Shown here piece by piece: positions 1 to 35,820 of a stretch of DNA of 35,820 nucleotides; the first letter of the stretch is position 1, and each line of letters opens with the position of its first letter. This DNA is from a phage. Where the stretch lies: the NCBI GenBank assembly GCA_037431425.1, contig GCA_037431425.1_4129.3, one strand, 5' to 3'. Made by a program: the position numbers and the translations under genes. The notes under the pieces were generated by a model that did not search any database, was not told the DNA's origin, and was given only the letters and a program-made list of their open reading frames with translations.

Positions 1-1313
1 GTAGCATTAGGTGGTAGTACAGTTGGTGTTAGTTGTTGAGTATCACCGACTGAAGTTAATTTAGCACTTGTTGGAGATACTGATACACTTGCAACAGGAA
101 CTGGAATGTTAACAGTTACCACGCAAACTTTAGAAAATCCACCATCAGATGTGGTTGCTGTAATATTTGCAGTACCGTTTGCAACAGCAGTGATTAAACC
201 AGTTGGACTTACCGTTGCGACACCCTCAGCAGAAGTAGTGTATGAAATATCTTTACGACGAGCGTTATCTGGAATAACAGATGCAGTTAGTTGTTGAGTA
301 GCACCTACAGAAGTTAGGGTTGCTGTCAACGGAGTCATATTAATACCAGTTACTGGGATCGTTACATCAATCACTGATTCAGCAGTTTTAGCACCATCAT
401 CAGTTGTAACAGTAATAGTTGTAGTACCGTTATCAACAGAAGTTACTAGACCAGTATTACTAACTTTTGCTACGTCTGGATATGAAGAAACATATGAAAC
501 TGCTTTATTGGATGCAGTTGCAGGAGCAACGGTTGTTTCTAATTGTTTAGTATCACCTAATGTTGAGAATGTATAAGTACTAGGAGTCATAGTGACACCC
601 GATACTGGCGTTTTCACTGTGATCGTAGAAGTGTCAGTTTTAGCACCATCTTCGGTTGTAGCTGTAATCACCACTGTACCGTTAGCAACACCAGTTACTA
701 GACCAGAAGTAGAGTCTACAGTTGCTATATCAGGTGTTGCTGAAGACCACGTGACGTTTTTATTAGTTGCATCATCAGGAGATATTGTGGCAGTTAATTG
801 TTGAGTACTGCCAACGTTAATTGATGCAGTTTTAGGAGAAACAACAACACCACTAACTGGAGTTGTTACAGTAACAGTACATTTTGAAACAAATGAACCA
901 TCAACTGTAGTTGCAATTACATCAGTACTGCCATCTGCAACACCAGTTACCATACCAGTTGGACTTACAGTTGCGAAGCGTGGTATACTGGATGACCAAA
1001 TAACACTTTTATCACTTGCATCATCGGGTGATACGGTAGCTGTTAGTTGATGAGTTTTACCAACACCAAGAGATAGAGTTGAAGGAGAAACAACAACACC
1101 ACTAACTGGAGTTGTTACAGTAAATGCACAAACATCTGTGAAACCACCATCATGAGTAGTAACTGTTACATTTGCATTACCATTAGCACGGGCAATTGCT
1201 AAACCAGTTTGAGCATCAACTTCAACTATTGTTGGAGCAGAGGAACTATAACTTACTGTTGGATCCTGGATTAATTGTAGCTGATAGTTGTTGTGTGCTA
1301 CCAACTTTAAGTG
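1..1313 (-). CDS. Partial ORF encoding at least five tandem bacterial Ig-like (Big_2-type) domains; C-terminal part of a probable virion decoration/fibre-like protein; runs off the window
   Basis: Manual reverse-strand translation in the +1 frame relative to ORF 1246..1716 is open from about 1313 to the window edge and gives repeated ~80-aa units (e.g. ...TPVSGVVVSPSTLSLGVGKTHQLTATVSPDDASDKSVIWSS...). No in-frame ATG near its 5' end. Confidence 0.6.
60..1245. repeat. Tandem ~240-bp DNA repeats (the Ig-like domain coding units)
   Basis: Near-identical segments recur with ~243-bp period, e.g. gaaacaacaacaccactaactggagttgttacagta at 840-875 and 1081-1116; related units at ~330 and ~575. Confidence 0.6.
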
Positions 1314-1716
1314 CTACTACTTTGGGTGAAATAATAACACCATTAACTGGTGTAGTATAATCACGTTTAACCACACGACCATTGTTCAATTTAATAATAC
1401 GACCCATATAAAGAGTAGCATATCCCTTACTAATCCCATCATCTACATAAATCATAAATGAATTGTCTTGAACCATATTAATTGCGTCTACTGGCTTAAC
1501 AGTATTTGGAATGTCGATACCACGGGTATCATACCAACACATGGAAACTTTGTAATATATATCACCATTATCATTGATGAGATCATACACGTTACTGGAA
1601 CGTTGACGGTTAATATATAAAGTTTCGGTTAATACCTTACCATCGATTTTAGCGACAGAAACTTTAATACCACCAATACCAAATGGCAATTTACCTTCAC
1701 TAGATATTGCTTTCAT
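1246..1716 (-). CDS. N-terminal domain (156 aa) of the Ig-like repeat protein; probable late/virion protein
   Basis: ORF with ATG at 1716 (reverse strand), SD-like AAGGAAAG just upstream, stop TAG at 1246-1248; a late-promoter box lies ~38 nt upstream. Confidence 0.6.
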   Translation of the reverse strand: MKAISSEGKLPFGIGGIKVSVAKIDGKVLTETLYINRQRSSNVYDLINDNGDIYYKVSMCWYDTRGIDIPNTVKPVDAINMVQDNSFMIYVDDGISKGYATLYMGRIIKLNNGRVVKRDYTTPVNGVIISPKVVALKVGSTQQLSATINPGSNSKL

Positions 1717-1753
1717 ATACTTTCCTTTATAAAATTGTATTGTATTGTTATAT

Positions 1754-1761
1754 TATTTATA
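1754..1761 (-). promoter_or_regulatory. T4-type late promoter box TATAAATA (reverse strand) upstream of the Ig-like gene
   Basis: Plus strand reads tatttata at 1754-1761, i.e. TATAAATA on the minus strand, ~38 nt before the ATG at 1716. Confidence 0.4.
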
Positions 1762-1896
1762 TTATAACAAAATTATTTTAGTATTAAAAAGGTGTTCGAA
1801 TGCTTCTTGAAATCTGGCTTGGACAGGTCAATCTTTGCCTTTAAAATGGAATTGTAAACTGCCTCTTAATATGATACCATAGTTTAAATGGTAAAT

Positions 1897-1932
1897 CAAT
1901 AAACTTAACAATAAACTTAACAAAAAACTTGA
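1897..1932. repeat. Three tandem 12-bp units in the divergent intergenic region
   Basis: CAATAAACTTAA repeated exactly twice, then CAAAAAACTTGA. Confidence 0.5.
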
Positions 1933-1962
1933 TACTACAGTAATAATTGTTCAGTTTTGTAC

Positions 1963-1991
1963 TTGACATAATTAATCAATTATTGTACTAT
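1963..1991 (+). promoter_or_regulatory. sigma70-like promoter (-35 TTGACA, 17-bp spacer, -10 TACTAT)
   Basis: TTGACA at 1963-1968 and TACTAT at 1986-1991, ~35 nt upstream of the first plus-strand gene. Confidence 0.4.
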
Positions 1992-2026
1992 TGTTAATGT
2001 TCCTTAACTCAAATCCGAGGTAATCA

Positions 2027-2632
2027 ATGAAACTATTCTTGAAAGAGATTGTACAAACCGTTGTTTTAATCGCTGCATTAAATTTTCCAGCAGCGGCAGA
2101 AGTTTCAAAAAAAGCATCTGTTCTTCTATTAAATGAACAGGTTGTGTCAATGGATGGTGAACTAAATGATAATACGGTACAAGAAGTAGAGCAGTTGTGG
2201 AAAGAAAAAAGATTTAAAATTTTAACAATTACATCACCTGGGGGTGATTTTGATGCTGGTATTAAAATGGCAAATTTTGTTAGAGACAATGGTATAAATT
2301 TAATTGTTTCTAAATATTGCAATTCGGCATGTACTGTGGTATTCTTTAGTGTATCCCCAGAAAAGCGATATATGACAAATCAATCAGTACTGGGATTGCA
2401 TAATATTTCAATCAAAAGTAACGTTAAAGATATGGATCATACTTTCGTATCTGTTAGACAACTATCATCATTTACTGAAGAAATGGCAACAAAAGTAGGA
2501 TTTTTATTTACACTATATTCAGCTAATGGTATTCCACCTAGCATTCTATATAAAGTTAGTCGTTCACGTGGTGAAGATGTTGTTATCTTAACAAAAACAG
2601 ACCTAATAAATTACGGTTCAGTCAATCCATGA
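2027..2632 (+). CDS. Secreted ClpP/S49-like (crotonase-fold) peptidase homolog
   Basis: N-terminal signal-peptide-like segment; motif ILTITSPGGDFDAG resembling the ClpP INSPGG region, with a downstream His; the position aligning to the ClpP active-site Ser looks substituted (NSACTVV). SD GAGG 7 nt upstream. Confidence 0.45.
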   Translation: MKLFLKEIVQTVVLIAALNFPAAAEVSKKASVLLLNEQVVSMDGELNDNTVQEVEQLWKEKRFKILTITSPGGDFDAGIKMANFVRDNGINLIVSKYCNSACTVVFFSVSPEKRYMTNQSVLGLHNISIKSNVKDMDHTFVSVRQLSSFTEEMATKVGFLFTLYSANGIPPSILYKVSRSRGEDVVILTKTDLINYGSVNP

Positions 2633-2700
2633 AAATAATTATAATAACAGGATGATTATGTTGTTCTTCCTTTGTTATTAACTATATCGGAAATATAACC

Positions 2701-2961
2701 ATGACAAACATCCAGAATTTGACATCTATTATTTTTTATGCTACAGTGGTGATATATGCTATTGTACTTATTTTAACAGTTTTTATATACAAAGATTACA
2801 AAAAAGGCTTTATTAATAGCACAACAATCAAGTTCAATTCTAAATTTAAAGAAATTATATTTTATGTTTTGACAACATCATATTTGTTGTGTATATTGTT
2901 ACTAGGGCCATTGATTTATATTTTATATACAACATTATTTGCAATTGGAGCTATTTTATGA
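2701..2961 (+). CDS. Small hydrophobic membrane protein
   Basis: 86-aa ORF with predicted TM helices; stop overlaps the next start (ATGA). Confidence 0.45.
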   Translation: MTNIQNLTSIIFYATVVIYAIVLILTVFIYKDYKKGFINSTTIKFNSKFKEIIFYVLTTSYLLCILLLGPLIYILYTTLFAIGAIL

Positions 2962-3554
2962 CATGTATTATTGCATACACTGACGGTGTAACTTCATTTA
3001 TTGCAGGGGACAAGATGGGGAGTGATGGTTTTACGAAATCAATCCAAACAGAGCCGAAAGTATTTGAGAAAGAATTCGTAAAGATTAGTGGTGATGACGG
3101 CTTGACTCGTACAAAAGATGTTATGACTTTTGGATTCACTACATCATTTCGTATGGGTCAACTGCTAACTTACAATTTAAATTTACCAGACCAAAATTCA
3201 AATGAGACGTTTCTACAGTATTTAGTACTGAAAGTTATTCCTCTTATTCGTCAAATGTTTAAAGACGAATGGGGTGCACGTGATACAACACAAGATGTTG
3301 GTGGTGGTCAATTTATTATTTTACACAATCATACGATTTATGAAATTCAGGAAGATTTTTCGGTTCTCCAGTCAAAATCAAGAGTTGCATCTGTTGGTAG
3401 TGGTACATATCATGCAATTGCAGCGATGCAAGCATACATTGAACTCGAAAAAGAAACTAACGTACAACTTCATGAACGTATCAAATCTATTTTCAAAATT
3501 GTCAGTGATAATGTGTCGAGTGTAAGTGAAGAGTTTGATGTATTAAAATATTAA
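2958..3554 (+). CDS. HslV/proteasome-beta-like Ntn-hydrolase peptidase
   Basis: Start at internal ATG 2958 gives MTCIIAYTDGVTSFIAGDKMG (compare HslV MTTIVSV..GHVVIAGDGQ, Thr2 nucleophile) and C-terminal VASVGSGTYHAIAAMQAYIE (HslV IAIGSGGPYAQAAARALLE). The track ORF starts earlier at 2889; ATGA overlap with the upstream ORF supports 2958. Confidence 0.65.
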   Translation: MTCIIAYTDGVTSFIAGDKMGSDGFTKSIQTEPKVFEKEFVKISGDDGLTRTKDVMTFGFTTSFRMGQLLTYNLNLPDQNSNETFLQYLVLKVIPLIRQMFKDEWGARDTTQDVGGGQFIILHNHTIYEIQEDFSVLQSKSRVASVGSGTYHAIAAMQAYIELEKETNVQLHERIKSIFKIVSDNVSSVSEEFDVLKY

Positions 3555-3569
3555 AATTATAAGAGAGAA

Positions 3570-3764
3570 ATGATGGCATACACAATTTATGAATGGATTT
3601 TGAGTTTTATTATAGTATTTTTTATGGTTGTAATTTACAATAATGCTAAATGCTTATATAGAGATTTAAAATCCAATGGTTATCATGCAAACAATAATTT
3701 AATGTATGCCTATCATATTGGAATCATTCTATTATTATCAATATATTTAATTGGTTTTATATAA
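3570..3764 (+). CDS. Small membrane protein
   Basis: 64-aa hydrophobic ORF with AGAGAG upstream. Confidence 0.45.
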   Translation: MMAYTIYEWILSFIIVFFMVVIYNNAKCLYRDLKSNGYHANNNLMYAYHIGIILLLSIYLIGFI

Positions 3765-3773
3765 GGATTACGT

Positions 3774-4526
3774 ATGATATCAGAAAAATTCATAAGTAAT
3801 GAGGGAAACAAGAGATTACTTATCATCTCAGGAGCAGGTCTTTCCGTTGAAAGTGGTATGGACCCATTTCGTTTCGATGATGGCCTATGGGATACATTTA
3901 AAATTAATGATGTATGTAATATTGCAAATTTAGATACAAAATATCATATTGTTCATTCGTTTTATAACACGCTGCGTGTTAAACTGGGTCAATGTGAACC
4001 AAATGCAATGCATTATTTTATAAAATCATTAGAGGAACAATATGGTGATTGTTTCCTTCATATGACTTCAAATATGGATGATCTTTACACCCGTATTGGC
4101 GGTAAAGAACTTAAACTTCATGGTAATTTATGTGAAGTGATAGAAAATTATAGTATTAATGGTGATGATTACAACATTGTTAACTGTGGTTATGAGCCAT
4201 ATATCCCAAAACATGATATTTTTGCTAAACCAAATGTAGTGATGATTGGTGAGTATCATCGTTATGTGGATGGTGTACGCCTACCAATATATGAAGAACG
4301 AAATAATGTCTTGAAATCCCTTGATGAAAATGATACAGTTATTGTTATTGGTAGCAGCGATACTGTTCTTGTATGGTCCCGATTGGTAGCATCATTGCCA
4401 TGTTATAGTGTCAATGTTAATATTAGAAAGAATGATAATGATTTTTTGTTTAATGAAAAAATTATCAAGCCAGCAACCAAAGCAATACCACAACTAGAGA
4501 CTATAATTAAGGAACGTATGAAATGA
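3774..4526 (+). CDS. Sir2-family (sirtuin-like) NAD+-dependent deacylase/NADase
   Basis: Sirtuin motifs GAGLS (GAGxS), TSNMD (TQNxD-like) and LHGN (HG); SD AAGGA upstream; only two Cys in the usual zinc-module position. Confidence 0.8.
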   Translation: MISEKFISNEGNKRLLIISGAGLSVESGMDPFRFDDGLWDTFKINDVCNIANLDTKYHIVHSFYNTLRVKLGQCEPNAMHYFIKSLEEQYGDCFLHMTSNMDDLYTRIGGKELKLHGNLCEVIENYSINGDDYNIVNCGYEPYIPKHDIFAKPNVVMIGEYHRYVDGVRLPIYEERNNVLKSLDENDTVIVIGSSDTVLVWSRLVASLPCYSVNVNIRKNDNDFLFNEKIIKPATKAIPQLETIIKERMK

Positions 4527-5074
4527 GTGTTAAAGAAGTTCCCTTTGGTGAATATGGTTCACGTGCAAATTTTGTATTCTGCTATTTCTTTGCAAGAGGA
4601 TGTAATCCCTACGAAAACTATGAGTTGAATGATATACCAGAAGTAAATTTAGTATTACTTCAACTACGATGGGATGGCCTTCTGGGTGGATGTGGTGGTA
4701 CAGTTGAAAGTACTGATATCTCATTAGAAGATGCGTTGCGTCGTGAAATACAAGAAGAAATGAACTACTATATTTTTGTTTCTCACTTAAAACCACTTAA
4801 AACGTTTGAAATTTACCCAGGTGCAAACAGTCATAGTTTCAGTTATGAAGTAACATATGATGAGTTAAAATACATTCGTGATGGGTATACAACTGCCAAA
4901 CATGCAAGTGCCGAAGTTGCTGGTGTAAATTTATGTCATATTTCTCGTTATTCTAAGGGACAAAATCGAGAAGCGGGATATAATAATCTTATGACACAGA
5001 ACTTCATCGGTACAGCAAAACACGAATTAGCGTATCTGGTACAAAAAGAGAACTTACTAATTAGCTATCTATAG
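4523..5074 (+). CDS. Nudix-like hydrolase (NudE-like, putative)
   Basis: GGTVESTDISLEDALRREIQEEMN resembles the Nudix box (REUxEE core), with atypical spacing between the Glu and RE; start overlaps the Sir2 stop (ATGA). Confidence 0.5.
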   Translation: MSVKEVPFGEYGSRANFVFCYFFARGCNPYENYELNDIPEVNLVLLQLRWDGLLGGCGGTVESTDISLEDALRREIQEEMNYYIFVSHLKPLKTFEIYPGANSHSFSYEVTYDELKYIRDGYTTAKHASAEVAGVNLCHISRYSKGQNREAGYNNLMTQNFIGTAKHELAYLVQKENLLISYL

Positions 5075-5084
5075 GAGTTTAAAA

Positions 5085-5405
5085 ATGTCTTACTCTATGT
5101 TTTTGGATGACATTCGTGATGCAAAACAATATTACCCTAATCAAGATATGGTAGTATGTCGTGATTTTAACAGTGCGTGTGAATATGTTGTTAAAAATGG
5201 AATTCCAGCATTTGTATCATTTGACCATGACTTGGGTGATATGAGTGGAGACGAAAAAACTGGATATTCTTTTGCTAAATTTCTTATTGATTATATGTTT
5301 GATAATAATATTAAAGAACCGTTTGAGTACTTTGTGCACAGTAGTAATCCAGTTGGTAAAGTTAACATTGAAACATACTTAAACAATGGATTTAATGCAT
5401 TATGA
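5085..5405 (+). CDS. Hypothetical protein, possibly a CheY/REC-like fold
   Basis: ORF with AGGAG SD; receiver-like spacing of acidic/Asp/Ser/Lys residues (FLDD..., VSFDHDLG, HSSNP, GK); weak. Confidence 0.5.
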   Translation: MSYSMFLDDIRDAKQYYPNQDMVVCRDFNSACEYVVKNGIPAFVSFDHDLGDMSGDEKTGYSFAKFLIDYMFDNNIKEPFEYFVHSSNPVGKVNIETYLNNGFNAL

Positions 5406-5704
5406 TTCAAACACATATTAAAAGTATCATTTGCACTATACTACTAGGTGTAGGAGTTCTATGGTTCAGTAATTATCACGAGAACACTAAGCGTACAAAT
5501 ATTCACTATAATACCGCAGAAGTTGTAAGTTTAGGACAATGTAGTGAGTCCAAATGTTCGTTCATGTACAAAACCAGTAATGGTGAAGTACGTAATGGAC
5601 TATCTAGTGAACCAGTTTCGATTGGTCAACTTGTTTACCAGGAGTGCTGGGAAGAAAAGGTTCGAGGTTCACGATGTTATGTTGAATACGAACCAAAAAT
5701 GTAA
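5402..5704 (+). CDS. Hypothetical membrane-anchored Cys-containing protein
   Basis: ATGA-coupled ORF; N-terminal hydrophobic helix. Confidence 0.5.
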   Translation: MIQTHIKSIICTILLGVGVLWFSNYHENTKRTNIHYNTAEVVSLGQCSESKCSFMYKTSNGEVRNGLSSEPVSIGQLVYQECWEEKVRGSRCYVEYEPKM

Positions 5705-5767
5705 TAATAACATGAGTCAATAATAATAGCCGGGTACAAGGATGTACTCACAATTCAAGGATGTTTT

Positions 5768-7207
5768 ATGAAAAAATATACAATTGACACAAACGTACTA
5801 CTATCTGATCCAAATGCATCTGTTGCTTTTGATGGTGCTGCAATCATTCTACCATTTACAGTACTGGAAGAATTGGATTCGATTAAGAGTCGCAATGTTG
5901 ATGTTTCACGTGATGCTCGTGTTGCGATTCGTAACATTGAAGCAATTATTGCAGAGGCATCACATAATGAGATTAGTTGTACTGGTGTTAATATTGCTGA
6001 TGTTCATACCAATATGAGTCCTGAAAGCAAATTGTTTGTTATTACAAACGAAGAAGCTGAAGCACTAATTCGTACTAAGGCAATTGAAGATAAAGTTCAA
6101 ACACTTCTCAAAAGTTCTGTACCAGATGATAAAATTATCTTAGTCGCTTTAGCAACTGATTCAGTACTGGTTACCCGTGATATCAATATGCGTATCAAGG
6201 CTCTTAGTTATGGAGTTGAAGTACAGGATTATCGTCATGATGTGGTTATCGGTGATAGCGATCTAATGCACGTAGGTCAACATCATCTCGATATCGATTT
6301 CTGGGCAGAATTCAGTGGGATTGAAAATGCTGAAATTAAATCTGAAAAAACAGGTCGCCGCCTGTATCATTATATCCCAACACATCTAATCAAAGATCTT
6401 CTTCCACAAAATCTTTGTATTGGTGACTATCTATATGATAATGCTGATGTGCTCTTTGTTTACGAAGGTCAGTCTGCAATCGAAGAAGATGATGGTAGTC
6501 TAACACCAGAAGATATTTTGGTCTTCCAAGATATTGGTCAATCTGTTGCATTACGTGCTAATGTATGGGATATTAAAGCGAAGAATGTCAAACAAGCACT
6601 AGCTATTAATAGTATTCTCGATCCCGATGTACATCTAACAGTTCTACTAGGTTCTGCTGGGACGGGCAAAACACTAATTACGATTGCTACTGCACTAGAG
6701 TTAGTTCTGGAAAAACGTAAATACGACCGTATTATCTTCTCTAAAACACAAGATTCACAGTTTGAAGATATCGGATTCTTGCCTGGTTCAGAGGCCGAGA
6801 AAGTGATTCCATTTTGTGGTCCAGCGATTGACGCACTAGAGTACCTACATAAAGATGATGCAAATCCACAAGGTAGCATTGAGGAAATCATGAAACGTAA
6901 TGTTATCCAGTTCAAAGCATTGAACTTTATTCGTGGTCGTTCTTTTGCCAATACAATTCTAATTGTGGATGAAGCACAGAACTTAACACCAGCCCAGCTA
7001 AAAACTGTCTTGACAAGAGCCGGAGAAAACTGTAAAGTAATCATACTTGGTAACCTAGCACAGATCGATAACAAGTTTATCAGTCCAGTAAACAGCGGTC
7101 TAACTTATGTAACTGAGAAATTTAAAAATTGGTCTGGTTGTCGTATCATTGAATTGGAAGGTGTTGTTCGTTCACCACTTGCTGAATTTGCTGAAGAAAA
7201 TATGTAA
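5768..7207 (+). CDS. phoH: PIN-domain / PhoH-like ATPase fusion (PhoH2/YlaK-type)
   Basis: N-terminal PIN-like YTIDTNVLL...; Walker A LGSAGTGKT; PhoH-like IVDEAQNLT and GNLAQID; SD AAGGA upstream. Confidence 0.85.
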   Translation: MKKYTIDTNVLLSDPNASVAFDGAAIILPFTVLEELDSIKSRNVDVSRDARVAIRNIEAIIAEASHNEISCTGVNIADVHTNMSPESKLFVITNEEAEALIRTKAIEDKVQTLLKSSVPDDKIILVALATDSVLVTRDINMRIKALSYGVEVQDYRHDVVIGDSDLMHVGQHHLDIDFWAEFSGIENAEIKSEKTGRRLYHYIPTHLIKDLLPQNLCIGDYLYDNADVLFVYEGQSAIEEDDGSLTPEDILVFQDIGQSVALRANVWDIKAKNVKQALAINSILDPDVHLTVLLGSAGTGKTLITIATALELVLEKRKYDRIIFSKTQDSQFEDIGFLPGSEAEKVIPFCGPAIDALEYLHKDDANPQGSIEEIMKRNVIQFKALNFIRGRSFANTILIVDEAQNLTPAQLKTVLTRAGENCKVIILGNLAQIDNKFISPVNSGLTYVTEKFKNWSGCRIIELEGVVRSPLAEFAEENM

Positions 7208-7211
7208 TATT

Positions 7212-7244
7212 GTATGGGACAATATGTCCCATACATGATATAAT
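7212..7244 (+). promoter_or_regulatory. Perfect 9-bp-stem palindrome overlapping a promoter (-35-like GGGACA, extended -10 TGaTATAAT)
   Basis: GTATGGGAC-AATAT-GTCCCATAC at 7212-7234 with no U-tract, followed by TGATATAAT at 7236-7244. Confidence 0.45.
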
Positions 7245-7276
7245 GCTGTTATCATAATACAGAAGGAGATAGTAAA

Positions 7277-7480
7277 ATGGCTAAACAACCTAAGAAAAAA
7301 GAACCAGTAGCTAAAGTTAAAAAAGCAAAAGTTATTACATCCACAGAACAACGTATGTACGAACAACGTATGTACGAACAACGTAAGAGTGAAACACTTT
7401 CTGGTCTACAAGCTCTTCGCAAACAAGGAGTTCTAACTCGTGCACAATATCGTAAGTTGGTAACACAAAAAGGTTATTGA
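7277..7480 (+). CDS. Small lysine-rich basic protein
   Basis: 67-aa ORF with strong SD (AGAAGGAGA); contains a tandem EQRMY-EQRMY repeat. Confidence 0.6.
   Translation: MAKQPKKKEPVAKVKKAKVITSTEQRMYEQRMYEQRKSETLSGLQALRKQGVLTRAQYRKLVTQKGY
7344..7373. repeat. Exact 15-bp tandem duplication inside the CDS
   Basis: gaacaacgtatgtac x2. Confidence 0.8.
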
Positions 7481-7582
7481 TACATTTGAAGTAATATTAT
7501 GGGGTTCTTAATAAATAACATTATAAGAATAATAATACTTTTTATTAAATTAAAAAGAACTCCATGTGTTATTTCAGTTTTT

Positions 7583-7610
7583 ATCCCTGTCGGTTGGCAG
7601 GGATTTTTTC
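7583..7610 (+). terminator. Rho-independent terminator
   Basis: ATCCCTG-tcggttgg-CAGGGAT followed by TTTTTT. Confidence 0.65.
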
Positions 7611-7705
7611 TATCTATGTATTGACAAAAGGATTAATTTATGAGAACATGTATAAAAGGCCGTATGACATTCCATTAGGTTATTTTTAACTTAAAGGAGA
7701 TATAT

Positions 7706-8263
7706 ATGTTTTTTGACCAAACATTTACGTTGTACCATGATTCTGGTAAAGTTGAGATTATTGAAAATCTATTACAGTACATTGCAGATCATGATGGTGT
7801 TGAACGTTTCCATAGTAAGATGAAATTCGATTTAGCTGAATTCAACAAAAAGAATCGTGAAACTTTTTGGAAGAACCGATTCTATTATGAAATGTTTCCA
7901 GAAAGGTTTGTTGGTTATTATCTTTGTACTGAGAAAGGTTTATTAGTATCTCCAGATTTACTTATGGGTGAATACATGGTTCTCTATAATGAGTACTGGA
8001 AAAATAAACGTAACGCTCGTGACATTGAGTGGAGACATAAGCGTTCGTACATGTACAAACACAACCACTCCCGATACAAACGTCCTAAGACTCAACAAGA
8101 GCGTCGTATGGCGTGTGCAGTACTGAAGGACGAGGGGGAACCTGAAATACGTGGAAGACGTAAGATGCGTTCATTACCATCGTATTGGAACGATATCAGA
8201 ACAAGACATAGTACCGGATGGAAATACAGTACTAAGCGTAAAAAACAATACAAAGGGGGCTAA
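7706..8263 (+). CDS. Hypothetical protein with highly basic C-terminus
   Basis: ORF with AAGGAG SD; Arg/Lys-rich tail. Confidence 0.6.
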   Translation: MFFDQTFTLYHDSGKVEIIENLLQYIADHDGVERFHSKMKFDLAEFNKKNRETFWKNRFYYEMFPERFVGYYLCTEKGLLVSPDLLMGEYMVLYNEYWKNKRNARDIEWRHKRSYMYKHNHSRYKRPKTQQERRMACAVLKDEGEPEIRGRRKMRSLPSYWNDIRTRHSTGWKYSTKRKKQYKGG

Positions 8264-8290
8264 TGCTCCCTATTTTATAGGTTAAACGTT

Positions 8291-8620
8291 ATGAGCAAAA
8301 TTAATGTTGATGTAGATATTGGTTATATTGAAATTGAACCGTGTAGTATTGATACAATGATTGACACTCTTAGTAAGTACCGTGCAGAGTACAGGGGGCA
8401 TATTAGTATTTCACCAGACGGTGGTTACGGTGGATTCCATGGATACAATGTGATTTGGTCCAGAGAAGAAACAGACGAAGAATATAATACACGAATTGAA
8501 GCTGAATCTAAAAGACGTGAAGAAATTGAACGTCAAGAAATGAAACACTTAATGAACAAGAAATCATTAAGTACCGAAGAGAAATATAAACTGCTAAAAT
8601 ACATCAAGGATTACATGTAA
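8291..8620 (+). CDS. Hypothetical protein
   Basis: ORF in the operon frame; weak SD. Confidence 0.5.
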   Translation: MSKINVDVDIGYIEIEPCSIDTMIDTLSKYRAEYRGHISISPDGGYGGFHGYNVIWSREETDEEYNTRIEAESKRREEIERQEMKHLMNKKSLSTEEKYKLLKYIKDYM

Positions 8621-9270
8621 TGAAAAATGTAACACAAGAAAAGATTCTATACCTTGCAAAATATAATGGTGGTTTCAATATCATTAGCCGTGAGTACCAT
8701 GGTAATTTGGCTAAGTTGATTGACAGTTTGTTAGAATTTGATTTCATTAAATGGGAAACTAATGAACTTTGGTACGAATATGCTGGTCAGCAATGGGAAA
8801 GTGACTACGATCATGCAATTCATACGTATACAATCACTAAAAGTGGTGAAGTATGTTTAGCTATCATGCGTTGTGCATATACTTACAAACATCACAAAGG
8901 TGAAGAAAAGCATATTCGCAGAAACGAAGAATTACTTCACCTAATGGGTGAAGCTGGTATTACAATGCATGACTTGTTCAATGAACCAAGATGGACTAGA
9001 ACTCTTACTAAAGCTGAATATAAATCATTACGATACATTGATGAACAAAGCAACACCCCAGATGAAATTGATGATGTTAGTGATGATGAACTAAGCCTCA
9101 AAAATGTATTTGAAAGTACCAGCACTGAAAGTATTACTGATATTTCAGTACAGATGGCACTAAAAGCAATGGAACTTTTCAAGACACAATATGAAGGGCA
9201 CAGTGCTGAAGAAGTAGAGCGTGAGTTCATTACACGTGTACAGATTGCATTGTTCCAATCGAAAAAGTAA
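8620..9270 (+). CDS. Hypothetical protein
   Basis: TAATG stop-start coupling with the upstream ORF. Confidence 0.55.
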   Translation: MKNVTQEKILYLAKYNGGFNIISREYHGNLAKLIDSLLEFDFIKWETNELWYEYAGQQWESDYDHAIHTYTITKSGEVCLAIMRCAYTYKHHKGEEKHIRRNEELLHLMGEAGITMHDLFNEPRWTRTLTKAEYKSLRYIDEQSNTPDEIDDVSDDELSLKNVFESTSTESITDISVQMALKAMELFKTQYEGHSAEEVEREFITRVQIALFQSKK

Positions 9271-9367
9271 ATTTTTACTTGTACTAATCGCAGTTCTTAT
9301 GGTATTATCTTGTTCAGTTAGTAATGGTAAACCATCAATTGAGTACTTATGTATAGGTGATTAAATT

Positions 9368-9601
9368 ATGAAATTTATTTCTATAGCAATTATTTCAGCA
9401 CTCATGATGTTAGTAACAGGATGTGCACCTAAAGTTGATGAGATGGATGCTGAAATCATCCGTCAAGGTTTAACAAAACTAAATCACCAAGGAACACTAT
9501 ACGCATGTCATACTATGCGTCATGGGCAAGATCTTAATCTCATGTGCAGGAAGATTGTGAACCGCAAACGTCTTAATACTGTTCCGAAGGATGCACAATG
9601 A
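9368..9601 (+). CDS. Putative lipoprotein
   Basis: Signal peptide with lipobox-like LVTGC; SD AGGTGA. Confidence 0.5.
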   Translation: MKFISIAIISALMMLVTGCAPKVDEMDAEIIRQGLTKLNHQGTLYACHTMRHGQDLNLMCRKIVNRKRLNTVPKDAQ

Positions 9602-9768
9602 AAGAAATAATTGGCTACAAATGTAAAAATTGTGGCAAAGTTCAGGGTAAGCATTCAGTACAAGGTAAGGCTTGTCCAAATCCAGGACGTGGTAATTTCA
9701 GAGGGTTCAGTACTGAAAAGTCTTATGAACCTGATTATTCAAAACCAGTGATGGGCTATAAGTTATGA
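9598..9768 (+). CDS. Small Cys-rich (zinc-ribbon-like) protein, 56 aa
   Basis: Not in the ORF track (<60 aa). ATG 9598 overlaps the upstream stop, SD GAAGG 7 nt upstream, stop overlaps the next start; CxxC...C pattern. Confidence 0.4.
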   Translation: MKEIIGYKCKNCGKVQGKHSVQGKACPNPGRGNFRGFSTEKSYEPDYSKPVMGYKL

Positions 9769-10124
9769 GTGATTATGTGGCATTTCTTCATCGATATGGT
9801 GAAGCTAAAGAAAAACATATTATTCGTATGCCAGTATATGGTGAAAAAGACTGGTACAAAAGCACTATCAGTGTAGGTGCATTTCGTAACCGTGAATCTG
9901 AATTCTTTCTTGGTAAGCAACATGAACGCGAGGTACTTTGCTCACTTTGGCGTTTAGATGAATGGGATAGTGAAAATTCCAGAACGGCTGAATCAATGAT
10001 GGCTATTGTTGGTATTGCGAACTATCAGCACCCATATGATCTATTACCTACATTTGAACATGCTTCTTTGTTTGACTTTTACAAAGCAGTAGGGTATGAT
10101 TATAAAAAGAAACGTTACATTTAA
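9765..10124 (+). CDS. Hypothetical protein
   Basis: ATGA-coupled ORF. Confidence 0.5.
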   Translation: MSDYVAFLHRYGEAKEKHIIRMPVYGEKDWYKSTISVGAFRNRESEFFLGKQHEREVLCSLWRLDEWDSENSRTAESMMAIVGIANYQHPYDLLPTFEHASLFDFYKAVGYDYKKKRYI

Positions 10125-10152
10125 TAACAGCACCTTTTAAATTGGAGAAATC

Positions 10153-10767
10153 ATGACTACATCTGAAAAGTACTGGTGGATTTTGGGCCATCCTAAATTC
10201 ATCAACGGAGATATGGTTCCCCCAAGGATTGATATCGAACCACATGATGTGTGTCCAATCACAAACCGCATTGAATCATTTAAAGCTCTGAATACAAAGA
10301 CACAATTTTGGGTAGAATTCATCTCACCTATGTACGTTGAGCAAGATGATGAATGGGTACAAGCACATGATTATGAGTTAGATTGCGGTGGTGATACTTA
10401 TGATGAGGCAATTGACGCACTATACAAAAATGTGCTAAACACTTATGGTGATTACACCCAACAAGAAGCAGACGATACGTTTAATAAGATCCATGCAGCC
10501 ATTTCTACATCATCAATTTACAATCCAGCAAAAACAGTTTGGGAAGAACGTCACGGGTGGAGTTCATCTGTAATTGATGCAGAAGCCAAAGAAACAATTC
10601 TCGAAGACATAAAAAATATAAAAAGTACAATAGAAGCCTTGCGTGAATTTATAAAGTCTTGTACAATAGAACAACAGAAAGAGGCAAAGATGCATTTGGA
10701 AAGTGAAGAATGTAAACTTTGGGTTCTAGAGAAATCTATTGAAAAGGGTATAGACTTAGACTTATGA
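10153..10767 (+). CDS. Hypothetical acidic protein
   Basis: ORF with GGAG SD. Confidence 0.55.
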   Translation: MTTSEKYWWILGHPKFINGDMVPPRIDIEPHDVCPITNRIESFKALNTKTQFWVEFISPMYVEQDDEWVQAHDYELDCGGDTYDEAIDALYKNVLNTYGDYTQQEADDTFNKIHAAISTSSIYNPAKTVWEERHGWSSSVIDAEAKETILEDIKNIKSTIEALREFIKSCTIEQQKEAKMHLESEECKLWVLEKSIEKGIDLDL

Positions 10768-11132
10768 ATAGTAAATTGGAGAAATTAATCGAAGAATTAC
10801 GCCAGATGCCGCCGATTGAACAAGTAGGTAATTATAAACGGTATCGTATTATTGCTCGTGCACTTGATAAAAAAGGTAGAGTACTGGCAACTCGCACAAA
10901 TTCTTATACACAGACTCACCCTAAGCAGAAAAACTTTGCAGTTAAAGCTGGAAGAAATGATGCAATATGGTTACATGCTGAAATAAGCTGTTTACTCGCA
11001 GCAAGGGCTGATGTTCACACATTATTAATTGCACGGGTTAGTAAAGATGGAATTCCCGTTTCTGCAAAACCATGTGAAATTTGCTCTTTAGCAATACAAG
11101 AATACGGAGTAGTTGAAGTAATACATACATAG
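10764..11132 (+). CDS. CDA-fold zinc-dependent deaminase-like protein
   Basis: HAE (LHAEISCLL) and PCxxC (KPCEICS) zinc-ligand motifs; ATGA coupling. Confidence 0.55.
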   Translation: MNSKLEKLIEELRQMPPIEQVGNYKRYRIIARALDKKGRVLATRTNSYTQTHPKQKNFAVKAGRNDAIWLHAEISCLLAARADVHTLLIARVSKDGIPVSAKPCEICSLAIQEYGVVEVIHT

Positions 11133-11145
11133 GTAGAATATTTTC

Positions 11146-12222
11146 ATGGAAGAAATAAAAAAAGAATTAAATCAATTTAATGAATACGTATATAATTTGT
11201 ATTTTAATAAAAATATTATTTTTACTTGGATGAAACCTGAAGATATAAAGTATATAAAAACATCATCATCAAGTAAATCTCCATTTTACTTTGAAAAATT
11301 AATACTCAATAAATCATTTTCAAATTATCATTTTGAATTTCTTGGTTTTAATATAAAAAAATCAGATGATTGGATAGGAAAGCTTACAAATATAGTAATT
11401 AAGTTGAATGATATAATATATATACGTAACATAAAATCTTTTTTGGAGATGCCTGTGACTCTCAAGCGTGTCCCATATGTGATTCATAATTCTAATAATA
11501 TTAGTTACTATTTAAACAAATACAATAAAAATTTAAAATATATAAATTGTATGTATGATAAAATCAATGAAAAAACTTATTTAGATTTACAATGTAAAAT
11601 ATGTGGTTATGAATATAAATCATGTTTAAACAATATTAAACATAGAAGTACAGATTGTCCTGGTTGTATGAATAATGTTGTATTATCTGAAGATGATATG
11701 TTATATAGAATAACATTGAAATTATATACACAACCACATATAAAATTATTAAATTTCAACTATAATAACGGTGGTAATAAGAATGCAATAGGTACATATT
11801 ATTGTGAAATACACAATTATACATGGGATTCTATGTATTTTGGGACAATTGCAAAAGATCAAAGTTGTAAACTTTGTATGCAAGGTCAATCTAAAGGTGA
11901 AAAATATATCACTGAAATATTGGATAATTTAAAGGTAAATTATATAAGAGAATATAAATTTGATAAATGTTTTAATCAAAGAAAATTACCTTTTGATTTT
12001 TATATTCCAGATTTCAATTTATGTATAGAATATGATGGAAGACAACACTTTGAATCTGTGGATTTTTATGGTGGAAACGATGCTTTTTTTATAAGAAAAA
12101 AGAATGATGAAATAAAAAATTCATTCTGTGAAAATAATAATATTACATTATTAAGATTTAATGATCTCAATTTTTCTCGTATTGAATCAACATTGAATAG
12201 AATACTAAAAAGTGTTAAATAA
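11146..12222 (+). CDS. Putative free-standing homing-type endonuclease (Cys-pair zinc-finger region + DUF559/Vsr-like nuclease C-terminus)
   Basis: Much more AT-rich than neighbours; several CxxC pairs; C-terminal ...FDFYIPDFNLCIEYDGRQHFE...ITLLRF resembling the DUF559 restriction-endonuclease-like signature. Confidence 0.5.
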   Translation: MEEIKKELNQFNEYVYNLYFNKNIIFTWMKPEDIKYIKTSSSSKSPFYFEKLILNKSFSNYHFEFLGFNIKKSDDWIGKLTNIVIKLNDIIYIRNIKSFLEMPVTLKRVPYVIHNSNNISYYLNKYNKNLKYINCMYDKINEKTYLDLQCKICGYEYKSCLNNIKHRSTDCPGCMNNVVLSEDDMLYRITLKLYTQPHIKLLNFNYNNGGNKNAIGTYYCEIHNYTWDSMYFGTIAKDQSCKLCMQGQSKGEKYITEILDNLKVNYIREYKFDKCFNQRKLPFDFYIPDFNLCIEYDGRQHFESVDFYGGNDAFFIRKKNDEIKNSFCENNNITLLRFNDLNFSRIESTLNRILKSVK

Positions 12223-12444
12223 ATGAAAATTGAACGCTACCAAAACCATACAGTTGTGACTGAAGATGATATATTTTATTTTTATATTTTTTCACCTAAT
12301 CACTGTTTGCAAATAACAACATTTAATGATGGTAAATTTAAAGATATCAATTTTCCAGTATCAGAATTAGCTAAATATTCCAGTACTGAACACTTTAGTA
12401 ATCTAGTATTTGTGTACTGTATTCCAAACTCAAATAATAAGTAG
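12223..12444 (+). CDS. Hypothetical small protein (in the AT-rich insert)
   Basis: 73-aa ORF directly abutting the endonuclease gene; same extreme AT-richness. Confidence 0.35.
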   Translation: MKIERYQNHTVVTEDDIFYFYIFSPNHCLQITTFNDGKFKDINFPVSELAKYSSTEHFSNLVFVYCIPNSNNK

Positions 12445-12453
12445 GAGATTAAA

Positions 12454-12813
12454 ATGGCTAAAACAATTTCTTTAAAAAATGAAAAGGTAGGACAACGAAA
12501 AGATGGCTTCTATGGTTTTTCTTGGACCACATTATTTTTTGGACCTTTCCCTGCATTGTTCCGTGGTGACTTTATTACGTTTATCGGTGCATTTGTAATT
12601 TACTTCATCCTAAACGCAGTGTCTTTTTGGATTGTGGGTACAATTGCAATGGTCGTGTGGGCGTTTATTTACAATAAGTACTACACGGTGAATCTCATCA
12701 AGAATGGGTATAAATTCAATGGTACACATGAAGAAAATGCTGAAGCTGCAATGGCTTTGCAAATTGATTTGAATAAAAACAACACAGTTGATAAAAATAA
12801 AGATCCTGAGTAA
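12454..12813 (+). CDS. Hypothetical membrane protein (two TM segments)
   Basis: ORF with AGGAG SD; hydrophobic core. Confidence 0.55.
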   Translation: MAKTISLKNEKVGQRKDGFYGFSWTTLFFGPFPALFRGDFITFIGAFVIYFILNAVSFWIVGTIAMVVWAFIYNKYYTVNLIKNGYKFNGTHEENAEAAMALQIDLNKNNTVDKNKDPE

Positions 12814-13032
12814 ATGGAAAAATATGATATAATTTACGATTATTACGGTAAGGCTTATATGAAGTGTGGACGTTATGTTGAACTCTCTAATAGAGAATCA
12901 ATAGATCCCCACACTCTTATAACAATTCATAATTCGTACTATAAAAAAGTTACAATAGCTAATTTCGCTACCTACGTAAATAATCCGTTATTTCCTTACA
13001 TTATTCAGTACTACTGTCGAGTTATAAAATAA
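12814..13032 (+). CDS. Hypothetical protein
   Basis: ORF adjacent in the operon. Confidence 0.45.
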   Translation: MEKYDIIYDYYGKAYMKCGRYVELSNRESIDPHTLITIHNSYYKKVTIANFATYVNNPLFPYIIQYYCRVIK

Positions 13033-13043
13033 GGTAAAAAGAC

Positions 13044-13454
13044 ATGTTAGCCGATGATTTTATGTCTCTAAGTACCAAAATATTTGATATATTAGGGGAT
13101 GAAATAGATTTTCATCTAAATGATACAACTATACCATTCGAAGATGGTGGTTATTTTTTCGCAATTGGTTATAAGTACAATGTTGATTTTTCAATTCCGG
13201 TTCCTGATGGAAGTGATTATGCAGAATCAACATATTTTGAATTTCAGTTCAGTGGGCATACTGAGCGTTTACTAACATATAGACGTAAAGGAAATTTCAG
13301 TAGGTCAGAGATCATATTAATGGATTTTGAAAAACGCATAGAACTTGCAAAGAATAATCCATTTATTAGTACTTACGCGTTAAACCAACTTATTGAACTA
13401 TTTGATGGCTATCCAGACAGAATACGAGGGTCGTTACGTATAAATGCAGAATGA
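13044..13454 (+). CDS. Hypothetical protein
   Basis: ORF with AAGG upstream. Confidence 0.5.
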   Translation: MLADDFMSLSTKIFDILGDEIDFHLNDTTIPFEDGGYFFAIGYKYNVDFSIPVPDGSDYAESTYFEFQFSGHTERLLTYRRKGNFSRSEIILMDFEKRIELAKNNPFISTYALNQLIELFDGYPDRIRGSLRINAE

Positions 13455-13629
13455 AATCTTTAAAAAAGAATACGATGGTGAAAGCCTTTATGATATTCAG
13501 AGAGATGTTCATGAAGCCTTTGATTCAAAATTTAACCCATTAGCTGAACAAATCCCACAAGATGAATTTGGTTTTCAGGAAGGCACTTTCACAGTGACTA
13601 TTACATGGAGTCCAGATGAGACTAGCTAA
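13444..13629 (+). CDS. Hypothetical protein
   Basis: Overlapping ORF in the operon. Confidence 0.4.
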   Translation: MQNEIFKKEYDGESLYDIQRDVHEAFDSKFNPLAEQIPQDEFGFQEGTFTVTITWSPDETS

Positions 13630-13732
13630 ACTTGTCATAGGGTGTAGTGCAATTGCTGCATATATGATTTTTTCACCTCCAACCAATGTATTACTGCTAA
13701 TTTGGGCGGTTGTTATATTAGCAGTACTTTAA
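13616..13732 (+). CDS. Possible 38-aa hydrophobic peptide
   Basis: Not in the track; ATG 13616 overlaps the upstream 3' end; ends at TAA just before a terminator. Confidence 0.25.
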   Translation: MRLAKLVIGCSAIAAYMIFSPPTNVLLLIWAVVILAVL

Positions 13733-13765
13733 AGCACCCCATAGTGGGTGTTTTTCTTTTTTTTG
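13731..13765 (+). terminator. Rho-independent terminator
   Basis: GC-rich hairpin (GCACCC...GGGTG) followed by a long T-run. Confidence 0.55.
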
Positions 13766-13898
13766 TACAAATAAAAAGCAATGTCTCAATTCCTTGATAT
13801 AGGTCAAGAGAAATAACCAGCTATTACGCTATAATGCTTTCTGTTGTTGTTAAATAACTTCACCCCCAGATGATTTCAAAAAATACAAGGAGTGTACT

Positions 13899-15704
13899 GT
13901 GCAATTGAATAAATTATACACGGACGTAACGAATTTTCTAAACCAGAGTAATACTGATCTTACAAATGAAAACGCAAATAAAGATGCCAAATGTGTAAAT
14001 ACACACAGAGATTTACTTGCTGGTATCTTATCTAAACATTATTCACAAGATGTTATTCCAAAGGATCTAATGCAGTGGCACAATGATGGATATGGTCACA
14101 TTCATGATTTGGACTACTATATTAGTCCATTAACAAACTGTTGTTTGGTTAATTATCCAGATATGCTTAAACATGGGTTTACTATCGGGTGTGCTAAAAT
14201 CGAAGAACCAAAGAGTTTTAGTGTAGCATGTACGGTGCTAACACAGATTGTACAAGCTGTTGCAAGTTCCCAATATGGTGGTCAATCGTTGGCTCACATT
14301 GATGTCGGATTGGAACCTTATGTACAAAAGTCTTGGGAAAAGTTATTAGAAAAACAAAAGAAATATAATCTAAGCGATGATTTTATTGAAGAAGAATTAC
14401 GAAAAGAAGTATATGATGGGTGTCAAACATTACTATATCAGACCAATTCAATGATTAGCACTAATGGACAAGCTGCATTCATTTCTCTTAGTTTAGGACT
14501 TAATACTTCCAAATTTGGAAAATTAATCACTGAACAGTACTTGAAAGTTCACGAGAATGGTTTAGGTAAAGATAAGATTACACCAGTGTTTCCTAAAGTT
14601 ATTTTCTTTCTACAAGATGGTATTAACATGAATGTCAATGATAGTAATTATGATCTTAAACAGTTAGCTATGCGTTGTGCATCAAAAAGAATCTATCCAG
14701 ATTTTGTTTCAGTACCATTAAATCATAAAGTGACGGGAAGTAGTAGCACTGCGGTAACACCGATGGGCTGTCGTTCATTCTTAGGAAAATGGGAAGATTC
14801 AAATGGAAATGAACAATACAACGGTCGCTTCAATTTAGGTGTAGTTTCTATCAATTTACCACTAATTGCTCTTGAAAGTGCCTCAGATGGAGAGTTTTTT
14901 GATAAAATAGACGAGCATATGAATATTGCATATCGTGCTCAGATGAACCGCGTAGAGCGTTTAAAAGGTACAAAAGCGAAACAGAATCCAATTTTGTTTA
15001 TGGAAGGTGCATTAGCACGTTTAAGTGCAGAAGAAACTATTGACAAGCTATTTTACAATGGTTATGCTAGTATTAGTATTGGTTATGTTGGACTTGTTGA
15101 ATGTTCGGAAATCCTCACTGGTTCTATCAGTAAGGAGTTTTGTATGTCAGTACTGAATTATATGAAAGTAAAATGCGATGAGTTCAAAAAAGAAAGTAAT
15201 ATTGCTTTTAGTCTATATGGAACTCCAGCAGAGTCGCTTTGTTATAAATTTGCACGTTGCATTGAAGCAAAATATCCTTCAGTTCTCAAACGAGATTTCA
15301 TTACAAATTCATTCCATCAACCAGTATGGGTTGAAAGTTCCGCTTTTGAAAAGTGGGATTATGAGGAAAACTTTGCGTATCTAAGCAATGGTGGGAATAT
15401 TAGCTATGTTGAAACACCAAACCTGGCTAATAATATACAAGCACTTGAAACATTGATCAATTATGCATATGATAAAATTCCATATTTTGGAATTAATCAG
15501 AAAGTAGATAAGTGTTTTGAATGTAATTTTGAGGGAGAATTTAGTGTAGATAAAAATGGTTTTCATTGCCCTGTATGTAATAACAGAAATGAGCGAACAA
15601 TGTCTGTTATACGTAGGGTATCTGGATATCTTAGTGCACCAAATAGTCGCCCGTTTAATAAAGGTAAACAAGCTGAAGTAATTCAGCGTATACAGCATAT
15701 GTAA
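13899..15704 (+). CDS. nrdD: Anaerobic ribonucleoside-triphosphate reductase (class III RNR)
   Basis: 601 aa; C-terminal glycyl-radical motif RRVSGYLS and zinc-ribbon CFECNF...CPVCNN; overall layout as in T4 NrdD; GTG start with AAGGAG 6 nt upstream; no intron interruption. Confidence 0.9.
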
Positions 15705-15715
15705 GGAGATATATT

Positions 15716-16078
15716 ATGTCAATTCAAGGTAAACAAGTAATGTCAGGTGAGCACATCGGAACCATCATGCTGGTGGATAATGATATTGCACGTATTATTG
15801 TATCTAAAACATTTTCAGAAAATGATGAAGTTCTTTTGAGTACTTTTGACGGCGAAGAACTTCGTGACGTTCAGGTTAAACATGAACCTGGTATTGAAGG
15901 TGGTCAGCATTTGAATGTAAATGTTCTATCTAAAGAACAACTCATTGATGCACAAAATAACCCTGAAAAGTATCCACAGCTTACTATTCGTGTTAGTGGT
16001 TATGCAGTACGTTTCAATTCACTAACAAAAGAACAACAAGATGATGTAATTTCTCGTACATTCACAAAAGAACTATGA
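15716..16078 (+). CDS. grcA: GrcA/YfiD-like autonomous glycyl-radical cofactor
   Basis: 120 aa; [10 protein letters not shown] and [22 protein letters not shown] closely match E. coli GrcA; SD AAGGAG. Confidence 0.8.
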
Positions 16079-16404
16079 TGGATTTAAAACCAATTGTAGT
16101 GAACAAATACAAAGAACCGTATGATGTGTACATTGGTCGTGGGTCTAAATGGGGTAACCCATTTACCCATATCAATGATAAACAGACAAAAGCCGAATTC
16201 ATTGTTGCTACAAGGGAAGAATCAATTGAAAAATTCCGAGAATACATTATTGACCGTATTTCTAATGGCGAAATTAAAATTGATGATTTACTTGAATTAG
16301 CAGGTAAACGTCTTGGATGTTTCTGCAAACCAAAATCATGTCACGGCGATGTTCTTGTTGAAATAGTGAGTGCAATATTAGATGAATTACCAGACGATAA
16401 TTAA
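16075..16404 (+). CDS. Conserved phage protein resembling the DUF4326 family
   Basis: [15 protein letters not shown] and [13 protein letters not shown] motifs as I recall them for that family; ATGA coupling. Confidence 0.5.
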
Positions 16405-16861
16405 AGATGACCTTATTAATGGTGAGGGGGTGAGGTGCTCCCTTTTTGTTAGTGGGTGTAGCCATTGTTGTGCCAAATGCTTCAACGAAAAGGCATGGGA
16501 TTATAGAAGTGGCCAAGAGTTCAGTACTGAAACAATTGATATAATTTTAGCTGAACTCAGTAAACCGTACATTAGTGGGTTATCACTACTTGGTGGAGAT
16601 CCACTAATGAAAAAGAACATCGAAACAATTTTAGAACTATGTAAAATTGTAAAAGATACTTATCCAAATAAAACTATTTGGTGCTGGAGTGGGTATACTT
16701 TAGAAGAGATTATGGATAATCATGCATCTCCAATACTGGAGTACATAGATGTATTGGTTGATGGTAAATTCATAGAAGCAGAAAAGAATTTAGAATTACC
16801 ATTTAGAGGCTCTAATAATCAACGTATTCTTCGCAAAGGCGTAGATTATGCATTATCTTGA
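16382..16861 (+). CDS. nrdG: Anaerobic RNR activating enzyme (radical SAM)
   Basis: N-terminal IINGEGVRCSLFVSGCSHCCAKCFN (CxxxCxxC cluster); ~159 aa. Confidence 0.85.
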   Translation: MNYQTIIKDDLINGEGVRCSLFVSGCSHCCAKCFNEKAWDYRSGQEFSTETIDIILAELSKPYISGLSLLGGDPLMKKNIETILELCKIVKDTYPNKTIWCWSGYTLEEIMDNHASPILEYIDVLVDGKFIEAEKNLELPFRGSNNQRILRKGVDYALS

Positions 16862-16889
16862 TATTACAGAAATGTGGAAATATATGAAG

Positions 16890-16913
16890 AAGCACCCTTT
16901 GGGTGCTTTTTTT
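16890..16913 (+). terminator. Rho-independent terminator
   Basis: AAGCACCC-ttt-GGGTGCTT followed by TTTTTTT. Confidence 0.75.
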
Positions 16914-16920
16914 ATAATAT

Positions 16921-16928
16921 TATAAATA
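16921..16928 (+). promoter_or_regulatory. T4-type late promoter box TATAAATA
   Basis: Exact TATAAATA 32 nt upstream of the ATG at 16960. Confidence 0.55.
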
Positions 16929-16959
16929 CACTATGAATATCTAGATAGAAGGGATATAT

Positions 16960-19659
16960 ATGGCAAATAAAATATATGGTGGTATTGATGTTACACACAA
17001 TGTCACAGTAAAAGGTAAGAGAAGTGCTCAGAGCATCAATGATGACGTATTTGATGAAAACGGTAATCTCACAATAGATGCATATACACAAGATGATATG
17101 TTAGAAATGGTTGGTATGTTACCAATTTCTCGTTATGGTACACAAAACTATCTACCTGCTGGTGTTAATGGTACAACAGTTGGTTCTTCAGAAAATGTGA
17201 ATTCCAGAAATACAAAATTATTTTTAGAAGATGATAACACTTTAGTAATGTTACGTCCAGGTACTAATGGTAGTACTCAAGGTGTTTATTATAGTTATAT
17301 GACCCAAGCAGTAGGTACAACAAATACAAGTCGTATGGTTAATACTACTCGTGCATATAAACCCAATTACTTTGGTGCAGCATACGCAGTTTATTTGTAC
17401 CCAAGTAGTAATGATATTACTTGCGGTTTAGTGAGAATGGAGAATACCGATGGTACATATGTTGATAAAGTTTTTGTGTCAGATAATAATGGTACATTGA
17501 ATGATGCAATGCACACTGGTATTATTCTATCAGATCATACAGCAGTACAACCTTTTGGTGCAATACAATTTGTTATTCGTGCAGAAGATGGTGCATTATA
17601 TTTTTTTAGTTTAGATACACCAAATAATACTCTTAAAATATCCGTCACTAAAGTTACTTTTAGTCCAAGTAATAACCCAGGTGGTGGTACTTATAGTATT
17701 ACTAGAATTACTGGTTGGACTACAAGAACTTTTTATAATGCAATGATAGCTGATGAGAACATTGTTCCTACGATGAAAATAAATTCAACAAATGCCAATG
17801 ATACTCCATACGTTTTAATTCCAAGCGGTATTATTGGGTTTGGTGTTTATATGACAGATCCAGATTTATATGTTGCACAGAAATCAGGTACATCTACATT
17901 CAAATTTAGATTATGTGGTGATATGTGGGTGAGTAATGGTAGATATGACATACGACCACAACATAGTTTTAGTATGACTTTTGATGTTGCAACGAAGCAA
18001 TGTGCACTCGATAATATGACAACGACTGCACCTGTTGCTGTTTATGACAATGGTTCTAGCATGAATGCAACTGGACCTTGCTTGACAACTGACCCATTTT
18101 ATCTTCATGCAGGTGCACGTAATATTTTCAGTAATTATTGCTATGTTCCATCAACAGGGGATGCGTTTTGTTCATTTTCACCAAACCTAGCAGAACCATT
18201 GAATGTATCATATGCAAAATACCCACCAAAATCTTTATTTGATTTGATGGATGTTAGAAGTGTGTCAGCAACTAATTTTATTAATGGTGTAGTATCACCA
18301 AGATTTGGTTCAGCAGTTGGTTCATACCAAGTAGGTGTAGAGTTATTACCAAATAACAGTACTAAACAATATTCAAGACGTTCTGGTGATGGTCGTTTTT
18401 TTCCATCCTATGCTGTTCATAAATCTACACCCAACTTTACATTCAAGTCGTTGAATTATGGTACAGTACCTGGTTATGAACCAACACCTGACCGAAATTT
18501 CATAACCACACCAGAATCACGCATTTTTATAAGTTCAATATCTGGTTCAAACGTCACTACTAATGGTGGTGTTTTGGTTGCTGACATTAGAACATCAACA
18601 CCAATTAGTTTTGATTATAAAGGTAATGTACTGAATAATGGTACAATCAGTATGTCTCAAGATATAATGAATGCTATTAGGAATTCAGAATTTGCTAAAG
18701 TTGCTGGTTCTTGGGATATATCCCCAGCATCAGTAAAAACATTATCAGTTTTCGTTCCACAACAAACTGATATTCCTGTTTTCGCGGTTCTTGCTGCAAC
18801 AACTAATTCCAGAGGACTATATATTCGTATGATTGAATTAGGTGTTAATACAAGAACAGGAGATATTACAACGTGGGCATTTAAACGTTTAGTACATGAA
18901 AGTGTTCAAGCTCTGGATTACAAAACTGATGCCGGATATTATCTTGATAGTGGAAGTATTGGTATTACTATATATGATGCTGGTTCTTTTTACTTCATTG
19001 GTGGTGGTATTCCAGGTTTCTTTCCTACAGTTGGTAATACAGCTTCACCTTTTTTTCGTGCTACTGTAGATAAAGCAAGTAAGCAATTTAATAATTTCCA
19101 TATAGCTGGTTATCGTCCCATCTATGCATTAGACGGTCAACCGTTCGCTTTACCTGGTATTGGATTTGGTATTCTTCAAAGTATAGATCTTCAAAACAAA
19201 ACCATTTTTAGAACATATGGTACTACATTAGAAGATTATAATGCATGGACTGATAAAGGGAATCCATTCATTTGCGTTGTTTCACAAGACGTTGCTCAAG
19301 GTTTTATTATATACTTCACCGAAGAGACACCAGTACTGATATCTGGTAAGCACTATACGTTACCAATATCAAATATTGATTTAACAAAAGTGAAAGCAAA
19401 TCCTGCGAATACTACATTTTATGTGTATATTAAATTAGTGCAGGGTATTGCAAAGTATCATATATCAACAACTGAATTAGCTGAAACTCAGTCAATATTC
19501 TGGATTGGTACAGTGAAAACTAATGATTTACAAATAACCGAAATTAATATCGTTAAACGTTCGCGTTTAGATCTGTTTGGTGCATCCTATGACGCTGCCG
19601 GAAGTTCATTCCCAGTTAGTTCTGGTTTTCCTTCAGGTTCTGGCAATGTGAATTGGTAA
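16960..19659 (+). CDS. Large late protein (899 aa), paralog A; probable virion fibre/adhesin-like protein
   Basis: Late-promoter-driven; N-terminal MLPISRYGTQNYLP and C-terminal module SQDVAQGF...SSGFPSGSGNVNW shared with the other two operon members. Confidence 0.7.
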   Translation: MANKIYGGIDVTHNVTVKGKRSAQSINDDVFDENGNLTIDAYTQDDMLEMVGMLPISRYGTQNYLPAGVNGTTVGSSENVNSRNTKLFLEDDNTLVMLRPGTNGSTQGVYYSYMTQAVGTTNTSRMVNTTRAYKPNYFGAAYAVYLYPSSNDITCGLVRMENTDGTYVDKVFVSDNNGTLNDAMHTGIILSDHTAVQPFGAIQFVIRAEDGALYFFSLDTPNNTLKISVTKVTFSPSNNPGGGTYSITRITGWTTRTFYNAMIADENIVPTMKINSTNANDTPYVLIPSGIIGFGVYMTDPDLYVAQKSGTSTFKFRLCGDMWVSNGRYDIRPQHSFSMTFDVATKQCALDNMTTTAPVAVYDNGSSMNATGPCLTTDPFYLHAGARNIFSNYCYVPSTGDAFCSFSPNLAEPLNVSYAKYPPKSLFDLMDVRSVSATNFINGVVSPRFGSAVGSYQVGVELLPNNSTKQYSRRSGDGRFFPSYAVHKSTPNFTFKSLNYGTVPGYEPTPDRNFITTPESRIFISSISGSNVTTNGGVLVADIRTSTPISFDYKGNVLNNGTISMSQDIMNAIRNSEFAKVAGSWDISPASVKTLSVFVPQQTDIPVFAVLAATTNSRGLYIRMIELGVNTRTGDITTWAFKRLVHESVQALDYKTDAGYYLDSGSIGITIYDAGSFYFIGGGIPGFFPTVGNTASPFFRATVDKASKQFNNFHIAGYRPIYALDGQPFALPGIGFGILQSIDLQNKTIFRTYGTTLEDYNAWTDKGNPFICVVSQDVAQGFIIYFTEETPVLISGKHYTLPISNIDLTKVKANPANTTFYVYIKLVQGIAKYHISTTELAETQSIFWIGTVKTNDLQITEINIVKRSRLDLFGASYDAAGSSFPVSSGFPSGSGNVNW

Positions 19660-19669
19660 TGGAGAGAAT

Positions 19670-20260
19670 ATGTCTTATAAATTTAGAGCAGATGTGGAAG
19701 CTTATGCTTCCGTTAAATCACAAGGAAAAAATACTGGGACCACGATAACTGTTCGTTCTGGTAATGTGTATCAAGCTGATGCAAATGGGAATATTGATAT
19801 ACCAGTCATGAGTACAGATGATGTGAATTACATTACCAGTTCGTTTCCGTTATCACAATTTGGACCACTTTACAGTGATGAACCATTAGGTATTACTTCT
19901 GCGGGTTTCAATTTAACTTTCAGCAAAGAATTACCGTTATTCATGGCGGGAGCGGCGTATACCCTCCCAGCAAAAACAATAACAGATCCTGGTGTTTCTG
20001 GTACTAATATTGAAACACATTATGTATATGTTATATTAGATGTTGGGGTAGCTGACTACCTCATTTCTAAAACTCAACGACCTGAAAGTAGTGTTAATAT
20101 GTACATCGGAAAACTAACAGTTTTCCCAGATGGCATTACAGGGGTCAGTATAAATAAAGTGTCAAGATTTGACAACTTCAGAGTAAGTTCTACAAAAATT
20201 GGTTCAGCTATCCCTATCAGTTCTGGTTCACCAGATGTGAATGGTATGATAGAATGGTAA
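19670..20260 (+). CDS. Late protein (196 aa), paralog B; corresponds to the shared C-terminal module
   Basis: C-terminal ...HYVYVILDVG...YIGKLTV...NKVSRF...ISSGSPDVNGMIEW aligns with the C-termini of paralogs A and C; SD GGAGAG. Confidence 0.65.
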   Translation: MSYKFRADVEAYASVKSQGKNTGTTITVRSGNVYQADANGNIDIPVMSTDDVNYITSSFPLSQFGPLYSDEPLGITSAGFNLTFSKELPLFMAGAAYTLPAKTITDPGVSGTNIETHYVYVILDVGVADYLISKTQRPESSVNMYIGKLTVFPDGITGVSINKVSRFDNFRVSSTKIGSAIPISSGSPDVNGMIEW

Positions 20261-20270
20261 AGGAATATAT

Positions 20271-23012
20271 ATGGCTTCTAGACGAATTATAGGAAACGCA
20301 GATATACTAGGGAATTTAAAAATTAATGGAAAGTATGCATTACGTTCCCTTAATGGTGTTCCTGCTGACTCTGCTGGTAAAATCACTTATCAATATTATG
20401 ACAAAGCGGAAGTAAATCAGATGTTTGATATGCTTCCAGTTTCAAGGGTAGGTGATCAAGATTACCTACCAATGAGTATTAACGGAACTTTTGAAGGTGC
20501 TTCTTCCTTTTCATTTGCAAAAATAATGCAACCTTGTATCATTGAAAATGATGGTACTGGTGTAATTTTACGTGCAGGTACAAATGGAAGTTCTTATGGT
20601 TACTATTATACTTATATTAAAAATATAAGAGATATAGAAACACTAACTCAAGATAATATAATTACAACCAATACGATGTATAGACCGTCTGTGCTACCAA
20701 GTACTGATTACATTTATGAATTTTATGGGTCAAATGCATATGAATTACTATTTTGGGAATCAACTGATAGAACATCATATTACCTTACATTAACAAATGA
20801 AACATTGAATGAATCAGCACACAAGCATTGCAGAATTCCAAAAACAGCAATAACAAATAAACCAATATATGCACACATCGTAAATGATTCAGTTTATATA
20901 TGGTGTATGGATTCAAGTGTATTTAGTAGTGTTCGCGGGTGTGCATTTATTATATACACAGTACCTTTAACTGCATTTAATACTGGTTCAGTTTCTACCG
21001 TAACACAGATTGGTGGTTATTCAGGAAGAACTATAAGAGATGCAACATATACTGCATCTAATAATATTCGCGTTTATGATAGCTATTCTATTTTAGGTTC
21101 AGGTGGTGATGCACTAATAGTATATGATAATGGTGTTTCCAGAATAGATTATTGGGAAAATAACGTATTTAATACCCAAGCAGTTCTTAGCCCAGATGGT
21201 ACAAAAATAAGAGTTGCGATCTATCCAGGATTCCGTGTTTTCACTGAAACAAAAACATCTAGTGTATATGCACTTGGTATTAGCTTTACATATGATATCA
21301 GTACTAAAACAATGACACTTGATGGTTCTGAACGTGGTCCAATCAGAGTATCAGCTAATACATCAACTGGTAGTATAACAGTAAGAAACCCGTTTTCAAT
21401 CAATATGGAAAACTTTACAGGGTTTTATGACGGTGCACTTGGCAACTATGGTTCAATCTGTCAAACTTCTGATGGTTTTGTTTTCACTACCAAAGCAAGA
21501 TGGACATCCACACCAACATATGCAGTACAAACATACAAAGTTTCTGGTACACCTTATGATAGTTGGGTCGCTAAAACACGTACTGCTAGTAATTTAAAAC
21601 GTGTCGAAGTAATGCCAGTTTATGGCTCCCCTGTCGGTGAAAACTTAATAGGTGTTCGTTTCGTAGATAAACGTAAGATACTTGTTGCATGTTCTGGCAC
21701 TGCTGATGGAATTTCTTATGGTTATGATAGTACAGTTTTTACTGAAATAGGTGAGAATCCGACTTATGTTTATAAAAACTTGGAACAAAATACCACAATG
21801 AATGGTTTTGCACCATCAAGTAATAGACACTATTTAAGTACTGATTACAAATATGCAGGTATGATAACATTGGTTGATGCAAATGGAAATGTCAGCACTT
21901 ATGGTTCTTCGTTAATAGAAGACATCGATAAACCAGCGTATGGAAAATTCGACCCAGTTACAATGGACTTCGACAGTAATAGATATGAAATTTCAGGAAC
22001 AACATTATCAAGTATAGGTGATAATGCAATTGCTAAAGCTGGATTGTCTGGAATAACTGATCATAAAACTGTTTTTTATTATGTACCTGATACTACATAT
22101 TCTAAATCGATTGCAGTCACTTCTGCATTAAACGGTACTACCAATGTGTGTTATATTATTTTTTCCGAAATATCATGTAGTGCAGTTGGTACAAGTGGTA
22201 CTATAATTTTACGTGGTATTAATGTTGATACAGCAAGATATACATCAATGACGAATACATACCAAATTTCACCAAATGAAATGGTCAAACGTTGGGCTGG
22301 TATGACGGTTTCTAAGTTTAATGGTTTTAACTACTTAGGCGTGAACATTTTATATGGCATTGATACCCCAGGTTGGACTCGTTATCCTAACATGATTGCT
22401 AAAGTGAAAAATGGTATTATTTCAAGTCAACGATATATGGAAACAACTTATATTTCAAACGCACAATTTGATATAGGTACAATTCCAGGGATTGGGTTTG
22501 GATATTACCAAATGAACAAAAACGATTATCAAACTAAATCAGTTTTTGCTGTATGTGGTACTACTGAAGCAGATATGGATAAACTAATATCTGGTAATGA
22601 AACGATATCACAGTACTTAGTTGTTGCTTCTCAGGACGTGGCACAAGGGTTTCATGTATACTTTTCACAAGAAGTACCAGTTTTCTTGGGTGGAAAGTTT
22701 GCAAAGATACCACCGACTATGATAGACTTATCTACTATAAGTACTACACCAGAGAATTCAACATTCTACATATATGCGGTGATGGATAGAGATACATCCA
22801 CAGCATCGTATCAGATATCACTACATCAATTATCAGAAACTATGACATCAACATACATTGGTAAGATAGTAACTAATAATAATGGTATTGCATCAATCGA
22901 GTCTGAAAAAGTTTCCAGATTCTTGCTATACCGTCCAAGTACCTACAATCGTGGTTCTGCGATCCCAGCAAGTTCTGGTGTTCCGTCAGGAACAGGTACA
23001 CGTTGGAATTAA
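20271..23012 (+). CDS. Large late protein (913 aa), paralog C; probable virion fibre/adhesin-like protein
   Basis: N-terminal MLPVSRVGDQDYLP and C-terminal SQDVAQGFHVYF...SSGVPSGTGTRWN collinear with paralog A. Confidence 0.7.
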   Translation: MASRRIIGNADILGNLKINGKYALRSLNGVPADSAGKITYQYYDKAEVNQMFDMLPVSRVGDQDYLPMSINGTFEGASSFSFAKIMQPCIIENDGTGVILRAGTNGSSYGYYYTYIKNIRDIETLTQDNIITTNTMYRPSVLPSTDYIYEFYGSNAYELLFWESTDRTSYYLTLTNETLNESAHKHCRIPKTAITNKPIYAHIVNDSVYIWCMDSSVFSSVRGCAFIIYTVPLTAFNTGSVSTVTQIGGYSGRTIRDATYTASNNIRVYDSYSILGSGGDALIVYDNGVSRIDYWENNVFNTQAVLSPDGTKIRVAIYPGFRVFTETKTSSVYALGISFTYDISTKTMTLDGSERGPIRVSANTSTGSITVRNPFSINMENFTGFYDGALGNYGSICQTSDGFVFTTKARWTSTPTYAVQTYKVSGTPYDSWVAKTRTASNLKRVEVMPVYGSPVGENLIGVRFVDKRKILVACSGTADGISYGYDSTVFTEIGENPTYVYKNLEQNTTMNGFAPSSNRHYLSTDYKYAGMITLVDANGNVSTYGSSLIEDIDKPAYGKFDPVTMDFDSNRYEISGTTLSSIGDNAIAKAGLSGITDHKTVFYYVPDTTYSKSIAVTSALNGTTNVCYIIFSEISCSAVGTSGTIILRGINVDTARYTSMTNTYQISPNEMVKRWAGMTVSKFNGFNYLGVNILYGIDTPGWTRYPNMIAKVKNGIISSQRYMETTYISNAQFDIGTIPGIGFGYYQMNKNDYQTKSVFAVCGTTEADMDKLISGNETISQYLVVASQDVAQGFHVYFSQEVPVFLGGKFAKIPPTMIDLSTISTTPENSTFYIYAVMDRDTSTASYQISLHQLSETMTSTYIGKIVTNNNGIASIESEKVSRFLLYRPSTYNRGSAIPASSGVPSGTGTRWN

Positions 23013-23019
23013 TTTTAAA

Positions 23020-23046
23020 GCTCGTCTATTGACGGGCTTTTCTTTT
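23020..23046 (+). terminator. Rho-independent terminator ending the late operon
   Basis: GCTCGTC-tatt-GACGGGC (one G-U pair) followed by TTTTCTTTT. Confidence 0.6.
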
Positions 23047-23057
23047 GTGTGTATAAT
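23029..23057 (+). promoter_or_regulatory. sigma70-like promoter (-35 TTGACG, 17-bp spacer, -10 TATAAT) overlapping the terminator
   Basis: TTGACG 23029-23034, TATAAT 23052-23057; strong SD AGGAGG follows. Confidence 0.55.
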
Positions 23058-23080
23058 ACAAAGAAATATAGGAGGAAATT

Positions 23081-23647
23081 ATGGTCAAATCATTACTACC
23101 ACCACCAAAACGACATAAAATTAAAGAAATGAAAGAACAACGTACATTAAAGATGTACAACAATTTAGTTAATTTACTTTGCAAAAGTCCATCACTCAAA
23201 GAAATATTCACCACAGATGATGATCGTAATGCACTTATTGAGATGAAGTATATGCTCAGTAAAATGTCCTTTTACAAATTTGTCAAAGAATACTCAACTG
23301 AACCATTCAGTCCTCGTTGGCGAGTCAAACCAAGAGAGTATTTTTTCGGTGGTTCATATACTGATATCATTCAAGATACGGTGATAGGCGTAGAGTTCGA
23401 GATTGATTATGAGCCTAATGGTGTGGAAAACTGGCAGATTGACAAGCATTTACCAAGTGAAGATGAAATTTATGTTTATGCAAGAAAACAGTCAACTTTC
23501 AGTTCAAAAATTGCTCTTAATAATTTAGATTCATTTATTATTTTCTATACATTTGTCGGTGTAGATAAAATGGCAACTAAACTCAATGAATTATCATTGC
23601 AACAAAAACAGATTAATGCATACAAAGACATTACAGATTTATACTAA
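23081..23647 (+). CDS. Hypothetical protein, small-paralog family member 1
   Basis: 188 aa; shares SLKEI..TDDDR..L...KY.LSK and a downstream Trp motif with the next two ORFs. Confidence 0.6.
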   Translation: MVKSLLPPPKRHKIKEMKEQRTLKMYNNLVNLLCKSPSLKEIFTTDDDRNALIEMKYMLSKMSFYKFVKEYSTEPFSPRWRVKPREYFFGGSYTDIIQDTVIGVEFEIDYEPNGVENWQIDKHLPSEDEIYVYARKQSTFSSKIALNNLDSFIIFYTFVGVDKMATKLNELSLQQKQINAYKDITDLY

Positions 23648-23659
23648 TGAGGATTGGAT

Positions 23660-24175
23660 ATGTTTTTTGGACCAATTAGAAAACAAAACAGTACTTTAAT
23701 TTGGCATGAAATCATCTTTAAAATTATATCTAAAAGCTACTCACTGAAGGATATTATCAACACAGATCAAGATAGACGTATCCTTTTAGATGCAAAATAT
23801 AAATTGAGCAAACACCCGTTACTTTCTTTAATCATTGATTACGTTAATGATTATGAATCCAGTCGTTGGAAGTGGGAAGACGGAGGTTTATTTCGTGGAA
23901 AAACATTCTACGGTGCAGAACGATATGTATTCAGTGATACAACAAATGGTGTTAAGTTTGCTATTAGAAACTTTAACTCAAAAGAAAATGATTATCTTGA
24001 AAGTGGAGTTAAGGTGTATATAGATAATAATAGCAATGTGCTTACATATGACGAATCACTAATTATGTTACAAATAATGCGTGGAGTTGAAGGTGTAAGA
24101 CGCAATCTTACTAAGTTGAAAATTCAGCAAAATGATATGCATAATAGACAGAAAATTAAGGGTTTATATAAATGA
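23660..24175 (+). CDS. Hypothetical protein, small-paralog family member 2
   Basis: Track starts at TTG 23654; first ATG is 23660 with GAGG 7 nt upstream; family motif SLKDI..TDQDR..LLDAKYKLSK. Confidence 0.55.
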   Translation: MFFGPIRKQNSTLIWHEIIFKIISKSYSLKDIINTDQDRRILLDAKYKLSKHPLLSLIIDYVNDYESSRWKWEDGGLFRGKTFYGAERYVFSDTTNGVKFAIRNFNSKENDYLESGVKVYIDNNSNVLTYDESLIMLQIMRGVEGVRRNLTKLKIQQNDMHNRQKIKGLYK

Positions 24176-24681
24176 TTTCATTTTTCAAAAAGAAAAAAAA
24201 AGTTGATGAAACAGGATTAGAATCGTTTCTATGGACTCTTATCATCAAAAAAAGTCCATTGATGAAAGAATATGCTATCAATGATGCTAATAGAAAAACT
24301 ATCATTGAATACAAATACGAATTATCAAAATGTGATCCAATCGTTTATCACTTTGCGAAGTACTGTTCTAAAAATTTATCGGATATCACGATTGAACACG
24401 AGTCAGTACCAATGAGTTTTCCTTATGGTAATTGGGTAGATACTTTTGATATTTTTGATGGTTCAAATGGTTTCAGATTCTTTTACTCGTCAAATAAAGC
24501 AAATGTTCGTATTAAAACAGAGATAGGTTGGACACAGCATAGCTCAAATAAAGAAGATTATAATTTACTAGCTGACGTATACCGAAGTGTGAAAAATTCA
24601 AAGGATATTGATGAAAGAATTAAAAAGCAAAATAGTATTACTTTATCACTTGAAACATATAAGTCAAAGTATGGTGGTTAA
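24172..24681 (+). CDS. Hypothetical protein, small-paralog family member 3
   Basis: ATGA coupling; family motif LMKEYAINDANR..IIEYKYELSK. Confidence 0.55.
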   Translation: MISFFKKKKKVDETGLESFLWTLIIKKSPLMKEYAINDANRKTIIEYKYELSKCDPIVYHFAKYCSKNLSDITIEHESVPMSFPYGNWVDTFDIFDGSNGFRFFYSSNKANVRIKTEIGWTQHSSNKEDYNLLADVYRSVKNSKDIDERIKKQNSITLSLETYKSKYGG

Positions 24682-24683
24682 CT

Positions 24684-25085
24684 ATGACTACAGTTGATGA
24701 TATTTACAGCACTATACGCAATATGAGCACAGATAGAAAAGTATTTGGTGATAAAGAAAAATCTAAGTGTTATGGTATTGATTCTTTTGATATAATTTCG
24801 TATGAGTACAACACGAATGGAAATAGTTCACTGAATATTGTCTGCCCTCGTGACCCAGAAAATAATTTTATGTATGTTGAAATTAATAATGATGGAATGT
24901 TTTTTACAAAAGTTTTTAAAGGTGGAATTAATTACGAAACGATTGAATGTATGAATGAAGAAACTTTCTTTCAAGAAGATACAATTATCAATTTAGGTTT
25001 TAGTTTTGATGATTATAAAACATTAGAACATGACTTTAATCGTTATTATAACGGTTTCTTAAAGGAGTTAACAATTTATCTATGA
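24684..25085 (+). CDS. Hypothetical protein
   Basis: ORF in the operon; ATGA coupling with the next gene. Confidence 0.5.
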   Translation: MTTVDDIYSTIRNMSTDRKVFGDKEKSKCYGIDSFDIISYEYNTNGNSSLNIVCPRDPENNFMYVEINNDGMFFTKVFKGGINYETIECMNEETFFQEDTIINLGFSFDDYKTLEHDFNRYYNGFLKELTIYL

Positions 25086-26314
25086 ATAACCAATATGTCG
25101 AACAAACAATAGTGAAACACTTGGCTGGGTCACAAGCCTACGGAACCAGTACACCTGAAAGTGATACTGATTATCGTGGTATTTTTCTTGCTAATAAAGA
25201 ATTTATTCTTACGCCATTCTATAAGGTTAAAGAAGTAGCTGATAAAAATGAAGAAGATACCAAATTCTATGAGTTAAATCAGTATTTAAAATTATACACT
25301 GATGCTAACCCTAATATTCTGGAATCACTATGGGTTGAACCAGAACACATTGTAGAAAGTACTGAGATTTATGACTATCTTCGTTCATTTAACCAAAAAC
25401 TTCTTAGTTCCAAGATTGCATTTTCATACACTGGATATGCATATAATCAAATTAAACGTATGACAAATCACCACGGTTGGATGGATAAAGAGCGTATTGC
25501 TGAAAAACGTTTAAATGAGATTTTAGAAGAACACCCAGTCGATGAGGTTCTTGTGTGGATGTATGATTCATTCCCACAATATCTTGTTGACCGTTTAGAT
25601 ACATCCAAATTACATCCATTTAATGCTAAAAAGATTGATTTTGAAAAATACATGCGTGATACGTCATTGCAGTTAGTTTCGAAAAATCCATTAAAGCAAT
25701 ATCATTTTGTAAGATTAGTGCATAACTACACTACTGATAAAATTCTAGATCGTGATTTCAATTTATTGAATTTTAACAATGGGTATGAACTAATTCATTA
25801 CGGAGAAAACATTTTTGCGATTATTAAAAATCCAAATGAAAGTACAATCAACGGTGATGGTTCATTGCGACATTTTTCAAAAGAGCGTAGTACTGAAGAG
25901 TTGAAAACCAAACCAGAACTAATTGTCAAATTTAACGAAAAAGAATATCAGGAAAATAGTGAGAATAGAAAAAGTTATCATAAATGGAAAGAAAATCGTA
26001 ATGCCAAACGTGCTATTTTAGAATCACTACACGGCTATGATTGCAAAAGTGCAATGCATACCATTAGACTATTGAATAGTGCAGAAGATGCATTACAAAG
26101 TGGGATTATTCAAGTTAAACGCCCAGATGCACAGATGTTGATGAATATTCGTAATGGTAAATGGAAGTATGAAGAAGTTTTAGAATATTTCGATGATAAA
26201 GTAAAATATATCCGTGATGTTCTATATAAGAAATCAGAACTTCCAAAAAAACCAGATATTAAATTAGCATCGAAAATTATCATTGATATCCGAGAGATGC
26301 AATGGTATAAGTAA
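25082..26314 (+). CDS. Pol-beta-superfamily nucleotidyltransferase (RlaP-like)
   Basis: N-terminal GSQAYGTSTPESDTDYRGIF fits the G[GS]-x(9-13)-DxD NTase signature; 410 aa. Confidence 0.6.
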   Translation: MNNQYVEQTIVKHLAGSQAYGTSTPESDTDYRGIFLANKEFILTPFYKVKEVADKNEEDTKFYELNQYLKLYTDANPNILESLWVEPEHIVESTEIYDYLRSFNQKLLSSKIAFSYTGYAYNQIKRMTNHHGWMDKERIAEKRLNEILEEHPVDEVLVWMYDSFPQYLVDRLDTSKLHPFNAKKIDFEKYMRDTSLQLVSKNPLKQYHFVRLVHNYTTDKILDRDFNLLNFNNGYELIHYGENIFAIIKNPNESTINGDGSLRHFSKERSTEELKTKPELIVKFNEKEYQENSENRKSYHKWKENRNAKRAILESLHGYDCKSAMHTIRLLNSAEDALQSGIIQVKRPDAQMLMNIRNGKWKYEEVLEYFDDKVKYIRDVLYKKSELPKKPDIKLASKIIIDIREMQWYK

Positions 26315-26377
26315 TATATGGGTGTAATAGTTATAAAAAATTCCATTACACACCAAATCACTTCAGTGATTTATATC

Positions 26378-26407
26378 TTGACATTGAAAAAAATAATTAT
26401 GTATAGT
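26378..26407 (+). promoter_or_regulatory. sigma70-like promoter (-35 TTGACA, 18-bp spacer, -10 TATAGT)
   Basis: TTGACA 26378-26383, TATAGT 26402-26407. Confidence 0.4.
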
Positions 26408-26408
26408 T

Positions 26409-26438
26409 AGAGAACTTCATATGGAGTTCTCTTTTTTT
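26409..26438 (+). terminator. Rho-independent terminator overlapping the promoter
   Basis: AGAGAACT-tcatatgg-AGTTCTCT followed by TTTTTTT. Confidence 0.65.
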
Positions 26439-26452
26439 ATAAGGGTGATTAA

Positions 26453-26854
26453 ATGTTAAATGAACGTATTAAAAATGCACTATATGTATTGAACCAAGAA
26501 GTTAATTCTATTAATAAAAGTACTGAGCGATATAAAGTATTACATGAAATTAGACAAGAATTGGAATCTATTAATAAGGGAAAATGGGTTCTTGAACGCG
26601 AACGAACTATTGTTGAAAAAGCAATTGCAAAATTCATCTCTGAACGTTATGGTAAAATTTCAGAGGAAGATGTACTAATGAACTTACATCTTTCACAAAC
26701 GGAAGTGATGGAGAAATTTCATTTTGATTCATTAGACTGGTTGGAAATGATCATGGAATTGGAAGAAGAATTCAATGTAGAAGTAGATTTATATTATGAA
26801 AAACAAGAAACCAAACTATATGAACTAGCAGAACATATTAAACTAATGATGTAA
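26453..26854 (+). CDS. Acyl-carrier-protein-like protein with ~60-aa N-terminal extension
   Basis: C-terminal FDSLDWLEMIMELEEEFNVEV matches the ACP phosphopantetheine-attachment region (E. coli ACP [22 protein letters not shown]). Confidence 0.65.
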   Translation: MLNERIKNALYVLNQEVNSINKSTERYKVLHEIRQELESINKGKWVLERERTIVEKAIAKFISERYGKISEEDVLMNLHLSQTEVMEKFHFDSLDWLEMIMELEEEFNVEVDLYYEKQETKLYELAEHIKLMM

Positions 26855-26907
26855 ACATATACCATTATATACTCTAAATAATATCATCAACTACAGGAGA
26901 TGATATT

Positions 26908-27282
26908 ATGAGTGTACTAGAAATTATTGTTTCAAAAATTTTAATTCCATATTGGAAGCCGATTTCTTTTGCGTTATTACTCGGTGGTGCGGCATTATCA
27001 GGTTGGAAAGCTAATACTTATTATACTGGTTATCAGCAAAGTATCGAGCAACAAATAGCCAAACAGGTTGATGTCGCACTTGATAAAATGCAACAGGAAA
27101 ATGCAAAAAATTACATTGAAACAAAAAAAATCATGGAAGATAATGCTAAAGTTATTGAAACGAAAGTTCCTTATATAGTAGAACGCAAAGTTTATAAGAA
27201 TGTGTGTTTAGATGAAGATGGCGTGAAAATTCTAAATGATCTAAAACAAAATTCACAAGCAATGAGGAATAAGTTAAAATGA
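26908..27282 (+). CDS. Putative i-spanin (inner-membrane spanin, Rz-like)
   Basis: N-terminal TM helix, then charged helical periplasmic region; SD AGGAGA; immediately precedes a lipoprotein gene. Confidence 0.55.
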   Translation: MSVLEIIVSKILIPYWKPISFALLLGGAALSGWKANTYYTGYQQSIEQQIAKQVDVALDKMQQENAKNYIETKKIMEDNAKVIETKVPYIVERKVYKNVCLDEDGVKILNDLKQNSQAMRNKLK

Positions 27283-27587
27283 AAAAAATATTAGTCCCAA
27301 TGATTTCTTTTTTAATTATAAGTGGTTGTGCTGAACAAGCAAAACTACAATCCCCTGCACCTATTAAACAAGAAATTCTATTAGAAAGATGTGATGATGA
27401 TACACCTCTGCCACAAAAAATCATGATTGACAATAATGGTTTTAAAGGTTATGATGGTGCAGAAATTCTTAAAGTACTTACTCGTTGGGATGCAATCTAT
27501 AATGAGTGTGCTTTAAAACATGATGCCTTGATTAAAACTATTCGCGATTTACAAGGCAAAGATATTAAAATTAATATCAAGGAATAA
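27279..27587 (+). CDS. Putative o-spanin (outer-membrane lipoprotein, Rz1-like)
   Basis: Signal peptide with lipobox IISGC; ~100 aa; ATGA coupling with the upstream gene. Confidence 0.55.
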   Translation: MKKILVPMISFLIISGCAEQAKLQSPAPIKQEILLERCDDDTPLPQKIMIDNNGFKGYDGAEILKVLTRWDAIYNECALKHDALIKTIRDLQGKDIKINIKE

Positions 27588-27588
27588 A

Positions 27589-28206
27589 ATGAACAAATAT
27601 CATGTTTACTATAAGACTAATTTATCACTACTGGAAAAATTAAACCATAAAAGTACTAAGATTAAACACTACACATTAAATGGAATTACTTTTAAGTATT
27701 TTCCACAAAAAGTTCTTACATTTATTAAGAATCCAAAATGCATAGCATGTGGTATTGAAGCAACAGAAGTACGTATTGAACGTACATTTAGTTCTGACCC
27801 AATTTTCGGTAAACCACATTTAAATCTATATGCAGTATGTGGTCTTTATGAAGTTTTAATGACAGTTGACCATAATAATCTAGCATCAAAAGGTGGTCCA
27901 GATTTAGAGTCGAACTTTAATACTATGTGCTCCAGATGCAATCAACTACGTTCAAATAAAACTGAATCAGTTGATGAGTTTCTTGTGAAAGTTAAAGGTC
28001 GTAATCTTCTACAAGAACATATGAATAATTTCTTTAATGTGCAAAATGGACAAAAGAAAAATAGTATTGATAAATCAAAACTACTAGAAGAACGTAGATT
28101 ACAACAAGAATTATGGGAAACTGATCATTTATGGCATGTTCGAGAATTTGGTCGCCATATGAAAGCGTTAAAAAAAGAACAAAAGAAATTGAACAATCAC
28201 AATTAA
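27589..28206 (+). CDS. HNH endonuclease (free-standing homing-endonuclease-like)
   Basis: VDHNNLASKGGPDLESNFNTMCSRCNQ (H-N-H with flanking Cys pairs CIAC/CSRC). Confidence 0.65.
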   Translation: MNKYHVYYKTNLSLLEKLNHKSTKIKHYTLNGITFKYFPQKVLTFIKNPKCIACGIEATEVRIERTFSSDPIFGKPHLNLYAVCGLYEVLMTVDHNNLASKGGPDLESNFNTMCSRCNQLRSNKTESVDEFLVKVKGRNLLQEHMNNFFNVQNGQKKNSIDKSKLLEERRLQQELWETDHLWHVREFGRHMKALKKEQKKLNNHN

Positions 28207-28216
28207 TATGCTATGA

Positions 28217-28248
28217 TAGGGACTTGAGAAATCGAGTCCCTATTTTTT
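28217..28248 (+). terminator. Rho-independent terminator
   Basis: TAGGGACT-tgagaaatcg-AGTCCCTA followed by TTTTTT. Confidence 0.7.
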
Positions 28249-28259
28249 GGAGAAAATAA

Positions 28260-28616
28260 ATGAAATCGAAAATCTTTTTACCACAATTAATGTGGCATCT
28301 GGCAGAGTTAGATGAAGATGATGAATACACTGACTATGGTACATGGGATGACAGTACTGAAACTTTCAAACCAGATATGAAATACAAAATCATTTGCAAC
28401 GAAAGTAAAGGGCACAGAAGGTGGACTGAAGAATTTGATCTCGTATTTCTTGACATGAGTACAAACAAGTTTTATCATTGTACATATGAACGAGGTTTAA
28501 CAGAAGACAGACCAGTACAACCATTCAGTAATGAAACTGATGGTGTTAAGTGCAATGAAGTTTCTGTTATAAGAGAAGAAATTATCACTTATCGAACTTT
28601 GTGGAAATATTTGTAA
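28260..28616 (+). CDS. Hypothetical acidic protein
   Basis: ORF with GGAG SD. Confidence 0.55.
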   Translation: MKSKIFLPQLMWHLAELDEDDEYTDYGTWDDSTETFKPDMKYKIICNESKGHRRWTEEFDLVFLDMSTNKFYHCTYERGLTEDRPVQPFSNETDGVKCNEVSVIREEIITYRTLWKYL

Positions 28617-28617
28617 A

Positions 28618-29016
28618 ATGCTTAAAGAATTAGATTTTTCAAACTTAGAAATTATCAGTGCTGTTAAAAACATCTCCGACATGGGAGATGAGAAATCAGT
28701 GCTTGTTACTATTACTTTTGTAAAAGAAGAAGATAGTTATAGTCATTTGACTGGTATTGAAGAACTAATTCATAAAACCAATCTTGAAAATAATGGTAAA
28801 CTCATCAAACTTCAGGCATCCTATATCCAAAAAACATCAAATTTTATAGACATAAATAATATAGTCAAGGTGGTATATAATCATCCTGACCACAAATATA
28901 GGAATACATCAAGAAATGAAAATATTGCGAAAGATACTAACATCATAGAAGATGTTGACTTTATCAATACTATTTTTGATCGTTGCTCTATTGATTTGAA
29001 AAAAGTATACATGTAA
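28618..29016 (+). CDS. Hypothetical protein
   Basis: ORF 2 nt after the upstream stop. Confidence 0.5.
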   Translation: MLKELDFSNLEIISAVKNISDMGDEKSVLVTITFVKEEDSYSHLTGIEELIHKTNLENNGKLIKLQASYIQKTSNFIDINNIVKVVYNHPDHKYRNTSRNENIAKDTNIIEDVDFINTIFDRCSIDLKKVYM

Positions 29017-29045
29017 TGGGACAATAATTGAACCTGTGATATAAT
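29017..29045 (+). promoter_or_regulatory. Promoter: -35-like TGGGACA plus extended -10 TGaTATAAT
   Basis: TGGGACAATA at 29017-29026, TGATATAAT at 29037-29045; same motif and spacing as at 7215-7244. Confidence 0.5.
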
Positions 29046-29326
29046 GTATATTGTAAAATGACAACGGACATTGTAAAAAATGGACACTGAAAACCTAATT
29101 CACTTGAAAATGTAAAGGATAGATGAGCTTTACCGTTGTAGCGAACAGCAGAAGAAACCCGTTAGAGTACTGGCATTCAAACAAACACGATGTAAGACCA
29201 CGAATCACGGCGACACGGCTGTATAAAGAACTCCGATAAGCATACAGAGAGTTCCTAGATAGATGTATAAGGTTCGCACCTTACCAGATTTGCTAAGGGA
29301 GTTTAAGAATGGCGAACGCAATTTTT

Positions 29327-29355
29327 ACAAGAAAGTTGCGTCCAAAATTTGAGAA
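29327..29355. repeat. Direct repeat copy 1 (29 nt)
   Basis: ACAAGAAAGTTGCGTCCAAAATTTGAGAA; 26/29 identical to copy 2, 153 bp away. Confidence 0.8.
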
Positions 29356-29479
29356 CAAGTACTACTTTGATCGAATAGAGTTAGTACTGAGTGCTGTTGA
29401 TGAAAAGACCAGCGACCGTTGCATATGACTGCGATAGAGAGAAACCGAGCAACCCGCTTTCGCTCTCTAAATCTTTGGT

Positions 29480-29508
29480 ACGAGAAAGATCCGTCCAAAA
29501 TTTGAGAA
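29480..29508. repeat. Direct repeat copy 2 (29 nt)
   Basis: ACGAGAAAGATCCGTCCAAAATTTGAGAA. Confidence 0.8.
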
Positions 29509-29546
29509 ATTCGCAATTCGATAATATCCGATGCCATCAGCGTCAA

Positions 29547-29573
29547 GAAGAGACTTAATTGTCTCTTTTTTAT
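29547..29573 (+). terminator. Rho-independent terminator closing the non-coding island
   Basis: AAGAGAC-ttaatt-GTCTCTT followed by TTTTTT. Confidence 0.65.
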
Positions 29574-29712
29574 TACTTTCATTCCCCTGTGGGGGGATGA
29601 AATAGTCCTCAACAAATCCCGTCAAGTTATTAAAATACATTATCATTATTCAGAAGTAACAAGTTTACGAAGTAAACGAAGTGACTTCTTGGGTTGCGAG
29701 AGAACGAAGTGA

Positions 29713-30141
29713 ATGAGTAACACAACGAAAATATATAATAAATCTGAATTAACACAATTGTTATTCAAAGAATATTTTGAGTTTCAGATAAAAGACGAAC
29801 ATCAATTACCACAACAATACTTGAAAAGAATTAAAGATACGTCAGTAATTACTAAAGAAACTAATTTTTATAATAGTATTTTGGATTTCGTTAAATCAGT
29901 TCATACGACAAGACCTATTGTAGTTTTGTTTTTTGATAAATCTATCCCTTTAGTAGTTCCCGAAAATGTATTTTTTATCTCAGAAACTGATTTAAATAAC
30001 CAAAGTACTGTAAGTAGATTAAGAAATTGCTTACTTGTAGTATGTGATTCCTATTTGTATAATAACAGAATACTATGGGATAGAAGTAAACGTAATGCAG
30101 TTTCGGAAATGAACCCTGAACTTACATTTATTATTAACTAA
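29713..30141 (+). CDS. Hypothetical protein
   Basis: 142-aa ORF; first gene after the non-coding island. Confidence 0.5.
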   Translation: MSNTTKIYNKSELTQLLFKEYFEFQIKDEHQLPQQYLKRIKDTSVITKETNFYNSILDFVKSVHTTRPIVVLFFDKSIPLVVPENVFFISETDLNNQSTVSRLRNCLLVVCDSYLYNNRILWDRSKRNAVSEMNPELTFIIN

Positions 30142-30147
30142 ATACCA

Positions 30148-30155
30148 TATAAATA
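30148..30155 (+). promoter_or_regulatory. T4-type late promoter box TATAAATA
   Basis: Exact TATAAATA 18 nt upstream of ATG 30174, with AAGGAGAG SD between. Confidence 0.5.
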
Positions 30156-30173
30156 ACTCTAAGGAGAGATTTT

Positions 30174-30614
30174 ATGGAAAATATTGAAAATTTGAGACAT
30201 GTTATGGATTTTATCATTGATACTGAAGAAGATAGTGCTTATGATGAAATCCTACTAACTTTTATTGAAAATAGTTTGTTTTTAAGTTCTGCTGCACATA
30301 ACTGGCATTTACAAAGCCGATTCTATACTAAGCATCTTCAACTGGATGAACTATACAAAGAGTTACCTGAGTATGTTGATGCATTTGTAGAGGGTATTAT
30401 GAACACACGCGGTGCATTACAGGTAGGAACTGGTAACAGTTATCGTTTTACCCCTATCGAAGATTGTGTACCAATTCTTGAAGAATATGCGAGTCAATGT
30501 AAAGCCATTCATGCTATGCTTGAGGAAGCTGAAGACTATGGCAGTACTAACACATTAGAAGATATTATGAGTTTTGTAGACGGTGTGCTTTACAAACTTA
30601 AAGTTTTACAATAA
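30174..30614 (+). CDS. Dps/ferritin-like four-helix-bundle protein (late)
   Basis: AAHNWHLQSRFYTKHLQLDELYKEL...DAFVEGIMNTRGA parallels Dps ...[28 protein letters not shown]...DEIAERIRALGG. Confidence 0.55.
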   Translation: MENIENLRHVMDFIIDTEEDSAYDEILLTFIENSLFLSSAAHNWHLQSRFYTKHLQLDELYKELPEYVDAFVEGIMNTRGALQVGTGNSYRFTPIEDCVPILEEYASQCKAIHAMLEEAEDYGSTNTLEDIMSFVDGVLYKLKVLQ

Positions 30615-30621
30615 AATATAT

Positions 30622-30651
30622 GGAGAGTCATTGTGACTCTCCTTTTCTTTT
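30622..30651 (+). terminator. Rho-independent terminator
   Basis: GGAGAGTCA-ttg-TGACTCTCC followed by TTTTCTTTT. Confidence 0.8.
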
Positions 30652-30662
30652 GGAGAATATAT

Positions 30663-31016
30663 ATGAGTGATTACCGAGTAACATCTGGACTAATGGCCCG
30701 ACTTATTGAAGCAGTTCCTAAAGAGGATTATGAAGCTATTTCAGATCGTCTTTTTGACGCAGATTCTAAACTCCATATTACATATGATGGTACATTAATT
30801 TACAGTACTGATATTGATATTCCTAGCTATGAATTTGAGATTTCTTTTGGTAGCAAACTAAGTACTGAAGAATTCGCTCGAAAATGTGAGCGTGAAGGGC
30901 TGTGTATTGATATCAGTTCAGTTCAGCCATACACGTCACTGTGGTATGATGGTGCTGATAGTCCAATGTCTACTACAACTTTACAGGATTTTCTAAATGC
31001 AAATAAAAAAGATTAA
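30663..31016 (+). CDS. Hypothetical protein
   Basis: Track ORF starts at 30633 inside the terminator hairpin; ATG 30663 with GGAG 7 nt upstream is the likelier start. Confidence 0.5.
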   Translation: MSDYRVTSGLMARLIEAVPKEDYEAISDRLFDADSKLHITYDGTLIYSTDIDIPSYEFEISFGSKLSTEEFARKCEREGLCIDISSVQPYTSLWYDGADSPMSTTTLQDFLNANKKD

Positions 31017-31389
31017 ATTCCACCAGCATTGTTCTATACATGAATGTGATGATTGTGGTATGAACATGAGTGACATTTATACAGTTTCCTGTAAAGGATT
31101 CAAATTCACACACGGTGAACCTGCTTATTGTTATGGGACAGAAGAAGGTGATATCGAAGTAGTACTGAAAGAATTGTTCCAGTACTTGCAAAGTGCTGGT
31201 TATGATGTTACAATGCCCACATATTACGAAGATGATTATGACTCACATGTAGAAGAAAATACATATTATAATCAATTTGTTCATGGTAATGGATTTATCA
31301 CATACCTTCATGAGAATGGTATTGAGGTAAAAACTAAGTACACAAGTGATGATTACGAAAGTGATGACTCAATGGAGATTGAAGATTGA
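30997..31389 (+). CDS. Hypothetical acidic protein
   Basis: ORF overlapping the upstream 3' end; start uncertain. Confidence 0.45.
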   Translation: MQIKKIKFHQHCSIHECDDCGMNMSDIYTVSCKGFKFTHGEPAYCYGTEEGDIEVVLKELFQYLQSAGYDVTMPTYYEDDYDSHVEENTYYNQFVHGNGFITYLHENGIEVKTKYTSDDYESDDSMEIED

Positions 31390-31970
31390 AAGCAAAAGAC
31401 CTAGCAGCACTGTTGATGCAGAATCCTGAAATGGAAGTTTATCATGAGCATATGCATATTGATGATATGTATGAAGCGTACTATTCACCAGAAAATGTAT
31501 CTGGTATTGAAATCACACCAAGTGGTGTATTCATCAGTACTGAACGTATTGATTACAATTCCCAGCAAGAAATCAAAACTCCACATAAAAAACCTCGCAT
31601 TGGTGCTATTGAACTTGTATTTCAACAGGATCGTCTGGTTGAGTACAACGAAGACGATGGTTCTACTCGAACTGATGTTGAGAATGTTGTTTTTCGTTTT
31701 TATAATGCATATGAAGACCCAACAACAGGTGAAGATTTCTTCCGTGAACTATTAAATGATGGGGAAGTTTATGGTGAAGATGGAACTGTGTTTGTATTGG
31801 ACCCTAATTATGATCCAGATCACAACACATGGCAATTCTATACACCACAAGATGTAATGGAGGTTAAAGTACTTACTGACATTGACGATATGTGGAATCC
31901 AGTATATACTTCGATGACATTTGACGAAGCAAAGAAATACTTCGTTTCTAAACTAAACATTAAACAATAG
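31386..31970 (+). CDS. Hypothetical acidic protein
   Basis: Track start is TTG at 31386 overlapping the upstream stop; first ATG is 31416. Confidence 0.45.
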   Translation: MKAKDLAALLMQNPEMEVYHEHMHIDDMYEAYYSPENVSGIEITPSGVFISTERIDYNSQQEIKTPHKKPRIGAIELVFQQDRLVEYNEDDGSTRTDVENVVFRFYNAYEDPTTGEDFFRELLNDGEVYGEDGTVFVLDPNYDPDHNTWQFYTPQDVMEVKVLTDIDDMWNPVYTSMTFDEAKKYFVSKLNIKQ

Positions 31971-31984
31971 GGATTCTCAAATTT

Positions 31985-32266
31985 ATGAAAATTGTTGCAA
32001 GTGCATGGATGAAACAACCAGATGGTACAAGTGCTTTTGAAGAGTATGGTTTTGTTGAAAGTGTAGAAGAATTAAATCGTTTCAAAAGTGAAAATGATGA
32101 TGATGTATTTGATATTGTATTCACCTATCACCATATTCCAAATGATACCGATTATGAACATTATTATTACAATCCTGACCTATTGGAAATTCTAGTGTGC
32201 GACAATCAACATGAAATTGATGAAAACACTGCTCTACTAATGTTGAGCACTGTGTCTCCGGTATAA
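31985..32266 (+). CDS. Hypothetical protein
   Basis: ORF in the operon. Confidence 0.5.
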   Translation: MKIVASAWMKQPDGTSAFEEYGFVESVEELNRFKSENDDDVFDIVFTYHHIPNDTDYEHYYYNPDLLEILVCDNQHEIDENTALLMLSTVSPV

Positions 32267-32274
32267 GGAGTTAT

Positions 32275-32754
32275 ATGTATAACCTTACAATTATCCGCGA
32301 ACCAAATGAATATGATGGTGATACGACATATGGTGAAGTTTTGGTATTTCAAAGTACTGAACAAAGTGAAATTGAACGTGAATTAAAAGATTATTTACGT
32401 GAACATTTATATCTATACCGTACTGATGCAAATTGTCATTATGGTGATATAATGTTTATTGTAACACATAATGGTGTAGTAATTGAATATGTGAATATGA
32501 CAAATGCTATGGATTTTCTTAATTACACTGATACTTCTACACCATTGGATAATTATTTCAGTACTGTTTTTGATGAATTACGTAAGAACGTTTCTAGAAA
32601 TGATAGATTCTGCACTAATGTTGAATTATTAGAATCAAATACAAGAAAGAATCTTTCTAAAAAGTATGATGAGGAACGTAGAAAAAATATGGAAATTAAA
32701 CATTTACATGAGTTAATGAAGAAATATCCCAATGAGGTCAAATATGGCTCTTAG
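32275..32754 (+). CDS. Hypothetical protein
   Basis: ORF with AAGGAG SD. Confidence 0.55.
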   Translation: MYNLTIIREPNEYDGDTTYGEVLVFQSTEQSEIERELKDYLREHLYLYRTDANCHYGDIMFIVTHNGVVIEYVNMTNAMDFLNYTDTSTPLDNYFSTVFDELRKNVSRNDRFCTNVELLESNTRKNLSKKYDEERRKNMEIKHLHELMKKYPNEVKYGS

Positions 32755-33082
32755 AGGACAAACTCAATATAAGTGTATTGAAGAAATCAGAAAGAAAGAC
32801 GGAACACTTTTTGACAGGAAATTAAAACAAGAATATAAAGACCTAAGAGATGTTATACGAAATGAAAGTTTCGGTGGGAAGCGTAGACAGAAGATTTATG
32901 AATTTCTGAAGAATGGTTTAGAAATTCAAGTCAATGGACTTCATTGTGTACAAACTAAAAACGATCCAGATATTTTACGTCTTTTAAAAGAGGGTAAAAT
33001 AGAAATGTTCAATACCCCAATTTCATCCTATGGTAATAGATTAAAATGTAAGCACACATACTTAAGGATTAAAAATGGGTAA
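32744..33082 (+). CDS. Hypothetical basic protein
   Basis: ATG 32744 with GAGG 6 nt upstream (track starts at 32732); overlaps the tk start. Confidence 0.5.
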   Translation: MALRGQTQYKCIEEIRKKDGTLFDRKLKQEYKDLRDVIRNESFGGKRRQKIYEFLKNGLEIQVNGLHCVQTKNDPDILRLLKEGKIEMFNTPISSYGNRLKCKHTYLRIKNG

Positions 33083-33659
33083 ATTAGTATATTACTATGG
33101 TAGTATGTCTAGTGGTAAAAGTACTCATCTTTTGCAAAAAGCATATAACCATAAGAAAAATGGAATGAAGGTAATTTACTTAACCAGTGCACTTGATGAT
33201 CGTTATGGAACTGGAAAGATTACTTCAAGGATTGGCATCGAAGCTGAGGCTGAAGTAATTCCAAAAAATGACATTAGTGTTCTTCTTAAAGTTAAAGAAA
33301 CTCTCAATAATGATGTTGACATTAACAGTATCTATGTTGATGAATGTCAATTTTTAAACAGGGAACAGATTGACCATTTAGCTGATATCGCAGATAATTA
33401 TGGTGTTGATGTTTCTTGTTATGGAATCCGAACAGATTTTGAATCCAACCTATTTGAAGGTTCACAAAGACTGTTTGAAATAGCTGATGACATACACGAA
33501 CTTAAGAACGTGTGTGAGAATAAGAAGTGTGGTAAAGAAGCTACCATGAATGCTCGTATAGTTGAAAGTACGGAGAAAGTGTTTATTGGTGGTAACGAAT
33601 CATATAAAAGCCTATGCAGAAAATGTTACAAAGACTATATGAGGAATAAAAATGGTTGA
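33075..33659 (+). CDS. tk: Thymidine kinase
   Basis: Walker A YYGSMSSGKST, YVDECQF and C-terminal Cys pairs, collinear with T4 Tk; SD AAGGA. Confidence 0.92.
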   Translation: MGKLVYYYGSMSSGKSTHLLQKAYNHKKNGMKVIYLTSALDDRYGTGKITSRIGIEAEAEVIPKNDISVLLKVKETLNNDVDINSIYVDECQFLNREQIDHLADIADNYGVDVSCYGIRTDFESNLFEGSQRLFEIADDIHELKNVCENKKCGKEATMNARIVESTEKVFIGGNESYKSLCRKCYKDYMRNKNG

Positions 33660-33873
33660 TACATTATTGAAACGAGTTTTGAATAACGTACTATATGGAT
33701 TAAAAAAAGCAACAAATCTTATTTTTAGTTCAGTAGAAATGATTATTACAGTGCTGGTATTTTCACTTGTGCTACATTTTGTACCATTCTGGTTAGTTTT
33801 CATTGCACTCATTATTACACTTGGTGTACATGTTTATAATGTTTACTTAGAATTAATGAAAGATGGTGATTAA
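33652..33873 (+). CDS. Small membrane protein
   Basis: 73-aa ORF with two hydrophobic helices; overlaps the tk stop. Confidence 0.5.
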   Translation: MVDTLLKRVLNNVLYGLKKATNLIFSSVEMIITVLVFSLVLHFVPFWLVFIALIITLGVHVYNVYLELMKDGD

Positions 33874-33881
33874 ATTTAGTT

Positions 33882-33907
33882 AGACCTCACTATGTGGGGT
33901 CTTTTTT
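33882..33907 (+). terminator. Rho-independent terminator
   Basis: AGACCTCAC-tat-GTGGGGTCT (one G-U pair) followed by TTTTTT. Confidence 0.7.
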
Positions 33908-33919
33908 AAGGTAAATGAT

Positions 33920-34363
33920 ATGCATATTGAGGTAGAGACATTCAAACGTTTTATCGACATTTGTCGTCATACGAGTCTTGTATATTTGGGTCCAGGTGCA
34001 AACTTCAGAACATTATCTTCAATTTTAGGATATACTGAGCCATCATGTATATATTATGATGGTAATATGATTCATCTCACTGATGGGGATTTTAATGTTC
34101 AGTACATTTCTCAATGTGATATGTATGTGTTTAATACACCAGAATATAATATTATTATTGAAGAACGTACTAAAGATAATTACCCAACCAAATATGTAAG
34201 TTGGGATAGAACAGACTGTGTATATGCTACTGGACCAGTACAGAAACCTATGAATTATCCTACTATTCATTTGAATTTTATCCATGATGAAATAAAAGAT
34301 TACTGTAACAGTATTTCTGATTCAGAAACAAAATACTTTCCTATTATATTTTTTAAGGTTTGA
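33920..34363 (+). CDS. Hypothetical protein
   Basis: ORF with AAGG upstream. Confidence 0.5.
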   Translation: MHIEVETFKRFIDICRHTSLVYLGPGANFRTLSSILGYTEPSCIYYDGNMIHLTDGDFNVQYISQCDMYVFNTPEYNIIIEERTKDNYPTKYVSWDRTDCVYATGPVQKPMNYPTIHLNFIHDEIKDYCNSISDSETKYFPIIFFKV

Positions 34364-34365
34364 TT

Positions 34366-34755
34366 ATGAGATGGCGTAAACGACACGTAAAAAGATTTGA
34401 TAAAATAATCAAAAAGTATTTCTCGCATAAGTTAGATCCAATCATACTTCAACTAAGAAGTAGTATGTTTGATAGACGTTTCCCACAGTGTTTAGAATCG
34501 TACAGTCGTAAACGTTACAAGAATGAATACCTGGTATATCGTTATGATTTATCAGAATTCTTTTTGAATACTCGTGTATCTGTACCCATCAGACTGTACT
34601 CAAGGGTAAAACGAAGTAGGGTCCAAGATATCACTTATGGTTATCTTATGCTTGAGATTAATGAACTCAATGAAAAAACAGGTAGAAATTTCAGTACTTT
34701 ATGTCTGGAAAACAATGATACCATAAAAAGAATTATAGAAGATTTGGGCAAGTAG
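34366..34755 (+). CDS. Hypothetical basic protein
   Basis: Track starts at TTG 34360; ATG 34366 with AAGG 7 nt upstream. Confidence 0.5.
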   Translation: MRWRKRHVKRFDKIIKKYFSHKLDPIILQLRSSMFDRRFPQCLESYSRKRYKNEYLVYRYDLSEFFLNTRVSVPIRLYSRVKRSRVQDITYGYLMLEINELNEKTGRNFSTLCLENNDTIKRIIEDLGK

Positions 34756-34773
34756 GATTTTTTATGCTATAAT
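34745..34773 (+). promoter_or_regulatory. Promoter-like element: TGGGCA, 17-bp spacer, extended -10 TGcTATAAT
   Basis: Third instance of the TGGG(A)CA...TGnTATAAT pattern seen at 7215 and 29017. Confidence 0.35.
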
Positions 34774-34784
34774 TGGAGATGTGT

Positions 34785-35129
34785 ATGAAATATATTGATA
34801 AAGGTACAGTTGAGACGCAGTACTGGAATATTCATATGGCTGGTGATATCCAAACAGCAAGGGAGTACACAAGAAAATTTGCATTTAATCATGGTTTTTG
34901 TGTACAATTGACCCCATGTGAATACATCTATACTGGTGGTCTTGAAAGTGGAATATGTGCTCGTATTATTCAGTACCCACGCTTCCCAAAAGAAGAAGTA
35001 TATCTCAACAGAGATGTATTAAACTATGCTAAGGGTTTAGCTGAAGAGATGTGTCAAAAGAGTTTTACTATTGAGCGAAACAATGATACAATCTATTATG
35101 AAAGCGATGAACCTTTACACAAGAAATAA
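34785..35129 (+). CDS. Hypothetical protein
   Basis: ATG 34785 with GGAG 6 nt upstream (track starts at TTG 34773); an alternative leaderless start at ATG 34779 is possible. Confidence 0.5.
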   Translation: MKYIDKGTVETQYWNIHMAGDIQTAREYTRKFAFNHGFCVQLTPCEYIYTGGLESGICARIIQYPRFPKEEVYLNRDVLNYAKGLAEEMCQKSFTIERNNDTIYYESDEPLHKK

Positions 35130-35140
35130 AAGGAAAATAT

Positions 35141-35272
35141 ATGAATGGACTAAAGAAGTTTGGTAAAGATTTTCTAAAATGTATACGTTATACATATGAT
35201 GCAAATCCAGAAATGACTGCTATTGTAGGTGTGTTTATTGCACTCGTTGTATTAAGTTTTATTATGGTGTAA
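35141..35272 (+). CDS. Possible 43-aa membrane peptide
   Basis: Not in the track; ATG 35141 with AAGGA SD; C-terminal hydrophobic helix. Confidence 0.35.
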   Translation: MNGLKKFGKDFLKCIRYTYDANPEMTAIVGVFIALVVLSFIMV

Positions 35273-35276
35273 AAAT

Positions 35277-35480
35277 ATGATTGAAATTAATGCTGATATA
35301 TATTGTAGTGCTTTTCCAAATTACTTCATTTATGCATTAAGTACATTTGGTGAAACTGAAGGTGAAACGTTTGTACTAGTAGATAATACTACATGGTATA
35401 AAACAAGTAATAAAATTCCCGAAGATGTATTAAAAACATACACTCGTATTGAAAATAAGAATCTGTACGTGAATTTATAG
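35277..35480 (+). CDS. Hypothetical protein
   Basis: 67-aa ORF in the operon. Confidence 0.45.
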   Translation: MIEINADIYCSAFPNYFIYALSTFGETEGETFVLVDNTTWYKTSNKIPEDVLKTYTRIENKNLYVNL

Positions 35481-35488
35481 GTAATAAT

Positions 35489-35820
35489 ATGATTGAAATG
35501 GAAGGAACTCTGGTGTATGATCCAGATCGTGGCACTATGAAAAAGAAGAAGGACTTCTGGTTAGTACTACAACTTCCGTTACAGTTGGCTAGATACTATC
35601 AGTACTTCATTCGAACTGACTTACATATTGACATTAAAGACCCACAATGGGGGGCACATGTCAGTATCGTTCGTGGTGAAGTGCCACCAAATCCAGAGTA
35701 CTGGAAAAAGTACGATGGTAAAAAAATAAAAATACGATTTAACCCTGATATTGTCCAAGTCAAAGATAAAAAGAATCCAGGTTCGTTCTTCATTATTGAG
35801 TTTGATGATGAATTTATTGG
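35489..35820 (+). CDS. Hypothetical protein, 5' partial (runs off window)
   Basis: Open frame from ATG 35489 to the window end (110 codons); contains an H-x-S-x motif (AHVSIV). Confidence 0.45.
   Translation, partial: MIEMEGTLVYDPDRGTMKKKKDFWLVLQLPLQLARYYQYFIRTDLHIDIKDPQWGAHVSIVRGEVPPNPEYWKKYDGKKIKIRFNPDIVQVKDKKNPGSFFIIEFDDEFI

Follow-up and report, generated by a model that had tools for sequence, protein, structure and literature searches.

Features of the locus

The window, by which we mean the whole 35,820-nt stretch of phage DNA that was analysed, contains an unannotated gap at positions 29017-29712, which follows a DUF7325 gene (28618-29016) and precedes a hypothetical gene (29713-30141). 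The phage is an Asteriusvirus jumbo coliphage whose DNA is here 99.9% identical to that of phage ph0011, and the gap is also without annotation in the near-identical record OP557969.1. The original prediction described a GC-enriched, non-coding island of about 700 bp that opens with an extended -10 promoter and closes with an intrinsic terminator, and each of these features was found again. The longest plus-strand ORF in the gap encodes 55 amino acids, and a minus-strand ORF of 96 amino acids (29325-29615) is not kept in homologs. The GC content reaches 49.4% at 29140-29220, compared to 30.4% and 33.1% in the flanks of the gap; it is 40.0% over the predicted RNA, 39.1% over the whole gap and 33.2% over the window overall.

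A consensus scan placed a sigma-70-type promoter on the plus strand at 29018-29045. It consists of the -35-like sequence GGGACA (29018-29023), a 13-nt gap to the TG, and the extended -10 sequence TGATATAAT (29037-29045), matching 10 of the 12 consensus positions in addition to the TG. The motif TGnTATAAT stands at a fixed position ahead of 31 of the 33 family members described below, together with a TGGRACA-like -35 sequence, and this includes copies in chromosomal islands. Transcription from this promoter would probably start near 29052. On the same strand, a terminator scan identified an intrinsic terminator at 29546-29573, made of the stem strands AGAAGAGAC and GUCUCUUUU, the loop UUAAUU and a U-run; in the DNA, the hairpin occupies 29545-29570 and is followed by a T-run. 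The terminator stem (29549-29554 with 29561-29566) is 94% paired across the family and has compensatory changes in four of its six pairs. With the ends taken from the promoter and the terminator, the putative transcribed region spans 29052-29573 on the plus strand, a length of about 520 nt.

The family alignment revealed a further plus-strand element behind the terminator (29578-29624), which comprises a palindrome or hairpin, UUCAUUCCCC-UGU-GGGGGGAUGAA (29578-29601), and a box, CAACAAAUCCCGUCA (29610-29624). The conserved sequence thus runs about 55 nt beyond the terminator and is one of four paralogs, which extends the unit as first described. Palindrome and box follow every family member, island copies included, and the palindrome is near-invariant and shows no covariation (helix 15 of the structure below). 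Within the 348-kb genome these motifs are present at the four RNA copies only, which rules out that they represent a general class of promoter or terminator in this genome. A near-invariant, non-covarying palindrome and box that lie behind a good terminator at every copy suggest an additional or alternative role at the level of DNA, and the element could act either as read-through RNA or as DNA. The remaining plus-strand sequence (29625-29712) is an AT-rich spacer that reaches the next start codon at 29713 and contains local hairpins, AGAAGU..ACUUCU and GUUUAC-GAA-GUAAAC among them. A repeat search found the repeated sequence ACGAAGUGA in this spacer, and downstream alignments showed a different conserved module in its place in other genera.

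Distribution in jumbo phages and chromosomal islands

The copy in the window, copy A, is one of four plus-strand paralogs that lie in intergenic gaps at about 61.2, 116.2, 198.6 and 314.8 kb of the phage record. They are 75-77% identical to one another and each has its own promoter; the terminator hairpin is missing in paralog D, which keeps the T-run alone. The neighbouring genes vary among the four copies. Paralog C sits between two minus-strand genes, and many relatives are followed by the terminator of a convergent gene. We found the element in 72 phage records from nine host genera, with three to five places each among the 60 records listed. Identities to jumbo phages of other genera range from 66 to 81%, and the blastn match corresponds to the RNA (positions 142-691 of an 811-nt query) while the flanking coding sequence is unmatched. 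With four occurrences in one genome and this identity in other jumbo-phage genera, the element is far beyond chance.

Homologs that are complete from promoter and core to terminator and post-terminator element are also present in E. coli chromosomal islands (2 of 5,426 genomes; the ffs island of strains LR-29-1 and EEC_W5) and in a Citrobacter integrative element. The overlap between phages and islands is limited to the RNA element, and the rest of the island DNA has no phage match. The E. coli island copy is 80.6% identical to one of the phage copies, closer than this phage's own paralogs are to each other. PDC-M45 and PDC-S16, two candidate defence systems, are encoded in this island as well. 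The neighbours of the E. coli island copy and of the Citrobacter-type element differ, except for one protein of 118 amino acids encoded about 1.5-2.5 kb away. Searches of 50,697 phage records by tblastn with two island neighbours (118 and 165 amino acids) gave no match, and a search for plasmid carriage of the element gave no match in PLSDB.

Covariation and strand of the conserved structure

We aligned 33 distinct members, which form 25 clusters at 92% identity and have a mean identity of 68%, and built a structure from segment-wise folding, a blind covariation scan and manual register correction. A global RNAalifold run on the whole alignment produced noisy long-range pairs and was set aside. 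The resulting structure has 15 helices with 90 pairs, including one pseudoknot. It is 94.6% paired, versus 40-44% in slid controls with partners shifted by one to three columns, which keep the relatedness of the sequences but favour a structure curated on the same alignment. The structure was chosen on the very alignment used for scoring, and on this basis it has 54 compensatory pairs (12-23 in the slid controls), 467 compensatory cells (30-77) and a covariation score of 0.456 (0.05-0.09). The values of the real structure were not reached in any of 500 shuffles, a control that ignores phylogeny. Both the long-range helix and the pseudoknot emerged independently from a blind all-against-all scan. 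By itself, the single sequence gives a modest thermodynamic signal (z = -2.38).

Compensatory changes occur in 13 helices beyond the terminator stem, including the pseudoknot. The nested inverted repeats noted in the original prediction correspond to real helices. The alignment contains 232 G-U or U-G cells versus 27 A-C or C-A cells, and this excess assigns the structure to the plus-strand transcript. Compensatory pairing far above the controls and specific to one strand points to selection on an RNA fold.

Architecture of the predicted RNA

The alignment and its covariation define a 5' domain at 29061-29139 (plus strand, as for all elements of the fold), built around a three-way junction that is closed by the long-range helix Ha (29061-29068 with 29132-29139). 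Within it lie a small 5' hairpin (29069-29082), the near-invariant AGAUGAG (29121-29127) and hairpin H2 (29100-29105 with 29115-29119), whose loop GAAAAYGUA (29106-29114) is conserved. Helix 1 has compensatory changes in seven of eight pairs, with up to five pair types per position, and helix 2 has them in five of five pairs. In the adjoining segment (29145-29222), helix Hb (29145-29149 with 29218-29222) surrounds three elements, namely the conserved GCAGAAGAAACCCGU, a variable expansion hairpin and helix Hc (29159-29162 with 29207-29210). Pairing is 100% in Hb, where AU and UA, GC and CG, and UA and AU replace each other, and 99% in Hc; the expansion hairpin is replaced by a UUCG loop in some relatives (L012, L017 and L027).

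The central region (29223-29301) contains the conserved AUAAAGA, hairpin Hd (29228-29233 with 29249-29254), the near-invariant CUAGAUAGA (29255-29263), hairpin He (29268-29271 with 29280-29283) and, in its 3' part, CUAAGGGAG (29293-29301) with the invariant UAAGGGA. Hd is 97.5% paired and has compensatory changes in six of six pairs. This region is followed by the first copy of an optional peripheral module (29326-29355), composed of a hairpin and GUCCAAAAUUUGAGAA. It forms the first arm of a 30-nt direct repeat (29326-29355 and 29479-29508; 90% identical) and is lacking in paralogs B and C. Next comes a long hairpin, Hg, at 29358-29388 (29358-29368 with 29377-29388; helix 7), in which 9 of 11 pairs have compensatory changes.

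The 3' domain (29392-29515) starts with hairpin Hh (29392-29396 with 29410-29414). The invariant GACCGUUGC (29414-29422) comes next, and a second three-way junction is closed by helix Hi (29430-29434 with 29511-29515). One arm of this junction is the hairpin Hj (29437-29441 with 29457-29461), which presents an invariant 15-nt loop, AAACMGAGCAACCCG (29442-29456). The second arm, helix Hk (29463-29467 with 29504-29508), bears copy 2 of the optional module (repeat arm 29479-29508) at its tip and has a GAAA cap in short relatives. Pairing is 98% in Hh, 100% in Hi, 100% in Hj, with AU, GC, CG and UG at position 2 of Hj, and 93% in Hk, where four of five pairs are compensatory. Directly ahead of the terminator lies a small hairpin, Hl (29530-29544; GAUG(C)..(G)CGUC), which is 90.6% paired; in the four pairs scored it shows only a one-sided U-G/C-G change, and its fifth pair varies, by eye, between C-G and A-U.

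The loop of Hg (AUCGAAU, 29370-29376) and a strand directly 3' of the second three-way junction (AUUCGAU, 29516-29522) form a pseudoknot that spans 29370-29522. Its seven pairs are 98.7% paired, and four of them are compensatory (CG/UA in a ratio of 18:15, UA/AU/CG of 18:14:1, and AU/GC/UA). The same complementarity could act within one molecule or between molecules. Overall, the comparison supports a predicted fold of two multi-helix domains, with a three-way junction each, that a 7-bp pseudoknot connects and to which optional modules are added at the periphery. Across genera the helices covary, whereas junction strands and loops stay invariant.

We defined the family by its core motifs, namely the GAAAAYGUA loop, AGAUGAG, GCARAWGANACCCGU, AUAAAGA, GAUAGA, UAAGGGA, GACCGUUGC and the loop AAACMGAGCAACCCG in a GNGAG/CUUNC hairpin, together with helices Ha-Hl, the pseudoknot, and the palindrome and box behind the terminator. 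The window copy has all family motifs and helices and scores 412 bits (E = 1e-124) in nhmmer with the family profile, which separates true members from chance pattern matches. It can therefore be placed, by sequence and predicted structure, in a family of large RNAs of Rak2-like jumbo phages and enterobacterial islands.

Comparison with known RNA classes and protein-coding genes

Rfam 15 comprises 4,227 covariance models, including those for group I and II introns, RNase P, tmRNA, 6S, SRP, pRNA, GOLLD, ROOL, OLE, HEARO, riboswitches and leaders. None of them matched anywhere in the window at gathering thresholds. At E<=10, the region 28900-29800 gave five chance-level matches, none of them inside the core (29052-29546), and at E<=5 nothing overlapped the RNA in seven other members. 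ARAGORN found zero tRNA or tmRNA genes in the window, in agreement with the earlier failure to fold a cloverleaf. The gap had also been said to lie where T4-like phages often keep tRNA or small stable RNA genes, which does not apply to this phage, as its tRNA cluster is about 185 kb distant (299.6-304 kb of the record). A group I intron or its remnant was rejected because the element occupies an intergenic position and has a conserved promoter and terminator of its own, a stop codon closes the gene upstream, the genes on either side are unrelated from one of the four copies to the next, and none of the intron models in Rfam matched.

Two resemblances to other known RNAs were followed up and rejected. 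Short similarities to 16S rRNA (AACGAGCGCAACCC and GGGGAUGACGUCAAGUC) raised the idea of an rRNA fragment or mimic; at E<=100, nhmmer with the family profile gave no match to an E. coli rrn operon, and the best local alignment score to rRNA was 19, below the shuffle mean of 21-23. The pattern AGAUGA...CAGAA..ACCCG resembled RNase P, and the Rfam models for RNase P were negative.

A protein-coding gene is equally unsupported. The longest ORFs of the family members are inconsistent in strand, place and length, three-base periodicity is absent (p=0.17), and gap runs modulo 3 are distributed 541:151:117 for lengths 1, 2 and 0. Pfam gave no matches and PHROG only insignificant ones (E ~0.3). Relatives thus share no conserved reading frame, and the non-coding assignment of the gap stands. 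Judged by an own promoter, a Rho-independent terminator and conservation, the element appears to be an independently transcribed non-coding RNA gene. From the ideas put forward in the original prediction, a structured, independently transcribed RNA is borne out by covariation and the conserved promoter and terminator, and the intron remnant drops out. The RNA is not tRNA-like either. The literature searched contained neither a description of this RNA nor a transcriptome of its phage group. These results support the presence in the gap of a putative gene for a folded non-coding RNA of about 520 nt, from a family absent from Rfam 15 and from this literature.

Possible functions

We consider it probable (roughly 0.6) that the gap houses an independent gene whose product, a large and highly structured non-coding RNA with four diverged paralogous copies in this phage, acts in trans through its fold. 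Host RNA polymerase with sigma-70 would start near 29052 from the extended -10 promoter, and most transcripts would stop at the terminator, yielding an RNA of about 520 nt. This RNA would act through its three-dimensional fold, not by antisense pairing and not by controlling a downstream gene. No protein gene is common to the phage and island contexts, suggesting that the RNA works alone, as a ribozyme or an RNA-only assembly, or with a factor encoded by the enterobacterial host; a trans-acting folded RNA of one of these two kinds seems most likely. Because virulent jumbo phages and integrative islands both carry it, and one such island is rich in defence genes, conflict between phage and host or between phage and island is the likeliest arena for its role. 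A purely trans-acting RNA leaves the invariant palindrome and box behind the terminator unexplained.

Among known RNAs, GOLLD, ROOL and OLE are the nearest in kind, being large (>400 nt), multi-domain and pseudoknotted, with highly conserved unpaired nucleotides and genes of their own. GOLLD and ROOL are typically borne by phages or prophages, and we know of no biochemical function assigned to any of the three. Unlike them, the RNA described here matches no Rfam model, belongs to jumbo phages and islands of Enterobacterales, occurs as three to five paralogs per genome and is followed by the post-terminator element. The phi29 pRNA is likewise a structured phage RNA in which two complementary loop sequences of the same molecule pair, and its loop pairing is intermolecular and builds a ring. 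However, pRNA is about 120-170 nt long and encoded by a single gene beside the packaging genes, whereas our RNA fails to match its Rfam model and has no link to a terminase or portal gene. GOLLD and ROOL are reported to form RNA-only homo-oligomers (PMC12286853). By analogy, the jumbo-phage RNA might be a self-acting member of a new class of large RNAs, either a ribozyme or a self-assembling RNA-only complex of the GOLLD and ROOL kind, whose paralogs could homo- or hetero-oligomerise through the covarying pairing of loop and strand, and which would pass between giant virulent phages and the integrative islands or satellites of Enterobacteriaceae because it decides how their conflict ends. We put this forward tentatively, as a possibility with the odds against it.

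A narrower role in conflict would make the island RNA part of, or an antidote to, a defence or addiction system and the phage paralogs decoys or antidotes; alternatively, the island copy might disrupt the phage RNAs. Pseudo-ToxI RNA, with which some phages counter type III toxin-antitoxin systems, is similarly a case of an RNA gene common to defence loci and the phages they target. Consistent with such a role, the element is shared by virulent phages and the island with the PDC-M45 and PDC-S16 candidates, the island copy is nearer to a phage copy (80.6%) than the paralogs within a phage are to each other, and several diverged paralogs are retained per phage. However, no toxin-like or nuclease gene consistently adjoins the RNA, the island neighbours differ but for the 118-aa protein, and defence genes gather in islands regardless of functional linkage. 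Type III antitoxins are short tandem repeats beside a toxin gene, whereas this RNA is a single unit of about 500 nt without tandem-repeat layout or a conserved adjoining protein gene. We therefore regard this narrower role as unlikely.

The post-terminator element could instead belong to a replication origin, in which a structured sigma-70 primer transcript is combined with a DNA part made of palindrome, box and AT-rich sequence. The 348-kb genome would then have four origins, and the island copy would serve replication by a helper phage. Four dispersed copies in a single orientation, at 61, 116, 199 and 315 kb, would fit such an arrangement, as would the invariant, non-covarying palindrome and box that are present at these loci only and have an AT-rich stretch behind them. 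Islands without an obvious replication gene carry the element, and one has iteron-like 13-nt repeats about 450 nt downstream of it. ColE1 RNA II is similar in size and likewise structured, and both it and the T4 oriF and oriG transcripts resemble our RNA in being structured, about 0.5 kb long and made from host-type promoters, with a DNA site directly downstream. The ColE1 and T4 transcripts act at that downstream site, and T4 has several origins. In contrast, the RNA studied here stops at a strong, covarying terminator that would halt most transcripts upstream of the DNA element, and its fold is much more constrained: two junction domains, a pseudoknot and invariant loops kept across genera go far beyond the known needs of a primer. 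The cumulative GC skew has no turning point at copies A, B and D and tracks gene orientation, and no copy is linked to an initiator gene. An origin module thus appears rather improbable, more so than the narrower conflict role.

Still more doubtful is a cis-acting leader, that is, an attenuator, a riboswitch or a put-RNA-like antiterminator that governs read-through into the downstream gene. The order of promoter, structured RNA, terminator, conserved sequence and a plus-strand gene at 29713 would suit a leader, but paralog C and many relatives have no co-directional downstream gene, the downstream genes are unrelated among the copies and different again at the island copies, and no known riboswitch or leader family matches; we rate it as very improbable. 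Least credible of all is a selfish mobile DNA (a homing or miniature element) or a conserved coding or dual-function region: the element is multi-copy and has spread by horizontal transfer between phages and islands, copies A and B have HNH endonuclease genes nearby (27589-28206 of the window and 315850-316638 of the record), and small hypothetical ORFs are annotated over it in some GenBank records, but a repeat search found no terminal inverted repeats around it, copies C and D have no adjoining HNH gene, no conserved ORF, codon periodicity or protein-family match exists, and paralogs about 25% diverged have kept compensatory pairing, which indicates selection on the RNA.

Our preferred reading of a trans-acting folded RNA would add to a small group, as natural RNAs of about 0.5 kb this dense in conserved features of a tertiary type are rare. 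The well-studied examples, such as group I and II introns, RNase P and the cage-forming GOLLD and ROOL, are often catalytic or mechanistically unusual. Every Rak2-like jumbo phage keeps three to five diverged copies, and the transfer of the RNA between virulent phages and chromosomal islands, as a self-contained cassette, hints at a part in phage-host or phage-satellite conflict. The phages of the family infect genetically tractable hosts (E. coli, Salmonella and Klebsiella), so that the function is directly testable by phage engineering.

ORF-free loci have been described in the distantly related jumbo phage PA5oct, where four of them (ncRNA001-004; 236-619 nt) are supported by RNA-seq and two are highly expressed (PMC7318152). 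The family profile gave no nhmmer match (filters off) in 16.5 kb of PA5oct sequence, in two stretches covering ncRNA001, ncRNA002 and ncRNA004. Several GenBank records annotate small hypothetical ORFs across the element of our phage group, and long intergenic gaps of jumbo phages that are filled with spurious small ORFs in this way can conceal RNA genes.

A conserved intergenic element in jumbo phages

The window corresponds closely to Escherichia phage ph0011 (OP557969.1; 99.9% identity over the RNA region), whose 348-kb record is that of an Asteriusvirus, a Rak2/121Q/PBECO4-like jumbo myovirus. Positions 29017-29712 form a gap without annotation, preceded by a DUF7325 "structural protein" gene (28618-29016) and followed by a hypothetical gene (29713-30141). 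The original prediction read this gap as a candidate structured RNA, which the comparative evidence supports, and we recovered the features that it had named: an extended -10 promoter (TGATATAAT at 29037-29045, with GGGACA at 29018-29023), a terminator-like hairpin at 29545-29570 followed by a T-run, and a raised GC content (49.4% in 29140-29220 and 40.0% across the RNA at ∼29052-29573, versus 30-33% in the flanks). The longest plus-strand ORF has at most 55 aa, in line with the expected lack of a credible one, and a tRNA search of the window returned none, as anticipated. The gap is not, as had been proposed, a region where tRNAs are kept, because the phage tRNA cluster is ∼185 kb away.

Searching 50,697 phage records with blastn, we found the RNA core in 72 of them, from nine host genera (Escherichia, Klebsiella, Salmonella, Erwinia, Yersinia, Cronobacter, Pectobacterium, Serratia, and Xanthomonas), with three to five matching places per record among the 60 records listed. 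In the more distant genera, core identity was 66-81% and the match spanned the noncoding core, excluding the flanking genes. The complete ph0011 genome has four plus-strand copies (paralogs A to D) at ∼61.2, 116.2 (the window copy, A), 198.6, and 314.8 kb, all in intergenic gaps, 75-77% identical to each other and each with its own promoter of a common design. We also scanned IMG/VR, metagenomes, and GTDB genomes by pattern; filtering with a family profile left ∼48 true matches. Thirty-three of these were distinct and full-length. At 92% identity they fell into 25 clusters, and their pairwise identity averaged 68%.

The 33 members have no conserved ORF, and their longest ORFs vary in strand, position, and length. 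Column variability showed no three-base periodicity (p=0.17), and alignment gap runs were mostly non-multiples of three. The small ORFs of the window had no match in Pfam and only insignificant matches in PHROG. Several GenBank records of related phages (e.g., SHEFM2K, JP4, SD-2_S15, and 121Q gene 516) carry two to six "hypothetical proteins" across the RNA locus; since no frame is conserved, these are probably annotation artefacts.

Covariation supports a pseudoknotted fold

A blind scan of all column pairs in the family alignment returned local hairpins and two long-range pairings that had not been assumed: a helix of 7-8 bp closing the 5' domain (29061-29068 with 29132-29139), and a 7-bp pseudoknot that joins the loop of a long hairpin (29370-29376) to a strand immediately downstream of the second three-way junction (29516-29522). 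With registers corrected, we scored a structure of 15 helices and 90 pairs, curated on the same alignment, and used as control the same structure with partners slid by 1-3 columns. Cells were paired in 94.6% of cases versus 40-44% in the slid controls, 54 versus 12-23 pairs had changed on both sides, compensatory cells numbered 467 versus 30-77, and the covariation score was 0.456 versus 0.05-0.09. With a shuffle that ignores sequence relatedness, the observed values were reached in 0 of 500 shuffles on four of five measures and in 13 of 500 on the fifth (further pair types). Both the slid controls and the blind scan lessen the concerns about relatedness and same-alignment curation without removing them. 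Covariation extended to the terminator stem (four of six pairs). We counted 232 G-U/U-G cells versus 27 A-C/C-A cells; hence, selection has acted on the fold of the plus-strand transcript, not on that of the opposite strand. The folding signal of the single sequence was modest (z = -2.38), so the case for the fold rests on comparative evidence.

Many of the loops and junction strands do not vary between genera; among them are a GAAAAYGUA loop, AGAUGAG, GCARAWGANACCCGU, AUAAAGA, GAUAGA, UAAGGGA, GACCGUUGC, and a 15-nt loop, AAACMGAGCAACCCG. A 30-nt direct repeat in the window copy (29326-29355 and 29479-29508) represents a peripheral module that is optional: the RNA has two separate insertion sites for it, and relatives contain it zero, one, or two times.

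Overall, our sequence comparison shows that the RNA fold is conserved, strand-specific, and pseudoknotted, that the RNA has a predicted promoter and terminator of its own, both conserved, and that genomes carry several paralogs. We consider it very probable that this is a genuine gene for a structured RNA of an undescribed family. A search of Rfam 15 was negative at gathering thresholds and returned no relevant match in permissive mode (window region and seven other members), and on this result we rejected membership of an Rfam family. We also rejected tRNA/tmRNA, group I intron, RNase P, and rRNA fragment as its identity. No description of the RNA was found in the literature searched, and the family appears to be undescribed.

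Every member has two near-invariant features past the U-run: a palindrome or hairpin, UUCAUUCCCC-UGY-GGGGGGAUGAA (29578-29601), and the box CAACAAAUCYCGUCA (29610-29624). Both are kept in chromosomal-island copies and also in paralog D, whose terminator hairpin is missing; across the 348-kb genome they are confined to the four RNA copies. They showed no covariation and may act either in read-through RNA or as DNA. Further downstream, ∼40-150 nt past the CGUCA box, non-Asteriusvirus members (loci L010, L013, L015, L029, and others) have a conserved stretch, GAAUUGAG...GUAC...AACGAAAAUUCUUUGACAUUCGAAGAAUGGCAAAUC. Its small hairpin, CAWWC-GAA-GWWUG, is conserved and shows compensatory changes; in the window copy this sequence has diverged. 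The stretch could encode a second small RNA or belong to a read-through transcript.

The RNA is also present in chromosomal islands

Two of 5426 complete E. coli genomes have a complete homolog, 76% identical to the window copy and 80.6% to a Serratia/Erwinia phage copy, which keeps the promoter and terminator, all core motifs, and the post-terminator element. Its host is an island of ∼10.5 kb inserted between ffs (SRP RNA) and ybaA. In strain LR-29-1 (NZ_AP027515.1), the island occupies 4909-15300 of locus L095, which is taken from the reverse strand of the chromosome, with the RNA at ∼8860-9496; gene order is identical in strain EEC_W5 (L096). Besides several hypothetical genes and a resolvase, the island encodes a tyrosine integrase split by IS3 and the candidate defence systems PDC-M45 (DuOB, DUF488, mSLOG-DUF4326) and PDC-S16 (DUF2188). 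An iteron-like sequence, ATTATCGATCGTT, in two tandem copies and one inverted copy ∼450 nt downstream of the RNA (L095 9922-9973), could be the island's replication origin.

A second clade comprises RNAs from Citrobacter amalonaticus and metagenomic contigs, with a conserved gene order: a large serine integrase, the RNA ∼90 nt after it on the same strand, a 165-aa gene, a divergent CI-like repressor (S24), a Cro-like regulator (HTH_35), and 188-aa and 118-aa genes (1845-6991 of L089, from C. amalonaticus P55; 2311-7450 of locus L074; 16-5687 of locus L068). The genes are arranged as in a temperate element or a satellite. A protein of the E. coli island is 73% identical to the 118-aa one. The RNA element is the sole part common to islands and jumbo phages; the remaining island DNA and two conserved island proteins had no phage match, and PLSDB plasmids had no copy of the RNA.

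Possible mode of action

We propose that host RNA polymerase with sigma-70 would transcribe the RNA in the phage, probably early in infection, and that island copies are probably transcribed constitutively. The RNA would work through its tertiary fold, because junctions and loops are invariant while helices covary. It would do so alone or with a host-encoded factor, since phages and islands have no accompanying protein gene in common. We assign a probability of about 0.6 to the whole statement, that this is a structured RNA gene of an undescribed family acting in trans through its fold. That it is something categorically new, an RNA-only machine central to jumbo-phage/island conflict, we regard as doubtful.

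A narrowly defined defence or counter-defence RNA is compatible with this main reading, and unlikely as the specific answer. A replication-origin module with a primer transcript is favoured by an invariant DNA element, by the dispersal of the four copies, and by their counterparts in islands, but the terminator, an over-constrained fold, and a flat GC skew make such a module quite improbable. We hold a cis-acting leader to be very improbable; paralog C and many relatives lack a co-directional gene downstream and neighbouring genes differ everywhere, hence our preference for action in trans. Selfish DNA or a coding region is the least probable explanation.

Large structured noncoding RNAs on phages and mobile elements are a kind already known. 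Closest in kind are GOLLD and ROOL, large "ornate" RNAs that are phage- or prophage-borne and of unknown function, although neither is homologous to our family. The phi29 pRNA, type III antitoxin RNAs, and the ColE1 RNA II and T4 origin transcripts have one feature each in common with the RNA but do not match it in others. Pseudomonas phage PA5oct, a related jumbo phage, has four RNA-seq-supported ncRNAs (PMC7318152). We compared three of them (ncRNA001, 002, and 004; 464-699 and 14152-14602 of locus L030 and 317-935 of locus L031) and saw no similarity to the family. Because this distantly related phage has dissimilar ncRNAs, large ncRNA genes may be a recurrent but non-homologous feature of jumbo phages.

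Other features of the window

Twenty-one nucleotides at 32444-32464 match part of the RNA promoter (spacer and -10 region, 29036-29056) at 95% identity and may be another promoter of this class. At 30622-30642, between the DUF5856 gene and the ORF that follows it, a GC-rich hairpin with a perfect stem of 9 bp is flanked by T-runs on both strands and therefore resembles a bidirectional terminator. An HNH endonuclease gene (27589-28206; Pfam HNH 22.1 bits, barely over the cut-off) lies 0.8 kb upstream of the RNA, and a second one (315850-316638 of OP557969.1) lies 0.5 kb downstream of paralog B; the association is probably coincidental, because paralogs C and D have no HNH gene nearby. At 11084-12225, a 1142-nt insertion of low GC content (∼26%) replaces 51 nt of the otherwise 98-99% identical OP557969.1, and this presence/absence polymorphism suggests a free-standing mobile gene. 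The insertion encodes a 358-aa ORF (11146-12222) without a match in Pfam, whose C terminus (FDFYIP...EYDGRQHF) appears, by eye, to resemble a nuclease motif.

Follow-up and report, generated by a model that had tools for sequence, protein, structure and literature searches.

The locus studied here raises the question of why a non-coding island of a jumbo phage carries two almost identical sequences in direct orientation, and what these sequences do. Escherichia phage ph0011 (OP557969.1, Asteriusvirus, 348 kb) matches the analysed stretch of 35,820 nucleotides (the window) with an identity of 98-99%. Between two plus-strand ORFs the window contains an island of about 700 bp (29017-29712) that has no annotated genes and a G+C content above that of its surroundings.

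The repeat pair and its transcription unit

A repeat search of positions 28900-29800 returned a single family of direct repeats, TACAAGAAAGTTGCGTCCAAAATTTGAGAA at 29326-29355 and TACGAGAAAGATCCGTCCAAAATTTGAGAA at 29479-29508, which are identical at 27 of 30 positions. The first-pass annotation had omitted the leading T and described a 29-nt pair with 26 of 29 identities and a perfect 17-nt core. Both statements hold, the two copies sharing CGTCCAAAATTTGAGAA exactly. Its flanked segment of 153 bp needs correction, as 153 is the start-to-start distance and the stretch between the copies measures about 124 nt. The core is present at only these two sites in the 35.8-kb window, even with three mismatches permitted. 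At the same tolerance, shuffled sequence gave a mean of 0.17 matches, and one of 100 shuffles reached two. The earlier rejection of a CRISPR array on account of the spacing was correct. Such arrays consist of several repeats of 24-48 nt with unique spacers of similar length, whereas here two copies lie about 124 nt apart with a conserved RNA core between them, and most homologues harbor one copy. No CRISPR-DR family of Rfam matched the repeats themselves. The sole CRISPR-DR match in the island was DR37, on a C4/G6 hairpin downstream of the repeats, with 16.6-18.2 bits against a gathering threshold of 40 (E 2.4-8.3).

That the repeat is due to chance, or forms part of a protein-coding gene, can hardly be credited at all. 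The minus-strand ORF of 96 amino acids noted earlier does exist (29325..29615, TTG start), and short CDSs are annotated at this place in some GenBank records. However, phages 121Q and CMSTMSU have orthologues in which a frameshift or an interruption disrupts the ORF, which bears out the doubt already expressed about its coding capacity, and the annotated CDSs are inconsistent between records. Furthermore, the substitutions follow the pattern of a base-paired RNA, and the low number of core matches in shuffled sequence speaks against a chance repeat.

The island appears to be transcribed as a unit of its own, from an extended -10 sigma-70 promoter to an intrinsic terminator. The following elements were located:

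29018..29045, plus strand: sigma-70-type promoter with a -35-like GGGACA, a 16-nt spacer ending in TG (extended -10) and TATAAT at 29040-29045
29052..29577, plus strand: body of the structured non-coding RNA (ncRNA), about 520 nt, paralogue P1, its ends predicted from the promoter and the terminator
29545..29577, plus strand: intrinsic terminator with a 10-bp stem, a 6-nt loop and a U tract
29577..29626, plus strand: downstream block, consisting of the hairpin UUUCAUUCCCC-UGU-GGGGGGAUGAAA followed by CAACAAAUCCCGUCAAG

The promoter scores 10 of 12 and carries the TG. Among the aligned homologues both its TGnTATAAT box and, 17 nt upstream, a T(G)GnAC element are preserved, and transcription is predicted to start at about 29052. 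ORFs are not conserved among the homologues. The island thus combines transcription signals of its own with the lack of a conserved ORF, as is typical of an ncRNA gene. About half of the family members have the terminator, and the others lack it. Since these others nevertheless possess the downstream block, the 3' end of the RNA is only putative. The block comprises the hairpin and a following CAACAAAUCYCGUCAG, is rich in C4/G6 and is kept by each of the 36 aligned members, also where a terminator is lacking. Changes in its stem (helix 13) are one-sided only, and a promoter-like match (TCAACA-16-TAAAAT, 29609-29636) overlaps it. The block may belong to the RNA, serve the next genes as a promoter or act as some other DNA-level signal.

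Two further observations concern other parts of the window. At 32444-32464, a stretch of 21 nt matches the RNA gene's promoter region (29036-29056) with 95% identity and probably represents a further early promoter of this type. A segment of 1.1 kb with a low G+C content of 21-26% (11084-12225) is missing from ph0011. It contains an ORF of 358 amino acids (11146-12222) whose C-terminus resembles a PD-(D/E)XK / DUF559-type endonuclease motif (FDFYIP...IEYDGRQHF), and is probably the insertion of a free-standing homing endonuclease.

A family of pseudoknotted RNAs

Homologues of the island were found by blastn at four places in the ph0011 genome, at 61.2, 116.2 (P1, the window copy), 198.6 and 314.8 kb, with a mutual identity of 75-77%. 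Each paralogue has its own TGnTATAAT promoter and lies in an annotation gap or beneath a doubtful short CDS, and the four share no conserved neighbouring gene. Three to five matching places each were found in 72 GenBank records of Rak2-like jumbo phages, whose hosts are Escherichia, Salmonella, Klebsiella, Cronobacter, Erwinia, Serratia, Yersinia, Pectobacterium and Xanthomonas. In total, 76 distinct full-length members were gathered from GenBank and from pattern scans of IMG/VR and metagenomes, filtered with nhmmer. The filter removed the matches of the loose pattern GACCGTTG-N-CAACCCGC in IMG/VR that were due to chance, which were the majority. A scan of GTDB genomes with GCAGAWGAAACCCGTYAG gave 78 matches, against about 69 expected by chance according to our own estimate, and none of them was a family member by nhmmer.

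Two additions to the common architecture were noted. In paralogue P4 of ph0011 (L003, 11180-11260), and likewise in L056, L031, L045 and L233, a hairpin resembling a terminator, U tract included, directly follows the promoter, 5' of the RNA body. These members belong to one orthology group, and the hairpin might protect the 5' end or act as an attenuator. An optional element of about 45 nt (GAGUACUGGCAUUC...GACCACGAAUC; 29170-29206 in the window) lies between the strands of helix H5 described below. It occurs in only about one third of the members, scattered across the paralogue groups.

The secondary structure was predicted with RNAalifold on an alignment of 36 homologues. Of the 64 pairs predicted, 43 showed compensatory double changes. 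The main elements in the window are:

29061..29139, plus strand: helix H1, 29061-29068 ACAACGGA with 29132-29139 ACCGUUGU, enclosing hairpins H2 and H3
29145..29254, plus strand: helices H4 (29145-29149/29218-29222), H5 (29159-29162/29207-29210) and H6 (29228-29233/29249-29254)
29358..29388, plus strand: long hairpin H7, whose apical loop AUCGAAU (29370-29376) forms pseudoknot PK1
29370-29376 with 29516-29522, plus strand: PK1, AUCGAAU of the H7 loop with AUUCGAU of a distal strand
29418-29422 with 29449-29453, plus strand: pseudoknot PK2, GUUGC with GCAAC, the 3' strand lying in the H11 loop
29430..29515, plus strand: helix H10, 29430-29434 UGCGA with 29511-29515 UCGCA, enclosing H11 and the site-2 arm
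29437-29441 with 29457-29461, plus strand: helix H11, within H10
29530..29544, plus strand: conserved 3' hairpin GAUGC-CAUCA-GCGUC

Seventy pairs in 13 helices were paired in 96.3% of the alignment cells, compared to 75.9% in column shuffles (none of 500 reached the observed values) and 34-45% when partner columns were slid by one to three positions. Changes on both sides of a pair were present in 51 of the 70 pairs, and the covariation score was 0.548 versus 0.19 for shuffled and 0.07-0.12 for slid columns. Compensatory substitutions thus exceed the controls, as expected for a structured ncRNA. Folded by itself, the window sequence has a minimum free energy (MFE) of -123.5 kcal/mol (z-score -2.78). 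H1 covaries at seven of its eight pairs; in P1 both of its strands are rewritten with respect to the family consensus CUGAUUGA/UCAAUCAG, with complementarity retained. H10 and H11 are each 100% paired and contain four covarying pairs apiece. The conserved 3' hairpin has GACGA/UCGUC in most members and GAUGC/GCGUC in the window. Its compensatory differences were judged by eye, as the length of the loop shifts the alignment.

The pseudoknots were found by an all-against-all column scan of the 76 members and then confirmed on the 36-member alignment. PK1, with 7 bp, is 99.1% paired with changes on both sides in six of the seven pairs. PK2 is 100% paired and contains one covarying pair, which occurs as four pair types (UA 18, CG 16, AU 1, GC 1). 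Slid controls, with both pseudoknots counted together, were 30-50% paired. PK1 is therefore well supported, and PK2, with its single covarying pair, is the weaker of the two. Comparative analysis of these sequences shows that the island encodes a heavily folded, pseudoknotted ncRNA with at least 13 helices.

This RNA does not correspond to any described family that we could find. The window gave no match at gathering thresholds to any family of Rfam 15, group I/II introns, RNase P, 6S and HEARO included, and a search at E<=10 with three members (P1, P2 and one from IMG/VR) gave only short matches at chance level. ARAGORN found neither tRNA nor tmRNA. A blastn search of 5,426 E. coli genomes recovered two island copies, treated below, and no similarity to rnpB, ssrA, ssrS or rRNA. 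Some conserved blocks were reminiscent of RNase P; this candidate was dropped because the motifs are in the wrong order and no model matches. The ph0011 genome study used Infernal with Rfam and reported tRNAs only (PMC9692438). The searchable full-text literature, including the CBB and fEgEco12 genome papers, contained no description of such an RNA. As the family could be found neither in Rfam 15 nor in that literature, we regard it as new. In public annotations its loci are blank or masked by short "hypothetical protein" CDSs, such as 198818-199108 in ph0011, 121Q gp516, A4_511, Kaldavass CDS0296-0298 and 7t3_0445-0447. These CDSs vary between records in strand and extent and are almost certainly spurious.

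A module on two peripheral arms

Within this fold the repeats are two instances of a conserved module with the consensus AAAUUUG-UACAAUAUAGAUCCGUCC-AAAAUUUG. Based on 43 distinct instances, the core reads GUACAAUAUAGAUCCGUCC and contains several near-invariant positions between A/U-rich flanks. In the window, module and arms are arranged as follows:

29301..29356, plus strand: site-1 peripheral arm with the basal stem GUU 29301-29303 with AAC 29354-29356, bearing copy 1
29326..29355, plus strand: module copy 1, UACAAGAAAGUUGCGUCCAAAAUUUGAGAA
29464..29507, plus strand: site-2 peripheral arm with the basal stem H12, UCU 29464-29466 with AGA 29505-29507, bearing copy 2
29479..29508, plus strand: module copy 2, UACGAGAAAGAUCCGUCCAAAAUUUGAGAA

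Site 1 is the arm between an invariant GCUAAGGGAG and hairpin H7, just 5' of the latter, and its basal stem covaries at four of four positions among the 76 members. Site 2 is the arm inside helix H10, and H12 covaries at all three pairs. The 3' end of either repeat (GAGAA) furnishes its arm with the 3' strand of the basal stem. Of the 76 members, about 41 have the module at site 1 only, about 26 at site 2 only, eight at both sites and one at neither, so that 67 members possess a single module. Where it is missing from site 1, the arm is a short capped hairpin. Where it is missing from site 2, a short hairpin is found there, with a GNRA cap in 9 of 21 site-1-only members. The sole member apparently without a module at either site is L311, a divergent sequence of 498 nt on metagenome contig OGVK01004308.1. 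A module profile run over the 348-kb ph0011 genome gave five matches, all of them within the four RNA genes.

Conservation in relatives, which the first-pass annotation had made part of the test of its observation, was found at two levels. The module occurs in all 36 aligned members, and both copies are present in every Asteriusvirus P1 orthologue examined. In 121Q, CMSTMSU, Turkey5 and A4, which are 80-97% identical across the island, both copies are kept and carry independent substitutions. As all of these orthologues retain the pair, the double module of the window copy is no accident. A double module also arose independently in at least four lineages besides P1, among them the copy in an E. 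coli island. Both P1 copies carry a lineage-specific GAAAG instead of UAUAG. This shared variant suggests that the P1 pair originated by intragenic duplication or gene conversion in an ancestor of Asteriusvirus and was stably retained thereafter. Among the options considered at the outset, a duplicated RNA module is thus supported, and recognition sites fit the evidence as far as a presumed role can; the remaining options found no support.

The interior of the module behaves differently from the helices around it. Two fixed-register hairpins placed in the module were each 66-68% paired, no better than shuffles, which indicates that the module is conserved as sequence. Read off the sequence, the MFE structure of P1 has each copy paired to the flank on its own 5' side, and the three mismatches between the copies are met by different partners. 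Length variants from metagenomes hint at an inner hairpin and a single-stranded CCGUCCAAA linker. A kissing interaction of the module's UACAAU with an H7 loop AUUGUA was considered and rejected, as the loop covaries with 29516-29522 (PK1) and not with the module. Two candidate contacts between module and core, CGUCC:GGAUG and CAAU:GUUG, have invariant partners and thus lie beyond covariation.

The modules, whose flanks (AAAAUUUG) read as A/U-rich and possibly single-stranded, might also be RNA processing sites, where an RNase would cut the P1 transcript in these flanks or in the hairpin to yield three pieces. We consider this decidedly improbable, because covarying long-range pairs (H10 and PK1) join segments on either side of each module, so that the RNA would function as one folded molecule. 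Processing would in itself be compatible with the explanation that we favour below. The probability that a small mobile insertion produced the repeats, either as a target-site duplication or with the module as a MITE-like hairpin with A/T-rich inverted ends, is very low. Inverted A/T-rich flanks do border the module (AAATTTTG ... CAAAATTT), and its position differs between members. However, the same two arms are always occupied, and the 348-kb genome has no further instance of the module. In IMG/VR it is restricted to the RNA family, the other 18 pattern matches representing an unrelated coding gene outside it. The segment between the repeats is moreover the conserved RNA core with H7, H8 and both pseudoknot strands, which is found in all members, also in those with a single module. 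This contradicts the target-site duplication that had been among the options listed at first.

A further explanation is that the island is a cis-acting replication origin, at which the transcript primes replication or forms an R-loop like ColE1 RNA II or the transcripts of T4 oriF/oriG, with the repeats as initiator iterons. ColE1 RNA II and the T4 origin transcripts are primer RNAs, and the present RNA resembles them in being structured, about 0.5 kb long, transcribed from a host-polymerase promoter, equipped with a G/C-rich block near its end and present in several copies per large genome. Four copies dispersed across 348 kb, a sigma-70-driven transcript followed by a conserved C4/G6-rich block, and the RNase H, primase and helicase encoded by the phage would all suit an origin. 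A chromosomal island that holds just the RNA element would also make sense if it hijacked phage replication. Nevertheless, an origin is improbable. Iterons are at least three phased and clustered direct repeats, whereas each element has one or two modules, most members a single one, and no iteron array is present. A primer of the ColE1 RNA II type would run on into the origin, persist as a hybrid and be processed by RNase H, but in roughly half of the members a terminator lies between the RNA and the downstream block. GC skew, which tracks gene orientation and carries no information here, has no inflection at the copies. Unlike the primer RNAs, many members end at an intrinsic terminator, and covariation extends over the whole 500 nt including two pseudoknots, which points to a globular RNA fold.

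Possible function and relatives of the RNA

The explanation that we favour, and consider probable, builds on the repeats being two copies of a family-specific module on peripheral arms of an ncRNA of about 520 nt, and takes this module for a recognition or docking element. It could be a binding site for a protein or another RNA, or make a tertiary contact with the core. Such a role is proposed because the module is conserved in sequence without covariation and can be mounted on either arm. The interchangeable position would be explained if the two arms were near each other in space. Topology alone makes this probable, since PK1 joins the tip of H7, beside site 1, to the strand that leaves H10, beside site 2. 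The P1 RNA would thereby display two copies of one recognition element. In all likelihood the RNA works in trans, as a scaffold of RNA or RNP that the host RNA polymerase would express early, because it is an independent transcription unit, has no conserved neighbour gene and is also found on its own in a bacterial island.

In its general features the RNA is similar to GOLLD (RF01998) and ROOL (RF03087), which are likewise at least 500 nt long, intricately folded and encoded by phages as separate transcription units, without an adjacent partner gene or a known biochemical function. However, no covariance-model match to either was obtained at E<=10. GOLLD and ROOL are found mostly in Firmicutes and lake metagenomes, whereas the present family belongs to jumbo myoviruses of Enterobacterales, has about four diverged paralogues per genome and carries a module that is able to sit on either arm. 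Large ribozymes offer a second comparison, as they swap peripheral elements. This is seen in type A and type B RNase P, and in group I introns with their peripheral domains and swapped tetraloop-receptor pairs. The present RNA shares with them a conserved core and an accessory element that is located on different helices depending on the lineage, with a short capped hairpin where the element is absent. It differs in that its module is conserved in sequence, catalysis is not known for it, and Rfam intron and RNase P models do not match. Homology to the four non-coding transcripts of 0.2-0.6 kb defined by RNA-seq in PA5oct, a distantly Rak2-related jumbo phage (ncRNA001-004; PMC7318152), was also considered. 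These transcripts contain no signature motif of the family and gave no nhmmer match to it at E<=10, and were rejected as expressed homologues.

A full member of the family with promoter, both modules, PK1 and terminator was observed in an E. coli island (L221, 8888-9492; NZ_AP027515.1, 3478976-3479465; also NZ_CM130020.1). It is present in 2 of 5,426 complete E. coli genomes, where it lies within a CDS-free gap of 1.4 kb in an integrative island adjoining ffs. The closest phage copy, with 80.6% identity, is a paralogue of Serratia phage BF and the Erwinia pEa_SNUABM phages. Apart from a weak DUF4326 match, island and phage have nothing else in common. The island encodes a truncated integrase, IS3, mSLOG-DUF4326, DUF488 and DuOB genes and resolvase/recombinases.

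More speculatively, and with a rather low probability in our view, the four paralogues might be subunits of an RNA or RNP machine, be it a multimer of the ROOL/GOLLD type, a new ribozyme or an RNP. The module would then be a connector recruiting a partner common to all of them, which could be a phage protein, one of the other subunits or a factor of the host, for instance from its translation or defence systems, and the E. coli copy would be a decoy or hijacker in the service of the host.

Bacterial and phage RNAs of such size and complexity are rare, and those that have been solved are ribozymes, guide-RNA scaffolds or self-assembling cages. Since each copy possesses a strong early-type promoter, the RNA is probably abundant and important during infection. 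The module of this putative scaffold offers an experimental handle, as it is short and sequence-conserved, can be mutated or moved between two natural sites, and can be used as a bait for the partner. The E. coli copy opens a route to asking whether hosts turn the RNA against phages. Its size, two pseudoknots, paralogy and relocatable module make this RNA a strong candidate for experimental study.

Follow-up and report, generated by a model that had tools for sequence, protein, structure and literature searches.

A Dps-like mini-ferritin of the DUF5856 (T4 RI.-1) family is predicted behind late-type promoter boxes in an Asteriusvirus jumbo coliphage

The 146-aa product of a gene in an Asteriusvirus jumbo coliphage is best explained as a late-made phage Dps-like mini-ferritin that limits iron damage and is partly virion-associated, a reading to which we give a probability of roughly 55%. 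The gene lies in a stretch of 35,820 nucleotides (here called the window), which is part of such a phage. Positions 29700-31100 are 99.4% identical to Escherichia phage ph0011 and 90-94% identical to UE-S1, phAPEC6, PBECO4, 121Q-type phages and others. The ferritin-like nature of the protein, a late box and detection in virions have each already been reported in database notes and two papers. Two further points seem to be unstated in the literature searched: that the Dps ferroxidase signature is apparently intact throughout the protein family, including T4 RI.-1, and that a conserved late box is to be distinguished from a lineage-private one. The literature searches returned no paper tying rI.-1 or DUF5856 to Dps or ferritin. 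The features of the locus are as follows.

29713..30141, + strand: upstream ORF, 142 aa; its TAA stop overlaps the CTAAATA box
30138..30144, + strand: conserved late-promoter core CTAAATA, with the invariant TAAATA at 30139-30144; 36 nt before the ATG
30148..30155, + strand: exact T4-type late box TATAAATA, with the core ATAAATA at 30149-30155; 26 nt before the ATG; second candidate late promoter
30161..30168, + strand: Shine-Dalgarno sequence AAGGAGAG, evident in the sequence itself; separated from the ATG by 5 nt (30169-30173)
30174..30614, + strand: CDS of 146 aa with ATG start; DUF5856 / T4 RI.-1 family, predicted Dps-like four-helix bundle
30622..30651, + strand: intrinsic terminator with a 9-bp stem, a 3-nt loop and then the T-run TTTTCTTTT

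The earlier note on this DNA, made from the letters alone, had described a late cassette inserted among early genes. The 146-aa ORF, with its H42-N-W-H45 and L57-DELYKEL-64 segments, and the strong Shine-Dalgarno sequence are present as described, and AAGGAGAG is kept in all Asteriusvirus relatives compared. The insertion itself finds no support. The order of a conserved non-coding block, a small ORF, the DUF5856 gene and a terminator is common to Asteriusvirus, Alcyoneusvirus, Mimasvirus, Eneladusvirus and unclassified relatives; this synteny over at least five genera makes the arrangement ancestral. The neighbouring ORF at 28618..29016 is labelled 'structural protein' in ph0011, and phAPEC6 carries an extra gene of ~205 aa beyond the terminator of its ortholog, gp306c. 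Scans of the window for tRNA genes and Rfam families gave no matches. The 700-bp upstream gap at 29017-29712 contains a candidate structured RNA with no Rfam family match; a 19-nt block of this candidate is also present in two ~93-kb phage contigs, where the similarity ends at 20-24 nt. One instance of the CBB 'TGAAACG' promoter class was spotted by eye at 29018-29045.

The protein is 99.3% identical to the annotated ph0011 GenBank entry WAE77108.1 and matches the Pfam family DUF5856 (PF19174) over profile positions 1-94 of 94 (95.2 bits against a cut-off of 34.6 bits, E=5e-27). T4 RI.-1 falls in the same family (E=5e-33), and since both are DUF5856 members, the window protein is a jumbo-phage homolog of T4 RI.-1. 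It also matches PHROG 858 (E=1.3e-33), which bears the label 'starvation-inducible transcriptional regulator'. By tblastn, the family turned up in 176 GenBank phage records, among them T4 as well as RaK2-like jumbo phages, Aeromonas T4-like phages and Vi1-like Klebsiella phages, and an exhaustive profile search yielded 748 cluster representatives at 50% identity. The annotations in the tblastn matches vary between 'ferritin-like protein', 'starvation-inducible DNA-binding protein', 'MobD.6' and 'rI.-1'; this widespread family is still a 'domain of unknown function' in Pfam and carries a misleading 'transcriptional regulator' label in PHROGs and RefSeq. The family-invariant residues H45, H54, Y61, D69, E73, Y140 and K141, each kept in 144-152 of 154 diverse members, are all found in the window protein, and a C-terminal LYKLK motif is conserved in the family. 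RaK2-like members have an extra, very acidic N-terminal segment of ~20 aa, which T4 and Vi1-like members lack. The C-terminal extensions of long-form homologs matched no Pfam or PHROG family, and nothing could be learned from the contexts of two homologs, P0044 and P0167, the second of which has a partner domain with the PHROG label 'cytidyltransferase'.

The relation to Dps emerges from the family rather than from the single protein. All of the top 11 matches in a single-sequence PDB search are Dps proteins, and all are weak (best E=0.0035). A profile of 27 sequences reaches PDB Dps entries at E=1.4e-4, and a profile of 94 sequences reaches S. aureus Dps at 7e-9 and MrgA at 4e-8, with 23 of 25 matches belonging to the Dps family; the Dps link became significant only with family profiles. 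The AF2 model, a monomer with pLDDT 84, consists of four long helices. The fold comparison with Dps and ferritin that the earlier note had proposed supports a predicted ferritin-like four-helix bundle. Dps proteins are also the best structural matches in Foldseek, with E values of only about 1e-2, and the depositors of one GenBank homolog recorded an HHpred match to the Dps entry 4M32. The description of the protein as Dps/ferritin-like therefore stands as to the predicted four-helix bundle and the Dps profile matches, but not as formal membership of Pfam Ferritin (PF00210), where the protein scores 14.2 bits against a cut-off of 24.5 bits (E=0.042).

In Dps, H31 and H43 join D58 and E62 from the subunit related by two-fold symmetry to form the ferroxidase centre. 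In the alignment to Listeria Dps (1qgh), which runs collinearly apart from a 3-residue deletion in the A-B loop, H45, H54, D69 and E73 of the phage protein fall on exactly these positions (H31, H43, D58 and E62, respectively), and H42, D58 and Y61 fall on H28, D47 and Y50. Mutants at H31 and H43 are deposited as PDB entries 2bjy, 2bk6 and 2bkc. Across the 154 diverse members, H45, H54, D69 and E73 are conserved in 152, 152, 151 and 152 sequences, respectively; H42 and D58 are conserved in fewer. H45, H54, D69 and E73 are accordingly proposed as candidate ferroxidase ligands, with H42, D58 and Y61 as further conserved positions. The two-fold interface that the ferroxidase site requires cannot be displayed by a monomer model. 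The short B-C loop helix of Dps is absent from the AF2 model, in which residues 80-94 are coil, a weak, model-based observation. Taken together, these comparisons suggest that DUF5856 is a divergent, phage-specific Dps-like mini-ferritin branch that has retained the metal-site signature.

The names propagated in databases would make the protein a DNA-binding protein or transcriptional regulator. E. coli Dps has a Lys-rich DNA-binding tail, and a basic tail is not universal among Dps proteins. The phage protein has a pI of 4.34, with 27 acidic and 9 basic residues, and its N-terminal 25 residues, far from forming a basic tail like that of E. coli Dps, have a net charge of -8. Because the protein is so acidic, Dps-type DNA binding via a basic tail is unlikely. 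Pfam detected neither an HTH nor any other DNA-binding domain, and for some true Dps proteins DNA protection does not involve binding, according to the title of PDB entry 1o9r. What speaks for a regulator are only the labels in PHROG 858 and in many GenBank and RefSeq records, which derive from the Dps name. The 'DNA-binding' and 'transcriptional regulator' names are therefore doubtful, and a regulatory role is hardly credible.

The T4 member has a physiological record of its own. T4 RI.-1 is made during infection and is classed as 'middle' at both the RNA and the protein level. Overproduction of rI.-1 from a plasmid prolongs lysis inhibition and the life of infected T4 cultures, and its overexpression acts in synergy with rIII and relieves RIII toxicity. 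These effects, and the location of the T4 gene in the rI operon, would fit a non-enzymatic accessory of lysis timing that works through RIII-like partner contacts, a mode of action already put forward for T4 RI.-1, with the ferritin-like fold as a mere scaffold. The T4 effects are mild, however, and are seen only on overexpression; general cell protection explains them equally well. Since rI.-1 is frameshifted in some laboratory T4 stocks, it is dispensable. The gene is also conserved throughout the RaK2 clade and in Vi1-like phages, yet the RaK2 authors report no t, rI, rI.1 or rIII homologs in RaK2, an observation that speaks against a function dedicated to lysis inhibition. Nor would a scaffold readily explain why four metal-ligand positions are almost absolutely conserved in more than 150 divergent sequences. 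We consider the lysis-timing explanation very unlikely, and the T4 overproduction phenotype is compatible with the protective role of a Dps-like mini-ferritin.

Two late-type boxes precede the gene. The earlier note had relied on the exact box TATAAATA, which is indeed present at 30148-30155 but proves private to the lineage of the window and ph0011, the conserved box being CTAAATA. The window holds 4 copies of TATAAATA against 7.3 +/- 2.4 expected, fewer than chance and not significant by count. All 4 copies sit upstream of a same-strand ORF, 3 of them within 26-45 nt. A late-type box occurs in promoter position at only about five genes in the window, one of which encodes a homolog of the virion protein gp323c. 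A scan of the window with the sigma-70 consensus gave 71 sites against 71 expected. As counting showed no excess of TATAAATA, its position and its association with virion genes were tested for enrichment instead, in 150 kb of phAPEC6, a relative with a published virion proteome, covering 152 annotated genes (41 MS-verified virion genes and 111 others). Upstream regions were defined as within 80 nt before a gene start and make up 4% of the phAPEC6 sequence tested. Eight of the 9 exact TATAAATA copies and 25 of the 34 copies of ATAAATA on both strands (74%) lie in these regions. Composition-matched 7-mers, by comparison, have 83-136 copies each (44 for TAAATAA, which overlaps the motif), with 2-18% in upstream regions. 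ATAAATA stands ahead of 15/41 virion genes vs 9/111 others (Fisher p=7e-5), including those for the major capsid protein, scaffold, prohead protease, sheath and baseplate. CTAAATA gives a weaker signal than ATAAATA, with 9 of 23 copies upstream of genes, and stands ahead of 6/41 virion genes vs 3/111 others (p=0.012), gp306c among them with its box at -36. The base before ATAAATA is not conserved in the phAPEC6 sites. An A lies 6 nt past the core in 19 of the 25 sites and is probably the transcription start.

TATAAATA in the window fits the N-ATAAATA consensus that results for Asteriusvirus, including the A at 30161, 6 nt beyond the core, and its spacing to the Shine-Dalgarno sequence and ATG equals that of the prohead protease gene gp227c. 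The box is absent at the equivalent site in UE-S1 (TATAATAA), Turkey3 (TAGAATAA), JNE01 (TAGAAGAA), and phAPEC6 and 121Q (both GAGAATAA); among the Asteriusvirus genomes compared, only the window and ph0011 have it. CTAAATA, 10 nt upstream of TATAAATA, does not vary among 7 Asteriusvirus genomes. When 18 distinct RaK2-like upstream regions, drawn from at least five genera and sharing a mean identity of 54%, are aligned, TAAATA (30139-30144) and the ATG are the sole invariant columns, and the base ahead of TAAATA may be A, C or G. Serratia phage BF keeps TAAATA even though the stop of its upstream ORF has shifted to a preceding TAG. The distant relatives Munch, a Vibrio jumbo phage and an uncultivated phage all show an exact (T)ATAAATA at the corresponding position. 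The window therefore appears to carry two late boxes, the ancestral one at -36 and a canonical, lineage-specific one at -26, and both predict late expression of the 146-aa gene. For annotation, N-(A/C)TAAATA with a transcription start ~6 nt downstream may serve as a usable Asteriusvirus late-promoter consensus, and the locus illustrates that a perfect T4-type box may have been added in one lineage only, beside the truly conserved element. The CBB paper proposed ATAAATA-type late promoters and lists CTAAATACGGTATC as the predicted late promoter Porf_169 of CBB_169. It also reports CBB_244 as gp55-like and no detected homologs of gp33 and gp45 in CBB. In phAPEC6, gp237c is annotated 'sigma factor for late transcription', and the gene for this gp55-like factor is outside the window.

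The transcript would end at an intrinsic terminator. The perfect 9-bp-stem terminator noted earlier is confirmed: GGAGAGTCA-TTG-TGACTCTCC occupies 30622-30642 and is followed by TTTTCTTTT at 30643-30651. The hairpin has 5 GC pairs in its 9-bp stem and folds at -16 kcal/mol (z = -3.5 vs shuffles). Its position is conserved in more than 20 related loci with at least 5 different, perfectly complementary stems. All RaK2-like loci examined, as well as T4 and a Bragavirus, have a GC-rich hairpin and T-run 3-10 nt past the stop codon, and the depositors of the UE-S1 and Munch records annotated the terminator. There is no terminator between the upstream ORF (29713..30141) and the 146-aa gene, so that read-through transcripts are possible. 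Of the proposed monocistronic late cassette there thus remain a late-type promoter, a Shine-Dalgarno sequence and a terminator that bracket the gene, but not its isolation from upstream transcription; the late mRNA of the gene would be monocistronic, with read-through from the upstream ORF as an additional possibility.

Published mass spectrometry, the kind of data in which the earlier note had suggested looking for the protein, detects its orthologs in two phages. The phAPEC6 ortholog gp306c is 86% identical to the window protein and syntenic, with the same Shine-Dalgarno sequence and terminator, and its calculated mass of 16.89 kDa agrees with the 16.90 kDa given in the phAPEC6 paper. In CsCl-purified phAPEC6 particles it was identified by 6 unique peptides that cover 65.8% of its sequence, a coverage that ranks 7th among 62 proteins. 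CBB_169 of Pectobacterium phage CBB, for which the authors noted 'Ferritin-like superfamily', was found in virions with 3 peptides and 26.3% coverage; the peptides come from low-mass gel slices and cover residues 55-80 and 128-141. A comparison table lists no detection of the homolog in virions of GAP32 or RaK2; the data sets behind it are incomplete, since CBB's own mass spectrometry missed the portal and sheath. In the RaK2 paper, which contains no promoter analysis, gp015 is not among the structural proteins. The phAPEC6 'virion' list also includes evident non-structural proteins (thymidylate synthase, a RecA-like protein and SSB), so co-purification is possible. Packaging in the virion is plausible. 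The suggestion that the protein could be present in virions is borne out by the orthologs in phAPEC6 and CBB particles; packaging with DNA through direct binding is unlikely at pI 4.3.

Virion detection raises a further explanation, which extends the best one and does not exclude it: the protein may be genuine capsid-internal cargo that is loaded into the prohead, accompanies the DNA and works in the next host, at the time of ejection or later, for instance by protecting the incoming DNA against iron/peroxide chemistry or by delivering iron, much like the ferritin-like cargo of encapsulins. In line with this are the detection of orthologs in two independent virion proteomes from CsCl-purified particles, where coverage is high for phAPEC6, late-type boxes like those of structural genes, the acidic N-terminal segment particular to RaK2-like members, and the inner body described for phAPEC6 capsids. 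In a metagenomic phage, moreover, DUF5856 is fused behind a domain that resembles DUF2213 (XkdF prohead protease), and this fusion gene sits two small ORFs past the portal gene; the DUF2213 match is below threshold (E=0.19). Against cargo stand the non-detection of the homolog in the GAP32 and RaK2 virion data, and the fact that no targeting sequence or processing site was identified, the CBB peptides being uninformative on the N-terminus. An iron-loaded cage could also co-band with phage in CsCl. To our knowledge, T4 RI.-1 has not been reported in T4 virions or among the known T4 head proteins. Capsid cargo is possible, though doubtful.

The mechanism that we propose for the late-made Dps-like mini-ferritin runs as follows. 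Late in infection, an mRNA of ~0.5 kb would start near 30150 or 30161 and end near 30650, and this short message would yield abundant protein. The protein would assemble via Dps-like two-fold interfaces, probably into a cage, whose predicted inter-subunit His/His/Asp/Glu site may bind and oxidise Fe(II), consuming O2 or H2O2. Such oxidation would limit Fenton chemistry and hydroxyl-radical damage to the replicating and packaging phage DNA, of which hundreds of kilobases per particle are at stake, and to the exhausted host. Because the protein is strongly acidic, protection would proceed without direct DNA binding, and part of the protein would finally be associated with virions or lie inside them. 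An intact Dps ferroxidase signature in a late, virion-associated product of jumbo phages leads to a testable hypothesis of phage iron/peroxide detoxification, which places the action in late infection or inside the particle and offers a simple re-reading of the T4 rI.-1 phenotype. In a bolder and unlikely version, DUF5856/RI.-1 proteins would be active iron-oxidising cages loaded into jumbo-phage capsids via the head-assembly pathway, a viral counterpart of encapsulin ferritin cargo. If so, the packaged or ejected genome would be guarded from Fenton chemistry, or iron would be carried into the next host, and the decades-old 'lysis-inhibition accessory' phenotype of T4 rI.-1 would really be an iron/oxidative-stress effect.

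Among the closest known systems are the orthologs phAPEC6 gp306c and CBB_169. CBB_169 carries the CTAAATA late box, and neither ortholog has the window's exact TATAAATA. The promoters resemble T4-type late promoters (TATAAATA, gp55) in the exact 8-mer, in the gp55-like sigma factor present in the group and in the concentration of the core upstream of virion genes. They differ in that the first T is not conserved in the Asteriusvirus group, that C or G may replace the first A of the 7-mer core and that they are predicted from sequence. T4 RI.-1 ('MobD.6', PHROG 858) shares the Pfam family, the invariant H..H, H, D, E set and a small single domain with the window protein; its gene also ends at a strong intrinsic terminator, and a thymidine kinase gene is nearby in both phages. 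In contrast, it has 128 aa, a pI of 5.6 and no acidic N-terminal segment, is only about 20% identical, and is encoded by the last gene of the rI.1-rI-rI.-1 operon, for which early and late promoters are reported.

Encapsulins are HK97-fold shells that enclose ferritin-like cargo (EncFtn/Flp). The analogy is functional: the capsid of phAPEC6 has an HK97 fold, and the ortholog is in the particle proteome. Unlike encapsulin cargo, no targeting peptide was identified in the phage protein, and the shell is a DNA-filled capsid, not a metabolic compartment. Bacterial Dps proteins (Listeria innocua 1QGH, S. aureus 2D5K and B. subtilis MrgA 2CHP) are similar to the phage protein in size and four-helix bundle, with the four ferroxidase ligands collinear and in identical H-x14-D-x3-E spacing. 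Dps proteins assemble into hollow dodecamers of 23 symmetry that oxidise Fe(II) and form an iron core. The phage protein departs from them in its score below the Pfam Ferritin cut-off, an A-B loop shorter by 3 residues, the lack of a predicted B-C helix, the conserved C-terminal LYKLK and its extreme acidity, and the phage gene is predicted to be late-expressed, not stress-induced.

The DNA upstream of the Dps-like gene, a member of the DUF5856 family, contains a conserved non-coding block. In RaK2-like jumbo phages, this block is a candidate for a structured RNA not described so far. Its elements in the window are as follows.

29018-29600, possibly up to about 29700, plus strand: ORF-free block of about 550 nt, located between a promoter and a terminator-like hairpin
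29018-29045: promoter TGGGACA-N13-TGATATAAT, the 5´ bound of the block
29545-29570: terminator-like hairpin, the 3´ bound of the block

In its layout, the promoter matches the second promoter class of Pectobacterium phage CBB. Across Asteriusvirus, Alcyoneusvirus, Mimasvirus and Eneladusvirus, the block is strongly kept and long parts of it are invariant; RNAalifold predicts 59 base pairs in it, 21 of which show compensatory double changes. A search of Rfam returned zero matches for the block, even at E<=1. The most conserved part of the RNA candidate is the 19-nt block GATCCGTCYAAAATTTGAG, which is also present in two non-jumbo phage contigs of about 93 kb from IMG/VR (L038 1264-1287 and L039 2869-2888); no similarity between these contigs and the candidate was observed past 20–24 nt around GATCCGTCYAAAATTTGAG.

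The annotation of the related phage phAPEC6 places a minus-strand ORF, gp307 (85 aa), inside the block. Elsewhere, this public record probably contains annotation gaps. The 3.4-kb counterpart (phAPEC6 239511-242924) of window 19670-23012, where two ORFs of 196 and 913 aa are located, carries gp322c (114 nt) as its sole annotated gene, and the 142-aa ORF that precedes the Dps-like gene, although intact in phAPEC6, is left without annotation.

Late-type boxes also stand in promoter position at four other sites in the window.

1754-1761, minus strand: TATAAATA, 45 nt 5´ of the minus-strand ORF 1246..1716
16921-16928, plus strand: TATAAATA, 39 nt 5´ of ORF 16960..19659 (899 aa), a homolog of the virion protein gp323c
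20149-20156, plus strand: TATAAATA, within ORF 19670..20260 and 122 nt 5´ of ORF 20271..23012 (913 aa)
26874-26880, plus strand: variant CTAAATA, 34 nt 5´ of ORF 26908..27282

At the junction 3´ of the terminator of the Dps-like gene (window 30652-30663; L002 3934-4581), phAPEC6 and most relatives have about 630 more bases, a segment missing from the window, ph0011, UE-S1 and Turkey3. The protein that these bases encode has about 205 aa; the annotation (gp305c) covers no more than its final 55 aa. Similar N-terminal sequences, compared by eye, suggest that this protein and window ORF 31386..31970 are paralogs.

Among the top 150 DUF5856 family representatives, about one third are longer and carry unrecognised extensions. 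A 352-aa fusion is encoded 3´ of a portal gene, two small ORFs on, in a JGI metagenome contig (L034 6001-7059). Its DUF5856 domain is C-terminal; the N-terminal domain is phrog_760, whose match to DUF2213/XkdF is sub-threshold (E=0.19).

The DUF5856 gene (window 30174-30614) has the following gene in its vicinity.

33075-33659: thymidine kinase gene

The two genes are 3 kb apart in the window phage, 1.2 kb in CBB and 0.6 kb in T4 (record region 58819-60344). Their order in T4 is the opposite of that in the RaK2-like phages. The proximity may be a trace of a T4-like neighbourhood in an ancestor.
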